Below the pieces are notes generated by a model. The model searched no databases and had not been told where the DNA came from. It was given only the letters and a program-made list of their open reading frames with translations. This document shows, one piece after another, positions 1-64,000 of a DNA stretch of 64,000 nt (position 1 is its first letter; every line of letters begins with the position of its first letter). The DNA is from Acidobacteriota bacterium. Its GTDB lineage: Bacteria > Acidobacteriota > UBA6911 > RPQK01 > JAJDTT01. Location of the stretch: positions 2,304,001-2,368,000 of the forward strand of contig OZ242374.1 in assembly GCA_965209055.1 (NCBI GenBank). Reading direction: 5' to 3'. Made by a program: the position numbers and the translations under genes.

Positions 1-1
1 G

Positions 2-316
2 AACGAGTTCCGCAACGGCGATCGCACGCAACCCCATGACTTCGGCACGGGGGGACTCTATTTCTACGTGCCGGCCCGAGAAGTCATTCCCGAAGATGGA
101 GAGTTCTTCTACAAGACGGTCATCGCCCATGGCCGCCATCTGGCGGTCTGGGTCAACGGCGTCCAGACCAGCGACTGGGAAGACCCGCGACCGCCCGGCA
201 ACAATGCCCGGCGCCAAGCCCGGTTGGTTCCCGGTGTGGTCAGCCTTCAGGCCCACGATCCCACCACGAACCTGGACTTCAAGAACATCCGGGCCGTCGA
301 GCTGCCGGAGCGTTGA
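2..316 (+). CDS. DUF1080 (3-keto-disaccharide hydrolase-like) protein, 5'-truncated by the window edge
   Basis: Frame is open from base 2: DFGTGGLY...HLAVWVNG...VSLQAHDPTTNLDFKNIR, a typical DUF1080 C-terminus. Confidence 0.8.
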   Translation, partial: NEFRNGDRTQPHDFGTGGLYFYVPAREVIPEDGEFFYKTVIAHGRHLAVWVNGVQTSDWEDPRPPGNNARRQARLVPGVVSLQAHDPTTNLDFKNIRAVELPER

Positions 317-337
317 CCGGCGCCGCGTGACCCGGTT

Positions 338-1129
338 TCAGGCCGCCGGTCCCTTGCCGGCGTTGACGCCGAGTTCTCGCCGATAAGCCTCGAGCGACAG
401 CAGGTCGTCCGGCATCACGTTCCCCACGTTCACTTCGGGGCCGAATCGATCCACCAGGCCGCGCCGCATCCGATGGATGTGGTGGGACTCGACACCGGGG
501 ATCCAGGGTCCGGGGAGTTCGAACATGACACGATCGAGACCGACGGCCGCCACCGTTTCGTCGACCTCGCGACGGGTCGCGTCATCGGCGTGAACCAGCT
601 CCGCGGCCTCCAGCAGGATGATGCTGGCGCCGGCGTCCAGGCAGGCCCTGGCGTCGTCGGGAAAGCTGGGGCCGTGGGAGAGGCCCTCCTTCTTGCCGAC
701 TTCTCCCAGCACGCCCATCCCGAATGCGGTCACTGCTTCCTCGATGACCCGGACCTTCCATTCCAGGGGGAGGTCTGCCACGTTGTTGGAGACCTCGATC
801 CAGCGGTATCCGGCCCTCCGGCAGGCCGGAAGGTAGAGATCGGCTTTCCCGTGGACCTGGGCGTACTCGAGATACTGGCCGCCGGGGAAAGCCTCGATCC
901 GGTGAGCCCGGTAGGCGCCGATCTTCTCGACCAGGACTGCATCCGTGAGCAGACGCGACAGACCGACGGCGATCTTGGCGAAGTCGATGTAGGGCGCCGC
1001 GGTGGCGGCCAGGTCGTTCTGGTGGGCGGCGCCAAGTCCCCAATCCACAACCATGGTCAGACCCGACGACCGGGGCTTCCGGCTGCGCGGAGCGCCGTCC
1101 AAGCCGGCGAATATGTGCCGTTCGTTCAT
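338..1129 (-). CDS. comA: Phosphosulfolactate synthase (ComA) family protein
   Basis: RKPRSSGLTMVVDWGLG, YIDFAKI, FPGG..LE, IEVSN, VLGEVGKK, FELP, VNVGNV...LEAYRRELG. Confidence 0.8.
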   Translation of the reverse strand: MNERHIFAGLDGAPRSRKPRSSGLTMVVDWGLGAAHQNDLAATAAPYIDFAKIAVGLSRLLTDAVLVEKIGAYRAHRIEAFPGGQYLEYAQVHGKADLYLPACRRAGYRWIEVSNNVADLPLEWKVRVIEEAVTAFGMGVLGEVGKKEGLSHGPSFPDDARACLDAGASIILLEAAELVHADDATRREVDETVAAVGLDRVMFELPGPWIPGVESHHIHRMRRGLVDRFGPEVNVGNVMPDDLLSLEAYRRELGVNAGKGPAA

Positions 1130-1145
1130 CTGGGGCCGGCTGGCG

Positions 1146-3647
1146 TCATCCAGTCAGTTTGCGGTTCTTGGGATCGTAACGGGGAATGGACACGACCGTC
1201 GCTCGGTGCGGCTCCTCGAAATAGTCGATTTCCAGGTGGCTTCCCGGCAGAGAGGCCTCTGTCGGGAGATAGCTGAACGCCAGGTTCTCCTGAACCGTAT
1301 AACCGTAACCGGCACTGGTGACGTAGCCCACCCGGCTTCCCTCGAAGCGGACCGGCTCGGCTCCCATGAGCACCGTATCGGGGTCTTCCAGCCGGAGGCA
1401 GCACCATTTCCGCCTCACCCCTTCGGTTACGATCCTTTCCAGCGCGGCCTTTCCCAGAAAGTCCTTCTTGTCCATGCTCACGGCGAAACCGAGACCCGCT
1501 TCCAGTGGGTTGTATTCCGTGTGGACGTCGGAGCCCCACAGCCGGTAGCCTTTTTCCAGTCTCAGGCTCTCGAAAGCTCCTCCTCCCGCTGCCGCCGCTC
1601 CCAGGGATTGACCCGCCTCCCAGAGCGTGTCCCACAAATGCAATCCGTATTCCGTCGGGGCGTAGAGTTCCCATCCAAGTTCTCCCACGTAGGAGATACG
1701 GAGAGCGACCACCGGCACGTGGCGCACGTAGATCCGCTGGGCCGTCAGGTAGGGAAACGCCTGGTTCGACAGGTCGTTCTCGCTGACGGTTTGGACCAGC
1801 TCCCGGGCGGCGGGACCCCAGACTCCCAGGCAGCACCAGGCCGACGTCAAGTCCCGGATCTGGACCCGGCTCTTCCGGTCCAGATGGAGGCGGAGCCAGG
1901 CCAGATCGCGCATACCGGTCCCGGCTCCCGTGATGACCCAGAAGCGGTCCTCCTCCAACCGGGTGATGGTGAGATCGGCCTCCATCCCTCCGCGTCGGTT
2001 CAGCAGGGAGGTGTAGGTGATTCGGCCGGGAGGCCGGTCCATCCGGTTGGCGGCCAGGTGTTGGAGGGAGGCCAGGGCGCCCGGACCCGCGACCTCCAGC
2101 TTGGTGAAGGGGGTCAGATCGAACAGGCAGACCCGCTCCCGGGCGGCGCGATGCTCGGCGCCGATCAGGGGGGACCAGTAACGGGCGCTCCAGCCCTGTC
2201 GTCCGAGTCCTCCCTCAGGGGCCGGCAGGCGCTTGCTGGCGGCGAACCACTGGGGCCGTTCCCAGCCGGCGTTCTCGAACATTTCCCCTCCCAGTTCCTC
2301 CAGGCGCGGGTGAAAGGGGCTCAGTCGAAGCCGTCGCGGACGCTCGATCTGTTGGTTGGGGTGGATGACGTCGTAGACTTCGCGGTACTGCGTTCGTCCT
2401 CGAGCCAGGACATAGGGCCGGCTGGGGACATGGGCGTGGAAGCGATTGCAGTCCAGGTCGCGCAGGTCCAACGGGGGAAGACCCTCCACCATGTACTGGG
2501 CGATGGCCCGGCCCACGCCGCCGCCGTGAGTCAGCCAAACTCCCTCCGCCAGCCAGAAACCCTCGAGATGGGCGGATTGTCCCAGCAATGACTGGCCGTC
2601 GGGGGTGAAGGCGAAGATTCCGTTGAGGCGGAAGGGGAACGATGCCTCCCGCAGGCAGGGGAACAGTTCCCTGGAGTCGGCCAAGGCGTTGTCGAAGTGG
2701 TGGGACGGAAAAGGACGGAGCGCCGGTTGGGGAGCACCCGACGGATCCGGACCCAATGACTCGATGTCCACCGGCAGCGGCTCGTGCCGGTAGGAGCCCA
2801 CGCCATAGCGGTCGAAGTCCTGCCGGGAGTACATGGAGCGATCCTGGTGCCGGAGGATCGGTTGTGTGACCTCGTCGCCGGCTCCGGCCAGCGCGGGCAG
2901 GGGACCGGTCCGGGCGTAAAGGTGCTGCATGGGCTGCATGGGGACGGGAACCCCCGCCATCCTGCCGACTCGCGGGCCCCAGATTCCCGCGCAGAGAAGA
3001 ACCTTCCCGGCTGCGATTCGGCCTTGGCTGCAGACCACTGCCGTCACCCTGCCATCGCGGGATTCGATGGAGGTGACCCTGGCGTCGGGCATGAAGAGCG
3101 CGCCCCGGCTCCCGGCCTCCCGGGCCAGGGCCTTCAAGATGCGGACCCCCTTTCCCAGACCGTCGGAAGGGACGTGGTAACCGCTGTATATCCGCCGGGA
3201 ATCGATCTGAGGAACGAGGCATCCGACCTCTTCCGGAGTCAGGATCCGGGCCGGCAATCCCCAGGAGCGGGCCAGACCGGCACGCCGCTTCAGGTCCCGG
3301 TGCCGCTTCAGGCTGCCGGCGACTTCGATGCTTCCCACCGGATAGAAGCAGGAAGCTTCCGATTGGGAACCCAGTTCGCGGTAGAGCCGGACGGTCCACT
3401 GGGCCAGCTTGCAGACGGTCCGGGAAGGATTGGTCTGGAAGACCAGTCCGGGAGCGTGGGAGGTGGACCCAAGGACCTGAAACAGAGGCCCCTGATCCAG
3501 AACGACCACATCGTCCCAACCGTAACGGGTCAGGTAGTAGGCGGCGCTGGAGCCCACGACGCCGGCGCCGATGATGACCAACCGGGCTTGGCGGGGGAGT
3601 CTGGGGGGATCCATCGATGCGAGCGTCCTGGGAGGCGGAGCCTCCAT
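1146..3647 (-). CDS. GcvT-family FAD-dependent oxidoreductase (dimethylglycine/sarcosine dehydrogenase or oxidase-like)
   Basis: IIGAGVVG FAD motif, GSTSHAPG, FTPDG, GWERP, LRLEKGY, GCV_T C-terminus with GYVTSAGYG. Confidence 0.9.
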   Translation of the reverse strand: MEAPPPRTLASMDPPRLPRQARLVIIGAGVVGSSAAYYLTRYGWDDVVVLDQGPLFQVLGSTSHAPGLVFQTNPSRTVCKLAQWTVRLYRELGSQSEASCFYPVGSIEVAGSLKRHRDLKRRAGLARSWGLPARILTPEEVGCLVPQIDSRRIYSGYHVPSDGLGKGVRILKALAREAGSRGALFMPDARVTSIESRDGRVTAVVCSQGRIAAGKVLLCAGIWGPRVGRMAGVPVPMQPMQHLYARTGPLPALAGAGDEVTQPILRHQDRSMYSRQDFDRYGVGSYRHEPLPVDIESLGPDPSGAPQPALRPFPSHHFDNALADSRELFPCLREASFPFRLNGIFAFTPDGQSLLGQSAHLEGFWLAEGVWLTHGGGVGRAIAQYMVEGLPPLDLRDLDCNRFHAHVPSRPYVLARGRTQYREVYDVIHPNQQIERPRRLRLSPFHPRLEELGGEMFENAGWERPQWFAASKRLPAPEGGLGRQGWSARYWSPLIGAEHRAARERVCLFDLTPFTKLEVAGPGALASLQHLAANRMDRPPGRITYTSLLNRRGGMEADLTITRLEEDRFWVITGAGTGMRDLAWLRLHLDRKSRVQIRDLTSAWCCLGVWGPAARELVQTVSENDLSNQAFPYLTAQRIYVRHVPVVALRISYVGELGWELYAPTEYGLHLWDTLWEAGQSLGAAAAGGGAFESLRLEKGYRLWGSDVHTEYNPLEAGLGFAVSMDKKDFLGKAALERIVTEGVRRKWCCLRLEDPDTVLMGAEPVRFEGSRVGYVTSAGYGYTVQENLAFSYLPTEASLPGSHLEIDYFEEPHRATVVSIPRYDPKNRKLTG

Positions 3648-3801
3648 CCGGTCCGGATTCTACCGCCATGGAGATTGCCGAAACAACTCAACCGAGTCGG
3701 CCGCCTCCATCGCCGGCGGGAAGGGACCTCCGGTCGAAAGCCGTAGCCGCTTTCAGTCCCGGCTGTTAGAGTTGCCCCTTCTCCCACGTGAACCGAATCC
3801 A

Positions 3802-5301
3802 ATGATCGTCTCCTTCGTCCTCTATCTGGTGATCCTGTTGGGGCTTGGCCTCTATGCGTCCCGCTTCATCAAGAGCCTGAAGGGGTTCCTGCTGGCCGAC
3901 CGCTCCATGGGGCCGTTCGTCACCGCACTGTCTGCCGAAGCCTCCGCCATGAGCGGTTGGCTGCTGATCGCAATCCCCGCTCGCGCGTTCACCTACGGAC
4001 TCGCCGCCATCTGGGTGGGATTGGCCTGTGTCATGGGGGACGCGGTGAGTTGGCTGTCGGTCTCCAAGCGGTTGCGGCGGCAGACGGAGCGGCTGCGGGC
4101 CCTGACCTTGCCCGAGTACTTTGAAAAGAGGTTCGCCAAGGAAGGAGGGTACGCCGTTCAACTGGTGGCCACCCTGGGAATCATGGTCTTCATGCTCATC
4201 TACCTCTGGGCCCAATTCGTGGCCGCGGGCAAGGCCATGTCGGCCATTCTGGACTACGTCGATTACCCGGAAGCCACGCTGCTGGCTGCCATCATCATCA
4301 TCGTGTACACGCTGCTGGGAGGATTCCGGGCCGTTGCCTGGACCGACTTCCTTCAAGGATTCATGATGCTGCTGGCCCTCACCATGCTGCCCCTGATCTG
4401 CCTGGCGAAAGTGGGCGGCTGGAATGCGCTCATGGGGCACCTTTCCCAGGTCTCCTCCGAGATGCCCGGAACCGCCAGTTCCAACCTGGATCACTGGTTC
4501 GCGGGGCTGACGGGGTTGGTGCTGTTCACCTTTCTCTTCGAGGACGCCGGAGTGGGGGTCGGCTATGTGGGTCAGCCTCACATCAGCGCCCGCTACATGG
4601 CGGTGCGGAAGGTCGCCCACCTGAAGACGGCTTTCATGGTGTCCGTCTGCTGGAACCTGCTGGCCGTTTCGGGAGCCGTGCTTCTGGGGCTGACCGCCCA
4701 CTATTGGTATCGATTCGCCGCCGCAGAGACGGTGCAGTCCCGCCTGGATTCCGCCCTGATCTTCAACGTGGAGCAGGTTCTGCCCATGATGGCTCGCCAG
4801 GTTCTGGATCCCTGGGTCGCCGGAATCCTGGTCTCGGCCACGCTGGCCGCCATCATGTCCTCGGCCGACAGCTTCCTGCTTTCCGCCGCCAGCTCCATGA
4901 CCCGGGACGTCTACCAGCGCATCTTCCGGCAACAGGCATCGGAACGGGAACTGCTCAAGATATCGAGAGTGGTGACCATCGGACTGGGAACGGGGGCTCT
5001 GACACTGGCTCTCTCCACCGATCCCTGGGATCCGGAGGCCACCGTCTATCAGCTCGTCCTGTACGCCTGGGGTGGACTCTCCGCTTGCTTCACCGCGCCC
5101 CTGGTCATGGCCCTCTTCTATCGGAAAATGACGCGAGCCGGGTGCCTGGCGGGCATTCTGATCGGCGCCGGGACCAGCTTGGTCTGGCGCAACATCGAGG
5201 CCCTTTCCTCCGTCGCCTACGAATTGATCCCCTCGGTGATCGTCTCAGGCTGCACCATTTGGGTCGTCTCACGACTGACCTGGAACGGTGACCCCAAGTA
5301 G
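3802..5301 (+). CDS. putP: Sodium/proline (SSS family) symporter
   Basis: ALSAEASAMSGW, YTLLGGFRAVAWTD, GQPHI..RYM, LAAIMSSADS; about 13 TM segments; start placed at ATG 3802. Confidence 0.85.
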   Translation: MIVSFVLYLVILLGLGLYASRFIKSLKGFLLADRSMGPFVTALSAEASAMSGWLLIAIPARAFTYGLAAIWVGLACVMGDAVSWLSVSKRLRRQTERLRALTLPEYFEKRFAKEGGYAVQLVATLGIMVFMLIYLWAQFVAAGKAMSAILDYVDYPEATLLAAIIIIVYTLLGGFRAVAWTDFLQGFMMLLALTMLPLICLAKVGGWNALMGHLSQVSSEMPGTASSNLDHWFAGLTGLVLFTFLFEDAGVGVGYVGQPHISARYMAVRKVAHLKTAFMVSVCWNLLAVSGAVLLGLTAHYWYRFAAAETVQSRLDSALIFNVEQVLPMMARQVLDPWVAGILVSATLAAIMSSADSFLLSAASSMTRDVYQRIFRQQASERELLKISRVVTIGLGTGALTLALSTDPWDPEATVYQLVLYAWGGLSACFTAPLVMALFYRKMTRAGCLAGILIGAGTSLVWRNIEALSSVAYELIPSVIVSGCTIWVVSRLTWNGDPK

Positions 5302-5313
5302 CGCTGAACCGGA

Positions 5314-6231
5314 CTAACCCGATTTTTCGATCCGGGCCCCCTGCGTGTCCAGGTCCAAGACCCGGAACTGGGCGCGGGTCCCTGCCGCCGCCAGAGTGCG
5401 GACCATCCAGGCGCCGACCTCCGCTTCCCGGCCGGCCACCAGGGCGATCACGGTGGAGCCCGAACCGCTGATGAAGGTGCCCAGGAGCGAGGCGCTCCAG
5501 TCGCTTTCCGGGGGAGGTCCGGCCAGCACCTCATCAAGTCCCGGCACGAGGCTCGCCCGGTATGACTGGTGGATCCGATCCAACGTCGCTTCCCGCAGAA
5601 GGCGGGCCTCGCCGGTGTGAAGGGCATGCACCAACAGAGAGGCGCGCTGGATGTTGAACACAGCGGTGGCCAGATCGTAGGACCGGGGCAGGATGGCGCG
5701 GGCTTCGGGTGTGGAGATGGCCTGGTCCGGCACGGCCACGACGAATCGGCAGCGCAGGGCGGAACGCAACCGCAGGGAATGCACACGGGAACCGGATGTC
5801 CAGGAAAGGACCCATCCGCCCAGCAGGCTGGCGGCCAGGTTGTCGGGATGGCCTTCCAGGGGAAAGGCGATCCGGAGGGCGTCGCCGTCGGAAAAGCGTT
5901 CCCCCGTGATCTGCTCCGCGATCTTGATTCCCGCGATGATGGCGGCGCCGCTGCTGCCCAGACCGCGGGTGAGGGGGATGGGGTTGCCGATGCTGAGGCG
6001 AATCCCGGGCAGCCCGGCGCCCAAGTTGGAGAACGCGGTCCTCAGGGAGCGGTCCAGGACGTTTTCTTCAAGGGGCAGGGTCCAATCCGGAGGCCACTCG
6101 ACTCCGACTCCCTCGATGGGCTCCACTCCGATGGTCAGGTAAAGGCTCAGGGCTGCCGAGAGAGTATCGAACCCGGGTCCCAGATTGCTGGTGCTGGCCG
6201 GAACGCGGACCTGGAAGGGATCCCAGCTCAT
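5314..6231 (-). CDS. thrB: Homoserine kinase
   Basis: VRVPASTSNLGPGFD, PLTRGLGSSGAA, EGHPDN, ISGSGST. Confidence 0.95.
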   Translation of the reverse strand: MSWDPFQVRVPASTSNLGPGFDTLSAALSLYLTIGVEPIEGVGVEWPPDWTLPLEENVLDRSLRTAFSNLGAGLPGIRLSIGNPIPLTRGLGSSGAAIIAGIKIAEQITGERFSDGDALRIAFPLEGHPDNLAASLLGGWVLSWTSGSRVHSLRLRSALRCRFVVAVPDQAISTPEARAILPRSYDLATAVFNIQRASLLVHALHTGEARLLREATLDRIHQSYRASLVPGLDEVLAGPPPESDWSASLLGTFISGSGSTVIALVAGREAEVGAWMVRTLAAAGTRAQFRVLDLDTQGARIEKSG

Positions 6232-7706
6232 CCGACGCTCGCCAGATCCTGCGGGTGGCTCCGGACCAATTCCAGCATGGAGTCCCGATCAGGCTCCCGG
6301 CCCGTCCAGGCCGAGAACTGGAGCGCCGCCTGCTCCACGAACATCTCCATTCCCGAAATGGTTCCGATGCCCTTTCGGGCCGCGAGCGCCAGGAGCTTCG
6401 TCTCCTCCGGCTGGTAGACCAGGTCATAGACCCACTCGAACCGCAGGTCCTGCTCGGTCAGCAGGGAGGCGTCCTCGTCCGGGGATTGGCCCACCGGGGT
6501 GGTGTTGACGCAGAGAAAAGCGGAAGCGGGGAGGTCCGGAAGGACGGTATGGGGACAGCCGTACGAGCGCGCAAACCGTCCGACCCGTTCCGGACTGCGT
6601 CCGGCCACCGTTACCCGCGCTCCCCGGGCGATCAAGGCCTCGGCCACCGTGTGGGCGACACCGCCGTTTCCCAGGATCAGCGTTTCTCTGCCGCGGATGG
6701 AGGCCCGGGAAAGAAGCGGCCGCAGGAACCCGCGATAGTCGGTGTTCAGGCCCTCCCACCGGCCGTCGTTGCGCACCAGCGTGTTGATTGCGGGCGCTGC
6801 GGCAGTGTCTCGGGATGCCAGGGCGGCGGCATCCTGCTTGAACGGCAACGTCACGCTGAACCCCTTGAAGGAGAGCCGGCTGCCCTCCAGGTAACGGAAC
6901 CACGGCTCCAGCTCGTCCAGCCGAATCGGAAGGTAGAGCTGGCGGTCCAGCCCATGCCGCTTGAAGAGCCGGTTGTGGATCCAGGGAGACCGGGAGTGGG
7001 CCACCGGATTCCCCAGAACGGCATACAGATCGGGAGGCTGATTCCAGGAGTCGAGCCGGTAGAGGTCCACGGCGGTTTCCAGGCTGAACTGGCCTGGAGC
7101 CGTTCCCTCTCCCTCTTCCTCCGCCACGAAGGTCCAGGCGTTCCCCAGGAAAGCACCCAGGGCCCGGGAGGGCTGGCCGAAGTCCCCCATGCCCAGGAGC
7201 ACGTAGGCTGCCCCCTGGGGGACCGATTCCATCCAGCTCAACAGGGTCACCAACTCCCGGGTGGAGGAGACCATCACGGCGATCTTGACCACGTCGCCTT
7301 CCAGGGCGTCGAGTCTGGAGTAGAGCCGGTTCAGATCTCCGGGAAAGGAGTCGAAGGAGTGGAAAGACCGGATCAGGCGTGTCGTGCCGGGAAACGGCGG
7401 GAGTTCCTGGACGTCATGTTCGACGTCGACCCAATGGAATCCGCTCCGTGCGGCCTCCAGGAGCAGGTTCAATCGATCGGCTTCCGGCCCCGTGTAGCCG
7501 CCCCCTTCGCGCGGGGGACGGCAAGTGGCGATGAACTCGGTCCCGGTGTCGGCCGGCAGAGGCGGAACCTGAGGTTGCGCGAGGCTGTCCAGGCGGCATT
7601 CGATGAGGGCCACCCGGCCCGCATATCGATGAACCTTGTCCAGCAGGCGTGCCGGTGATTCCTCGCCCAGGGCAAGACAGAGTTTGGGCATGGGGGTCCA
7701 AGTCAC
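6228..7706 (-). CDS. aroE: Bifunctional type I 3-dehydroquinate dehydratase / shikimate dehydrogenase
   Basis: N-half IECRLD, IATCR..EGG, SFH, DVVKIA, APGQ (AroD); C-half GNPVAHSRSP, SVTLPFK, INT, NTD, GNGGVA, YDLVY (AroE). Start is GTG 7706 or ATG 7691. Confidence 0.9.
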   Translation of the reverse strand: MTWTPMPKLCLALGEESPARLLDKVHRYAGRVALIECRLDSLAQPQVPPLPADTGTEFIATCRPPREGGGYTGPEADRLNLLLEAARSGFHWVDVEHDVQELPPFPGTTRLIRSFHSFDSFPGDLNRLYSRLDALEGDVVKIAVMVSSTRELVTLLSWMESVPQGAAYVLLGMGDFGQPSRALGAFLGNAWTFVAEEEGEGTAPGQFSLETAVDLYRLDSWNQPPDLYAVLGNPVAHSRSPWIHNRLFKRHGLDRQLYLPIRLDELEPWFRYLEGSRLSFKGFSVTLPFKQDAAALASRDTAAAPAINTLVRNDGRWEGLNTDYRGFLRPLLSRASIRGRETLILGNGGVAHTVAEALIARGARVTVAGRSPERVGRFARSYGCPHTVLPDLPASAFLCVNTTPVGQSPDEDASLLTEQDLRFEWVYDLVYQPEETKLLALAARKGIGTISGMEMFVEQAALQFSAWTGREPDRDSMLELVRSHPQDLASVG

Positions 7707-8269
7707 CCGTTCACGGCCGGACCGGAGTCGGCGCCGCCGTCGATTCGGCCCCAGAACCTGTGGAAGTACTCGACCATGGAAGCGCAGGCCAGAATCACCA
7801 CCACCCAGAGCAGGTATTGTCCGGCGCTGGCCAGCCAGGCGGAATCCCGCTGTCCCAGGATCAGGCAGCTCACGCACAGCACCTGGGTCCACATCTTGGC
7901 CTTTCCCAATGGGGAAGCGTCGATGGTGACGCCTTGAGCCGAGGCGATGCTTCTGAGTCCGGTTACGGCAAGCTCGCGGCCGATGACCAGGATCACCATC
8001 CAAGCGGAGGCCACTCCCCACTCCACCAGCGCGACCAGGGCCGCCGATATGAGCACTTTGTCCGCCACCGGATCCAGGAGCTTGCCCAGCGTGGTCACCT
8101 GCAGCCGTTTACGCGCCAGATAGCCGTCGAAATAGTCGGTCGCCGAGGCGGCGAGGAACACGATGAATCCCCACAATTCCCGGTCCTTGAACTTCCCCGT
8201 CAGCAGCACGACGAGAAGCAGGGGCACCAGAAAAATTCGCGTAACCGTAAGGCCGTTCGGCAGGTTCAT
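7703..8269 (-). CDS. pgsA: CDP-diacylglycerol--glycerol-3-phosphate 3-phosphatidyltransferase
   Basis: MNLPNGLT..RI, TDYFDGYLAR...GKLLDPVADK, GKAKM. Confidence 0.95.
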   Translation of the reverse strand: MNLPNGLTVTRIFLVPLLLVVLLTGKFKDRELWGFIVFLAASATDYFDGYLARKRLQVTTLGKLLDPVADKVLISAALVALVEWGVASAWMVILVIGRELAVTGLRSIASAQGVTIDASPLGKAKMWTQVLCVSCLILGQRDSAWLASAGQYLLWVVVILACASMVEYFHRFWGRIDGGADSGPAVNG

Positions 8270-8523
8270 GGGTCGCTAAAGTAACACAATCTCCGAAAGA
8301 GTCACAAACGGTTCCGGAGGGCTCTGAAGCCGCTTGCCCGCTCTGTTCAACGATGCGCCCGCAATGCGCGCCCTGGCCGCCTGGCGGGGCCGGGTTGGCC
8401 AAACTTGCGGCGAAATTGAAACTATTTCGAGTATCCGCAATCTAAACTTCGCTTGAAGGGATTGACAAGGAGCGCAGGAATTTCGTCAAATGGGCGGCCC
8501 GGTGTTCGGAGAGAGGTTCCGGA

Positions 8524-8994
8524 ATGAATCGAGTCGGGAAAATTGTCCTGATTTTGTCCGCCACACTGGTACTTGGCGCATCCGCCGGGATCGGTCTGCT
8601 GACGGATCCCGCGGCGGGAGGACTGCTGGGAAGTGACCGGCGGGACCCGGCTTTCCCGCAGCGGTTCGTGGGACCGCGTGATTCCGGATATCGCGTCTTT
8701 GTCGCCACCGCCTACTGCCTCAAGGGGGTGACCCGTTCCGGCGTCCGCGTCAGACGGGGCATCGTGGCCGCCGATCCGTCCAGAATTCCGCTGGGATCGG
8801 TCATCCAGGTGAGGGCCGGCAGCTACAGCGGGATCTACAGGGTTCTGGACACCGGTTCCGCAATCAAGGGCGAAATCATCGACATCTACGTTCCCGACGT
8901 CCATGAAGCCAGGCGTTTCGGCAGACAGCGGGTCCAGGTCCGTGTCCTGCGCCACGGCTGGGATCGGGATATTCCCACGAAAACGCTGGGCTAG
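8524..8994 (+). CDS. Secreted 3D (Asp-Asp-Asp) domain protein, cell-wall lytic transglycosylase-like
   Basis: Signal peptide; ATAY, VAADPSRIPLGS, DTGSAIKG..IDIY. Confidence 0.85.
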   Translation: MNRVGKIVLILSATLVLGASAGIGLLTDPAAGGLLGSDRRDPAFPQRFVGPRDSGYRVFVATAYCLKGVTRSGVRVRRGIVAADPSRIPLGSVIQVRAGSYSGIYRVLDTGSAIKGEIIDIYVPDVHEARRFGRQRVQVRVLRHGWDRDIPTKTLG

Positions 8995-9030
8995 CGGCCC
9001 TCCACGCGCCAGGTCCTCCCCCCCACCGGT

Positions 9031-9039
9031 TGCTATAAT
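9031..9039 (+). promoter_or_regulatory. Extended -10 promoter (TGcTATAAT) 8 nt upstream of the uvrC ATG
   Basis: Perfect TGnTATAAT; no Shine-Dalgarno before the start. Confidence 0.65.
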
Positions 9040-9047
9040 TCCGCTTG

Positions 9048-10868
9048 ATGAACCAGGAGGTTCTGGAGGCCCGGCTCGGGCACCTTCCCGACAAGTGCGG
9101 CGTCTACCTGTTCCGGGATGCCGAGCAGCGCATCCTCTACATCGGCAAGGGCAAGAGCCTCAGGCACCGGGTGCGTTCCTACTTCCAATCCAGCCGCTCC
9201 TGGGACCAGAAGACGGAGGTCCTGAAGCGGCAGATCCGCGATCTCGAATTCATCGTCACCGACACCGAAGTGGAAGCTCTCATCCTGGAGAGCAACCTGG
9301 TCCGCAAACACAAGCCCAAGTTCAATGTGAACCTGAAGGACGACAAATCATTCCTGCTGGTGAAGCTGACGGTGAACGAAGACTTTCCCCGGGTCCTGCT
9401 CACGCGGCGGAAGCTGCGAGACGGAGCCCTCTACTTCGGGCCATTCCTGCCGGCCTCTCTTGCCCGCAACACAATCAAGATCATCAATCGCCACTTCCTG
9501 CTCCGAACCTGCGACATGGAGATCGACGGCCGGCTGGACCGGCCCTGTCTCGAGTACTACATCAAACGTTGCCTGGGTCCCTGCGTGGCGGGCCTCTGCT
9601 CCCAGTCCCGGTACACCGCGGCGGTCAGGGACGTGATCCTTCTGCTGGAGGGAAAGAACGAAGAGCTGCTTCGGAACCTGACTCGCCGGATGCTCGCCGC
9701 CTCCGAGAAACAGCAGTACGAGACGGCGGCCTTCTACCGAGATCGCATCCGCATGGTCCGGGAGCTCAACGAGAAGCAAAAGATGATTCTGAGCGGGCCG
9801 TCAGATGTGGACATCTTCGCCTACTACCGGGAGGGGCCCCGTTTGGCCCTCCAACTCTTCACCATGCGGAACGCCAGAATCGTCGGGAAACGGGAATTCT
9901 ATTGGGAGGACCTGGAGTATTTTCATCCCGCTCGTTTTCTCCGGGATGCTCTCCAGCAGTACTACCTGAACTCAGGCTTCGTTCCCGGGGAGATCTATCT
10001 TCCCGCCGAGGCGGAAGACCAGGAGCTGATCCGTAGCTGGCTCGACAAGAGGCGAGCCGAGGGACAACGGCGGCAGGTGCGCATCCTGGTGCCCCGGAGG
10101 GGGCACAAGCACGATCTCCTGCTGCTGGTCGAACGCAATGCCAAGGTGGCATTCGAGCGCCGTTTCAAAGTCTTGAGGACCGCCCGGTTGAAGGTCTTGG
10201 AGGAACTCCGGACTCTCCTGGACCTGGAGGAGACTCCCGCCCGCATCGAGGCCTTTGACGTCTCCAACATCCAGGGAGACGAGACGGTCGCTTCCATGGT
10301 GGTCTGCCTGGACGGGCGCATGGAGCGTGGAGAGTACCGGAAATACCGGATCAGGACCGTGTCCGGCCCCGACGACTATTCGGCCATGCAGGAAGCCGTC
10401 CGCCGGAGATACCGGCGTTTGCTGGACGAAAAACAGACCCTTCCCCAGTTGATCCTCATCGACGGCGGTAAGGGACAGCTGCACAGCGCATATCAGGCAC
10501 TGTCGGAGCTGGGGGTCGAAGACACCCCGCTGATCAGCTTGGCGAAGCGGGAGGAGCACGTTTTCGTCAAGGGTCGGGAGGAGGCCGTCATCCTGGACCG
10601 GGGCTCACCCCTGTTGCATCTGATTCAGGAGATCCGGGACGAAGCGCATCGTTTCGCGGTCAGCTACCATCGCAAGCGCCGCTCGATTCGGGATTTCGGT
10701 TCCGAGCTGGACCGGATCCGCGGTATCGGCGAGAAACGGAAGAAACGGCTGTTGCGCAATTTCGGCAGCGTCAACCGGATCCGGCGGGCGACCACCGAAG
10801 AACTGGTCCCCTTCCTGGGAGAAAAGCTGGCCGTCCGCGTCAAGGAGAGCCTGTCCGGATCACGCTGA
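9048..10868 (+). CDS. uvrC: Excinuclease ABC subunit C
   Basis: GIY-YIG (GVYLF..LYIGKGK), Cys cluster, UVR domain, RIEAFDVSN, LIDGGKGQ, RDEAHRFA, HhH. Confidence 0.97.
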   Translation: MNQEVLEARLGHLPDKCGVYLFRDAEQRILYIGKGKSLRHRVRSYFQSSRSWDQKTEVLKRQIRDLEFIVTDTEVEALILESNLVRKHKPKFNVNLKDDKSFLLVKLTVNEDFPRVLLTRRKLRDGALYFGPFLPASLARNTIKIINRHFLLRTCDMEIDGRLDRPCLEYYIKRCLGPCVAGLCSQSRYTAAVRDVILLLEGKNEELLRNLTRRMLAASEKQQYETAAFYRDRIRMVRELNEKQKMILSGPSDVDIFAYYREGPRLALQLFTMRNARIVGKREFYWEDLEYFHPARFLRDALQQYYLNSGFVPGEIYLPAEAEDQELIRSWLDKRRAEGQRRQVRILVPRRGHKHDLLLLVERNAKVAFERRFKVLRTARLKVLEELRTLLDLEETPARIEAFDVSNIQGDETVASMVVCLDGRMERGEYRKYRIRTVSGPDDYSAMQEAVRRRYRRLLDEKQTLPQLILIDGGKGQLHSAYQALSELGVEDTPLISLAKREEHVFVKGREEAVILDRGSPLLHLIQEIRDEAHRFAVSYHRKRRSIRDFGSELDRIRGIGEKRKKRLLRNFGSVNRIRRATTEELVPFLGEKLAVRVKESLSGSR

Positions 10869-10967
10869 GGGGAGCGGCGGCTTTCCTGCGGCCGAACGCC
10901 AGAGTAACGGTCAAGCGCTGAGGGAACGGGCGGAGAGGAGACCGCCGATAGAATGCGGAGAGAGATT

Positions 10968-10994
10968 GGGGGACAGGAATGTCCCCCCTCCTAC
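10968..10994 (-). repeat. GTAG-type REP-like palindrome between convergent genes (may also act as terminator)
   Basis: Minus strand GTAGGAGGGGGGACATTCCTGTCCCCC; hairpin GGGGGACA-GGAA-TGTCCCCC; single copy in this window. Confidence 0.5.
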
Positions 10995-11566
10995 CCGTAC
11001 ACGTGGGCGTTGTAGAAGGGGGCGAACGCCGCGGTGAGAGCCAGGGCGTACGACTGGTCCCGGTTCAGGAGTTCCTGGCTCAGGAGCATCCAGCCTTCCT
11101 GTCCGGATTGCAGTTGCCGAGCCCGGCAAAACCGGTCGATGACGATCTCCAGCTCGATGCCTCGATCGATCACCGGATCGGCGATCTGAGGCGGAACCGA
11201 TATCCCGTTGCCGTGGCCGAAATAGCCGTTGAGACCGTCGGACACGTAGACCCAACTCTCCAGGACGACCTGCCGCCGTGCCCCCGAGGAAGCGATCACG
11301 TTAAATCCTTCCTCCAGCCCGACGTAGAAGTCGGCCTCGCTCCATTCCCGCTTCAACTGCATGATGAGATGATCCACGCGGCTCAGCGCGCTCCAGGAAA
11401 GGTCTGCCGAGGTCGTGGGGATCTTTGGGGCGTCGGTGGGGACGTCGTAGCAGAGAAAGTCGACGCCATCGTCGATCCCGCGAGACAATCTGTCCTCAAG
11501 CCGTTCCCAGATCTGTTTTACGACATTCACCTTGGCGGGCCGAGTGCTCCCGACGGCAACTCTCAT
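10991..11566 (-). CDS. Non-canonical purine NTP phosphatase (YjjX/DUF84 family)
   Basis: VAVGSTRPAK, FYVGLEEG, EGWMLLS...R......ALTAAFAPF. Confidence 0.75.
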   Translation of the reverse strand: MRVAVGSTRPAKVNVVKQIWERLEDRLSRGIDDGVDFLCYDVPTDAPKIPTTSADLSWSALSRVDHLIMQLKREWSEADFYVGLEEGFNVIASSGARRQVVLESWVYVSDGLNGYFGHGNGISVPPQIADPVIDRGIELEIVIDRFCRARQLQSGQEGWMLLSQELLNRDQSYALALTAAFAPFYNAHVYG

Positions 11567-11751
11567 CTCAATTCAGTCTAGCAGCCCATGGCGACTTTTT
11601 GCGAACCGGACGACCGGCCGGTGGCGACCCTATCCGGACCACGCGACCGCCGCGATTCCGCCTCGCAAAGAATGCTGGTCTCGAGTCGGATCAGGCCGCC
11701 GGCCGGGTCGCCTCGGCAACTCCCGGTCCACTCTTCACTCGTCCGGCCGAA

Positions 11752-12528
11752 TCATTCGGGCCGCAGCATTTCGACCAGATCCCGGTGGATCCGGCCATTG
11801 CTGGCCAGCACCGTTCTTTCCTCCAATTGGAACGGTGAACCGTTCAGATTGCTGACCGTTCCTCCGGCCTCCTCCACCACCAACCAGCCGGCCGCCATGT
11901 CCCAGGGGCTCAAGCTCAACTCCCAGTAGCCGTCGAAACGCCCACAGGCGACGTAGCAGAGGTCGAGCGCCGCCGATCCATCCCGGCGCACCGCCTGGAC
12001 CTTGCGGGACACTCGCGTGAACAGTTTCAGGTTCGTCTCCATCTCCCGGTAATCGTAGGAGAATCCGGTGGCGAGAAAGCCGTTTCGCAAATCGGCTTGT
12101 TCGGACACGCGGATAGACTTGCCGTTGAGTTGCGCACCGCCGCCCACCGTCGCCGAAAAGAGCTCTTCCGCCACCGGATCGTAGACAATTCCCGCCTGGA
12201 TCCGGCCCTCGACCCGATAGGCCACGGAAACGCTGAAGAAGGGGTAGCGGTGCGAAAAGTTGGTCGTGCCGTCCAACGGATCGACCACCCATTGCCGCTC
12301 GCCCGCTCCATGAACCCCTGATTCCTCCGCCAGAATGGAATCGTGGGGGAAGTGGCGCCGGATGATGTCGATGATGGCGGTCTCGGCGGCGAGATCGGCT
12401 TCCGTCACGAGGTTTCTGGGTCCCTTGGCGGATACCTCCACGCCGGAGTCCAGGTATTTCAGCAGGATCCGGCCACCCTCCAGTGCGGCTTCCCTGGCCA
12501 CCGACAGGATCGCACTCGTTCCCATCAC
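11752..12528 (-). CDS. suhB: Inositol monophosphatase
   Basis: LVTEAD, AEE, WVVDPLDGTTNF, GSAALD, WDMAAG. Confidence 0.93.
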   Translation of the reverse strand: MMGTSAILSVAREAALEGGRILLKYLDSGVEVSAKGPRNLVTEADLAAETAIIDIIRRHFPHDSILAEESGVHGAGERQWVVDPLDGTTNFSHRYPFFSVSVAYRVEGRIQAGIVYDPVAEELFSATVGGGAQLNGKSIRVSEQADLRNGFLATGFSYDYREMETNLKLFTRVSRKVQAVRRDGSAALDLCYVACGRFDGYWELSLSPWDMAAGWLVVEEAGGTVSNLNGSPFQLEERTVLASNGRIHRDLVEMLRPE

Positions 12529-13022
12529 GCTTCCCGTTTGGATCGGACCAGCAGAACGACCGCCTGAACGGCAATTCCCTCGCCCCGGCCGATCGGACCG
12601 CAGCCCTCCATTGTGGTCGCCTTGAGACCGATCCGTCCCGTCTCCACCGAAAGCAGCCTCGCCAGATTGGCTTTCATGGCGTCCACGTGGGGCTGGATCC
12701 GGGGGGCTTCCGCCAGCACCGTGATGTCCAGGTTGACGACGGCGAATCCCTTGTCCCGGACTCGCCCATACGCCTTCTGCAAGAGCACCCGGCTGGAGCT
12801 GTCGCGGTATGCCGGATCGGTATCGGGGAACCAGGTCCCGATGTCCCTGAGCCCGGCAGCCCCCAGGAGGGCGTCGATCACGGCATGGAGCAGAGCGTCG
12901 GCGTCCGAGTGCCCGCGCAACCCCAGGGGGTGCGGGATCCGGACCCCACCCAGCAGGAGGCGCCGGTCCTGGCCGAAGGGGTGAAAATCGAATCCCAGGC
13001 CGACACGAAATCCATCCGTCAT
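12525..13022 (-). CDS. ispF: 2-C-methyl-D-erythritol 2,4-cyclodiphosphate synthase
   Basis: RVGLGFDFH, GHSDAD, DALLGA...DIG..FPD, KATT.E; start ATG 13022. Confidence 0.95.
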   Translation of the reverse strand: MTDGFRVGLGFDFHPFGQDRRLLLGGVRIPHPLGLRGHSDADALLHAVIDALLGAAGLRDIGTWFPDTDPAYRDSSSRVLLQKAYGRVRDKGFAVVNLDITVLAEAPRIQPHVDAMKANLARLLSVETGRIGLKATTMEGCGPIGRGEGIAVQAVVLLVRSKREA

Positions 13023-13086
13023 GCCTGCACTCCGTACCCTGGTTCCCCTGAATCCGTTCTCAAACCATCTGGAAACGGGCGGCCGC

Positions 13087-13767
13087 TCACAGATCCCCCT
13101 CGAATGTGACCTTGAGGTTCCTGGGATCTCCCTCCACCGCCTGAACCTCCGCTCCGATGCGCTCCACCAGGGAGGACTCGTCGGTCCCGTAGAAGTGGTC
13201 CCGTCCGGCTTGCCGGAGGGCCTCGTTGAGGATTTCGGCCGGAAATCCCTGCGGCGTCTGGGCGAGACCCAGGCGCTCACGCTCCAGGGTTCCCTCCACC
13301 CGCCCCGAAACCACCTCCTTCACCGTGTCCCGAATCTTCAGGACCGGAACCGCGGCCTTCCCCCGGCGCACCGTCCGGATCACCCGGGATATCAGCCGGG
13401 CATCGACGTAGGGCCGGGCCGCATCGTGGACCAGGACGATCTCCACGCCGGGAGAGAGCAGTTGGAGACCCCGGGACACGGTGTCCTGCCGGTGGCGGCC
13501 ACCCGCGGCCACGCGCCACTCCCGGCCTTTGACAGCGCCGGCCGACAACTCTCGCCGGACCCTCTCGATCCAGTCTTCCGGCACCAGTATCACCGCCTCG
13601 TCCAGGAAAGGCAGGAAGGGGTTCAAGGCCAGCCGGTACAGGCGCTCGCCCCCCATCCTCAAAAACTGCTTCGGGGTCGGGGAGCCGAATCGGGAGCCGC
13701 TGCCGGCAGCCGCCAGAATCAGTCCGGTCAAGGCCCGATTCCCGGGAGAGCGATCGCCTGGAGGCAC
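13087..13767 (-). CDS. ispD: 2-C-methyl-D-erythritol 4-phosphate cytidylyltransferase
   Basis: AAGSGSRFG..PKQF, GG..RQDTV, LVHDAARP, AQTPQ, TDES, NLKVT. Confidence 0.93.
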   Translation of the reverse strand: MPPGDRSPGNRALTGLILAAAGSGSRFGSPTPKQFLRMGGERLYRLALNPFLPFLDEAVILVPEDWIERVRRELSAGAVKGREWRVAAGGRHRQDTVSRGLQLLSPGVEIVLVHDAARPYVDARLISRVIRTVRRGKAAVPVLKIRDTVKEVVSGRVEGTLERERLGLAQTPQGFPAEILNEALRQAGRDHFYGTDESSLVERIGAEVQAVEGDPRNLKVTFEGDL

Positions 13768-15095
13768 TGGCCGACCGTGGCCACGCCCCGCAGGGAGACC
13801 CCGCGAACCGTCTCACTCAGGGGCAGGCTGTTGGCGGGCAGGATCAGGTTTCGAAAGCCCATCATCGACGCTTCCTTGACCCGATTCTGCGGGAAGCTGA
13901 CGGCCCGGATCTCGCCTGCGAGGCCGACTTCTCCGAAGACCACCGTCGATTCGGGAAGCGGGTGGTTTCCCAGGCTCGACACGATGGCCGCGACGATGGC
14001 CAGGTCCACTCCCGGCTCGGTCAGGGAGAATCCGCCGGCGACGTTGATGTAGACGTCGCTGCCCAGAAGATCCAGTCCCAGGCGCTTCTCCAGCATGGCC
14101 AGGAGCAATGCCACCCGATTGGCATCGATTCCGTCCGTCATCCTCCTGGCGGCGCTGAAGCCACTCTGGCTGACCAGCGCCTGGACTTCCACGAGAACCG
14201 GCCTCGAACCTTCCATCGTGCAGGTGACGGCGGATCCCGAAACCCGCTCGCTGCGCTGGGACAGGAACAGCCGGGAAGGATTCTCGACACAGCGAAGTCC
14301 CCGGCTGGACATTTCGAAGATTCCCAATTCGTTGGACGGACCGAATCGGTTCTTGACCGCCCGGACGATCTTTTCGTTCCGGTGGCGAGTCCCCTCGAAA
14401 TAGAGCACCACGTCCACGATGTGCTCCAGCGCCTTGGGTCCGGCCAGGGCCCCGTCTTTCGTGATATGCCCGATGAGAAGGACCGGAACGCCTTCCCTCT
14501 TGGCGAAGACCAGAAGCTCGGCGGCGCAGTCCCGTATCTGGCTGACGCTTCCCGGGATGGATTCGGTCGCCTCGCTGAACACGGTCTGGATCGAGTCCAC
14601 GATCACCACCGACGGCCGGAGGCTCTCGATCTGCTCCAGGATTCGCTCCAGGCAGGTCTCTCCCAGCAAGTAGAGGCGCGTTCCCTTGACCTGCAATCGG
14701 TCACCGCGCAGTCGAATCTGCTCGACAGACTCCTCTCCCGCCACATAGAGGACGGGACGGCCGCGGTTCGAGAGGCTCTCGGCCACTTGAAGCAGGAGGG
14801 TCGACTTGCCGATACCCGGCTCTCCTCCCAAAAGAATCAGGGAACCGGGCACGATCCCTCCACCCAGGGTCCGGTCGACCTCCGGGTTGCCCGTGTTCAT
14901 TCGTCGCAGCCCGCGGCCCTGAATCTCCGCATACGCATGCGCGGGCACGGCCGGCCTGGACTTGCCCGAAGTGGAGACGTTTTCCTCCACCAGGGCGTTC
15001 CAGTCACCGCAGGAGGGGCAACGGCCGAACCACTTGGGACTCTGGAATCCGCACTTGCTGCAGACGTGCAAGTGCTTGAGCGGGGCTGGGGCCAT
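13728..15095 (-). CDS. radA: DNA repair protein RadA/Sms
   Basis: CSKCG..W.GRCPSC, GEPGIGKST, KNRFG, Lon-like C-terminus. Confidence 0.97.
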   Translation of the reverse strand: MAPAPLKHLHVCSKCGFQSPKWFGRCPSCGDWNALVEENVSTSGKSRPAVPAHAYAEIQGRGLRRMNTGNPEVDRTLGGGIVPGSLILLGGEPGIGKSTLLLQVAESLSNRGRPVLYVAGEESVEQIRLRGDRLQVKGTRLYLLGETCLERILEQIESLRPSVVIVDSIQTVFSEATESIPGSVSQIRDCAAELLVFAKREGVPVLLIGHITKDGALAGPKALEHIVDVVLYFEGTRHRNEKIVRAVKNRFGPSNELGIFEMSSRGLRCVENPSRLFLSQRSERVSGSAVTCTMEGSRPVLVEVQALVSQSGFSAARRMTDGIDANRVALLLAMLEKRLGLDLLGSDVYINVAGGFSLTEPGVDLAIVAAIVSSLGNHPLPESTVVFGEVGLAGEIRAVSFPQNRVKEASMMGFRNLILPANSLPLSETVRGVSLRGVATVGQCLQAIALPGIGP

Positions 15096-15122
15096 TGCGG
15101 AAATTCTATCAGCAACCCGTGG

Positions 15123-16520
15123 CTAAAACGGCGCCGCTTCCGATCCGGCAGGCTCGCTCCCGCTTAAAGCCCTCTCCGGAGTATAGAACCGCGTAAACTT
15201 TTCGAGGAACACCAGCTTCACGGTCCCGGTGGGCCCATTCCGCTGCTTGCCGACGATAATCTCCGTATAACGATCGTCCTCGTCCAAATCCTCGTCTTTC
15301 TTATAGTAGGACTCCCGGTAAATGAACATGACCACATCGGCGTCCTGTTCGATCGAACCGGACTCTCGCAGGTCCGAAAGTTGAGGACGGTGGTCCCCAC
15401 GTCTCTGCTCCGGGGCCCGGCTCAACTGGGAAATGGCGATCAGAGGCACGCTCAACTCCTTGGCAAGCGCCTTCAGCGAGCGGCTGATGGTTGAAATCTC
15501 CTGCTGCCGATTCTCGTGCCGGCGGCGCCCGGAGAGCTCTCCCGACATCAGTTGGAGATAATCCACGATGAGCAGATCCAGCCCCTGTTCCGACGCCAGC
15601 CGGCGGGCCTTGGAACGCATCTCCAACAGGGAAATGCCGGGAGTGTCGTCGATGAAGAGCCGGGCCTCGGAAAGGCGGCTCACCGCACCTGCCAGATCGG
15701 TCCATTCTTTCTTGGAAAGGAAGCCGGAGCGCATCTTGTGGCTGTCCACACGGGCTTCGGAGCAGAGAAGCCGCAAGGCCAATTGTTGAGAAGTCATCTC
15801 AAGACTGAACACTCCAGCGACCTTCTGCTTCTTGACCGCAACATACTGAGCGATGTTCAGAGCCAAACTGGTCTTTCCCAAACCGGGCCGCGCCGCGATG
15901 ATGATGAGATCGGAGTTCTGAAGGCCTGACAACATCCCGTCCAACTGGGTAAAACCGGTGGGGACTCCGGTGACCTCATCCTGTCGCGAATGTAGATTTT
16001 CCACATGCTTGTAGGCTGACGACAGGAGTTCCTGCAGAGGAGCGAAACCGGTGCGGGATCTCTCCTGGCCGATCTGGAAGATGGCTTTCTCCGCCTCCTC
16101 CAGGAGGAGGCCGGGATCCTCTTCGTCGGAGAAACTGCGATTCAGAATGTCGTTGGCGGAGTGGACCAGCTTTCGCAGGACGGCCTTCTCCTTGACGATG
16201 CGTGCGTAGTCCTCGATGTTGGCGACACGGGGGACGCCGTCCACCAGGGAGGCGATATAGGCAACGCCTCCCACCGCGTCCAGGTCGGTCCGCCGTGTCA
16301 ATTCCTCCCGCAGGGTCAGGATGTCGACGGCCTTGGAGGCTCCGGCCAGTGTGACGATGGTGTCGAAGATGCGGCGATGGCTTTCCAGGTAGAAGTCTTC
16401 GCTGACCAGCAACTCGGCGGCCTGGTCGAATATCCGGTTGTCCAGCAGCACCGCCCCCAGGACGGCCCGTTCCGCTTCGGCGCTGTGGGGGAGAGTCTTC
16501 TCCAGGGAGGAGGAATTCAT
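15123..16520 (-). CDS. dnaB: Replicative DNA helicase
   Basis: [40 protein letters not shown]; no intein. Confidence 0.97.
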
Positions 16521-16615
16521 GTGGCCCGATTATATTGAGCTAGGCCCCGGATTCGGAAGGCGAATAACGAGCCGCCCGCGATTGTCGCGGCTCCGGACGT
16601 TCGGGACGCCCCTCG

Positions 16616-17185
16616 TCAGCCGGAATCCGAGTCGGGAGTCTCGACTTCGGCTGCCTTCATCTCGTCGACCAGGAACTCCAGCTCGGCCACCAACCGGTTG
16701 GACTCGTCATCCTGCTGTTTCAGCCGCTCGACCGGATCGTCTTCCTCCGGAACGATGGAAACCAGGAGTTGGGCCGTGACCTCGGCGTGGCAGCGGATGT
16801 CCAACCGGTAGTTGCCGATGCTCTTGATGGGGTGCTCCAGCAGGATCTTGCGGCGATCCACTTCGATCCCGTTGGCCGAGAGCAGGTCGGAGACATCTCT
16901 CGATGTCACCGAGCCGAACAGCACTCCCGTGTCTCCCGCCCGCCGGCTCAACACCGCATGGTGGCGCGAGAATTCTTCGGCCAGGAGTTCGGCTTCCGCC
17001 TTGTGCCTGGCCTGCCTTCGGGCCTGGGCCAGCCTCTGCGACTCCACCAGCTTCCGGTTGGCCGGAGTCGAAAGCAGCGCCAGCCCCTTGGGCAGCAAAT
17101 AGTTTCGTCCGTAGCCCTTGGCCACGCGGACCACATCGCCGCGCCGCCCGAGATGCTCGACGTCCCCCACCAGAATCAGTTCCAT
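16616..17185 (-). CDS. rplI: 50S ribosomal protein L9 with an acidic C-terminal extension
   Basis: LGRRGDVVRVAKGYGRNYLLP, LFGSVT. Confidence 0.95.
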   Translation of the reverse strand: MELILVGDVEHLGRRGDVVRVAKGYGRNYLLPKGLALLSTPANRKLVESQRLAQARRQARHKAEAELLAEEFSRHHAVLSRRAGDTGVLFGSVTSRDVSDLLSANGIEVDRRKILLEHPIKSIGNYRLDIRCHAEVTAQLLVSIVPEEDDPVERLKQQDDESNRLVAELEFLVDEMKAAEVETPDSDSG

Positions 17186-17221
17186 GGTCGTGCCCCTCAG
17201 TGGAATAACAGTGGGCGGAGA

Positions 17222-17434
17222 TCAATCCGAGACGTAGGGAAGGAGGGCCAGGTGGCGAGCCCGCTTCAAGGCCCGCTTCAACTTCCGCTGACACGGCGCA
17301 CAGACGCCACTGAGCCGGCGGGGCGAAATCTTGGCCCGTTCCGGCACGTACTGATTCAGCATCCGCACATCCTTGTAATCGATGTATTCCATCTTGTCGG
17401 CGCAGAACTTGCAATACCTGCGTCTTCTAGGCAT
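17222..17434 (-). CDS. rpsR: 30S ribosomal protein S18 (Cys-containing, zinc-binding type)
   Basis: [13 protein letters not shown]...[14 protein letters not shown]....KRAR.LALLPY; start ATG 17434. Confidence 0.95.
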
Positions 17435-17825
17435 GGCTCGCTTCCCGGGACGCGGACCCTTGGGCCGGCGCGGGTGCCTCCGGCTCGGTCTTGCGTCGTT
17501 CCTTTCTCTTTTTTCTGCCTTCGGCGCGCTTACGCTCCAAGTCGACGCGAATGGCGAGGAAACGGATGATGGAGTCGCTGACCCTGACCCGGCGTTCCAG
17601 TTCCCGCAACGCGACGTTGGAGTCCGCCAGGACGGTGAAAATGACGTATTGGCCGTCGGTATGTTTCTTGACCGGAAAGGCCAAGCGCCGCCGGCCCCAC
17701 CGGTCCACGTTGGCCACCTCCGCCCCACGTTCCTCGGCGGCCTGCCGTAGGCTGTCGATGATGGCCTGGGTCTGCTCCTCGTCCAGCGTTGGAGCCAGAA
17801 TGAAAACCGCCTCGTATTCCCTCAT
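17427..17825 (-). CDS. rpsF: 30S ribosomal protein S6
   Basis: [28 protein letters not shown]; start ATG 17825. Confidence 0.95.
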
Positions 17826-17929
17826 TCGATTGCTCGATCCTCCGTGGCCGGAACCACTGTTTTGCAAGTTGCTCAGTTTAGCACAGCGCCCGTCTCTGCT
17901 GACAGGTTGGGCCAGGTTCACTGGGGCCG

Positions 17930-19969
17930 TTAGACCAACAACGGCGCGATCACCAGCGCGACGATGGACATGAGCTTCACCAGGATGTTCATGGACGGAC
18001 CGCTCGTGTCCTTGAACGGGTCTCCCACGGTGTCGCCCACCACCGCCGCCTTGTGGGCTTCCGAGCCTTTACCTCCCAGAATGCCCTCCTCGATCATCTT
18101 CTTGGCGTTGTCCCAGGCCCCTCCCGCGTTGGCCATGAAGAGCGCCAGCAGCACGCCCACCAGCATCGACCCGGCCAGCATTCCCCCCAGAGAATGCGGT
18201 CCCAGCACGAAACCGACGATGACCGGGGCCGCCACGGCGGTGATGCCCGGAGCCACCATCTCCTTCAGAGCGGCCCGGGTGGAGATGTCGATGCACCGGG
18301 TCGTGTCCGGCTCGGCCTCGCCCTCCATGAGTCCCGGAATCTCCCGGAACTGGCGCCGCACCTCCTCCACCATCCTGAAGGCCGCGCGTCCCACCGAAGA
18401 CATGGTGAGGTTCCCGATGAAGAAGGGGAGGGTTCCCCCGATGAAGAAGCCGACCACCACCCGGGGATCGATGAGATCCAATTGAAGCTGTTTCCCGGGC
18501 AGACTCTGGGCCACAGTCTGGGAATAGGCCGAAAACAGCGCCAGAGCGGTGAGCGCCGCCGAGCCGATGGCGAACCCCTTGCCGATGGCGGCAGTCGTGT
18601 TGCCCAGGGAATCCAGGCTGTCGGTGATCTTCCGGACGTCGGGACCCAGGCCGCTCATCTCGGAGATCCCGCCGGCGTTGTCCGCTATGGGGCCGTAGGC
18701 GTCGACCGACATGGTCACTCCCACCGTCGCCAGCATGCCCACCGCGGCGATCCCGATTCCGTAGAGGCCGGCGAAGTTGTAGGCGACCATGATGGTCCCG
18801 GCGATGGTCAGTATGGGGAGGGCCGTCGACTCCATCCCCACGGCCAGACCCGAGATGATGTTGGTGGCGACGCCCGTCTTGCACGATTCGGCGATGCGGC
18901 GGACCGGATTGCCCGAGGTGTACCACTCGGTAAGCAACCCGATGAGGACTCCCGCGACGGCCCCCAGCAGGACCGCGTAAAAGACGCCCGCTTCCAGATC
19001 CAGGGCGCGTACCGCGAACCAGGTCCCCGCCAGGAGGAGCAGGGCGCTCACATACGTGGCATTGCGCAGAACCGCAGCCGGGCTGAGATTGCGGAGCACT
19101 CGAATGGAAACCACACCGATGAGGGAGGCGATCAGGCCGATGGCGATGACCACCAGGGGAAACAGCATGTAGCGGCTCTTGTCGGCGTCCCCGATGATGA
19201 GTATCTGAGTGGTCCCCGCCGCGGCGATGGCGATCGTGGCGATCACCGAGCCGACGTAACTCTCGAAAATATCCGCGCCCATGCCTGCCGTGTCTCCGAC
19301 GCAATCGCCCACATTGTCGGCGATGGTGGCCGGGTTTCTCGGGTCGTCCTCGGGAATTCCCGCTTCCACCTTGCCCACCAGATCGGCTCCCACGTCCGCC
19401 GTCTTCGTATAAATTCCGCCGCCCACTCTGGCGAAAAGGGCGATGGAACTGGCGCCCATGGCAAAACCGTTGATGTCGCGCTCGGAAATGAAGCCGTTGC
19501 TGTAGAGCAGGTAGGCGATGCAGATTCCCAACATGCCGAGGCTGGCGACCGAAAGACCCATCACGGCCCCTCCGGAAAAGGCCACGTTCAGGGCGTCGCC
19601 GATCCCGGAAGTGGAGGCGGCCTGGGTGGTGCGGACGTTGGCGCGGGTCGCCGCCTTCATACCGAAGAAACCGGCGATCATGGAGAGGAACGCTCCGGCC
19701 AGAAAGGCCATTCCGGTACCCGCCGAAAGACTCCACCAGAGCAGAAGGAAGACCACCACGACAAAGACGGCCAGAATCCCGTACTCGCGGCGCAGAAACA
19801 CCATGGCGCCGTCATGGATGGCGTCGGAGATGCGCGCCATCGTCTTGTTCTGGATGTCTATCTTGTTGATGAACCGGTATATCAGGCCGGCTGCAAGGAG
19901 TCCGGCCAAGGCCACCGCACCCACCGCGGGGACCAGTTCTCCAGCAGAAAGAAAGTTCGCATAGACCAT
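17930..19969 (-). CDS. hppA: Membrane-bound ion-translocating pyrophosphatase (K+-dependent type, likely Na+-pumping)
   Basis: [46 protein letters not shown] (Ala, K+-dependent), [16 protein letters not shown]. Confidence 0.95.
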
Positions 19970-19983
19970 CGAAAACCCGCCTT

Positions 19984-20574
19984 TCAGTTCAGTGGCCGGA
20001 GGTTTTCGTGCCTCCAACCATTGACCAGGTCCATGGCCCGCAAATGGCCATGGGTCAGTATCGTGTCGACCGCCAGGACCGCACGGTCCAGCACGGCGTC
20101 CAGTATCAATCGCTCACCCGCCGTGAAGGGGGAGAGCAGATAATCGGTCAGATCCCCTTCCGCCGCGTCACCGCCCACTCCGATTCGCAGCCGGGGAATC
20201 TGTTTCGTTCCTACCATCCGAATGATCGATTCCATGCCCTTCTGTCCGCCCGAGCTGCCGGAACGCCGGACCCGCAACCGTCCCAAGGGCAACTGTGCCT
20301 CGTCGTAGACGACAAGGAGCTCCTCCGGATCGGCGCCATAGTGAACAAGCAGCGAGCGAACCGCGATGCCGCTGAGGTTCATGTAGGTTTGCGGCTTGGC
20401 CAGAATCAGCGATCCGCTCTCGCGCTCGACCCGGCAGACGCGCGAACGGCCGGCGGCGGAACCGAACCGGGCGGCGCTCAAAGCGGCCAGGCGGTCGACC
20501 AGCATGAACCCCGAGTTGTGTCGGGTCGCTCGGTACCGGCGGCCCGGGTTGCCCAACCCAACGACCAGAAGCAC
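19984..20574 (-). CDS. pth: Peptidyl-tRNA hydrolase
   Basis: [29 protein letters not shown]. Confidence 0.95.
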
Positions 20575-20579
20575 CAGCG

Positions 20580-21236
20580 CTACTCTCCGGGTTGGATTCC
20601 TTCCGGCTGACCTCCTCCCGCGACCTCCGGTTCAGCGGTTTCCTCGTCGAGCATGAGATCAGCCTCGTCTGTCTCGACCAGGGGCGCTGCTATCGTCAGG
20701 ATGGTCAGGTCCGGATCGGAGAGAACCTCCACCTTTTCCTGATCCACATCCAGTTGTTCCACCCGCACCGAGTCTCCAATTTCCAGGTCGGTCACATTGA
20801 CTCGAATGTGATCGGGCAGGTCCCCGGGGAGGCACTCCAAATGGATCTCTCGCACTACCAGGTCCAGAATTCCCCCGTGCATCTTGACACCGGCGGCCGT
20901 CCCCACGATCTCCACCGGTACGTCGAAGACCATGGTCCGGTCCATGGAGATGGCTATGAAGTCGGCATGGAGAAGTTCCTCTCCTACCGGGTCACGCTGG
21001 AGCTCGCGGATCAGGACGTCTTTCTCCTGGTCCTGGTACTTCAACGTGAAAATCGTGTTGTGGCCCGTATCGGAGTGCAGGATCCGGTCCAGGTCTTTGG
21101 GATCGACGGAGACGGCGACCGGCAACACATTGCGGCCGTAGACGATTCCAGGCACCCGTCCTGCGGCGCGCAGCCTCCGGTTGGCGTTCTTTCCGAATTC
21201 CCGACGTATCTGCGACTCCACCGTCAATCGAGGCAT
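20580..21236 (-). CDS. rplY: 50S ribosomal protein L25/Ctc
   Basis: GKNANRRLR..G.VPGIVYG, HADF, C-terminal Ctc domain; start ATG 21236. Confidence 0.95.
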   Translation of the reverse strand: MPRLTVESQIRREFGKNANRRLRAAGRVPGIVYGRNVLPVAVSVDPKDLDRILHSDTGHNTIFTLKYQDQEKDVLIRELQRDPVGEELLHADFIAISMDRTMVFDVPVEIVGTAAGVKMHGGILDLVVREIHLECLPGDLPDHIRVNVTDLEIGDSVRVEQLDVDQEKVEVLSDPDLTILTIAAPLVETDEADLMLDEETAEPEVAGGGQPEGIQPGE

Positions 21237-21317
21237 TTCCTCCAACTCCTCTTTCCTGTGTTCGAGCTGCCCTGAGAAAACGGACCAACCCGCGCAACTC
21301 GGTTTCCGCATTCAGGA

Positions 21318-22259
21318 TCAGTTGACAAAGAGCCGGCTCACCGAGGTTTCCTCGTGGATCGACCGGATCGCCTCGCCCAACAGGCCGGCGACGCTCAAGG
21401 TCTGTATCTTGGGAATCCGCTTTTCCGGACTGATCCAAACCGTATTGGTGACGACAATTCCTTCGAAGTGAGACTCGCGAAGGCGCTTCACGGCCGGCCC
21501 CGAAAGGACGGCGTGGGTGGCGGCGGCGAAGAGTCTCCGTGCTCCCTGCTTTCTCAGGGCGTCCGTGGCCTGCACCAGGGTCCCCGCCGTGTCGACCATG
21601 TCGTCGATGATGACCACGTCCCGGCCGTCGACGTCGCCCACGATGCGCATGACCTCAGCCGTGTTCACACCGACGCGGCGCTTGTCGATGACGGCCAGAT
21701 TGGCGCCCATCCTGCGGGCGTAGAAGCGAGCCCGCTCCACGCCTCCGGCATCGGGCGACACGACCGTGGGCCGGATCAACGACATCTTGTTCTTCAGATG
21801 GGAGAGGATGACCGGGGTGGCGAAGAGGTGGTCCACCGGTAGGTTGAAAAAACCCTGGATCTGTCCCACGTGCAGGTCCATGGAAAGGAGCCGGTGGGTC
21901 CCGGCCGCCGTCAGGAGATCCGCCACCAGCTTGGCCGAGATGGGCACTCGCGGTTTGTCCTTCCGGTCCTGGCGGGCGTAGCCGTAATAGGGAACAACGG
22001 CCGTGACTCGCCGTGCCGAGGAACGCCGAAAGGCATCCAGCATGATCAGGAGTTCCATCAGGTTCTCACCCACCGGCGGGCAGGTGGGCTGAACCACGAA
22101 GACGTCCTTTCCTCTGACGTTCTCGAGAATCTGGAAATTGACCTCGCCGTCGCTGAATCGGGTCAGGTTCGCCCGGCCCAGAGGTTCTCCCAGATGTTGG
22201 CAGATCTCTTCCGTGAGAGGGGCGTTGGCGCTGCCTGTAAAGATCTTCAGACTGGACAT
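21318..22259 (-). CDS. prs: Ribose-phosphate pyrophosphokinase
   Basis: FSDGE, YYGYARQDRK, DLH, VVSPDAGG, IIDDMVDTAGT. Confidence 0.97.
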   Translation of the reverse strand: MSSLKIFTGSANAPLTEEICQHLGEPLGRANLTRFSDGEVNFQILENVRGKDVFVVQPTCPPVGENLMELLIMLDAFRRSSARRVTAVVPYYGYARQDRKDKPRVPISAKLVADLLTAAGTHRLLSMDLHVGQIQGFFNLPVDHLFATPVILSHLKNKMSLIRPTVVSPDAGGVERARFYARRMGANLAVIDKRRVGVNTAEVMRIVGDVDGRDVVIIDDMVDTAGTLVQATDALRKQGARRLFAAATHAVLSGPAVKRLRESHFEGIVVTNTVWISPEKRIPKIQTLSVAGLLGEAIRSIHEETSVSRLFVN

Positions 22260-22315
22260 GGAATCAACCCTGTGCCGACGTGCTTGCGGATCCCGTACGA
22301 TCGGATCCGAAGTGG

Positions 22316-23242
22316 TCAGACCGGAACTTCGAGCCCCGATTCTCTCAGTATTTTCCTATAGCGTCTTCTGGAAAGAGTGGAGCAGAACAACAGTTCTCCG
22401 CCCCCCTGGCAGGCGGATGGGTCATTCCCCCGCGGGGGCCGCTTCCGGCACCCCAAGCCCATGAGCGTCGAGCCGCTCCCACAAACCATGACTCTCTCGC
22501 AACCCAAGGCGATGAGGGCTTTTCTCGCCTCCTCGAGAAAGCCGTAGCGCTGGAACAGCAGCGTTTCGAAGTCGTTCTCCAGATGGGCCCAATTCAGGCC
22601 GTCTCTGAAGCGTGAGAAGCGATGGATTGTATTCTGCGTCCAGGACCTTGTCAACCTTTCGGCCCCCGCCCAGACACCCCAATTCCGCATGGAATACACC
22701 GACTTCGTGGAGAGGCCGCGGCCCGGATAAAGGAGCATCATGTCCACCGGGCGCCCTAGATCAGGCAAGGGTGTGATGAGTTCTCCCCGGCCTTCTCCCA
22801 ACGCGGACCCTCCGCGAAGGAAGAACGCGACATCGGAGCCCAACTCTGACGCCAATACGGTCAGGCCGGAGAGGCTCAATCCGCAGTCCCACAACTGGTT
22901 CAATGCCAGCAGGGTCGCCGCCGCATTTCCCGATCCGCCGCCGAGTCCGGCCCCCAGGGGTATTCTCTTGGTCAGGGTCATTTCCGCTCCGGCGGACACG
23001 CCCGCCCTCCGCTTCAGCAGCCGGGCGGCGCGGCAGACCAGGTTCTCCGGCCCCGCCGGCGCGGCGCGGCCATGAACCCGAATTCGAATCTCCGGATCCG
23101 TGGTGACCCGCAGCATCAACTCGTCCCTCAGGTCCAGCATCTGAAATACGGTTCGCAACTCGTGAAAGCCGTCCTCCCGAAGACCCAGAATCTTCAGGAT
23201 CCAGTTGGTCTTGGCAAAGGAGGGGAGAGCGAGTGAGGACAA
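22316..23242 (-). CDS. ispE: 4-diphosphocytidyl-2-C-methyl-D-erythritol kinase
   Basis: AKTN..L...G.REDGFHEL, KRIPLGAGLGGGS, LGSDV, GRGE, NDFE. Confidence 0.93.
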   Translation of the reverse strand: MSSLALPSFAKTNWILKILGLREDGFHELRTVFQMLDLRDELMLRVTTDPEIRIRVHGRAAPAGPENLVCRAARLLKRRAGVSAGAEMTLTKRIPLGAGLGGGSGNAAATLLALNQLWDCGLSLSGLTVLASELGSDVAFFLRGGSALGEGRGELITPLPDLGRPVDMMLLYPGRGLSTKSVYSMRNWGVWAGAERLTRSWTQNTIHRFSRFRDGLNWAHLENDFETLLFQRYGFLEEARKALIALGCERVMVCGSGSTLMGLGCRKRPPRGNDPSACQGGGELLFCSTLSRRRYRKILRESGLEVPV

Positions 23243-23304
23243 TGCGCCGAGTCAGACCGGAAAATGAGCGCGCGGGGTGGAGTTCCCGCGACGGTTGAAA
23301 GAGA

Positions 23305-25227
23305 TCACGGGGCTTGCGACGAGAGGCGCTGCTTCACGTCGGCCACCTTCCGTTGAAGTCGATGGAATTCCTCGTCGGTGGCCACGCGCACACCGCGCTC
23401 GTAATACTGAAGTGCGGTTTCGAGCTGACCGAGCTCGATGTAGAGGTCTCCCAGGTGGTCGAGAATCGTCGGGTCCTCCGTCAGTTGGGCCGCCCGTTTC
23501 AGATTGACCTCGGCCTCATCGAGGCGATGCAGCTTGAAGTAGACCCATCCCAGACTGTCCAGATAGGCTCCGTTGTACGGATCCATTTCCGTCGCTTTCC
23601 TGATGTAGGTCAACGCCTCCTGGAGACGGATTCCCCGGTCCGCCCACATGTAACCCAAGTAGTTGAGAACCCCGGCATGGTCCGGATTCGACTTGAGAAT
23701 CCTCATGAATTCGGCTTCGGCGTCGGGAAGTTTCTCCTGCCTTTCGTAGACGGACGCCAGTCGAAACGAGAGCGGTTCACTGTCCGGCTTGAGACCGAGA
23801 CCTTTCTTGATGGCGTTTTCGGCTTTCCGGTAGTTCTTGTGATCCATGTAGAGTTGGCTGATGATGCGGTAGTACGTCTCGGGATCCTTCTCAGGGCTCA
23901 GCCTGGACTGCACGAGCTCGACTCCCTCCGACAGCCGGTCGTTTGCCGAGAGCATCTGGGCTCGCGTCGCGAGGGCGTCCGGATCGCGCGGATGGTCGTG
24001 GAGCAACTCCCCGGCCAGGGAAAGCGCCTCATCCAGCTTTCCCGCATCTTTCAGGGCGTAAATGAGCATGGCCTTGAATCGGGGTTCGCCGGGCCGGCCC
24101 TTCAGCAACTCCCGAAACAGCCGGATGGCCTCCGTGTATTGGCGTGATTCCTGGTGGACGTGGCCCAGCGTGATCTGGACCTGTTCTCGAAACTCCCACT
24201 CTCCCCGTGACCTCGGGCTGTCCAGAGCGGAAAGAAGACGCTGCAAACGCCCGGTGGCGCTCTCCCGTTTCCCCTGTATGGCCTCGAGTCGAGACAATTC
24301 CAGGGTCGCTTCCATCTGCTTCGGATTGTTTTCCAGGACTCGGCCGAACACCTCCGTGGCCTCTTCAAACTCGCGGACCCGCATGAGAGCCCGGCCCAAT
24401 TCAACCGCCAATGCCGGATCCTGCACGTTCCGGGACGATCCCTTCCTCAGCAGTTCGACAGCTTGTTCGTGGCGCCCCTGTTGCGCCAGGAGCCTTCCGG
24501 TCTTGGTCAGGAGATCGGGGTCCGCCAGGAGTTGAGGGGCCGACAGATAGATTTCCACGGCCCGGTCCGGCCGGCCGGTCTGTACGTACAAGCGTCCCAG
24601 GTCGCCAATGACTTCGAAATGACCCTTATGGATGCTCAGCGCTTTTTCCAACGCCCGGATGGCCCCGGCCAGGTCACCCAGCTCCTCCAGGGCTTTGGCA
24701 TGTTGGTAGTGGGCCTCCACCAGACCCGGCCGCAACTCGACCAGACGCGCCAGGAAGGGCGCCGCCTTCCGGTGTTCCCCGCGCAGCCGATGGAGATTCC
24801 CCAACTGATAGAGGGCCTCGGCATGGTCGGGGTCCAGCTCGATGACTTTGTTCAGTTCCTCGATTGCCTTTTCCGAAAGCCCGCTTTGACCGCCGTGGTA
24901 GCTGGAATAGAGCTGGCCCAGGAAGTAATGGGCCGCGACGCTGTTCGGATCCTTCCGGATGGCCTGCTGGATCTCGCTGACGGCCTTCGTGACGTCGCCT
25001 GATCTGACCAGGATGTGGGCGTACTCGATCCGGAGCTGGATACTGTCCGGATCGAGTTCCAGCGCCTTCTCGAATTCGGTCTTGGAGAGGCCGAAGTCCT
25101 TGTTCCCCGAGTGGAGCGTGCCCAGGGCGAAATGATAGTAGGCTTGGGCCTGCCGGCTTGGGGGCGTCGGGACCGGCTCGACGGCCGCAACGGTTCCGAG
25201 AATGACTCCGAATACCAATCCGGTCAT
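23305..25227 (-). CDS. Exported tetratricopeptide-repeat protein of the type often found upstream of ispE
   Basis: Many TPR units; C-terminal LNYLGY..AD....L.EA....A...DP.N..YLDSLGWVYFK; hydrophobic N-terminus. Confidence 0.85.
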   Translation of the reverse strand: MTGLVFGVILGTVAAVEPVPTPPSRQAQAYYHFALGTLHSGNKDFGLSKTEFEKALELDPDSIQLRIEYAHILVRSGDVTKAVSEIQQAIRKDPNSVAAHYFLGQLYSSYHGGQSGLSEKAIEELNKVIELDPDHAEALYQLGNLHRLRGEHRKAAPFLARLVELRPGLVEAHYQHAKALEELGDLAGAIRALEKALSIHKGHFEVIGDLGRLYVQTGRPDRAVEIYLSAPQLLADPDLLTKTGRLLAQQGRHEQAVELLRKGSSRNVQDPALAVELGRALMRVREFEEATEVFGRVLENNPKQMEATLELSRLEAIQGKRESATGRLQRLLSALDSPRSRGEWEFREQVQITLGHVHQESRQYTEAIRLFRELLKGRPGEPRFKAMLIYALKDAGKLDEALSLAGELLHDHPRDPDALATRAQMLSANDRLSEGVELVQSRLSPEKDPETYYRIISQLYMDHKNYRKAENAIKKGLGLKPDSEPLSFRLASVYERQEKLPDAEAEFMRILKSNPDHAGVLNYLGYMWADRGIRLQEALTYIRKATEMDPYNGAYLDSLGWVYFKLHRLDEAEVNLKRAAQLTEDPTILDHLGDLYIELGQLETALQYYERGVRVATDEEFHRLQRKVADVKQRLSSQAP

Positions 25228-25383
25228 AACGATTCGACGGCTATTGGCAAGAAAAATCAGGCTGATAGTACCCAACTCCGGGCGGGACGACAACCGTCCG
25301 GGAGAGAAGCGAGGAACGGGAAACGGGATGCGGGAACGACGGGTGGAGAGGATGGAACGATAAGCCCGGAAACTGTGTCGGCG

Positions 25384-28299
25384 TCAATCGATGACCTGCG
25401 GAGGGATGATCGATATCGTTTCGAGATCTTCCGTAAAGACAAGTTCCATCACCACGATCGGCTGATCGGACGACACGGCGATGTAGCCGCCGATGGCTGC
25501 CGGCAGACCGGGAAAGATCTCGTGAGCCATTCCGATCCGGCGGTGGCCGCTCTCCAAGGTCAGGGTCTCTTCCTCGACCAGCGGGTTTCCGCTCGTTGAA
25601 CGGGCCGTCAGCTTCACCGTTGCCGCCGGACCGGATCCCGGATAGAGAATCGCCAGACCGGTCCTGTACTTCTCGACTCCCCCGTGGGCAATGTAGGGCA
25701 GGATGTACTCTTTGGCCGGCGCCGACACGGCCGGAGTGCTGATCATGCCCTTGCCGGAAAAGAGCTGCAATTCGGCGCTGCCCACCAGCCCCGGCTGAGA
25801 GCCGGCGATCTGCATCCAGCCGGACACCAGGCCTCCCGCGTCCGTGAGGTTCGGAAAAATGGAGGCCAATTCCATGCGCAGGCCTTCGCCGGGCGCCAAC
25901 TCCAGCTCCGGCGCAACCTCCACCGATTTTCCTTCGTTGTCCATCAGGGTGAGTCGGACCGTCATCTCCTCGGTGCCCTGGTGCACCAGGTTGACGTAGG
26001 TTTCGGCGCCTCCGAAGGTCACCGCCTGGGGCAGATAGAGGATCTCGGCGGGGACGACTCCCGGTGCCTCCACCACCAGTCCCTCCAACATGGCCATGCG
26101 TTCCTCGTCGTACCAGCGCTGGAAGGCCATGATCCCCTGCTCGCTCTCCACGGTGATGTAGGCGCCGTCGTAGCCGTTGTCGGCCAGGGGCTGGCAGGTC
26201 GCCTGCTCGGGGTCCTCGCAAGCGGCCAGGCTGTCATCGCGGCACGGCTCCCCGTTGTCCGAGCAGGTCCCGCGCTGACAGTAGAAGTTGTCCCGGAAAA
26301 CCCCGCCGGTGGAAAAGCACTCGAAGGCGAGACCTTGAAAGAAACCGATCTCGTCTCCCAGTGCGCCCCGCAACACCAAACCGCCGAGGGTGGGCCGGGT
26401 ATCTTCGAGAGCCACTGCTCCGTCGGCTGTGTGAAGCCGCACGGAGACGTCCGTGCTGTTGGAGTTGGGATTGAGAACATAGACTTCGGTGGTGAAGCCG
26501 TCCATCACCCGGACTTCGGGAAGAACGACTTTCTGCGCCGTATTGGAATATAGGGAGGCCGCGTCCAGACGGCGCCGTTCCCCGCGATCCCCGACCCTGA
26601 AGAATCCCCAGGCCTGGGATTGGTCATCGTCCAGCAGCATCCATCCTTCCATGAACTGGTTGCGTTCGGCGCTGACCACCTGCCGAACCGTGGTGGACAA
26701 CTGCCCCCGGGGAGCAATGGTCAGGTTGGTGGGATTCTCTCCGAACTCCACGATGTCTTCGGTGTCGTTCAAGTCCTGAAATCGGATCCCTCCCACGTTG
26801 GATCCCCGGGCCATGATGTCGCTGGTCCGGGAAGAGAGGTTGGTCAGGTTCACCGCGGTGAACCATCCCTGGGAACTCAACAGGTAGGGCAGGAACAGGC
26901 GGCGGCTCGGGCGCAGCAGCTCGATGGTGCCGAGGTTGAAATTGACCGCGGTCATCGCCTCTCCGTCCGGACTCACGGCCACGTCCAGAGGCGCGCCGGG
27001 AACCTGCGGGCGGAGGTCCTCGCTGAAGCCCCGCAATTTCTGTCCCACCAATATGGGTTGCAGGAGCTCGCCCGTATTCAATTTGAATTGCAGGAGGACG
27101 TCGTCCATGGGAGCGCCCAGCATCATGGTGGTTCCGTCGAGGAAGACCGGACGGCTGGAGTCGCGAAAATCGGATGTCCGCGGTTGGAAAGTGACGACTT
27201 CCAGGCTGTCCGCATCGATGGCCCCGTTCTCGTCGGGGACGGGAATCGGGATCAGTTGCAGGTTCAGATTGCTGAGCAGCACGAACGACGTGCCATCCGG
27301 CGCCGCCACGATCTCCACGGGAACGCCACCCACGTCGAAAACCTTCACCACCTGTCCTGTCTGAATGTCGAACAGGGTGGCGCGATCGCTCCCCAGCTCG
27401 GCCAGCGTCTGCAGGGCCCCCAGTTGGCGGTCCGCCACCAGCCCGTACCGGCCGTCCGGAGAGATGGCGGCACCCGCACCCACCTGGAAGTCATGGGGGA
27501 CCGCCTCTTCGTCCGTTTCCGGAATGATGGTCGTCGCCACGGAGAAGGAAGCGGTGTCCACGATGGTGATGGCGTCCCTTTCTTCAGCGGGAGTCAACAG
27601 TGTCGAACCGACCGTGACGACAAAAAACCGGCTTCCGTCGGGAGTCATTCGGAGCGTCGTCGGACGGGTTCCGCCCGGCATCTGGAGCCTGGGTTCCACT
27701 TCCTGGAGTGTCGTCGTGTCGAAACGCAGGATCTCGTCGGTCCCGGACGAGGCCACGATGCCCATGGTCCCATCTCCCGAGAAGACCATGTTGTTGGCGA
27801 CGGAGAAGAATACCTCCATCGTCAGGATCTGAACCTCCAGGGTGTCCACGTCGATGGCCGCGATCGCTCCCTGAACCGGCTGTGTCTCTGCCTGGGACGC
27901 GTCGGACCTGAAGGCATCGGCCCGGCCGTTTTCGTTGATGAACGTGCACAGGACCGCGACCCGGTCCCCGCCGGGCATGAGGGCGATGTGACCCGGGCTC
28001 TCCGGAACGTCCACGAGGCCCAGAATCTCGCCGCTCTTGGGATTGAAGGCCAGAACCTTGTTCGAGAAGGTGTAGCTGACGAAGGCCTTGCTCGAGTCCG
28101 GAGTAAAGACCACGTTGGGGGAGAAATTGAGATCGGTCTGGTTGGCCCCGAGTATCAGGGGCACCTCGTTGGGATCGAAACGCAGCGGGTCCTCGGACTC
28201 GCTCGGATCCAGCGTCATGAATACCCGCTGACCGTGGAGCGCAGGCCCCCCCAGGCTCAGCAGGACGAACAGAAGAATCACAAGCTGGCGGCGCATCAT
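25384..28299 (-). CDS. Large secreted protein: YVTN/lactonase-like beta-propeller, four ~110-aa beta-rich modules and a Cys-rich insert
   Basis: Signal peptide MRRQLVILLFVLLSLGGPALHG; blade motifs FTPDSSKAFVS, MTPDGSRFFV, ISPDGRYGLV, VSPDG; start 28299 or 28296. Confidence 0.75.
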   Translation of the reverse strand: MMRRQLVILLFVLLSLGGPALHGQRVFMTLDPSESEDPLRFDPNEVPLILGANQTDLNFSPNVVFTPDSSKAFVSYTFSNKVLAFNPKSGEILGLVDVPESPGHIALMPGGDRVAVLCTFINENGRADAFRSDASQAETQPVQGAIAAIDVDTLEVQILTMEVFFSVANNMVFSGDGTMGIVASSGTDEILRFDTTTLQEVEPRLQMPGGTRPTTLRMTPDGSRFFVVTVGSTLLTPAEERDAITIVDTASFSVATTIIPETDEEAVPHDFQVGAGAAISPDGRYGLVADRQLGALQTLAELGSDRATLFDIQTGQVVKVFDVGGVPVEIVAAPDGTSFVLLSNLNLQLIPIPVPDENGAIDADSLEVVTFQPRTSDFRDSSRPVFLDGTTMMLGAPMDDVLLQFKLNTGELLQPILVGQKLRGFSEDLRPQVPGAPLDVAVSPDGEAMTAVNFNLGTIELLRPSRRLFLPYLLSSQGWFTAVNLTNLSSRTSDIMARGSNVGGIRFQDLNDTEDIVEFGENPTNLTIAPRGQLSTTVRQVVSAERNQFMEGWMLLDDDQSQAWGFFRVGDRGERRRLDAASLYSNTAQKVVLPEVRVMDGFTTEVYVLNPNSNSTDVSVRLHTADGAVALEDTRPTLGGLVLRGALGDEIGFFQGLAFECFSTGGVFRDNFYCQRGTCSDNGEPCRDDSLAACEDPEQATCQPLADNGYDGAYITVESEQGIMAFQRWYDEERMAMLEGLVVEAPGVVPAEILYLPQAVTFGGAETYVNLVHQGTEEMTVRLTLMDNEGKSVEVAPELELAPGEGLRMELASIFPNLTDAGGLVSGWMQIAGSQPGLVGSAELQLFSGKGMISTPAVSAPAKEYILPYIAHGGVEKYRTGLAILYPGSGPAATVKLTARSTSGNPLVEEETLTLESGHRRIGMAHEIFPGLPAAIGGYIAVSSDQPIVVMELVFTEDLETISIIPPQVID

Positions 28300-28352
28300 T
28301 GGTCCATTATGATATTCCGGCCGGAACCGGCCGTTCAATCCGTTCACCCGGC

Positions 28353-28739
28353 TCAAGTGGAACGATCTCCCGGGCGGGGACGGAGCACTTGGAAATCCAA
28401 ACCTCGGACCAGGGACCGGTTCCAGAACCGGTTGACCTTCGAGATCAGCGCCGGAGTCATACCCCGGAGCACCCCTTCCCATTCGGAGTCGTGTACGCCG
28501 ATCTCCAAGACGCGTCCGCGGAGACGCAGAGGCTCCGTCGATGCGGCCAACGGTGCCCCGACGATCCGAGGCCAGAACTCGCGCAGGAAGATCACGGCTA
28601 CCTTCTCGTCCCGGACCACCTCCTGCAGCCAGGGAAGAAAGAGAGCCCCGACCGTCCTCATCGGCGCCGTCCGCGGGCTTCCAAACCGAACCGGTGGCTC
28701 CTGGCCCGGGACTCGATTTCCTCGATCCCTTAGTTTCAT
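28353..28739 (-). CDS. DciA/DUF721 family protein (helicase operator-like)
   Basis: W..IVG..LA..TEP..LR..VLEIGV.D..W...L......LI.KVN pattern. Confidence 0.75.
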   Translation of the reverse strand: MKLRDRGNRVPGQEPPVRFGSPRTAPMRTVGALFLPWLQEVVRDEKVAVIFLREFWPRIVGAPLAASTEPLRLRGRVLEIGVHDSEWEGVLRGMTPALISKVNRFWNRSLVRGLDFQVLRPRPGDRST

Positions 28740-28949
28740 TACCGCATCAGTCTAGCAAAACGAACTCCCGCCATGTCCTGATCATTGCGAGTCCGCGCCA
28801 GGCACGGCCGGCCGTCGTCCTGCATCCGGGCTGAGCCGGTTCGGCTCCCGCCACCGGCTTCGAGTAGGAGGGAGCTTTGCGCATCCTCGACTTGACATTG
28901 GGCGGAAGCCTCCCTTACAAATCGATATCGGCCCGCGCCCCGTTGACAA

Positions 28950-29477
28950 GTGGAACACACTCTCGTTCTCAACGCCACCTACGAACCTCTGCAGATCATC
29001 GGTTGGAAACGTGCCGTCCGCATGGTCTTCCAGGAGAAGGTCGAGGTGGTGGCCGAATATGACCGCGAGATCCGCAGTGTCTCGAACCGGATCCGCCTCC
29101 CCTCGGTCTTGCGCCTGCTTCACTACGTCAAGCTCCGGCACGGGTGCCACCGGATCAAATTCAGCCGTGAAAACCTGTACGCTCGCGACAACTACCGTTG
29201 CCAGTATTGCGGCACCAAGGCGCCCCTGAGCCAGCTCACCTACGATCACGTGATCCCCGTGGCCCAAGGGGGGATCAAGAGCTGGGAGAACATCGTCACC
29301 TGCTGCATCCAATGCAACCGGAAGAAGGGAAACCGGTCACCGGCGCAGGCCAACCTGCGCCTTTTGAGAATCCCCAAGGCCCCCTCCGGTTTTCCCTATC
29401 GCGTCCGTCTCCTTTTTCGCCAGCCGGCCGTTCCCGAGAGTTGGAAGGACTACATCTTCTGGTCCGGGGGAACCTGA
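28950..29477 (+). CDS. HNH endonuclease (McrA/HNH_5-like)
   Basis: LVLNATYEPL, RDNYRCQYCG, TYDHVIP..GG..SWEN.VTCC..CN.KKG. Confidence 0.92.
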   Translation: MEHTLVLNATYEPLQIIGWKRAVRMVFQEKVEVVAEYDREIRSVSNRIRLPSVLRLLHYVKLRHGCHRIKFSRENLYARDNYRCQYCGTKAPLSQLTYDHVIPVAQGGIKSWENIVTCCIQCNRKKGNRSPAQANLRLLRIPKAPSGFPYRVRLLFRQPAVPESWKDYIFWSGGT

Positions 29478-30172
29478 TGGACGGGTCTCTGGTGATCTTC
29501 TCCCGGTTTCCCCGATTGGGCCGGGTGAAGACCAGACTGGAGCCGGCGCTGGGTAAGCGGGGTTGCCTGGAACTTCACCGGGCGCTGCTTCTGGACACCG
29601 TGGAACGAACGCGATTCCTGAGCCGGCGCCACTACCTGTATCTGAGCGGCTCCACCGCCCGGGAACGGTCCCGGTTCGCCGCAGCGTGGCGCCTGCCCGC
29701 GGATCTGATCATCCGCCGACAGACGGGAGCCGACCTGGGAGAGAGATTGTGTAAGGCCTGCCGGCAGATCGCCGCGGAATCGAAGGAAAAGCCGGTGGTC
29801 TTTCTGGGGGCCGACTCCCCTACGGTGCCGCGGAAGTACATTCGCCGAGCCCTGGATCGACTTGCGAGGCGGCCCGTCGTCGTGGGACCGGCCGAGGACG
29901 GGGGGTACTATCTCATCGGTCTTTCCCGCCCCAGGCCGGAACTCTTCTCGAATCTGGATTGGGGGACCGGCAAGGTCCTGGAGCAGACACTTCAGAGGTT
30001 GCGGCCGGATCAGTATACGTTGCTGCCCTGCTGGTTCGACGTGGACGACGGCGGCGACCTGGCCCGGCTCCACAGGGAGGTCGAGGCGGCGGAGCCGGAC
30101 GTCTTCCGGCACACGCGCCGTTGCCTGCGGGCGCTGGTCCACGACCCGGTTTCCCAATCGGTTTTCCGGTGA
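29477..30172 (+). CDS. DUF2064/TIGR04282-family glycosyltransferase
   Basis: GRVKTRL, Q.GADLGER, LGADSP, VVGPAEDGGYYLIG, WGT..V, DVDD..DL; ATG overlaps the HNH stop. Confidence 0.88.
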   Translation: MDGSLVIFSRFPRLGRVKTRLEPALGKRGCLELHRALLLDTVERTRFLSRRHYLYLSGSTARERSRFAAAWRLPADLIIRRQTGADLGERLCKACRQIAAESKEKPVVFLGADSPTVPRKYIRRALDRLARRPVVVGPAEDGGYYLIGLSRPRPELFSNLDWGTGKVLEQTLQRLRPDQYTLLPCWFDVDDGGDLARLHREVEAAEPDVFRHTRRCLRALVHDPVSQSVFR

Positions 30173-30303
30173 TCCTTTTAAGGGAGATTCGCGTCTCAAG
30201 AAAGGTGCGCTCGATCTGGCTCGGTTGACCGGAAGCGGCCACCTTGACTAACATTGCATCAGGTGTGCGCCCGGAAAAAGCGTGAAGGGGTGTTGAGGCG
30301 GCG

Positions 30304-31143
30304 GTGAAGGATTTCCTGGAACGGCTGTTGGGTTTGAAGGTCCCCGAGGCCCAATTGGAGGGACCGCGAGACCCCTATAACATCTACGAATGGGATCTCG
30401 ACGACCGGAGGCCGTTGGTGGTCGCCGCCATACTGGCGATCCTCTTTCACGCCGTTCTCCTTTTGATGATCTTCCCCTCGTTCGGCAAGACGGTCCTGGT
30501 CCCGACCCAGCAGGTGCTGGTGCTCAAGAATCTGGCGAAACCCGCGGCCCTCGCCGGGGGCGGCGACCTGCCCAAGGCGACACCGCCCAAGCCCGAGCCG
30601 GTGAAACCGAAGCCCAAGCCGATTCTGGTTCCCATTCCCGATCCGACTCCCAGAGAACCCGAACCCATCCGCAAGGAGGAACTGGAAAACGTCCCCCAGG
30701 TCATCAAGCAGATCGTAGCGGAATTGAACCTGGACGACATTGAGGCTCCGCCAGGGCGTCCCGGCCGGGGAGGGCAGGGTGAGAGCCAGGGCGAGGGCAC
30801 GGGAACCGGCCCCCTTGCCGGTTCGGGACCCGCGGCTGGAGACGGTAGCGGCATCTATCGATACGGGAGCGGAGTCACCAACCCGGTTCCCATCGTTCAA
30901 ACGACTCCCAGCTACACCGACGCCGCCATCAAAGCCAAGGTTCAGGGTGTGGTCTGGCTTCAGGCCATCATCCGGAAGGATGGCAACGTCGACAGCTTCA
31001 AGGTCATTCGAGGATTGGGCCACGGTTTGGAGGAACAGGCCATCCAGGAGATCGCCACCAACTGGCGTTTTCGGCCCGGAATGCTCAACGGGAGCCCGGT
31101 CGACGTCCTGGCCACCATCGAAGTCCAGTTCAACCTGAGGTAG
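30304..31143 (+). CDS. tonB: TonB energy transducer
   Basis: TM helix with His (ILFHAVLL), Pro/Lys-rich linker, PSYT..A..A.VQGVV.L...I..DG.V, WRFRPG..NG.PV. Confidence 0.88.
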   Translation: MKDFLERLLGLKVPEAQLEGPRDPYNIYEWDLDDRRPLVVAAILAILFHAVLLLMIFPSFGKTVLVPTQQVLVLKNLAKPAALAGGGDLPKATPPKPEPVKPKPKPILVPIPDPTPREPEPIRKEELENVPQVIKQIVAELNLDDIEAPPGRPGRGGQGESQGEGTGTGPLAGSGPAAGDGSGIYRYGSGVTNPVPIVQTTPSYTDAAIKAKVQGVVWLQAIIRKDGNVDSFKVIRGLGHGLEEQAIQEIATNWRFRPGMLNGSPVDVLATIEVQFNLR

Positions 31144-31233
31144 ACGACGGCTCCGGCGTCGAACCTTTCGAGAATGAGGGCAACGACAAGGGTTGCCCCG
31201 ACACCATCGCATCCCGCTATAATTCCGGCTCTT

Positions 31234-34005
31234 GTGGCTGAAGTACTCGACCTGAAAGGAACCATCAACCTTCCCAGGACCCGTTTCCGGATGAAGGCGA
31301 ATCTGCCCGTTCTGGAGCCGCGGATTCTCAAGTCGTGGGAAGAGTCGGGGATCTACGCGAGAATCCGCTCGGCGCGAAAAGGAAAGCCTCTCTTCATCCT
31401 TCACGACGGCCCTCCCTACGCCAATGGGCATCTCCACGTGGGACACGCCCTGAACAAGATCCTCAAGGACTTCATTGTCCGTTCCAAGACCATGGAGGGT
31501 TACGATTGCCCCTACGTGCCGGGGTGGGACTGCCACGGGCTGCCCATCGAGATTCAGGTCATGAACCGAAAGCGGGCCGACCTGGAACCGCTGGAGGTGC
31601 GCCGGCGATGCCGGCGGCACGCCGACAAGTTCGTGCGCATCCAGGGGAATGAGTTTCGCCGCCTGGGGGTCACGGGGGACTGGACCGCGCCCTATCTGAC
31701 CATGAGCCATTCCTATGAAGCCGAGACGGCCCGGCTGTTGGGTGATTTCGTCCGCCGGGGAAGCGTCTACAAGGGTCTCAAGCCGGTTCATTGGTGCATT
31801 CACTGCGAGACGGCATTGGCCGAAGCCGAAGTGGAGTATTCGGAACATGTCAGCCCATCGGTCTACGTCCGGTTTCCCGTGACGGGAGGACTCCATGGAC
31901 TGGACGCCGGAGCCCGCCCCGTCTCGGTGCTGATCTGGACCACGACGCCCTGGACGCTGCCCGCCAACATGGGGCTCTGCTTTCATCCCGACTTCGAATA
32001 CGCGTTGGTGGAGGCCCGGGACGAGGTCTTCATCCTGGCTGCCGATCTGGTCCCCCGCGTTTCCAAGGAGTGCGATCTGGGCGACTACCGGATTCTGGGA
32101 CGCCTGCGGGGCGCTGCCCTCGGCGGTCTCGAGTGCCGGCACCCATGGCTACCGCGCCGGTCCGCGGTCGTATTCGGGACTCACGTCACGCTGGACCAGG
32201 GCACCGGCGTGGTCCATACGGCACCCGGACACGGAGAAGAGGACTACCGCCTGGGGGTCGACAACGGTCTCGAAGTGTATTGTCCGGTGGACGATTCGGG
32301 CCGGTTCCTGCCGGAGGTGGATCACTTCGGTGGCATGCCCGTGTTCGAGGCCAACCCTTCCATCAACGCCCTTATGGCCCGGGAAGGCCATCTGGTCCGG
32401 GAAGAGCCGTTCCGGCACAGCTATCCTCATTGCTGGCGCTGTCACAACCCGGTCATTTTTCGCGCCACGGCGCAGTGGTTCATCAGCATGGACCGGGAAG
32501 ACCTTCGCGGCCGGGCCCTGCGCGAGATCGCCAGGGTGAAGTGGCTTCCGTCCTGGGGCCGGGAGCGGATCCACAACATGATCGCCACCCGGCCGGACTG
32601 GTGTATCAGCCGGCAGAGAACCTGGGGTGTTCCGATCATCGCCTTCTACTGCAGGGCCTGCGCCAAGATCCTTTTGGAGAGCGGCATCATCGAGCATGTA
32701 TCGCGCATCTTCGAGCGGGAGGGAGCCGACGCCTGGTACCGGAGGCCCGCGTCGGAGCTTCTCCCGAAGAACACCCGTTGCGCCTGTGGAAGCGAAGAAT
32801 TCGAGAAAGAAAAAGACATATTGGATGTCTGGTTCGACTCGGGGGTCAGCCATCACGTGCTGCGGGAAACGCCGGGACTCGATTGGCCCGCGGATCTCTA
32901 CCTGGAGGGTGGAGATCAGTTCCGGGGCTGGTTTCACAGTTCCTTGCTGGTCGGGGTCGGCGTCAGCGACGGAGCTCCCTACCGGTCGGTTCTGTGCCAT
33001 GGATGGACGCTGGATGCCGAGGGGAAAGCCATGTCCAAGTCCCGGGGCAACGTCATTTCTCCGCAGGACATCACCAAGCGGGACGGCGCCGAGATCTTGC
33101 GCCTCTGGGTTGCGTCCATCGACTACACCGAAGACGTCCGTCTGGGGGAAGAGATTCTTTCCCGACTCCGGGACGCCTACCGCAAGCTGCGAAATACGAG
33201 CCGCTTCCTCTTGGGCAACCTTCACGACTTCTCTCCGGAAATGGCAGTGCCGGACGAGGAACTGCTGGAGTTGGATCGTTGGGCTCTGGCCCATACCGCC
33301 GCCACGGCACGGCGGGTGGAGGAGGCCTACCGGAATTTCGAGTTTCACACCGTCTATCACTCCCTGTACCACTTCTGTGTGGTGGGGCTTTCCAGCTTTT
33401 ATCTCGACGTGCTGAAGGATCGCCTCTACGTCTCGGCGGCCGATTCCACGGAACGAAGGTCGGCCCAGACGGCCCTGTTCCGGATCGCGGACGCATTGGT
33501 CCGGCTGCTGGCTCCGATCCTGCCCTTTACCACCACCCAGATCTGGGAAGAGCTCCACGGCCGGAATCCTCCCGCCGAGTCGGTCCACATGGCCGAGTTC
33601 TCCCGGGAGCTGGACCGTCATGAGGACCCCGAGCTCCTGGAGCGGTGGGAGCCGCTCCTGCGGATCCGCCACCAGGTCAGCAAGTCACTGGAGGAATGCC
33701 GCCAGCAGAAGCTCATCGGGAATTCCTTGGAGGCGTCGGTCAGGATCGAGGCCGGCGCGGAGACTTGCCGGTACCTCAGCCGGTATGCGGACGATCTGGC
33801 CACCGTCTTCATCGTCTCCGAGGTCGAGATCGGACTGAGGGAGGACTTGGCGGGGGATGAGACGCGGATCGAGGTGACCCGAACCCAGGCGGAGAAATGC
33901 GCGCGGTGCTGGAACCATCGGCGCTCGGTGGGGACCGATGCCGATCTGCCGCACGTCTGCTCCCGTTGCCGCACGGTGCTGGAACGGATCGGCGCCCTCG
34001 ATTGA
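31234..34005 (+). CDS. ileS: Isoleucine--tRNA ligase
   Basis: DGPPYANG.LHVGH, GWDCHGLPIE, WTTTPWT, AMSKS, C-terminal CARCW..CSRC; GTG start 31234. Confidence 0.97.
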   Translation: MAEVLDLKGTINLPRTRFRMKANLPVLEPRILKSWEESGIYARIRSARKGKPLFILHDGPPYANGHLHVGHALNKILKDFIVRSKTMEGYDCPYVPGWDCHGLPIEIQVMNRKRADLEPLEVRRRCRRHADKFVRIQGNEFRRLGVTGDWTAPYLTMSHSYEAETARLLGDFVRRGSVYKGLKPVHWCIHCETALAEAEVEYSEHVSPSVYVRFPVTGGLHGLDAGARPVSVLIWTTTPWTLPANMGLCFHPDFEYALVEARDEVFILAADLVPRVSKECDLGDYRILGRLRGAALGGLECRHPWLPRRSAVVFGTHVTLDQGTGVVHTAPGHGEEDYRLGVDNGLEVYCPVDDSGRFLPEVDHFGGMPVFEANPSINALMAREGHLVREEPFRHSYPHCWRCHNPVIFRATAQWFISMDREDLRGRALREIARVKWLPSWGRERIHNMIATRPDWCISRQRTWGVPIIAFYCRACAKILLESGIIEHVSRIFEREGADAWYRRPASELLPKNTRCACGSEEFEKEKDILDVWFDSGVSHHVLRETPGLDWPADLYLEGGDQFRGWFHSSLLVGVGVSDGAPYRSVLCHGWTLDAEGKAMSKSRGNVISPQDITKRDGAEILRLWVASIDYTEDVRLGEEILSRLRDAYRKLRNTSRFLLGNLHDFSPEMAVPDEELLELDRWALAHTAATARRVEEAYRNFEFHTVYHSLYHFCVVGLSSFYLDVLKDRLYVSAADSTERRSAQTALFRIADALVRLLAPILPFTTTQIWEELHGRNPPAESVHMAEFSRELDRHEDPELLERWEPLLRIRHQVSKSLEECRQQKLIGNSLEASVRIEAGAETCRYLSRYADDLATVFIVSEVEIGLREDLAGDETRIEVTRTQAEKCARCWNHRRSVGTDADLPHVCSRCRTVLERIGALD

Positions 34006-34063
34006 AGCCGGGAGCGATGGGAGAGGATATCCTTCGGAGGCCTTTGGCGCGGTGGAGAAGACG

Positions 34064-35353
34064 ATGAAACTCGTGGCGCTGGGAGTGGCGGCGACGGTGC
34101 TGGCGCTGGATCTCCTCACCAAGTGGTGGGTCAAGAGCACGCCTTGGCTGCACTACCACAAGGTGGTCGATGGATTCTTCGCCATCCACTTCGTCCGCAA
34201 TGAGGGCATTGCCTTCGGCCTGTTCCATTCCAATCCGTCGGCGTGGAAACCGGTGATCCTTTCCGTCCTGGCCGTCGCGGCGGCGGTCATGGTGTTGTAT
34301 TACATCTGGACCAGCCCTCCCGAGGAAAGAGGCGTCCAACTGCTCATGGGGCTCCTGTTGGGAGGGATCCTGGGGAATTTCTGCGACCGGCTGTGGCGTG
34401 GGTATGTCGTCGATTTTCTGGATTTTCATTGGCAGGACCGTTTCGCCTGGCCGACCTTCAATCTGGCCGATGCCGCAATCACCTGCGGAGTCGCGGTGAT
34501 TCTCTACCAGGGCTTTTTCGGAGCGGGCAGCGGAGACCGGGCATCGAGCCGGCCCAGCCGGAAAAACTCCGGCTCTTTGGGCGCGTTTCTCCTGGCGGGA
34601 CTGCTCTCGGCGCCCCTGTTGGGAGAATCGGCCTCTCCCGGCGCGCTGGAAATCGTGGACCGGGTCCAGGCCCGGTACGATCGGGTCGAAAGCTTCTCCG
34701 CCGATTTTCGGCAGGTCTTCCAATCGCAGGGGGTCTTTTTCGAAAGCGACTGGGGCGAGGGGGTCCTGCTGATGAAGCGCCCTGGAAAAATGTACTGGGA
34801 GTACCGGCGCCCCACCAGGAAGCTGTTCGTGGCCGACGGCAAGCAGACCTTCTTCTACGTCCCCGGCGAGAACCAGGTGACGATCGCCGACCTGGACCCG
34901 GAGACTGCGGATACGCCGCTGCTTTTCCTGCTGGGACCCAAACGGATCCGGGACGATTTCATGGTGGAGTTCGAAACCGGGGAAGGACCGTTGGACGAAT
35001 CCAACCTGCTCCTGCGGTTGACGCCCGTTCAGGCCCGGCCTGAATTCAGCTATCTGCTCTTGGAGCTGTCCTCCCGGACCTGGCTCATCCAGAGATTGTC
35101 CGTAATCGAGCCCATCGGTAATCGCAACGACTACATCTTCAGCCGTTTCCGGGAGAACGTCACGATTCGGGACAAACAGTTCCGCCTGGAGTTGCCGGAT
35201 GGAGTGGAGATCATCCGAATCGGATCCGGCGCCGGCCGGAGGCCGGACGGGGAGCCCGGCCGGTTTCTTCATCGCAGCGGGATCGAGACCGCGCTGGAGT
35301 TCACAGTCCGTGACGACTTTTGCCGCGGTCGGTTAAGGAGAGTGCCCAGTTGA
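34064..35353 (+). CDS. lspA: Fusion of lipoprotein signal peptidase II (LspA) and outer-membrane lipoprotein carrier LolA
   Basis: LspA: DLLTK, NEGIAFG, GNFCDR...VVDF, WPTFNLAD. Then a hydrophobic linker and LolA: FSADFRQ, KRPGKMYWEY, LFVADGK..FYVP..NQV, TPLLFLLG. No stop between them. Confidence 0.88.
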   Translation: MKLVALGVAATVLALDLLTKWWVKSTPWLHYHKVVDGFFAIHFVRNEGIAFGLFHSNPSAWKPVILSVLAVAAAVMVLYYIWTSPPEERGVQLLMGLLLGGILGNFCDRLWRGYVVDFLDFHWQDRFAWPTFNLADAAITCGVAVILYQGFFGAGSGDRASSRPSRKNSGSLGAFLLAGLLSAPLLGESASPGALEIVDRVQARYDRVESFSADFRQVFQSQGVFFESDWGEGVLLMKRPGKMYWEYRRPTRKLFVADGKQTFFYVPGENQVTIADLDPETADTPLLFLLGPKRIRDDFMVEFETGEGPLDESNLLLRLTPVQARPEFSYLLLELSSRTWLIQRLSVIEPIGNRNDYIFSRFRENVTIRDKQFRLELPDGVEIIRIGSGAGRRPDGEPGRFLHRSGIETALEFTVRDDFCRGRLRRVPS

Positions 35354-36354
35354 GCGAAATTCGGGCGAACATAACGGCCGTGGGGATGTACGTTCCGGAG
35401 AAGCGCGTCACCAACCACGACTTGAGCCGGGTACTGGAAACTTCCGACAAGTGGATTCGAGAGCGAACCGGGATCTCGGAGCGCCGAATCGTCGGCAAGG
35501 ACGAGGCGAACAGCGATCTCTCGGTTCGAGCCATCCGAGACGCTCTGGATGGCACGCCACATCGTCCTGAAGACATCGATCTCATCATCGTCACCACCGT
35601 CACGCCGGACATGATGTTTCCTTCGACCGCTTGCCGGATCCAGGAGAAGATCGGGGCCACCAACGCGTGGGGGTTCGATCTTTCCGGGGCCTGCTCCGGA
35701 TTCCTTTTCGGCCTCTCGACGGCTGCGCAGTTCATTCGGACGGGGACCCACAAGAAGGTCCTTGTGGTGGGAACCGATGTGATGAGCTCCATCATCGACT
35801 TCGAGGACCGGGCCACCTGCGTGCTCTTCGGAGACGGCGCCGGGGCGGTCCTCCTTGAGCCCACCGAAGAGGAGGATGTCGGCATCCTGGACGCGACCCT
35901 GGGATGCGACGGGTCAGGAGGCAAGTTCCTGTACATGCCGGCCGGAGGGAGCCAACGCCCGGCAAGCCATGAAACCGTGGACAAGCGGATGCACTATGTC
36001 CATCAGGACGGGAGGAACGTCTTCAAGTTCGCGGTTCGGGTCATGTGCGACACTTCCGTCGGATTGCTCCGGCGAAACGGCATTCCCACCGATCAGCTTT
36101 CCCTGTTCGTCCCCCATCAGGCCAACATGCGAATCATCAAGTCGTCCATGTCGCGCCTGAAACTGGGCGAGGAACAGGTTGCCGTCAACATCGACCGCTA
36201 CGCCAACACGACGGCGGCGACCATCCCCACCTGTCTGGCGGAAGCTCACCGGCAGGGACGACTGAAGAAACGGGACAAAGTCCTCATGGTCTCCTTCGGA
36301 GCGGGATTCACCTGGGGAGGCATTCTGCTCGGCTGGGGAATGGATCCGCCGTAA
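35350..36354 (+). CDS. fabH: 3-oxoacyl-ACP synthase III
   Basis: ACSGF, LFGDGAGA, VPHQAN, YANT..ATIP, FGAGFTWG; SD AAGGAG before TTG 35350. Confidence 0.95.
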   Translation: MSEIRANITAVGMYVPEKRVTNHDLSRVLETSDKWIRERTGISERRIVGKDEANSDLSVRAIRDALDGTPHRPEDIDLIIVTTVTPDMMFPSTACRIQEKIGATNAWGFDLSGACSGFLFGLSTAAQFIRTGTHKKVLVVGTDVMSSIIDFEDRATCVLFGDGAGAVLLEPTEEEDVGILDATLGCDGSGGKFLYMPAGGSQRPASHETVDKRMHYVHQDGRNVFKFAVRVMCDTSVGLLRRNGIPTDQLSLFVPHQANMRIIKSSMSRLKLGEEQVAVNIDRYANTTAATIPTCLAEAHRQGRLKKRDKVLMVSFGAGFTWGGILLGWGMDPP

Positions 36355-36405
36355 CTCGGAATACTTGGCGGGAGTCTCGTCAAAGAGACACTCGGGCCGG
36401 CGGCG

Positions 36406-36930
36406 TCAGATGAAGAGTTCCTCTTCGGGCGACTTGGTTGTGGTCTTTTTCTCTCGCCGCCCCAACAGAAACGACAGTCCCGACTGGATCCCCTTGAAGA
36501 AGGAACCGATTTCCAGAATGGGTTTCAAGACGTCCTTCTGAATCACTTCGCTGGTCTGCTCGAACTTCTCGACCGTGTCGGTGACCAGTCCGTCCACTCT
36601 CTGGGCCTGTTCATGCCCCAGACGGATCACGTCCTTCACCAACACGTCCACCTCTTCGGTGGTTCTCCGGAAGGCGCCCATCACGAAGCGGACGTTGTCG
36701 TTGAACTCGTTGCCGAGTTGCCGCACCGGCTCCAGGCTCTCGGACACCTGGGTCAATTTGACGCTGACGGAATCGACGGCGGCTTGAAGGTTCCGGGTCT
36801 CCTTTTGCAGCTCCTCGGCCACCTTTCGAACCGTCTTGGCCGCCCGCCACACGGAGAGGGCCTGTAGGCTCATGGAGAGGGCGGTAATGCCGATGAACAG
36901 GATCAACAGGAGTTCAGCGCTCACGTGCAT
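36406..36930 (-). CDS. Membrane-anchored helical protein (DUF948/YtxG-like)
   Basis: N-terminal TM followed by amphipathic helices; adjacent to the YtxH-like gene. Confidence 0.6.
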   Translation of the reverse strand: MHVSAELLLILFIGITALSMSLQALSVWRAAKTVRKVAEELQKETRNLQAAVDSVSVKLTQVSESLEPVRQLGNEFNDNVRFVMGAFRRTTEEVDVLVKDVIRLGHEQAQRVDGLVTDTVEKFEQTSEVIQKDVLKPILEIGSFFKGIQSGLSFLLGRREKKTTTKSPEEELFI

Positions 36931-37008
36931 TCCCCGCGGTTGCGACTGGATTGCCGGAGGGCAGGCGCGCCCTCCCCGGAATCGGGAAGCTTGGCTTCTG
37001 TCCGGACC

Positions 37009-37344
37009 TTAGTCGGCGGACTCTTCCTGCGTCCGCGACTCGCCCCGATAGGTGCGTCGCGCGGCATCCAGGACGACTCCGAGTTGTTCCTTCTTCTTCC
37101 GGAGGCTCTCCCGTTCCCGGTTCAGGGTCTCACCGGCCCGGCCGGCAAGCTCTCGCCCCTTTTCCTCCAATGTGTCCCTGCCGTCCCGGAGCCTCCGGCC
37201 GACCCTGTCGGCACCCTCCCGGGCCTTGCCTTCCAACAGCTCCCGAGTCTGTTCACCCGATTGGGGAGCCAGCAGCAGCGCCGCACAGGCGCCCACAAAG
37301 CTGCCGATGAGAAAATAGACCAGCTTGTCTCCACTTGAGGCCAT
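37009..37344 (-). CDS. YtxH domain-containing protein
   Basis: FLIG..VGA.AALLLAPQSGEQTR; SD AAGGAG. Confidence 0.85.
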   Translation of the reverse strand: MASSGDKLVYFLIGSFVGACAALLLAPQSGEQTRELLEGKAREGADRVGRRLRDGRDTLEEKGRELAGRAGETLNRERESLRKKKEQLGVVLDAARRTYRGESRTQEESAD

Positions 37345-37493
37345 AGCTGTTACTCCTTCCCGTCCCGGCCAGGATTCATCCGTTCAAGGTTATCATAGCC
37401 ATGACGGGGCGTGACGAACTCGGGCCGCGGCCCGGTTTGTGGAAGCGGACGGGTGTCGGGTAGAATACCCGGCTGTCAGGGAAGGAAGCTGCG

Positions 37494-37736
37494 GTGATCA
37501 ACGATTTACTGCCGAGACAGGTCGTGTGCAACGAAAAAAACGCCAAGGGCAAGGCCTGCCACGGCAAGTTGAAGCGATATTATCCGTTTGCCGGATACTA
37601 CAACGAGCCGGATGAAACGCTCCGCCAGGAAATCGAGAGCGAGTTCGGAAAGAAAAAAACCTTGGTGCTGATCAAGTGCGAGGATTGCGCCGTCGTATTC
37701 CGGCTGCCGGTGGAATTGAAGGTCAAGTTCGGCTGA
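37494..37736 (+). CDS. Small hypothetical protein with four Cys (possible zinc ribbon)
   Basis: VCNEK.AKGK.CHG...KCEDC; GAAGGAAG upstream. Confidence 0.65.
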   Translation: MINDLLPRQVVCNEKNAKGKACHGKLKRYYPFAGYYNEPDETLRQEIESEFGKKKTLVLIKCEDCAVVFRLPVELKVKFG

Positions 37737-37845
37737 ACCGAGTCGGGACCCCGCACCCAAATACTGCGTAGTACCGTTTCTGCCTCTATCAACCGGGACT
37801 GCTGGCCGGGTCTGCCGGCGGCCCCTGGCTTCATTCGCGCTCCAG

Positions 37846-38460
37846 ATGAAGATCTACACCGATTTCGACGGAACCATTACCGATCGCGACTCCATCGTCC
37901 TGCTGGTTCAGGAGTTCGGCGGCGGCGACGGCTATCGGCGAGACCTGCTGTCCGAATTCGAGAATGGCACCCTGTCGGCGGCCGAGGTGATTGCCGAGGA
38001 GGTCGCCTCGGTCAACGCCTCCTGGGATGAGGTCGCCGCCTGCCTCAAGGAGACGGTCCGAGTCGACCCTACGTTTCCCGGATTCGTGAACTGGTGCCGC
38101 GAGTCTTCGATTCCCCTCTGCGTCGTCAGCTCGGGGCTGGAGCAGATCATCGCCTTCATGATCGGAGACCTGGGGGTTCCGGTCGTGGCGCATACGGCCC
38201 GGATTGAGGGCCAGAGTTGGCGCTACCATCGGCGGCCGGAGTGCGAGAAGGAGTTGGTGGTGCGGGCGGCCAGCGAGGCCGATGAGGTCGCCTTCATAGG
38301 CGACGGCATATCGGACATCTGTGTTCTTCCCTATGTGGATCGCGTCTTCGCAAAACGCTACCTGGCGAAGTATTGCCGGAAGCGGGGCATCGACTTTTTC
38401 CCCTACGATACCTTCCGGGAGGTCCGGAACCGGTTGCAGGACGAGTTGCAGGCGGACTGA
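37846..38460 (+). CDS. HAD-IB phosphatase (MtnX-like)
   Basis: DFDGTIT, VVSSG, K, FIGDGISD, VFAK. Confidence 0.85.
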   Translation: MKIYTDFDGTITDRDSIVLLVQEFGGGDGYRRDLLSEFENGTLSAAEVIAEEVASVNASWDEVAACLKETVRVDPTFPGFVNWCRESSIPLCVVSSGLEQIIAFMIGDLGVPVVAHTARIEGQSWRYHRRPECEKELVVRAASEADEVAFIGDGISDICVLPYVDRVFAKRYLAKYCRKRGIDFFPYDTFREVRNRLQDELQAD

Positions 38461-38462
38461 TT

Positions 38463-39491
38463 TCAGACCGGCCAATACGGGTTCAGGACGGGACGGATCT
38501 GATCCATATAGGGCCCTGAATTGGGACTGGATTCCAGTTCGGGACCCGCTTCCGGCGGATCCAGGCCGGCGGCCACCGTCGTCTCCACCGACGCCGCCAG
38601 GGCCTTCAGGTTGTAGCCCCCTTCCAGCACGTAGAGAATCTTGCCGCCGCAGATTTTCGCTGCCGCACGGTTCAGGTCCACCGCCATCCCGGCATAGCCC
38701 CGCTCATTCAACAGCATGCCGGCCAGGGGATCATCCCGGTGGGCGTCGAATCCCGCTGAGACCAGGATCAACCCGGGTTCGTAGCTGGCCAGGATGGGCA
38801 GCACCATGCCGGCCAGCAGGGAGGAATAGAAGCCGTTGGTCTGACCGGCGGGAATTGGGAAATTGACCGTCATCCCCTTGCCCTTTCCCACGCCCACTTC
38901 GGTGTAGTAGCCGGTTCCCGGGTAAAGCGGGTGCTGGTGCAGGGAGACGTACAGGACGTCGTCCCGGTGGTAGAAGGCGGCCTGGGTGCCATTGCCGTGG
39001 TGGACGTCGAAGTCGACGATGGCCACGCGCCGAACCAGGCCCTGGTCCAAGGCCCACTGGGCGCCCACGGCCACGTTGTTGAAGAGGCAGAAACCCATGG
39101 CCTTCCCCGGTTCGGCGTGGTGGCCGGGCGGCCTGATGGCCGCGAACCCGGAGTCGAGGTCTCCTCGAAAGAGAAGGTCGATCATTCGAATGACGCTCCC
39201 CGCTGCCAACAGCGCCACGTCGTGCGAGGCTCCGCCCGAATAGGTGTCCCAGTCCAGGGGATGGAGCGGCTGAAGCCGCGTTCCCCGGATGTGGGCCAAA
39301 TGATCTCGTGTGTGGACCCGAAGTATGGCTTCCTCGGCGGCCGGAGCGGGGGACACCTTCACCAGCCGTTTGAACGACGCCTGGGCGGACAGTCCCTCTG
39401 AGATGGCTCGCAACCGGTCCGGACGCTCGGGATGTTCAGGTGGGACCCGGTGTTCGAGGAAGACCGGATCCAGAACCAGGCCGTAACGCAT
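38463..39491 (-). CDS. Histone deacetylase family amidohydrolase
   Basis: HPERPDR, RPPGHHA, GFCLFNN, DFDVHHGNGTQ, SAGFDAH..DPL, LEGGY. Confidence 0.93.
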   Translation of the reverse strand: MRYGLVLDPVFLEHRVPPEHPERPDRLRAISEGLSAQASFKRLVKVSPAPAAEEAILRVHTRDHLAHIRGTRLQPLHPLDWDTYSGGASHDVALLAAGSVIRMIDLLFRGDLDSGFAAIRPPGHHAEPGKAMGFCLFNNVAVGAQWALDQGLVRRVAIVDFDVHHGNGTQAAFYHRDDVLYVSLHQHPLYPGTGYYTEVGVGKGKGMTVNFPIPAGQTNGFYSSLLAGMVLPILASYEPGLILVSAGFDAHRDDPLAGMLLNERGYAGMAVDLNRAAAKICGGKILYVLEGGYNLKALAASVETTVAAGLDPPEAGPELESSPNSGPYMDQIRPVLNPYWPV

Positions 39492-40165
39492 CAGACCCCC
39501 TTTGCCTCGGCTCCCCAGAAGATCTTGTGCAGTTGCACCTGGATGCGGACGGGCAGTCCGTCCTCCAGGATCCAACCGGCCAGCCGGGCCGCGTCCATGC
39601 GGTTCCATTCCGGCGAAAACAGAACCAGGTGCCTCCTGGTCAGCTCCAGTTCCAGGGTCTTTTGCTTGGCCCACTCAAAGTCGCGCCGCGATGAAATCAC
39701 GAACTTGATTTCATCGTGCGGTCTCAGGTGATTCAGGTTCTCCCACCGATTTCTTCCCTCCATGAGGCTGTCCGGACACTTGATGTCGTAAATCAGGACC
39801 GCTCTGGGATCCACCGGACGGATGTCCAGGCTGCCCCCGGTCTCGATCAGGACCCGCTTGCCCGCGTCCAGCAAGCTGCTGATGAGAGTGTGCGCCAGAG
39901 GGTGAAGCAGAGGCTCTCCTCCCGTAATCTCCACCAGGTCGGTGGGATACCGGTCCAATCGGGTTGTGATCTCCGCCAGGGGCATGGGGACGCCCCCCTC
40001 GAAGGCGTACTCGGTATCGCAATAGCTGCACCTGAGGTTGCAACCGGTCAGCCGCACGAAGGCGCAGGGCTGTCCGCTGTAGCTGGACTCTCCCTGGATG
40101 CTGAAGAAGATCTCGGTGACGGGGAGAGTCTTGGACAATCGGTCCGGTGCGGCGGTGCTCGTCAT
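39491..40165 (-). CDS. queE: 7-carboxy-7-deazaguanine synthase (radical SAM)
   Basis: EIFFSIQGES, FVRLTGCNLRCSYCDT, ITGGEP, QLHK. Confidence 0.9.
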   Translation of the reverse strand: MTSTAAPDRLSKTLPVTEIFFSIQGESSYSGQPCAFVRLTGCNLRCSYCDTEYAFEGGVPMPLAEITTRLDRYPTDLVEITGGEPLLHPLAHTLISSLLDAGKRVLIETGGSLDIRPVDPRAVLIYDIKCPDSLMEGRNRWENLNHLRPHDEIKFVISSRRDFEWAKQKTLELELTRRHLVLFSPEWNRMDAARLAGWILEDGLPVRIQVQLHKIFWGAEAKGV

Positions 40166-40318
40166 TGGTGGCGCCCGTAGTATACCTGGGAAGAAGAGGC
40201 GAGAGGAAAAGAGGATACGGGAAGAAGAGAACGGGAGAAGGCTCGGACGGGCTCGTGCAGTGACGGATTTCACCTCCGGCTGCTAGAATCGAATGAAAGA
40301 GGTCAAGGAGACACCGAG

Positions 40319-42076
40319 ATGAAATGGACTGGCCGGGTGGCCGTCGGCATGGTAGCGGTCGCGGCGTTTTCGTACGTTTATCCCCGGGTCGCCCGGGAAA
40401 TTCGGGACGAATACGTTCAACGCTTCGAGAACAAGGCGGTCTTTCTCAAGGTCCCGGTTCGGGGACTGCAGCAGGTGATCCATGTCCTGGATACCGGCGC
40501 CAAGCTGGACCGGGGGAACCTGAACCAGCCGGTGAGCTTTAAGGTCGGGGATCAGGTCCGGATCATCGACGTGAATTTCAGGGACAGAACCGTCCGGTTC
40601 CGGTTCTCATCGGTGGGCACGAACCGTGAGGGTTCGTTGGAATTCCGGTTTCCCGCCTCGACTCAACAGACCTTTCCCCAGAGAGAGAACTTCGAAAAAA
40701 GCTTGGCGAGCAGCCTGACCGAAGGACTTTCCTACAAGGAATTGGAATCCGCCAAGGGAGAGTTCATCCGGGGACAGGTCAAGACTCTGGTCCGCGAATT
40801 CGCCACCACCACCAACACTTCGGATGAGGTGGTGCTGCGGACCATCGTGGAGGACAGCCCTCAGTACCAGGAACTGGAGCGGGAATTTTCTCAGCTCCAG
40901 AAGGAACACCGGAGCCTCGATCGGAACGCGTCCCGTTTGGGACAGGCCAGCCGGGAGCAACGCGCGCAGATCACGGAAATGACGGTCGAACTCGACCGTC
41001 TCAGAACCCAGGTCCGAGAGCTGGAGCGGGACAAGACGCAGTCGGCCAGGACCCGCCGATCTCTGGAAGAGCAGTTGAAGGACACCCAGGTCAAGATGAG
41101 CGGGCTCTTGAGCAGCCTGAACGTCGAAGAGGCCTCGAACGCCGAGCTGGACAACAGGATGCAGTCGTTGAGTGAGGGCATCGAGTCGGCACGCCGGAAG
41201 CGGGAGGAGCTCTCGGAGGAGTTGGCGCAGGCCCGCGCCGACCTGAACGAGCGGGAAGCGGCCAATACGAGGCTCACCGCCGATCTGAAGAAGGTCCAGG
41301 GCCGCAACCGGCGGCTCTCCACGGAACTCCGGAGTCTGACCTCCAACAAGGACAGCATTCAAGCCCAGTTTCTCAAGGCCAAACGGCAGAGCGACGCCAT
41401 GGAGATGGCCTCACGCCTGAGTGCCGGCTTGCGGCTGGAGCGATCGGTCCAGGAGCGGGACGGTCAGCCGTTGGATATTGCCGACCTCTATCTGCTTTCC
41501 AAGCGGGTCGGCCGGCTCCAGATCGAGACTCCGGAACACCCGGGACAGATCTGCCGGGTGAAGTTCCTATTGGAGTCTCCGGACCTGGTGGAATTCCAGG
41601 AGGAAGAGCGGGTCCTGTTTGATTCCCTCGGTGGCACTTTCAAGGTTGAGCCCTCCTGGACCTTCGACAGCGACCGGCTGAGGGCGGTTCTCATGGAGGG
41701 GGAGGCGGCCCGGGAGGCCAAGCCCCGGGAGGAGATCGAGTGGGCCTGGATCCTGGACGGTGAAATCCTGGAACCGGAGCGGGCTCAGTTGCGGGTTGAG
41801 TTCGTCAACTCGGACGACCAGAAAATCTCTCTGGATCCCCATGAGTTCTACTTGACGCCGCCGGGCCTCATGTCCTACCTGACCCGGAGCTTTTCTCCCA
41901 TCTCCCTGGGGGCGGGGGTGTTCGTGGGTCTGGTTTTCGCCGGGATTGCCGGGGTCTTTCGGAGACGGTCTTCTCGCCGGCCTCCCAGAACTTCCAGGCA
42001 TTCCAAGCGCAAGACGACTCCTCCACCGGATGCGGAAGAGCCGGATCGCGAATACGTGATCCAGAAGAAGCTCTAG
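40319..42076 (+). CDS. Hypothetical coiled-coil protein with N- and C-terminal membrane segments
   Basis: SD AAGGAG; N-terminal hydrophobic stretch; long E/Q/R/L heptad region; C-terminal TM followed by a basic tail. Confidence 0.75.
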   Translation: MKWTGRVAVGMVAVAAFSYVYPRVAREIRDEYVQRFENKAVFLKVPVRGLQQVIHVLDTGAKLDRGNLNQPVSFKVGDQVRIIDVNFRDRTVRFRFSSVGTNREGSLEFRFPASTQQTFPQRENFEKSLASSLTEGLSYKELESAKGEFIRGQVKTLVREFATTTNTSDEVVLRTIVEDSPQYQELEREFSQLQKEHRSLDRNASRLGQASREQRAQITEMTVELDRLRTQVRELERDKTQSARTRRSLEEQLKDTQVKMSGLLSSLNVEEASNAELDNRMQSLSEGIESARRKREELSEELAQARADLNEREAANTRLTADLKKVQGRNRRLSTELRSLTSNKDSIQAQFLKAKRQSDAMEMASRLSAGLRLERSVQERDGQPLDIADLYLLSKRVGRLQIETPEHPGQICRVKFLLESPDLVEFQEEERVLFDSLGGTFKVEPSWTFDSDRLRAVLMEGEAAREAKPREEIEWAWILDGEILEPERAQLRVEFVNSDDQKISLDPHEFYLTPPGLMSYLTRSFSPISLGAGVFVGLVFAGIAGVFRRRSSRRPPRTSRHSKRKTTPPPDAEEPDREYVIQKKL

Positions 42077-42087
42077 TCCGGCGCACT

Positions 42088-42741
42088 ATGGTCAACCGAA
42101 AGGAAGCCCGCCGCGTCTTTGAAATCATCCGTCTCTTGGAGCAGGAGTACGGCGAGGCCACCTGCGCACTCCATCACGACGGTGCGTACCAGCTCCTGGT
42201 GGCCACCATTCTTTCCGCCCAGTGCACGGACGCCCGGGTGAACATGGTGACCCCGGCCCTCTTTCGCCGATACCCGGACGCCCGTGCAATGGCAGAGGCG
42301 GATCTGGACGAGCTCCAGGAGATCATTCGGAGCACGGGTTTCTTCCGCAACAAGTCCAAGAGCCTTCACGGGTCCGCCACGAAGCTGGTCGACGAGTTCG
42401 ATGGAGAAGTCCCATCCAACATGCGGGACCTTCTGAAGCTGCCCGGAGTGGCCCGCAAGACGGCCAACGTGGTGTTGGGAACCGCTTACGGCATCGCCTC
42501 AGGGGTGGTGGTGGATACCCACGTGGGCCGTCTCTCAAGGCGTTTGGGGCTGACCCACCAGAAGACGCCGGTAAAGGTGGAGAAGGACCTGATGGACATG
42601 ATCCCCCGCGACGAGTGGATCAATTTCGCGCATCGGCTGATCCACCATGGGAGGCGTGTCTGTCAGGCTCGGCGTCCCCGTTGCGAAGAGTGCGCGTTCG
42701 CCGACCTCTGCCCGAGAGTCGGAGTGACTGCCCCGAAATAA
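42088..42741 (+). CDS. nth: Endonuclease III
   Basis: LVATILSAQCTD, LPGVARKTANVV, VDTHV, C-x6-C-x2-C-x5-C. Confidence 0.96.
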   Translation: MVNRKEARRVFEIIRLLEQEYGEATCALHHDGAYQLLVATILSAQCTDARVNMVTPALFRRYPDARAMAEADLDELQEIIRSTGFFRNKSKSLHGSATKLVDEFDGEVPSNMRDLLKLPGVARKTANVVLGTAYGIASGVVVDTHVGRLSRRLGLTHQKTPVKVEKDLMDMIPRDEWINFAHRLIHHGRRVCQARRPRCEECAFADLCPRVGVTAPK

Positions 42742-42789
42742 GAGAGCATGAGGTGTGTTCCTCCTCAACTCTTCGACTATCGTTTCCCA

Positions 42790-43590
42790 TCAGTTCCCCA
42801 ATGCATGGAAATGTCCCAGTGGTCCGCTCCCTGTTCCCAGGCGTAGCGAATGGCGGATCGCCTCCGTGACGTAGTCCTTGGCGCGGCGAACCGATTCCTC
42901 CAGTCCGCTTCCCCTGGCCAGATGCGCGGCGATGGCGGAAGCGAAGGTGCAACCGCTGCCGTGGGTGTCCCGGGAGGAGAGACGAGGCCCCTTCAACCGG
43001 ACCCGGCCGGTGCCGGTGAAAAGCAAGTCGGTCGAGCTCTCCGGGTCCCGGAAGTGGCCCCCCTTGATGACGACGGCTCGGGGGCCCATGTCCAGCAGCA
43101 GGCGAGCCGCTTGGACGGCGTCTTCCTCGGAGCGGATCTCTCGTCCGGTCAGCAGCTCCGACTCGTGCCGGTTGGGAGTGAGGACCAGGGTGAGGGGAAA
43201 GAGGAGGGATTTCATCCGTGAAACGGCTTCCCCGCCGGCCAGCGCATGGCCGTATCCGCTCCGGATGACCGGGTCCACCACGATCCGCTCCAGGCGATGG
43301 AATCGGATCCTGTCCGACACCGCTTCCACGGCCTCGGGGGAGGGGATCATCCCGGTCTTGACGGAATCGACTCCCGGGTCCCCGACGGCGGCATCGATCT
43401 GGCGGGCGACATGGTCGGGAGGAAGGGGGAGAATCTCATGCACCCGGCGGGTGTCCTGCACCGTGGACGCCGTGATGGCGCTCATCCCGTGCACTCCCAG
43501 CGCCGCGAAGGTCTTCAGATCGGCCTGGATTCCGGCACAGCCGCCGCTGTCGGAGCCGGCGACCGTGAGTGCGCAGGGAATCGACCTCAC
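42790..43590 (-). CDS. thiD: Hydroxymethylpyrimidine/phosphomethylpyrimidine kinase
   Basis: [48 protein letters not shown]; GTG start overlaps the upstream stop. Confidence 0.93.
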
Positions 43591-44798
43591 CGGGGCCGGT
43601 TCCCGGATCGCCCCCTGCCGCTGCGCAGCCGCAAGAGCCGGCGCCGGGCCTCGGCCAACACGTCCATGGTCTTGCAGTAGGCGAAGCGGATGAGTCGTTT
43701 TCCCTGCTGCCTGCCGGGGCGGTAGAAGCTGCTGCCGGGGACGGCCGCGACCCCGTAGTCCCGGACCAGCTCGGCGGCGAAGGCCACGTCGTCCTTGTCG
43801 GTCACCTGGGAGATGTCCGCCATGATGTAGTAGGCTCCGGCCGGTTTCCAGACCCGGAAACCCAACTGGACCAGCGCCTCCATGAGGAAGTCCCGGCGTT
43901 CGAGATAGTCTCGGGCCAACTGGTCGTAGTAGCCGGATTCCATCGCCAGAGCCGTGACTCCCGCCTCCTGCAGCGGCGCCGGGGAACCGACCGTCAGGAA
44001 GTCGTGCATCTTCCGGATGGCTCCGGCGAGGTGGCCCGGTGCGATGGTGTATCCGACGCGCCACCCGGTCACGCTGAAGGTCTTGGAGAGGGCGCTGATG
44101 GTCACGGTCCGCTCTCTCATTCCCGGAAGCAGCGCGATGGGCTGGTGGACGTGTCCATCATAAAGGATGTGTTCGTAGATCTCGTCGGTGAACACGTAGA
44201 AGTCGTAGCGGACCGCCAGCTCGGCGATCCGATTCAGCTCGTCGCTGTTGAAGACCTTTCCCGACGGGTTGTTGGGCGAGTTGAGGATGAGGGCCCGCAG
44301 CCGGCCCCGGTCGCAGGCTTCGCGGATGGTTCGTTCCAGCACGTCGAAGTCCAGAGCCCAGTCCGATTCCGACTCCAGGGAAACATAAATGGGAGTCGCT
44401 CCGGCGATGATGGAATCGGGACCGTAGTTTTCGTAGAAGGGTTCGAACACCACGACCTGTTCGCCCGGATTGACCAGGGCCAGCATGGTGGAAATCATGC
44501 ACTCGGTGGAACCGCAGGCGACCGTCACCTCCACGTCGGGATCGACGTCCCAGCCGTAGACGCGGCGGTACTTTTCGGCCACGGCCCGGCGAAAGGACGG
44601 GGCCCCCCAAGTGACGGCGTATTGATTGATGTCCTCCTGGATCGCCCGGCAAGCGGCATCCTTGACCACCTGAGGTGCGGCAAAATTCGGATAGCCCTGG
44701 GCCAGGTTGATGGCGCCGTGTTCGTATGCCAGACGAGTCATCTCCCGAATCACCGACTCGGTGAATCGGGAGGCCTTCTCACCGATGTATTTGTTCAA
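43587..44798 (-). CDS. PLP-dependent aminotransferase class I/II
   Basis: [37 protein letters not shown]. Confidence 0.92.
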
Positions 44799-45018
44799 TT
44801 CAACTGCCTCGAATCCGGACCACGCGGTCCCGAAAAGCGCCGCGCTCCGGGGACCTCCCGAAAAGAGTACGCTTGCAATGGTCCGTCCCGCAAGAGCCCG
44901 CCGGGAGCATGCACGAGGATGGGGTCCGCCGCCGCCGAAACTTGACTAAACCTCGCCGGGTTGGCTATGTCATGGGCCGGAAAACGCGTTCGATCGGATG
45001 GGTCTGCGGAGAAATGCC

Positions 45019-46155
45019 ATGAGGAACCTGACGATTCTGGGGGGAGGGAATACCGCATTCGCCGCTGCCGCCAATTTGAGCCTGCGCGGCTTCCAGGTGA
45101 CGATCTGCGAGCACCCCGACTTCGCTTACACGCTCGACCCGGTCCGGAACGGGGGCGGGATCGTGCTGGACGGCGTGGCGGCTCGAGGCCGAGCCCCCAT
45201 TCACGCCCTGACCACCGATTTCCAGGAGGGGTTGCAAAACGACCTGCTCCTGCTCATCGTTCCCGCGTACGCCCACCGCCCCTTCGCCCTGGCCTGCGCT
45301 CCCTACCTGAGAGAGGGCCATACCCTGGTCCTGCTTCCGGGAACGCTGGGGGCCCTGGAGTTCCACGCGCTCTTGCGGGAGGAAGGCGGGGATCCGTCGC
45401 GGATCACGCTGGCCGAGACCGATACGGCGCCCTACGTCTGCCGGAAGCTCACCCCCGACACGGCCCATATCTGGGGAGTCGTCTCCGCGTTGGGTCTCGG
45501 CGTGCTCCCGGCGTCGCAAACGGGCCGGACCAGGGACCTGCTGCGGTCCATTTTCACTGTCGACGGTTTGGGTGAGCCGGACGGGGAGGACAACTCGGCC
45601 GTCTCCTGCTACGGAAACGTTTTCGAGTGCGGTCTGAGCGCCATGAACCCCGTGGTTCACCCTCCCGGAGTCCTCATGAACGCCGGCCGGGTGGAGTATT
45701 CCAGAGGAGATTTCTACTTCTACGAAGAGGGCGTCACGCCGGGCGTGTGCAATGCCATTTACGGCGTCGACCGGGAACGCCGGCAGGTGGGCCGGGCACT
45801 CGGCTTCGAGCTTTCGGTCGTGGACGAGGCCTTTTTCCTCGCCGGTTTCGGTCCCCGGGGCGACCTCTGGAGCACCATCAACGGCAGCCGCATGCTGACC
45901 CAGTTGAGGGCTCCCGGCGAACTGAACACCCGCTGGCTGACCGAGGACGTGCCCTATGGACTGGGAGCATGGAGCTCTCTGGGCCGGCACCTCGGTGTGG
46001 CGACCCCACTCATGGATGGATTGGTGGCGCTCGCGTCAGCGGCGCTGGGTGAGGATTTCAGGGCCTCCAGCCGGACCGTCCGGCGGCTGGGAATCGCCGG
46101 GATGGGACGGGACCAGTTGCTCCGCTTCGCGGAAACCGGGGAGATGCCGGGATGA
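45019..46155 (+). CDS. NAD/NADP opine (octopine/nopaline) dehydrogenase family protein
   Basis: ILGGGN Rossmann motif, PG..G, AET.T.PY..R, MNPVVHPP..LMN, FY.EG.T, RWLTEDVPYGL. Confidence 0.88.
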   Translation: MRNLTILGGGNTAFAAAANLSLRGFQVTICEHPDFAYTLDPVRNGGGIVLDGVAARGRAPIHALTTDFQEGLQNDLLLLIVPAYAHRPFALACAPYLREGHTLVLLPGTLGALEFHALLREEGGDPSRITLAETDTAPYVCRKLTPDTAHIWGVVSALGLGVLPASQTGRTRDLLRSIFTVDGLGEPDGEDNSAVSCYGNVFECGLSAMNPVVHPPGVLMNAGRVEYSRGDFYFYEEGVTPGVCNAIYGVDRERRQVGRALGFELSVVDEAFFLAGFGPRGDLWSTINGSRMLTQLRAPGELNTRWLTEDVPYGLGAWSSLGRHLGVATPLMDGLVALASAALGEDFRASSRTVRRLGIAGMGRDQLLRFAETGEMPG

Positions 46156-47198
46156 GAGCGTGCCGGATCGCCGAGTCCAGCGTCGGCGGGATCAAGAGCC
46201 TGGTCCTGGAGAACGGGCACCTGGAGGTGGTCGTCCTGGTGGGGAAGGGGACGGACATCTTCTCCTTTCGCCACCGCGCCAGCGGTACGGACTTTCTTTG
46301 GAAGGCTCCTTGGGGGGTGCGAGATCCCGCCACCACCATCCAGGACACGGCCAACCCGGCTTCTTCCTTCCTCGACTACTACTTCGGAGGCTGGCAGGAG
46401 CTCTTTCCCAACGCCGGGGCCGCCTGCACCTATCGGGGTGCCGAGCTGGGAGTTCACGGCGAGGCCTGCAAGGTGCCCTGGACCTGGCGGATCGTGGAGG
46501 AAACCTCTCGCAGGATCTCGGTCCAATTCCGGACCCGCATGGTGCGGACTCCGTTTTTGCTGGAAAAGCGGCTGACCCTGGAGGCCGGCCGGGCCACGCT
46601 CCTGATCGAGGAGACGGTGACGAACGAGGGTGCGGACGCCGCCGATTTCATCTGGGGCCACCATCCGGCCCTGGGGGCTCCCTTCTTGAGCGAACATTGC
46701 CGCCTTTTTACGCCGGCGCGGGTGGTGGAGACGGATGACTCCAACCTCTTCCTGGCCCCCGGGCGGCGTTTCGAGTCCTATCCCATGGTCGAGACAGTGG
46801 ACGGGGAGCCGTTCGACGTCTCCCGGATCCCGCCCCCGGCGGCGCGGGTCACCATGCAGAGCTTCCTGCGGGAGTTCTCGGAGGGTTGGTACGCCCTGGT
46901 CAACCAGGAGAGCGGACTCGGGTTCGCCATGTCCTGGGACCGGGAGGTGTTCCCCTGCCTCTGGCTCTGGGAGGAGCTGTGCGGCTCCGCCGACTATCCA
47001 TGGTGGGGACGATGTTACGTGGCCGGGATCGAGCCCAACACCACGCCGGCGGGCGGAGGTCTGGCCGAGGCGGTGCAAAACGGGACCCAACACCGTTTGC
47101 CGCCGGGAAAATCGCGCCACTCCGTTCTGTGCGCCACGGCGTTCGAGGTCCAGGGAGAACCGCGGCGCGTCGACCCCGAGGGCCGGATCGAGTATTGA
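46152..47198 (+). CDS. Aldose 1-epimerase/galactose mutarotase-like protein (DUF4432-like)
   Basis: GGWQELFPN, GVHGE, WGHHP, FP.LW.W, GIEP; ATGA overlap with the upstream gene. Confidence 0.8.
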   Translation: MRACRIAESSVGGIKSLVLENGHLEVVVLVGKGTDIFSFRHRASGTDFLWKAPWGVRDPATTIQDTANPASSFLDYYFGGWQELFPNAGAACTYRGAELGVHGEACKVPWTWRIVEETSRRISVQFRTRMVRTPFLLEKRLTLEAGRATLLIEETVTNEGADAADFIWGHHPALGAPFLSEHCRLFTPARVVETDDSNLFLAPGRRFESYPMVETVDGEPFDVSRIPPPAARVTMQSFLREFSEGWYALVNQESGLGFAMSWDREVFPCLWLWEELCGSADYPWWGRCYVAGIEPNTTPAGGGLAEAVQNGTQHRLPPGKSRHSVLCATAFEVQGEPRRVDPEGRIEY

Positions 47199-47252
47199 AC
47201 CTGAGGCCGCCGCCCTGGAGGCCGGCATCAAGGCGCAACTAGGGAGGATCTG

Positions 47253-48779
47253 ATGCAGAGCAGAACCGGGTTTCCCCTGCTGGCCGGCATATTCTTGTTT
47301 CTGGCCGGCTCGACCGAGGTTTCAGGCAGCGAAGTGCGGCACCTCGGCGGACGGCTGCAACTGTTTCTGGATGACTGGCTCGTCGAGTCTGCCGACGACG
47401 TTCGCCGTGTGCTCCACCGTCCCGAGCGCCGCGAGGCGGCGATTCGGGTCGACCGGCCCTGGGAAGACATCTACATGTACAACCCGGTGGTCATCAAGGA
47501 CGGGCATCGCTACCGCATGTGGTACCGCGCCAAATACCTGGCAAGGCCCTTTCTGACCGCATACGCGGAGAGCCTGGACGGGATCCATTGGGTGAAGCCC
47601 AATTTGGGACTCATCGAATTCGACGGCTCCCGCAACAACAACATCATCTGGCCCATTGCCGGGGCGGACGGGAGGTCGTTCTCCGTTTTCAAGGACGAAA
47701 ACCCCGATGCCCGGGCCGATGCGCGGTACAAGGCCATCACCAATCTGAACGAGATCACCGAGTCGGGGAAACGGCGGGCGGTGATCTACGGACTTGGCTC
47801 TCCCGACGGCTTGCAATGGCGGCATCTCCACAAGGAGCCCATGGTGAAGGCCCTGGTGGAAGATCCCCAGTTTGATTCCCACAACATCGCCCTCTGGGAC
47901 TCGGTGCGCCGACACTACGCCATCTACGCGCGGGGCTGGTACCGGAAGGGCTTGCCTCCCCCGGGATCGGACCGGGTTGGCCGCACTGCGCACACGGTGA
48001 CCATGAAGCTTCCATCGGGAGAGACGAGGGAAATGACCCATATCCGGGACATTCGCCGTTACGTCTCCAAGGACTTCTCGAATTGGTCGCCACAGGAGTA
48101 CATCGGATTGGGCGGAGCGCCGTTGGAGCACCTCTACAAGAACTCCGCGACTCCCTACTACCGGGACCCCGGCCTCCTGCTCATGTTCCCGAAGCGGTTT
48201 CTTCCCACGCGAAAAGCCGATCCGGACTGGGAACACGTCGGTCTTTCCGACATCGTCTTCATGTTCAGCCGGGACGGCCTGAACTTCGACCGCCGATACA
48301 TGGAGGCTTTTCTCCGTCCGGGCCGGGACCCGTTGGCCTGGCACGAACGTTCCATCCACGTGGGCACCGGCCTGGTCCCCACCGGAGAACGGGAAATGTC
48401 CCTCTATTTCATCGAGCACGGCAAGACAGCTCGGATGTCCATCCGGCGGGGAGTGTTGAGAGTGGACGGCCTGGCATCGTTGCGGGCGCCCTTTTCGGGA
48501 GGGACGGTCCTGACCCGTCCCCTGACCTTCTCCGGTTCCCGCCTGGTGCTCAACTACTCCACCTCGGCCGCCGGCCAAATCCGGGTTGAGGTCCAGGACG
48601 AAACGGGGGCGCCGTTGCCGGGATTCGGGATGGAGGACTGTCCCGAGATCTACGGAGACGAGATCGAACGGGTCGTCGCCTGGCGGACCGGTTCCGACCT
48701 GACCTCCTTGGCGGGGCGCACCGTGCGCCTCAGGATCGAGATGAAAGACGCCGACCTGTTCTCCCTGCGGTTCCGGTAG
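47253..48779 (+). CDS. Secreted glycoside hydrolase-like beta-propeller protein
   Basis: Signal peptide; QLFLDD, YRMWY, YAES.DGIHW.KP, SPDG..W, FDSHN, SRDG..F, R.DG.ASL, C-terminal beta-sandwich. Confidence 0.7.
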   Translation: MQSRTGFPLLAGIFLFLAGSTEVSGSEVRHLGGRLQLFLDDWLVESADDVRRVLHRPERREAAIRVDRPWEDIYMYNPVVIKDGHRYRMWYRAKYLARPFLTAYAESLDGIHWVKPNLGLIEFDGSRNNNIIWPIAGADGRSFSVFKDENPDARADARYKAITNLNEITESGKRRAVIYGLGSPDGLQWRHLHKEPMVKALVEDPQFDSHNIALWDSVRRHYAIYARGWYRKGLPPPGSDRVGRTAHTVTMKLPSGETREMTHIRDIRRYVSKDFSNWSPQEYIGLGGAPLEHLYKNSATPYYRDPGLLLMFPKRFLPTRKADPDWEHVGLSDIVFMFSRDGLNFDRRYMEAFLRPGRDPLAWHERSIHVGTGLVPTGEREMSLYFIEHGKTARMSIRRGVLRVDGLASLRAPFSGGTVLTRPLTFSGSRLVLNYSTSAAGQIRVEVQDETGAPLPGFGMEDCPEIYGDEIERVVAWRTGSDLTSLAGRTVRLRIEMKDADLFSLRFR

Positions 48780-48795
48780 GCGAAAGGAGTCCTCA

Positions 48796-50445
48796 ATGAA
48801 TGCAGCGACGCGATTCCAACGCCGCCCCCTGGCCGGGGACCAGGCGGCCGGCATCGGGAGCTCCAGGGGGAGAAGGACCTTTTTGAAGGCCGCCGGCCTG
48901 GGGATCTTTGGAGTTGCGGCCGAACGCCTGCGGGCTCAGGTTCGTGGCCACGAGGGACCGGCCTGGTTTCCGTTGGAGGATCTCTATCGCCGGATCCGGC
49001 GGTTGGGCCGCGAGCACGGGGACTTTCTGAGGCTGGGGGATCTGGGGAAGAGCGTCCAGGGCCGTCCCCTGGTGGCGGTCCGTCTGAGCGACTGGTCCAT
49101 CTCCGGCGAGCACAAGGAGCACGTCCTCCTCACAACGCTCCATTCCGGAGGCGAGCGGATCGGCCCCAGCGCCATGTTGGAACTGGTGGAGTGGCTGCTC
49201 TCCGGCCATCCCCTGGCCCGGCGGATCCTGGCCCGCCAGGAGGTGGTATGCGTCCCCATCGTCAATCCGGACGGATACGTGAGCGGCAGCTTCCACAATG
49301 CCAACGATCTGGACCCGTACAACAACTGGACCCTGGACGGCCCGGTGCAGCCCGAGAAGCATCCGGAGGCCGTAGCCGTCCGGCGTCTCATGGATGAACT
49401 GCAGCCTGAAGTGCATGCGGACATGCACGGCTCCTTCCTCGAGTTCTACGGCTCCATCCACGCCGATACGGCGGCCGCCTACTCCAACGTCTCACTGCGT
49501 CCGTATCATCACGAAATCATGCGGCTCATGAACGAGGCGGCGTTGGAGGAGGGCTACCCGGCCGACTGGCTGGAGGAGGACTCGGAGCGCATGTTCTGGG
49601 GTCCCGATCTGGACGGGATGCGGGAGAAGACCTGGAAGGGCCGGCCCCGGGTCTACGCCGCCACCTATTGCTACAACCGGTACCACTCCCTGGTGACGGC
49701 CAACGAGAATGCGTGGGAACGAAGCGCCCTGCTCCGCTATCGCCGGCTGCTCCAAGTGGGGAACGAAGTCTGGCCCGGAGAGTACTATCCGGGTTATCCG
49801 ACCCGGGTGATGATGGGCAACGACCTGCATCGTCTGACCGCCTACGGAACCACGGCGGGCGACCGCCGGAGGAGCAGGGTGGAGCTGTGGAACAAGCTGC
49901 GTCAGCTCAGCTTCGGCTTCGACTGGCCGGAGGTGGAGGGCATGGCGCTTTGCGTCTGCGCCACCTCCCGGGAAGCGGCCCGCAAATGGTTGGGAGACAA
50001 CACGCTCCTGGACATGCTCTCCCGTATCGAGGGTCATCCCGGGATGAACCTGGAGCCCATCCGGCGCCTGGTCCATCGTCATCCCCTGGACGACGGCAAG
50101 CGCCCGGCGCGCTTTCTGGTGGAGGGGGGAGGCGCCAAGTTCTACCGGCAGGACTCGGGACCCGACCGCCTGGAGACCGGGGAGAGCGGCCCCGTTCGCC
50201 ACGGAATCTGCGTGCGGCTGCGAATCCCCTACCAGAACGCCCGGATTCTCGACCTCAGGCTCAACGGGCATGTCGTGGACCCATCCGAAACGGATGGGTT
50301 CGTCACCTGGGTGGCCCGGGGGTTCACCCATGTCCAGGTCGCCATTCCTCCCCGCACGACACGGGCCGGGGAGATCTTCCTGGTGACCTGTGAATACGAC
50401 CCCCGGGAGAGGCGCCGGCAGGGGAAGGTCCACTTCACGAACTGA
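48796..50445 (+). CDS. Tat-exported M14-like zinc hydrolase
   Basis: GRRTFLK twin-arginine; LGKSVQGRPL, LHSGGE, PIVNPDG, PE, DMHG. Confidence 0.7.
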   Translation: MNAATRFQRRPLAGDQAAGIGSSRGRRTFLKAAGLGIFGVAAERLRAQVRGHEGPAWFPLEDLYRRIRRLGREHGDFLRLGDLGKSVQGRPLVAVRLSDWSISGEHKEHVLLTTLHSGGERIGPSAMLELVEWLLSGHPLARRILARQEVVCVPIVNPDGYVSGSFHNANDLDPYNNWTLDGPVQPEKHPEAVAVRRLMDELQPEVHADMHGSFLEFYGSIHADTAAAYSNVSLRPYHHEIMRLMNEAALEEGYPADWLEEDSERMFWGPDLDGMREKTWKGRPRVYAATYCYNRYHSLVTANENAWERSALLRYRRLLQVGNEVWPGEYYPGYPTRVMMGNDLHRLTAYGTTAGDRRRSRVELWNKLRQLSFGFDWPEVEGMALCVCATSREAARKWLGDNTLLDMLSRIEGHPGMNLEPIRRLVHRHPLDDGKRPARFLVEGGGAKFYRQDSGPDRLETGESGPVRHGICVRLRIPYQNARILDLRLNGHVVDPSETDGFVTWVARGFTHVQVAIPPRTTRAGEIFLVTCEYDPRERRRQGKVHFTN

Positions 50446-50508
50446 AAATCTCGAATAATGAAGGGCGGAGAGACGAGACAGGTCATTGAGGAGCATGGAG
50501 TTCGAATA

Positions 50509-50543
50509 TCCGGGGTGCACGGGGCGGTGCCTGGTAATCCGGA
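50509..50543 (+). ncRNA. Candidate monovalent-cation (Na+/Li+) riboswitch aptamer in the nhaA leader
   Basis: Hairpin UCCGGGGUGC-AC-GGGGC-GGU-GCCUG-GUAAUCCGGA ending ~60 nt upstream of nhaA; family assignment unverified. Confidence 0.45.
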
Positions 50544-50604
50544 ATGACCCTGAGATCCCGCGTCGATCCGCATGAGATGAACCCATCGAAATAAAGGTTG
50601 TATC

Positions 50605-51816
50605 GTGGCTGCAAGCGAGTCCAAGAACGGCGTCATCGCCTTCCTCTTCGAAAACTCGGTCTTTCTCATCGCCGGAGCGTTCGGCGCGCTGGTGTGGGCC
50701 AATCTGGACCACGACTCCTACCACCACCTGGTCCACCTGAAGCTGTTCGAGGACACGTTGTTCGGGACGCTGAAACCCGACGGCACGCGTGTCTTCGACC
50801 TCCACTACCTGGTCAACGACGTGCTGATGGCGTTCTTCTTCGCCATCGCCGGCAAGGAGGTCTGGGAAGCCACCCTTCCCGGCGGTCCTCTCAGCAGTCC
50901 CAGGCGGGCCGCCGTGCCCCTCGTCGCAGCGGTGGGCGGAATGGTGGCGCCGGCTCTCCTCTACCTGTTGGGCGCGGCTCTGGTCGGTCGCTTCGATGAA
51001 CTGGCCAACGGCTGGGCCATTCCGTGCGCCACCGACATTGCCTTCAGCTACATGGTGGCCAGGATCGTCTTCGGCGCCGGCCATCCCGCGATTCCATTCC
51101 TGTTGCTCCTGGCGATCGCCGATGACGCCATGGGCCTGCTGATTCTCGCGGCCTTCTACCCCCAGGGGGAAGTGCAGATGCTGTGGATGGTCCTGGCTGT
51201 CGCGGGCGTGGGAGTCGCCTTCCTGTTTCAGCGCCTCCGCCTCCGCAGCTTCTGGTGGTATCTGGCCATTCCCGGCTCGCTGTCATGGGTCGGGTTCGCC
51301 ATGGCCGGACTGCATCCGGCTCTGGGCCTGCTGCCCGTCATTCCCGCCATGCCTCACCACCACTCCGACCGGGGCCTCTTCGATTGGAAGGAACTGGAGG
51401 CGACGGACACGCTGAACCAATTCGAGCACTGGTGGCAGAAGCCGGTGGAATTGATCCTGATGCTCTTCGGCCTCTTCAACGCCGGCGTGCTGTTGAGCGC
51501 CGTGGATTCCCCCACCTTCCTGGTCCTGATCGGGCTCCTGGCGGGCAAGCCCATCGGCATCTGGGGCGGAGCCATGCTGGTGGCCAGAGGGTTCCGGTTG
51601 GGACTCCCCGACGGGATCGCCTCCCGGGATTTGGTGGTTGTGGGGTTCGCCGCCGCCATCGGGTTCACCGTGGCGCTCTTCGTGACCACGGTGGCATTCC
51701 CGCCGGGACAGATCCAGGACGCCGCCAAGATGGGCGCGCTGGGTTCCTTCGTCGCGGCCCTGCTCACATACGTCGTGGCCCGGACCACGGGCATTAGGCC
51801 GAATCCGGTGAAATAG
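50605..51816 (+). CDS. nhaA: Na+/H+ antiporter NhaA
   Basis: VNDVLMAFFF, AAVGGM..PA, GWAIP.ATDIAF, LAIADD, GKPIGI, IGFTVALF. Confidence 0.93.
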   Translation: MAASESKNGVIAFLFENSVFLIAGAFGALVWANLDHDSYHHLVHLKLFEDTLFGTLKPDGTRVFDLHYLVNDVLMAFFFAIAGKEVWEATLPGGPLSSPRRAAVPLVAAVGGMVAPALLYLLGAALVGRFDELANGWAIPCATDIAFSYMVARIVFGAGHPAIPFLLLLAIADDAMGLLILAAFYPQGEVQMLWMVLAVAGVGVAFLFQRLRLRSFWWYLAIPGSLSWVGFAMAGLHPALGLLPVIPAMPHHHSDRGLFDWKELEATDTLNQFEHWWQKPVELILMLFGLFNAGVLLSAVDSPTFLVLIGLLAGKPIGIWGGAMLVARGFRLGLPDGIASRDLVVVGFAAAIGFTVALFVTTVAFPPGQIQDAAKMGALGSFVAALLTYVVARTTGIRPNPVK

Positions 51817-51838
51817 ACGTCGTCTTGCGGCGTTCGGA

Positions 51839-53302
51839 CTACGCCAGCAGGGGCTTCACCACTTCCCCGTGGATGTCGGTGAGCCGGTAGTGGCGTCCCT
51901 GGAACTTGAAGGTGAGCTGGGTGTGGTCGATTCCCAGGCAGTGCAGGACGGTGGCCTGGAAATCGTGGACGTGGACCGGATCCTTCACCACGTTGTAGCT
52001 GAAGTCGTCCGTCTCTCCGTAGCTGATTCCGGGACGGATGCCGCCTCCCGCCATCCACATGGTGAAACAGCGGGGATGGTGGTCGCGCCCGTAGTTGTCG
52101 TCGGTGAGCTTCCCCTGGCAATAGACGGTTCGCCCGAACTCGCCTCCCCAGATGACCAGCGTCTCGTCCAGCAATCCCCTCTGCTTCAGGTCGGTGACCA
52201 GCGCCGCCGAAGCTTGGTCCGTGTCCTCGCACTGCCCCCGGATCTGGGCGGGGAGGTCGTCGTGCTGGTCCCAACCACGGTGGTAGAGCTGGACGAAGCG
52301 GACGCCCGCTTCGCTGAGGCGGCGGGCCATGAGGCAGTTGGCGGCGTAGGTTCCGGGCTTTCTCGAGTCGGGGCCGTAGAGCTCGAAGATATGGTCCGGC
52401 TCGTTGGAGACGTCGGTCAGCTCGGGGACCGAGAGCTGCATCTTGTAGGCCATCTCGTACTGGCTGATCCGGGTCGTGATCTCCGGGTCGCCGAAGGCCT
52501 CGGCCCGCAGCCGGTTGATCTGACCGATCCCGTCCAGCATCCGTCTCCGGCTGCGGTGGTCCACGCCGGGCGGGTTGGACAGGTACAGGACCGGGTCCCC
52601 GACGCCCCTGAACTTGACCCCCTGATGGTCGGAGGGAAGGAAACCGGAGCCCCAAAGGCGGGAGAAGATGGGCTGGGGATTGGTCTTGATCCGGCCGATG
52701 GAGACCATCACCACGAAGCTGGGAAGATCCAGGCTCTCGCTGCCGAGCCCGTAGCTGAGCCAGGCGCCCAGGCTGGGGCGGCCCGGCTGCTGACTTCCGG
52801 TCTGGAAGAAGGTGATGCCCGGGTCGTGATTGATGGCTTCGGTGTGAAGCGTCTTGACGATGGCGATGTCGTCCACGATCTGCGCGGTCCGCGGCAGGAG
52901 TTCGCTCACCCAGGCTCCCGACTCCCCGTGCCGGGAGAACTTGAAGAGGGAGGGAGCCACGGGGAGGGTCTTCTGCCGCGAGGTCATGCCGGTGATCCGT
53001 TGTCCCCGGCGCACCGAGTCGGGCAGGTCCGTCCCCCGATGCTTCTCCAGTTGGGGCTTGTAGTCGAGCAGGTCCATCTGGGCCGGCGCGCCCGACTGGA
53101 AGAGGAAGATGACCCGTTTGGCCTTGGGAGCGAAGTGGGGCAGGTCGGGCCGGATGCCGTGAGGTATCCCATTGCCGGTCCGGCCTGAGAACAGATGGGG
53201 ATTCAGGATCGAGGCCAGCGCGGCCGTGCCGATGCCGGTGCTGGTCCGGCCAAAGAACTGGCGCCGCGTGATCTCCAGCGGCAATCGATTTTCCGGGTCC
53301 AC
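51839..53302 (-). CDS. DUF1501 family protein with Tat signal
   Basis: TRRQFF, PKAKRVIFLFQSG, EAINH.P, GRPS.G.W, GWDQH, GGEFGRT, GRDHHP; GTG start 53302. Confidence 0.9.
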   Translation of the reverse strand: MDPENRLPLEITRRQFFGRTSTGIGTAALASILNPHLFSGRTGNGIPHGIRPDLPHFAPKAKRVIFLFQSGAPAQMDLLDYKPQLEKHRGTDLPDSVRRGQRITGMTSRQKTLPVAPSLFKFSRHGESGAWVSELLPRTAQIVDDIAIVKTLHTEAINHDPGITFFQTGSQQPGRPSLGAWLSYGLGSESLDLPSFVVMVSIGRIKTNPQPIFSRLWGSGFLPSDHQGVKFRGVGDPVLYLSNPPGVDHRSRRRMLDGIGQINRLRAEAFGDPEITTRISQYEMAYKMQLSVPELTDVSNEPDHIFELYGPDSRKPGTYAANCLMARRLSEAGVRFVQLYHRGWDQHDDLPAQIRGQCEDTDQASAALVTDLKQRGLLDETLVIWGGEFGRTVYCQGKLTDDNYGRDHHPRCFTMWMAGGGIRPGISYGETDDFSYNVVKDPVHVHDFQATVLHCLGIDHTQLTFKFQGRHYRLTDIHGEVVKPLLA

Positions 53303-53307
53303 GTTTC

Positions 53308-56300
53308 TCACTCCCGGGTAATGGTTTCGTCCAGGTTCAGAATGCTGCCGGTCACGGTGGTCCACGCGGCCAACTCCACCGGGTCCAGGCTCGGATCGAA
53401 CGGGGATTCGCCCACCTCGATCAGACGCCGGGCCGCCTCGGGATCGGACCTGTAGTAGCTTCGCTGCTGTTGGAGGATCCGGTCCAGGATCGGGGCCTCT
53501 CGCGGGTCGGGCGCCCGTCCCGTCGCCAGACGGAAAGCGAGGCGGATCCGATCCTCCGTGTCCGAGGCCGTTCCCTTCAGAGTGCGTTGGGCCAGGGATC
53601 GGGCCGCCTCCACGTAAGTCGGGTCGTTCAGCAGGATCAGCGCCTGCAACGGAGTGTTGGTCCGCGGCCGCCGCATGGTGCAGGTTTCCCGGTCGGGGGC
53701 GTCGAATGCCATCAACGTGGGCGGAGGAATCGTCCGCTTCCAGAAGGTGTAGAGGCCACGGCGGTAGAGGTCCGGTCCCTCTCCCTGAACATATTCCTGG
53801 GCCGTGTACTTCTCGCCGTAGGCCATCTCCTTCCACAGTCCGGGGGGCTGGTATGGATAGACGCTGGGTCCACCGATCGTGTTCACCAGAAGGCCGCTGA
53901 CTCTCAGGGCGTTGTCACGAACCAGCTCGGCCGGCAACCGGAAGCGGGAGGCCCGCGCCAGCAGCCGGTTTTCCGGGTCCCTCTCCAGCAGCTCCGCCGT
54001 GACGCGGGAACTCTGGCGGTAGGTGGCGGACGTGACCAGGAGCCGTTGCAGGCCCTTCACGTCCCATCCTGAGCCGACGAACTCGGAGGACAGCCAGTCC
54101 AGAAGTTCCGGGTGGCTGGGTTGATCTCCCTGGGAGCCGAAGTTCTCCGCCGATTTGACGAAGCCGTTGCCGTAGTACATCTGCCAGAACCGGTTCACCG
54201 TGACTCGCGCCGTCAACGGGTGGTCCGGGCCGACCAGCCAGCGGGCCAGGCCCAGGCGGTTGGGAGGCGCATCCTGCGGGAATGGCGATAGCGCGGCAGG
54301 AACACCCGGCTCGACCTTCTCCCCGCTATTGCGGTAGTCACCCCGATCCAGGACCATCGTCTCCCGCGGTTCTTCCATCTCCTCCATCACCATGATGGTG
54401 GGGACGGCCGCCTGCAGCTTCTGCTCGTCCCTGCGAAGCTTCTCCTGCTCCCGGTGCAGTTCGCGATAGAGGGCGGGAGCGTCTCTATCCAGGTAAAACC
54501 GGAGCAGGTCCTCCTGCTTCTGTTCGGACCGGTCCTCTTCCGGTTCCCGGAGGATGGCCCGGATGGGATGGTAGACGGCCAACTGCTCCACTTCGTTCGC
54601 CGACAGGGTCCGATCGTAGATGCGCACCTCGTCCATCCGGCCGTCGAACATCCCCTTGGCGTGGCGCCGGCCCAGCAACAGCGGGCGCTCGGACCGGATG
54701 GAGCCGGTCAGGGTGTCGTGCAGGACCTCCACTTCCTGAAGCTTGCCGTCCAGGTAGAGGGCCACGCCGGAGGCTCGTCCGGAGCCGTCGTAAGTGAGAG
54801 CCAGGTGATGCCACTCGTTCAAGGACACCGGGGTGTGCGAGCGGACCTTGATGGCGTTGTCCGGCCAGTCATGAACCAGGTGGGCCATGAGGAGGGGCCC
54901 GCTGTATTTGGGGCCCTCGTGCTCCTTGAAGTCTCCGACGAAGAGGTCGTAGCCGCGGAGACCGTCCAGATCATCCATCCGGGCGACGACGGCCTGGTCC
55001 CCCTCGTTCCTGAGCCGGACCCAGGCCAACAGAGAGAAGGCGTCGGTCCGCTCGAACCCACCCAGGTCGCCCAGGTCCACATGGCTGCGGATGGTGAATT
55101 TGATGGCGCCGCCGACCTTGCCCTCGGCCGGGACCAGTTCCTCGCCTCTGGGTTTTCCGTGACGGTAATGGCCGCTGGTGTCCGAGGTGTGGTGATCCAA
55201 TTCGTAATGGGCCAGGAGGCCTTGGCGGGGACTCTCGGGAAGCTTGGCCGAAGTGGGCGCCTCCCACTCCCGGACCAGGGACTTCAAGCGGCTTTCCGGC
55301 ATCTGGTTCTCGATGGCCTCCAGCCTCTCCCGCAACTCCTGCAGTCGGCTTGACTGGTCGGGATAGGGCATTTCCATGACCGGCGCCGCGTTGCCTTTCC
55401 GTCCGTCCAGACCCTTTTCGGGAATGGTGTTGAAGAAAGCCGAAAAGCGGTAGAACTCCCGCTGCCGAATGGGGTCGTACTTGTGGTCGTGGCAGCGGGC
55501 GCACCCCATGGTCAGGCCCATCCAGACCGTCGACGTCGTGTTGACCCGGTCGACCACGTACTCCAGCCGGTACTCCTCGGGAATGGCGCCTCCCTCGAAG
55601 TTGATCATGTGGTTGCGGTTGAATCCGGTGGCCAGCTTCTGTTGGGACGTGGCCTTGGGGAGCAGGTCGCCGGCCAGTTGCTCGATGGTGAATTCGTCGA
55701 AGGGCTGGTTCCGGTTAAAGGAATCGATGACCCAGTCCCGCCAGAGCCACATGTCCCGGTGGCTGTCGATGTGGTAGCCGTGGGTGTCGGCATAGCGGCT
55801 GGCGTCGAGCCACTCCAGGGCCATCCGCTCACCGTAGTGCCGGGAGGCGAGGAGTCGTTCCACCACCTTCTCGTAGGCTCCGGAGCTCCGGTCCGCCAGG
55901 AAGGCGTCCACCTCCGCCGGTGTGGGGGGCAGTCCGGTCAGGTCCAGCGTCACCCGGCGGATCAAGGTGACGCGATCCGCTTCGGGTGACGGTTCGAGCC
56001 CCTCGCTTTCGAGACGGGCCAGGATGAACCGGTCGACAGGATTGCGGACCCAGGAGACGCGTTTCACCTGCGGGAGGGAGGTCCGGCGCGGCTTGACGAA
56101 GGCCCAGTGATCCCTGGCCTCGGCGCCTTCGCTGATCCAGCGCCGAATGAGGTCGACCTGGTTCCGGTCCAGCTTCCGGTCGAATCCGGGCGGCGGCATC
56201 CGCGCCGCCTCGTGGTCCGCCGAAATCCTCTGGTACAGGCGGCTCGAATCGGCGTCTCCCGGAGTGACGATCCTGTAACCGTCCCGGTCCTGGAACAGCG

Positions 56301-56532
56301 CTTCCTTCGAATCGAGGCGCAGGTCCGCCTGCCTCACCTTTTCGTCCGGGCCGTGGCAGGCGAAACAGTGGTCGGAGAGGATGGGGCGAATCTGGCGGTT
56401 GTAGTCGACGGCAGTGGCCGCCGGCTCGGCGTGGACCGTTGACGGAATTGCGCCGAAGGCGAGCAATCCTGCCAGAACCACAGTTCTCGCCGTCCGTTTT
56501 GCGATGCCGGCCGTCACGTCTGATTGACTCAT
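53308..56532 (-). CDS. PSD1/planctomycete cytochrome c protein (PSCyt1-DUF1549-LamG-DUF1553)
   Basis: CFACHG and CARCHDHK heme motifs, LIRRVTLDLTGLPP, LamG insert (WHHLALTYDG), RLGLARWL, HPELLDWL, TNTPLQAL. Confidence 0.92.
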   Translation of the reverse strand: MSQSDVTAGIAKRTARTVVLAGLLAFGAIPSTVHAEPAATAVDYNRQIRPILSDHCFACHGPDEKVRQADLRLDSKEALFQDRDGYRIVTPGDADSSRLYQRISADHEAARMPPPGFDRKLDRNQVDLIRRWISEGAEARDHWAFVKPRRTSLPQVKRVSWVRNPVDRFILARLESEGLEPSPEADRVTLIRRVTLDLTGLPPTPAEVDAFLADRSSGAYEKVVERLLASRHYGERMALEWLDASRYADTHGYHIDSHRDMWLWRDWVIDSFNRNQPFDEFTIEQLAGDLLPKATSQQKLATGFNRNHMINFEGGAIPEEYRLEYVVDRVNTTSTVWMGLTMGCARCHDHKYDPIRQREFYRFSAFFNTIPEKGLDGRKGNAAPVMEMPYPDQSSRLQELRERLEAIENQMPESRLKSLVREWEAPTSAKLPESPRQGLLAHYELDHHTSDTSGHYRHGKPRGEELVPAEGKVGGAIKFTIRSHVDLGDLGGFERTDAFSLLAWVRLRNEGDQAVVARMDDLDGLRGYDLFVGDFKEHEGPKYSGPLLMAHLVHDWPDNAIKVRSHTPVSLNEWHHLALTYDGSGRASGVALYLDGKLQEVEVLHDTLTGSIRSERPLLLGRRHAKGMFDGRMDEVRIYDRTLSANEVEQLAVYHPIRAILREPEEDRSEQKQEDLLRFYLDRDAPALYRELHREQEKLRRDEQKLQAAVPTIMVMEEMEEPRETMVLDRGDYRNSGEKVEPGVPAALSPFPQDAPPNRLGLARWLVGPDHPLTARVTVNRFWQMYYGNGFVKSAENFGSQGDQPSHPELLDWLSSEFVGSGWDVKGLQRLLVTSATYRQSSRVTAELLERDPENRLLARASRFRLPAELVRDNALRVSGLLVNTIGGPSVYPYQPPGLWKEMAYGEKYTAQEYVQGEGPDLYRRGLYTFWKRTIPPPTLMAFDAPDRETCTMRRPRTNTPLQALILLNDPTYVEAARSLAQRTLKGTASDTEDRIRLAFRLATGRAPDPREAPILDRILQQQRSYYRSDPEAARRLIEVGESPFDPSLDPVELAAWTTVTGSILNLDETITRE

Positions 56533-56691
56533 GATATTCAGACCCGAGTGTAGCCCAAATGGGTCGGCTCCGCTCCGGGCAGCGGCCGGTCGAACTGTAC
56601 GGTGAGTGTACGCCGGGCGAAGACCGCGCCGCAACCTGTGGATACACCGAGATTTCAAGTGATCTTCACGGCTCCTTAAATCCCGCAACTT

Positions 56692-57042
56692 ATGCTCTGG
56701 ACGGTTCTTCCCCAGGTCATTCGCGGCGTGCAGGTGGCAGTGGGCGAGGCGGCCTTCCAGGACGTGGCCTTCAATCCGTTGGGCGGCGTCGATCGGGGCG
56801 AGGTCACCGTGGTGGCCGAGGCCGGCCAGGACTCCGAAGCCGCCCTGCTGGTGGAACGAAAGACGGCCCCCACCGTGAGCGACGCCATCGGCGCACAGGA
56901 GATGTCCCGGATGGTGGGATCAGACGCCAGCGACGTGATGCAGCGGGTCACCGGCGTCTCCTTCGTGGACAGCAAGTACGCCCATATCCGCGGCTCGGGA
57001 GAGCGCTACAGCTCCACCATGCTCAACGGCGCCGCACGCTGA
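56692..57042 (+). pseudogene. TonB-dependent receptor remnant (plug-domain fragment)
   Basis: EVTVVA...SDAIGAQEMSR...DA.DVMQRVTGVS....YA.IRG.GERY...MLNG then a stop; no beta-barrel, no signal peptide. Confidence 0.75.
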
Positions 57043-57491
57043 GCATCCGGAGACGCCGAATTTCGTCGCCGGGCGACCTCAACGGCACTGGGCGCTCGCA
57101 CCTCCCAACGGTTTCATTTCCCAGTGACTCATTCCTCAATTGGTTCGGAAACCGCTGCCGCCTCACAGGCGACCAACGTCCAAAAGTACCGGCCGAATGA
57201 ACTGCTCAGCCGGATAGTTGCTCGCGATTCTGGTCCCCGGGGTGGACGGCAGGTATTCTCCAAGACTACCGGCCGCGTCATGAAGGGCTCGGGAGACGCC
57301 ACGTCCACGCGTTCCAGGCTGCAGCAGGAGTTTGCTTGATTAGTCTTCTACTCGGCTCATTTTCGAGTTCATTTTTGGCTTGGTGGCTGTTTTTCGCCCT
57401 CTCACCGCCGCAAGCCGGCGGTCCCCCATCAGAGCATGGTCGCCGGGTGGACGGATCGATCGCCCAACAGGCGCAGGAACAGGAAGAGGCG

Positions 57492-58820
57492 GCTCTGTAC
57501 TTTCCGGACTACGTGGACGGAGGCGGATGGTCGGTACAACTGGCGCTCAGCAACGTCGACCCGGACGCGGCAGCCGAGGTCCGGGTCGAAGTCTACGATC
57601 CCGAAGGACAACCGGTCCTGGATCTGTTCGATTCCGATTTGACGTTGGAGATTCCAGCGCTGGGCAGCCGAGTCATGAGAAGCGCCGGCTCCGGAGCCAT
57701 TCGGCGGGGTTGGATCCAGGTCGGGGCCGACGCGCCCACGATCAGTGGACTGTTGACCTACCGGCACGCCGAATCCGGAGTCGAAGTCGGCGTCCAATCC
57801 GTCGAGCTGGGGAACGAATTTGCGCTGTTCGTCGAGGAATCGACGACGGTCGGCGCCGGAATCGCCATTTTCAAGCCGGACGCCTCGTCTGGGCTCGAGC
57901 TTCGAATCCGCGACGAGGAAGGGAACGACCCCCTGGAGGGCGGGTTCGTCCCCTGGTCGGATTTCCACCAGTCGGCGCTCACGCTTCCGGAATGGTTCTC
58001 GGTGGAAGGAGTCGCTACGGGATTCCTGGATGACTTTCGCGGCCTGTTGTTCCTGGAGACCGGGGACGAGTCTCCGTTCGCCCCGCTCGGGTTGCGGTTC
58101 GGCAAAGGGACTTCTTCGCTCTCGGCCGTGCCGGCGGTCCGGACCCGGAGTCAGGAACCTAAGGAATCTGCCCTGATCTTCCCCGACTACGTGGATGGAG
58201 GCGGATGGTCGGTGCAACTTGTGCTCAGCAACGTCGGCCCCGAGGATGCAGCCGGCGTGCGCGTTGAAGTCTACGATCCCGAAGGACAACCGGTCCGGGA
58301 TCTGTTCGATTCCGATTTGACGTTGGAGATTCCCGCGCTGGGCAGCCGAGTTTTGAAAAGCGCCGGCTCGGGGACCATTCGGCGGGGTTGGATCGAGGTC
58401 GAGACCGGTACGGCAGCGGTGAGTGGTTTGTTGACCTACCGGCACGCCCGGTCGGGGATCGAAGTCGGTGTCGAGCCCGCCCGGTTGGGGAAGCAATTCG
58501 CTCTGTTCGTGGAGGAATCGGGAACCGTCGGAGCGGGACTCGCCCTCTTCAAACCGGATGCGGAATCCAGGGTCGAGCTGAGAATCCGCGACGAGGAGGG
58601 GAACGATCCGTTGAACGGATTGTTCCTCCCCTGGAGAGACTTCCAGCAGTCGGCGCTCACGCTCCCGGAGTGGTTCGACGTGCCCGGGGTGGATGCGGGA
58701 TTTCTGAGGAACTTTCGAGGTCTCCTGTTTCTGCGGACGGAGGATGAATCCGGCTTCGCCCCGCTGGGGTTGCGTTTCGGGAAGGAATCCTCTTCGCTCT
58801 CGGCGGTGCCGGCGATTCGG
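57492..58820 (+). repeat. Intragenic tandem duplication, period 678 bp
   Basis: ALYFPDYVDGGGWSVQL (57492) and ALIFPDYVDGGGWSVQL (58170); long identical nucleotide runs such as gatctgttcgattccgatttgacgttggagattcc. Confidence 0.92.
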
Positions 58821-59291
58821 ATCCCGGACGGCGGCGGCATCGGCGGCGGCCATGCCCCCCCGCCGACGGTCACGCTGTCCGCCTCTCCGAGTTCCATCGA
58901 ACGAGGCCAGAGCACGACGCTGACCTGGTCGTCGACGAATGCGGAAAGCGCTGAGATCGAACCGGACATCGGTAGGGTGCCGGCATCCGGGTCTCGAAAG
59001 GTGTCGCCGAACGTCACCACGACCTACCGCATCACGGTTACGGGAGCGGACGGACGGACGGCCAAGGCGGCGGTCACGGTGACGGTGGCCGTTTCCGCGC
59101 GGGCGGCCCTAGGCGCGCTGTACGATGCCCTGGGCGGATCGGATTGGACCCATAGCGACAACTGGCTGACCGAGGCCCCGCTGAGAGATTGGTATGGGGT
59201 CCAAGTCGACAGCCAGGGCCGGGTGACCGGACTACGGTTGTTCACATGGATCGTTTCTGAAGAGGGGAACCGATCAAGGCAGGGGATCGGT

Positions 59292-59990
59292 TTGACCGGG
59301 GAGATCCCGCCGGAACTGAGCTCGCTCCTTCACCTGAGTGTCCTGGATTTCACTGGGAACCAGTTGACAGGGGAGATCCCGCCGGAGTTAGGCGGACTCG
59401 CCCAACTTGAGAATCTGTATCTCCATGGGAACCAGCTGACGGGAGAGATCCCGCCGGAACTGGGCGCTCTTGTCCAACTCGAGAATCTGTATCTCCATGA
59501 GAACCAGTTGACAGGGAGGATCCCACCGGAGTTGGGTGCCCTCGGTCGCTTGAAGATCCTGAATGTCGGTGTTAACCAGCTGACGGGGAAGATCCCACCG
59601 GAACTGGGCGCTCTTGCCCAACTAAATAATCTGTCTCTACCTGACAACGAACTAGTAGGGAAGATCCCGCTGGAGCTGGGCGCGCTCACCCAACTGGAGT
59701 TCCTGTACCTAAGGAGGAACAATCTGACGGGAGAGATCCCGGCGGAGTTGGGCGCGCTCGCCCGACTGGAGATCCTGTCTCTCGGCAAGAACAGTCTTCA
59801 GGGGGAGATCCCGGCGGAACTAGGCATGCTCGTCCACCTGAGGAACCTGAGTCTCTGGGCGAACAATCTGACGGGAGAGATCCCGGCGGAGTTGGGCGCG
59901 CTCACCCAACTGGAGAGCCTGTACCTCCACATGAACCAGCTGACGGGTCCGATCCCACGAAGTTTCCTGAACCTGGGCCAGCTCAACGTT
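59292..59990 (+). repeat. About 10 x 72-bp LRR-coding units (xLxxNxLtGeIPxELGxLxxL)
   Basis: Units start at 59292, 59364, 59436 ... 59940 with an exact 72-bp period. Confidence 0.92.
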
Positions 59991-60439
59991 TTCAATTTTC
60001 TAGATACTAGAGCTGCTGGTCTTTGCGCCCCCGGTACGTCCGATTTCGTCAAATGGCTGAAAGGGATGGAACGATACGATGGATCGTTCTGTAACGAGTC
60101 TGATGTGACCGTGCTCGACTACCTGTATCGAAGCACCGGCGGAGAGGATTGGACGAACTCTGACGGCTGGGTTGCGGATGGCGTATTGAGTGAACGTTAT
60201 GGGGTCCGGACCGACTCGCTGGGACGGGTCACAGGACTCAACTTGAGTGGCAATGGGCTTGTGGGACGGCTCCCGGGCAGCTTGTTTCGACTGGGCCAGT
60301 TGACTGAATTGCGGGTCGACGGCAACAGTCTATCTGGCCGGTTGCCGTGGTCTTTGACCCGTTTGCCCTTGCAAGGATTCCACTACGCAAACACGGATCT
60401 GTGCATCCCGAACGAGGTGTCGTTCCGCGCTTGGGTTAA

Positions 60440-61630
60440 GGAAGGTCTGAATAAGTCCTCATACGGGGCGAAACAGACCTTGTATCTCTGCCTTTTTCGG
60501 ATCCAGGCGTTGTAACGTGGGATTTGCAACCCTGAATTGGTCTTGACCAAGCGATTGCGAGACGGTTTCCCCAGCCTCAAACACAGCCGTGCCGCATTCC
60601 GATCAGGCGGTCACACCGGAGCGCTCGGCGATCATCAGATTGGCGAATCCCACCAGCAGATAGATCCGTTGGGTGTTTTTCGCCAGCCCGCGGTAGCGCA
60701 CCTTGGCGTAGCCGAAATGCCGTTTCAGGTACCCGAACACATGTTCGGCCTTCGCCCGAACCGATGCCTTGCGCCGCTCGGCCAACGCCGCCTCACTCTC
60801 CGGCGACAGCTGCCAACGCTTCCCGGGCTTCATCATCACCTGCCAATCCATCGGCCGATCTCGATTCTCCGACCGCTTCTGCACTCCCTGGTATCCGGAA
60901 TCCCCCCAAACTTGCGACTCCGAGCCGTGCAGCAATTCGGAGGCCCGCGTCACGTCATGCTCGTTGGCCGGAGCCGTCACCACCGTGTGCGCCACCCCCG
61001 TCTGGGCGTCCACCCCCAAGTGGGCCTTCATTCCGAAATACCACTGTTTTCCCTTTTTCGTCTGGTGCATCTCCGGATCCCGCGCCCGATCCTTGTTTTT
61101 CGTCGAGGAAGGCGCCGCCAGGATACTCGCGTCGACGATCGTCCCACGGCTCAGCCGCAGGCCTTGCCGCTGCAGGTGAGAACCGATCTCCTCGAACAGC
61201 GCCTCCCCCAGACCATGCTCCTCCAGCCGATGACGGAACTTCAGAATCGTCGTCTCGTCCGGCAGCGGCCCCGTGAGCTTCAGGCCCACGAACCGCCGCA
61301 CCGATTCCACCTCATAGAGCAGATCTTCCATCCCCGGATCGCTCAGGTTGTAAAACAGCTGCACGCAGTGAACCCGCAGCATCGTCGAGAGCGGGTAGGG
61401 ACGCCGGCCCCGTCCCGCTTTCGGGTAAAACGGCTCAATCCGGGCTTCCAAATGCTCCCACGGAATCAACCCGTCCATGCGGGCCAGAAACTTCTCTCGA
61501 CGGGTCACCCGCTTCTTGGTGTCGTATTCCAGATCTGCGAACGTCCGTTGCGACATCGTCTTTCCCCCCAACGCAGTGATGATGAAAGAATTATCGTGCA
61601 GAACGCTGACTCGACTTAATCAGACCTTCC
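60440..61630 (-). mobile_element. IS5-family insertion sequence, 1191 bp, with TTAA target duplication
   Basis: TIR GGAAGGTCTGAATAAGTC (60440-60457) versus reverse complement of 61613-61630 GGAAGGTCTGATTAAGTC (17/18); TTAA at 60436-60439 and 61631-61634. Confidence 0.96.
60603..61556 (-). CDS. IS5-family DDE transposase
   Basis: LSDPGMED, PDETTI..FR, IVDAS...APSSTKN, FGMKAH.GVD, WGDSGYQG, R.KAEH.F..LK..FG..KVRYRGL.KN. Confidence 0.96.
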   Translation of the reverse strand: MSQRTFADLEYDTKKRVTRREKFLARMDGLIPWEHLEARIEPFYPKAGRGRRPYPLSTMLRVHCVQLFYNLSDPGMEDLLYEVESVRRFVGLKLTGPLPDETTILKFRHRLEEHGLGEALFEEIGSHLQRQGLRLSRGTIVDASILAAPSSTKNKDRARDPEMHQTKKGKQWYFGMKAHLGVDAQTGVAHTVVTAPANEHDVTRASELLHGSESQVWGDSGYQGVQKRSENRDRPMDWQVMMKPGKRWQLSPESEAALAERRKASVRAKAEHVFGYLKRHFGYAKVRYRGLAKNTQRIYLLVGFANLMIAERSGVTA

Positions 61631-61634
61631 TTAA

Positions 61635-64000
61635 CACCATTCTTTCGCATGAAGGCACAGGAATGACGTGTGCATCGCCTTCGAATCGCGATTTCCTCTT
61701 GGCGCTGTACGATATGACCGACGGACCGAACTGGTCCAAGAACGACCAGTGGGGGACCCCTGCTCCGCTAAAGGATTGGTACGGGGTGCGGGTAGACGAA
61801 AGCGGTCGAGTGAACGCGTTGATGCTCGGATCGAACCGATTGGAGGGAGAGATTCCGGCGGAGCTGGGACGCCTCTCCGATCTGAGGATCCTGGATCTCA
61901 GCGTAAACGAACTGGAGGGGACAATCCCGGCGGAGCTGGGCTCTCTCACCCACCTGATTTCGCTATTTCTCAGTCGGAACAAACTGGAGGGAGAGATCCC
62001 GGCGGAGCTGGGACGCCTCTCCAATCTGGTGATTTTGGATCTCGGTTGGAACGAACTGGAGGGAGAGATCCCGGCGGAGCTGGGACACCTCTCCAATTTG
62101 GGGTTTCTGGATCTTGTTGGAAACCAACTGACGGGGGAGATCCGAACGGAACTCCTCTCGCTCTCCAAGCTGAGGTACCTGGTTCTCAGTCGGAACAGCC
62201 TGACCGGGCAGATTCCGGTGGAACTAAGCCGACTCTCCAACCTGGAAGGGCTGCATCTCGATGGAAATGAATTGACGGGTTCCGTGCCCCCGGAACTCGG
62301 TCAGATGCACACGCTTATTACGGTGGGACTGGCGCACAACGCCCGGATGTCGGGGGACCTGCCTGCCGGCTTGACTTCACTTACGCGGCTCGAAGCGTTT
62401 CTGGCGGGAGGCACCGATCTCTGCGCTCCCGCCGATGCCAGATTTCAGAACTGGTTGGATGGTGTCTGGAAGCGGCAGATCGCCCCCTGTTCCCGTGGTG
62501 ACTTGCCGAAGGCGTACCTGACACAAGCCGCCCAGTCGCGGGTGTTCCCGGTTCCGCTGGTCGCCGGCGAGAAAGCCCTGCTCCGGGTGTTCGCAACCTC
62601 CGCACACGAGACTGACGCCGCTCTCCCACCGGTGCGAACGACATTCTTCCGGGATGGGACGCCGCTGCATGTGGTGAACATCCCAGGAAAACCGGCTTCC
62701 ATCCCGAACGAAGTGGAGGAGGGAGATCTGACCGCCTCCCTCAACGCCGAGATCCCTGCCTGGGTCATTCAGCCGGGGCTCGAGATGGTCATCGACATCG
62801 ACCCGAAGAGGACACTGGATTCCCGCCTGAGCGTGACGAAGAGAATCCCAGAGAGGGGCCGTTTGGCAGTCGAAGTTCGGAGGATGCCCCGCTTCCATCT
62901 GACGGTGACCCCCCTTTTGTGGCGCCAGAACCCCGATTCGTCGACCGTGGAGATGGCCAAAGGGATGGAACAGGATCCTGAAGCCCACGAGTTGCTTCAG
63001 GACACGCGGACTCTATTGCCCATCGCCGAGCTTGAAGTGAAGGCCCATGCTCCCGTGTTGACTTTGACCAACGATATCCATGAACTGGCACACGAATTGA
63101 GAGCAATTCGCGCCATGGAGCGCTCCAATGGCTACTATCTGGGCCTGATAGCCGGGGCATTTGAAGGTAAAGCCGGAAGGGCCTTCATGCCCGGCTGGAC
63201 ATCTGTCGCATCAGTCGATTCGGACGTTATCGCGCACGAAATTGGACATAACCTGAACCTCCAGCATGCGCTGTGCGGTGGTACTCCAAATGCGGATCCC
63301 TCGTTTCCCGACCCCTATGGGTCCATCGGTGTTTGGGGATACGACTTCCGTGAGGGCGGGCGACTCGTGCCGCCGCGATGGAGAGATCTGATGATCTTTT
63401 GCCGATCCAAGTGGATTAGCAATTATCATACCACCAAATGGATCGGTGAGTATCATTTCACTAACGCGCTTCGTTACCGCTTGCACACGGCGGCCCAAAG
63501 TGCAGTGTCATCCCTGGTCGCCGCGCCGGCGAATTCCCTCCTGCTCTGGGGCGGCGAGGACGCCGCGGGGGTTCCCTTCCTGGAACCAGTATTCGTCGTA
63601 GATGCTCCTGCATCGCTGCCGCGGTCCGTTGGTGATTATGAGATCACCGGACGTACCTCCAGCGGCGACGAGTTGTTCTCACTGAGCTTCGATATGCCGG
63701 AATTGGCTGACGGGGACGGAAGATCCTCTTTCGTCTTCGTCCTCCCCGCAAAACCCGAGTGGGCCGACCAGTTGGCCAGCATCCTGCTCTCCGGTCCCCA
63801 CGGGGAGGTCACTCTGGATAAGAACACGGATCGTACAGTCACCATCCTGCGCGATCCAAAGACCGAGCAGATTCGCGGTATCCTGCGCGACGCGGACCCC
63901 GATACCCTGGCCCGAGACAGATCGGTGTCCGCGCTGTGGTCGGATGCGGGCTTGGAGAGGTTGACCAGCCGGGGAATTCCGGATCCCGAAGACTGGGACC
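61635..64000 (+). pseudogene. C-terminal part of the IS-split gene: LRR cap, ~8 LRRs and metzincin (M66-like) zinc protease; open to the window end
   Basis: Manual translation shows no stop in the frame of ATG 61663 up to 64000: ALYDMTDGPNW...GEIPAELG repeats, AYLTQAAQ..PVPLVAG..ALLRVF, HEIGHNLNLQH (63235-63267), Met-turn DLM. Confidence 0.88.

Follow-up and report, generated by a model that had tools for sequence, protein, structure and literature searches.

A maintained in-frame fusion of signal peptidase II and the lipoprotein carrier LolA in one order of uncultured Acidobacteriota

Among the closest described systems are polytopic membrane proteins from which an exported domain is cut off by signal peptidase I. 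In Bradyrhizobium, the cytochrome b/c1 precursor FbcH is such a polytopic protein, and its outer domain is freed by signal peptidase I. The outer domain of the polytopic LtaS of S. aureus is reported to be released through a cut by the signal peptidase I SpsB (PMC12260438). Here we describe a gene of an uncultured Acidobacteriota bacterium, located in a window of 64,000 nucleotides (the whole stretch of DNA that was analyzed), that joins signal peptidase II (LspA) to the periplasmic lipoprotein carrier LolA. Like LtaS and FbcH, the fusion would have a membrane-embedded N-terminal part, an N-in/C-out hydrophobic segment with small residues, and an exported domain removed by cleavage; the cleavage has been demonstrated for LtaS and FbcH, whereas for the fusion we infer it. 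In contrast to those two proteins, the fusion joins an enzyme with a carrier that serves the same pathway.

To our knowledge, the lipoprotein trafficking pathway is unstudied in the phylum Acidobacteriota. A literature search found no published description of an LspA-LolA fusion, in line with the preliminary description of this DNA, whose author knew of none that had been characterized. The architecture is already annotated automatically in databases. In the protein database, annotation pipelines name most of the fused proteins only "signal peptidase II," a name that hides the genome's only lolA. As a fusion of two steps of one pathway, the protein provides natural evidence of functional coupling.

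The fused reading frame

The fused lspA-lolA gene spans positions 34064 to 35353 of the forward strand as a single, stop-free open reading frame of 429 codons plus a TGA stop, encoding 429 amino acids, with a GGAG at 34054 to 34057, 6 nucleotides before the ATG at 34064. It directly follows ileS (isoleucyl-tRNA synthetase, 31174 to 34005, forward strand; Pfam tRNA-synt_1, E value of 2.6e-126, Anticodon_1, and zf-FPG_IleRS), which is the classical ileS-lspA arrangement. Downstream, on the same strand, lies the frame of fabH (3-oxoacyl-ACP synthase III, 35335 to 36354; Pfam ACP_syn_III and ACP_syn_III_C). An AAGGAG is found at 35335 to 35340, ahead of the fabH start, which is likely the TTG at 35350, overlapping the TGA stop of the fusion (TTGA, 35350 to 35353).

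The claim that a single stop-free frame encodes a complete LspA followed by a full LolA, made in the preliminary description from the open reading frame list, was confirmed by translation and by the Pfam and NCBIfam profiles. In the single-contig 6.08-Mb genome, this frame is the sole Peptidase_A8 match and also the sole above-cutoff LolA match. As the genome has no other lspA and no other bona fide lolA, the cell relies on this frame for both functions.

The integrity of the frame was also evaluated in independent data. A metagenome contig of 33,602 nucleotides, which comes from another study's run, spans positions 33900 to 35500 with 17 substitutions and no gaps; of the 11 substitutions listed within the frame, 7 are synonymous and none creates a stop. 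Across the four runs that were compared, no indels were reported. Runs labeled as sponge metagenome contain this stretch of DNA. The metatranscriptome run X20 yielded only four short contigs of 90 to 95% likeness, which come from a relative and were counted neither for nor against transcription or an internal start in this organism; one of them ends its match at 34547 and then continues into unlike sequence. The preliminary description had held that a stop near 34520 to 34570, in reads or in close relatives, would make the fusion an error or a private stop loss; such a stop was looked for in both, and none was found.

The two domains and the segment that joins them

The LspA domain (residues 9 to 152, 34088 to 34519, forward strand) was delimited with profiles, alignment, AF2, and Foldseek. 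It matches Pfam Peptidase_A8 (PF01252) over positions 2 to 142 of the 142-position profile with an E value of 4.2e-38 and 131.2 bits (cutoff, 25), and the NCBIfam equivalog lspA TIGR00077 with 113.3 bits (cutoff, 73.95). Both aspartate motifs named in the preliminary description are present: D117 in VVDF (34412 to 34414) and D136 in FNLAD (34469 to 34471) are invariant in 27/27 aligned fused proteins and align with identical aspartates in the solved LspA chains 9emz and 5dir. These two aspartates are the established catalytic pair of LspA. AF2 places the four LspA helices at residues 2 to 25, 62 to 83, 89 to 112, and 134 to 152, with pLDDT mostly above 80, and Foldseek returned 5dir_B (TMt, 0.81) and 6ryo_A (TMt, 0.80). 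By profile, residues, and predicted fold, the N-terminal part is therefore a complete LspA, for which cleavage of diacylglyceryl-prolipoproteins before the lipobox cysteine is predicted. With stand-alone LspA (MEROPS A8; 5dir, 6ryo, and 9emz) it shares the full-length profile match, the two catalytic aspartates, the position after ileS, and the four helices with periplasmic beta-elements. Unlike stand-alone LspA, the protein continues past the short cytoplasmic tail into a hydrophobic segment and a periplasmic-type domain of 190 residues.

The latter is the LolA domain (residues 196 to 385, 34649 to 35218, forward strand), found with Pfam LolA (PF03548; residues 207 to 375, E value of 9.7e-26, 90.9 bits against a cutoff of 23.6) and the NCBIfam equivalog lolA TIGR00547 (residues 196 to 384, 123.3 bits against a cutoff of 112). 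It matches the solved LolA 2w7q over residues 198 to 385 (E value of 2.2e-16), and AF2 predicts strands across residues 211 to 386 with pLDDT mostly of 85 to 94. The top Foldseek matches are all LolA structures (TMt, 0.77 to 0.84; E values down to 7e-16), and the predicted model has the open beta-barrel with a helical lid that defines the LolA fold. The LolA part is thus complete by sequence profile, with the transfer of lipoproteins from LolCDE/LolDF to the outer membrane as its predicted role. As compared with stand-alone LolA (2w7q, 1iwl, 6f3z, 7z6w, and others), the fused domain scores above TIGR00547 and its fold superposes within the same TMt range. In the fusion and in the unfused orthologues alike, a signal-peptide-like segment stands directly before mature LolA, with equal spacing; however, in the fusion this segment is internal, after a whole membrane enzyme, instead of N-terminal.

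A further difference from stand-alone LolA is found in the own genus, whose proteins carry an extra C-terminal tail of 44 residues (386 to 429, 35219 to 35350, forward strand). In the 27-protein alignment and the AF2 model, the tail is of low complexity, genus specific, and predicted to be disordered (pLDDT of 26 to 37), and most relatives beyond the genus end just after the LolA fold. In a contig of run X7, an in-frame length variant falls within this tail, at 35286 to 35334 (47 nucleotides replaced by 11).

Between the two domains lies a junction of 43 residues (153 to 195, 34520 to 34648, forward strand), which was compared with those of 95 other fused proteins and with the N termini of 17 unfused LolA orthologues. 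The basic-plus-hydrophobic segment noted in the preliminary description was found as quoted: a basic stretch, R159 to K167 (34538 to 34564), precedes a hydrophobic core of 15 residues, L172 to L186 (34577 to 34621), and then G187-E188-S189-A190. Behind the core lies a c-region with small residues, which gives the LtaS-like layout of an internal hydrophobic segment of signal-peptide length with small residues after it. In 95/95 usable fused proteins, LspA is followed by a hydrophobic stretch free of charged residues, which lies shortly ahead of the N-terminal helix of LolA. In the 90 fused proteins whose LspA is full, core length has a median of 15 residues (interquartile range, 13 to 16), and the best 19-residue hydropathy is 1.42; the signal peptides of the unfused orthologues (n = 17) give 15 residues and 1.38. 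This hydropathy measure does not sharply separate signal peptides from membrane helices, the third LspA helix scoring 1.43. In several fused lineages the core has only 8 to 12 residues, which is too short for a stable membrane anchor. Junction sequence and length (32 to 87 residues) differ between families, as is the case with signal peptides. Overall, the junction is signal-peptide-like in its sequence character, and it looks like the retained Sec signal peptide of LolA.

Putative signal peptidase I sites, picked by inspection, lie after G187 or after S189 (34622 to 34636). In the own genus, the -3/-1 pattern reads L-L-G|E or G-E-S|A and departs from a textbook A-x-A. The sister genus (...TLNA-Q) and family f12 (...LRA-A) have small residues behind the core, as do unfused genes (...AWA-Q and ...ARA-Q). 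A rule-based count of -3/-1 sites was dropped as too permissive to discriminate. The loop that leads into the core is net acidic in the sister genus (0 to 1 basic versus 3 to 6 acidic residues), which is unusual for the n-region of a signal peptide. A lipobox in the junction, which would allow self-processing by LspA, was rejected: the own-genus junction has no cysteine, and in other lineages cysteines occur in few junctions and, on inspection, none in a lipobox-like context.

In the AF2 model (pTM of 0.51), the junction has a pLDDT of 44 to 56 and a low-confidence helix at residues 172 to 181, values that predict no fixed packing; neither the junction nor LolA is packed confidently against LspA, and the stretch from the hydrophobic core to the LolA fold is only about 8 residues long. 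A complex prediction of LspA residues 1 to 160 with LolA residues 190 to 388, made with 27-row alignments, scored 0.00 and gave no answer, and it was counted neither way.

Conservation and origin of the fusion

Among the 38 genomes of the order from which both domains were fetched, 21 carry the fusion: 9/9 of the own genus, 6/6 of the sister genus (52% identity), 3/3 of family f6, and 3/3 of family f12. None of the sampled genomes of families f1, f6, and f12 lacks it, and in the protein database 94 of 98 matching clusters have both Pfam domains, down to 40% identity. The remaining 17 genomes have a separate lspA with lolA directly downstream of it. In 15 of these, the two genes lie in different reading frames, and their stop-to-stop frames either overlap or abut, while in the other two (G021 and G032) both genes share a frame with only stop codon(s) between them. 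Since all 17 unfused genomes hold adjoining lspA and lolA, the fusion arose from a coupled gene pair. Such unfused pairs (e.g., those of G020, G024, and G029, and of G100 from another order) have the same gene order and 43 to 62% identity per domain, and their lolA starts within or just after the 3' end of lspA; unlike the fusion, they have a stop codon and a separate start between the genes. The G100 locus, from the same class, was considered as fused, having given one match with two TGA codons inside, and was rejected when inspection showed it to be split: lspA stops at 3793, and lolA begins in the same frame at 3803. The shared frame in G021, G032, and G100 means that stop loss would suffice to fuse the two genes.

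These gene orders show that the fusion is conserved and originated from an adjacent lspA-lolA pair. Across the order, the last-but-one enzyme of lipoprotein maturation and the periplasmic carrier are first coupled in translation; in three families, a covalent link between them follows. To examine the fused state on a phylogeny, a quick maximum-likelihood tree of the 38 concatenated LspA and LolA domain sequences was built with the junction left out. The fused or unfused state needs four changes on this tree, of which the well-supported branches force only one; since the deep nodes are unresolved, the tree fits one fusion origin or several.

The possibility that two separate genes were joined by an error in sequencing or assembly, or by a recent stop loss private to this genome, has a negligible probability. 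Separate genes do exist in sister families, and the two genomes with nothing other than in-frame stop(s) between them imply that a single base change can make such a fusion. However, the fusion is common to all genomes of the own and sister genera and to two more families, both domains recur in the 94 database clusters, and the independent contig from another study spans the whole stretch without gap or stop. The artifact reading is refuted, and the fusion is a real in-frame LspA-LolA gene, evolutionarily maintained in one order of uncultured Acidobacteriota, where three families carry it.

Fate of the fused protein

The fused product is probably a membrane polyprotein that signal peptidase I would cut, with release of an ordinary soluble LolA. 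Its N-terminal part would be a normal four-helix signal peptidase II with its C terminus in the cytoplasm. The former Sec signal peptide of LolA would then form a fifth membrane segment in an N-in/C-out orientation, which we presume from the four-helix LspA topology of 5dir, and would drive export of LolA to the periplasm. Signal peptidase I would cut just past this segment, around G187/E188 or S189/A190, and the soluble LolA would work as usual with the LolD/LolC-E-like transporter, while LspA would be left with a short extra C-terminal helix. In this way, the fusion would fix 1:1 coexpression and cotranslational membrane targeting, with no new trafficking mechanism. Topology, export, and cleavage of the fused protein are steps that we infer from these features. 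Between the two mechanisms offered in the preliminary description, release by signal peptidase I fits better and tethering less, because the junction matches, in length and hydropathy, the cleavable signal peptides with which unfused LolA orthologues begin, and because only about 8 residues lead from the junction to a LolA fold that AF2 does not pack confidently on LspA.

The remainder of the pathway was surveyed in the same genome. Two copies of lgt, one lnt, and two signal peptidase I genes were found, together with a lolC/E-like permease gene (317.7 bits) adjoining a lolD-like ATPase gene (256.3 bits), both below their equivalog cutoffs. The survey of lgt, lnt, lolCDE, and lolB that the preliminary description had proposed thus recovered lgt, lnt, and the lolC/E-like and lolD-like genes, and no recognizable LolB was found in the genome. 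Its suggestion of a noncanonical maturation and trafficking unit is not supported by this gene set, nor by the sister families, which have the same two genes side by side and unfused.

A very unlikely alternative is that one frame gives two products, an internal start in the junction yielding a pre-LolA of its own, whether or not the full-length fusion is also made. The codon of L172 is an in-frame TTG in 9/9 own-genus genomes, with neighboring codons that vary synonymously, and the lolA genes of unfused relatives start within or right at the 3' end of lspA. Nevertheless, no Shine-Dalgarno-like motif is present in the 18 nucleotides before this TTG in 8/9 own-genus genomes, and a product started there would have no basic n-region, since the arginine and lysine residues lie upstream. 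In the sister genus, a TTG occurs in the core in 2/6 genomes and an ATG or GTG before the core in 0/6, and no in-frame start is conserved at a corresponding position in the fused lineages beyond the own genus, so internal initiation is not a general solution for the fused family.

We also consider it unlikely that the junction stays uncleaved as a fifth transmembrane helix, with LolA left attached to LspA on the periplasmic side of the inner membrane and acting there, for instance by receiving freshly processed lipoproteins first or handing them on, while another factor carries them across the periplasm. The retention of the fusion over deep divergence (to 40% identity), in all sampled genomes of the three families, would fit a selected physical coupling, and the putative own-genus cleavage site without A-x-A points the same way. 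Against such tethering, LolA held by a linker of about 8 residues would be unable to reach the outer membrane, and it is the only bona fide LolA of the genome. The 8- to 12-residue cores of several lineages, the junction unconserved between families, the lack of confident AF2 packing on LspA, and the presence of canonical lnt and lolD/lolC-E-like genes also argue against it.

Cleavage by signal peptidase I, the preferred reading, would make the protein a clean natural bacterial polyprotein of a membrane enzyme and a periplasmic protein, and a handy test case for the recognition of internal signal peptides. If it is uncut, the LolA shuttle model would fail in these bacteria, which are also without a recognizable LolB. 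Either way, the gene offers a simple, testable entry to outer-membrane lipoprotein trafficking in Acidobacteriota. It is quite unlikely that tethered LolA and LspA form a processing-and-capture station at the point of signal-peptide removal, with transit left to a bridge or to a weak LolA-like paralogue; if true, the layout of lipoprotein trafficking would be unlike the shuttle model. This paralogue (L141:1665-2414) scores below both Pfam cutoffs and has its own signal peptide, and it could in principle be a soluble carrier. However, nearly all of the 41 genomes have it, whether or not they carry the fusion, and it therefore does not covary with the fusion.

A single frame for LspA and LolA

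Directly downstream of ileS (31174..34005, forward strand), an open reading frame at 34064..35353 on the same strand encodes LspA (signal peptidase II) and LolA (the periplasmic lipoprotein carrier) in a single frame of 429 codons, with no internal stop and with GGAG located 6 nt 5' of its ATG. Pfam assigned residues 9 to 152 to Peptidase_A8 (E 4.2e-38) and residues 207 to 375 to LolA (E 9.7e-26), and the NCBIfam equivalog models for lspA (113.3 bits; curated cut-off, 73.95) and for lolA (123.3 bits over residues 196 to 384; curated cut-off, 112) were both matched. A sequence search against solved structures matched the LspA chains 9emz and 5dir to residues 6 to 160 (E ~2e-18) and the LolA chain 2w7q to residues 198 to 385 (E 2.2e-16), and the Asp of VVDF (D117) and that of FNLAD (D136) were each aligned to an identical residue in the solved LspA chains. 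Next, the fusion was modeled with AlphaFold2, with 27 aligned fused proteins as input (mean pLDDT 77.1, pTM 0.51). As seen in the model, residues 1 to 152 and 190 to 388 form confident domains, and the linker (155 to 190) and the C-terminal tail (389 to 429) are of low confidence. By Foldseek, the model matched solved LolA structures (TMt 0.77 to 0.84) and LspA (5dir_B, TMt 0.81; 6ryo_A, TMt 0.80). Thus, everything that the preliminary description had listed, namely, a stop-free frame after ileS, a complete LspA with both Asp residues, a signal-peptide-like segment, and a LolA domain, was present.

The tail (residues 386 to 429) is predicted to be disordered and is genus-specific; relatives outside the genus mostly stop right after the LolA fold, and a contig of sequencing run X7 carries an in-frame length variant inside it. 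The TGA stop of the fusion overlaps a TTG (TTGA; 35350-35353) preceded by AAGGAG 9 nt upstream (35335-35340). This TTG is the likely start of fabH, which may therefore be translationally coupled to lspA-lolA; a longer fabH start listed by the ORF finder, a TTG at 35320, is probably not used. Upstream of ileS, the region 29480-31143 encodes a DUF2064/CofC-like nucleotidyltransferase and a protein that has a TonB C-terminal domain and a long Pro/Gly-rich linker.

A genuine fusion shared by relatives

The assembly is a single contig of 6,077,182 bases (98.41% complete, 7.4% contamination), in which the fusion is the sole Peptidase_A8 match and the sole LolA match above cut-off. We searched 41 genomes from the same genus, family, and order with the fused protein and re-read stop-to-stop frames on the fetched loci of the 38 that had both domains. 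Both lie in one open frame in 21 of the 38: all nine genomes of the genus (84 to 100% identity), all six of the sister genus (52% identity), and three of three in each of two other families, f6 and f12. The other 17 have separate frames, lspA being followed directly by lolA. Outside this count, the two frames are separate in G016 (187 and 247 aa), and G030 and G039 (74% and 90% complete) gave only a weak LolA-like match. Among public sequencing runs, X1 contains a 20,105-nt contig, possibly the source, that is identical over this region. A 33,602-nt contig from another study (X5, labeled sponge metagenome) spans 33900-35500 with 17 substitutions and no gaps; of the 11 substitutions listed within the fusion frame, 7 are synonymous and none introduces a stop. 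Insertions and deletions were reported in none of the four runs compared (X1, X5, X7, and X20). Given the open frames of the relatives and these gap-free, stop-free contigs, the stop near 34520-34570 that would have marked a sequencing error or a private stop loss was looked for in relatives and reads and not found, confirming the fusion as genuine and conserved; an erroneous joining of two genes is extremely improbable. Several runs with at least 39% of the sampled words of 33900-35500, from several studies, were labeled sponge metagenome, so the genus may be sponge-associated.

A search of a 5.8-billion-protein collection found both Pfam domains in one protein in 94 of 98 matched clusters, down to 40% identity, under the source names 'signal peptidase II [Acidobacteriota bacterium]' or, at JGI, 'lipoprotein signal peptidase/chaperone LolA'. 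Of the 150 best representatives in a library clustered at 50% identity, 3 cover both domains (P0054 fully, P0081 and P0095 partly) and the rest match one half only, so the architecture is one narrow family and not a recurrent invention. Across an even phylum sample of 401 genomes, a single contiguous match at E <= 1e-70 was obtained in 17: the own genome and 7/7 others of its family, 6/6 in f6, 2/2 in f12, and 1/6 in f17, a family of another order of the class. The f17 match (G100), when inspected, consisted of two same-frame genes with a stop between them and was removed, leaving 16/401. A species-genome scan yielded 80 loci, 3 fused, 5 with the two genes adjacent, and 72 in which just one of them was present within 1.5 kb; the titles among these 72 include Terriglobia, Vicinamibacteria, and Blastocatellia. 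A quick tree of the LspA and LolA domains, junction excluded, needs four state changes, of which supported branches force only one, so that one origin and several both appear possible.

In G100 (locus L142) and in two of the 17 unfused relatives, G021 (L018) and G032 (L026), lspA and lolA share a reading frame with only stop codon(s) between them; these pairs are states convertible to or from the fusion by point change. Other architectures were also retrieved: LolA at the C-terminal end of longer proteins (P0137, 797 aa; P0233, 359 aa), LspA at the C terminus (P0114, 358 aa), LspA with Peptidase_S41 (P0099, 456 aa), and an IleRS fragment with LspA (P0097, 695 aa).

The junction and the fate of LolA

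The LspA part ends as a stand-alone LspA does, with a short tail past the fourth helix, and the end of the Pseudomonas aeruginosa chain aligns with residue 160. There follow four basic residues within R159-K167, a 15-residue hydrophobic core (L172-L186), G-E-S-A-S-P-G, and the first LolA helix from about residue 192. The junction was extracted from the query and all 96 database proteins, of which 95 were usable (P0081 looks frameshifted). An uncharged hydrophobic stretch is present in 95/95, preceded in most by 2 to 4 basic residues. In fusions with a full LspA (n = 90) the core has a median length of 15 (IQR 13 to 16, minimum 8), compared with 15 in the signal peptides of unfused orthologues (n = 17); the median best 19-residue hydropathy is 1.42 versus 1.38, on a scale that does not cleanly separate signal peptides from membrane helices. 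The residues past the core are also alike (TLNA-Q, LRA-A, and PVA-W in fused lineages; AWA-Q, ARA-Q, and GKA-E in unfused ones). Apart from this, the junction cannot be aligned across families and varies from 32 to 87 residues. Judged by sequence, the segment has the features of a signal peptide still doing its original work rather than those of a helix taken up into the LspA fold, with the caveats that the junction lacks an A-x-A site in the own genus and that the loop ahead of the core is acidic in the sister genus. The long linker of G040, a member of f12, resembles a read-through spacer.

LspA has four helices with both termini in the cytoplasm, as established for 5dir. A hydrophobic segment placed after it would therefore insert N-in/C-out, as a signal peptide does, and put LolA in the periplasm. 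The preliminary description had left LolA either tethered there or released. Only about 8 residues separate the core from the LolA fold, so LolA left uncut would be held at the inner membrane, unable to shuttle, and the fusion carries the only bona fide LolA of the genome. Permanent tethering is thus unlikely, and a fuller station, in which LolA held on signal peptidase II captures lipoproteins at the inner membrane, is somewhat less likely still, although of high interest if true. Release is favored: signal peptidase I, for which the genome has two genes, probably cuts the polyprotein and would free a normal LolA to work with the products of the lolC-E/lolD-like genes. Signal peptidase I releases a domain from the Bradyrhizobium cytochrome b/c1 precursor. 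Cleavage of Staphylococcus aureus LtaS by SpsB offers a precedent (PMC12260438). Internal initiation within the junction might also supply LolA, and the TTG of L172 is indeed kept in 9/9 genomes of the genus; however, a Shine-Dalgarno-like motif is absent upstream of it in 8/9, its product would lack the basic n-region, and other fused lineages have no counterpart start, which makes this route improbable.

Instead of the non-canonical maturation and trafficking unit first envisaged, the likeliest explanation is a modest one: a coupled lspA-lolA pair turned into a cleavable polyprotein. In agreement with the preliminary description, full-text literature searches, which do not cover subscription journals, found no paper on an LspA-LolA fusion, and the terms Acidobacter*, fusion, fused, and LspA are absent from the main text of two Lol-evolution papers (PMC9963962 and PMC11885536), whose supplements might list architectures. 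The protein is an uncharacterised new variant assembled from two well-known families.

Lipoprotein pathway genes elsewhere in the genome

The suggested survey of pathway genes recovered two lgt genes, lnt (292 bits), and a cluster at G000:C1:4135810-4137703 (L051:1492-3385) comprising lysS and, after it, genes for a lolC/E-like permease and a lolD-like ATPase; LolB was looked for in the genome and not found. The best NCBIfam matches of the cluster fall under their cut-offs (lolCE, 317.7 bits versus 362; LolD, 256.3 versus 307.75). With one permease and not two, it resembles a LolDF-type arrangement. A LolA-like paralogue of 249 aa with its own signal peptide is encoded on the minus strand at G000:C1:1043665-1044414 (L141:1665-2414), close to an ABC ATPase gene. 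Its scores fall short of both Pfam cut-offs (LolA_like, 29.1 bits versus 30; LolA, 22.2 versus 23.6), and it has a counterpart in nearly all 41 related genomes, whatever their fusion state.
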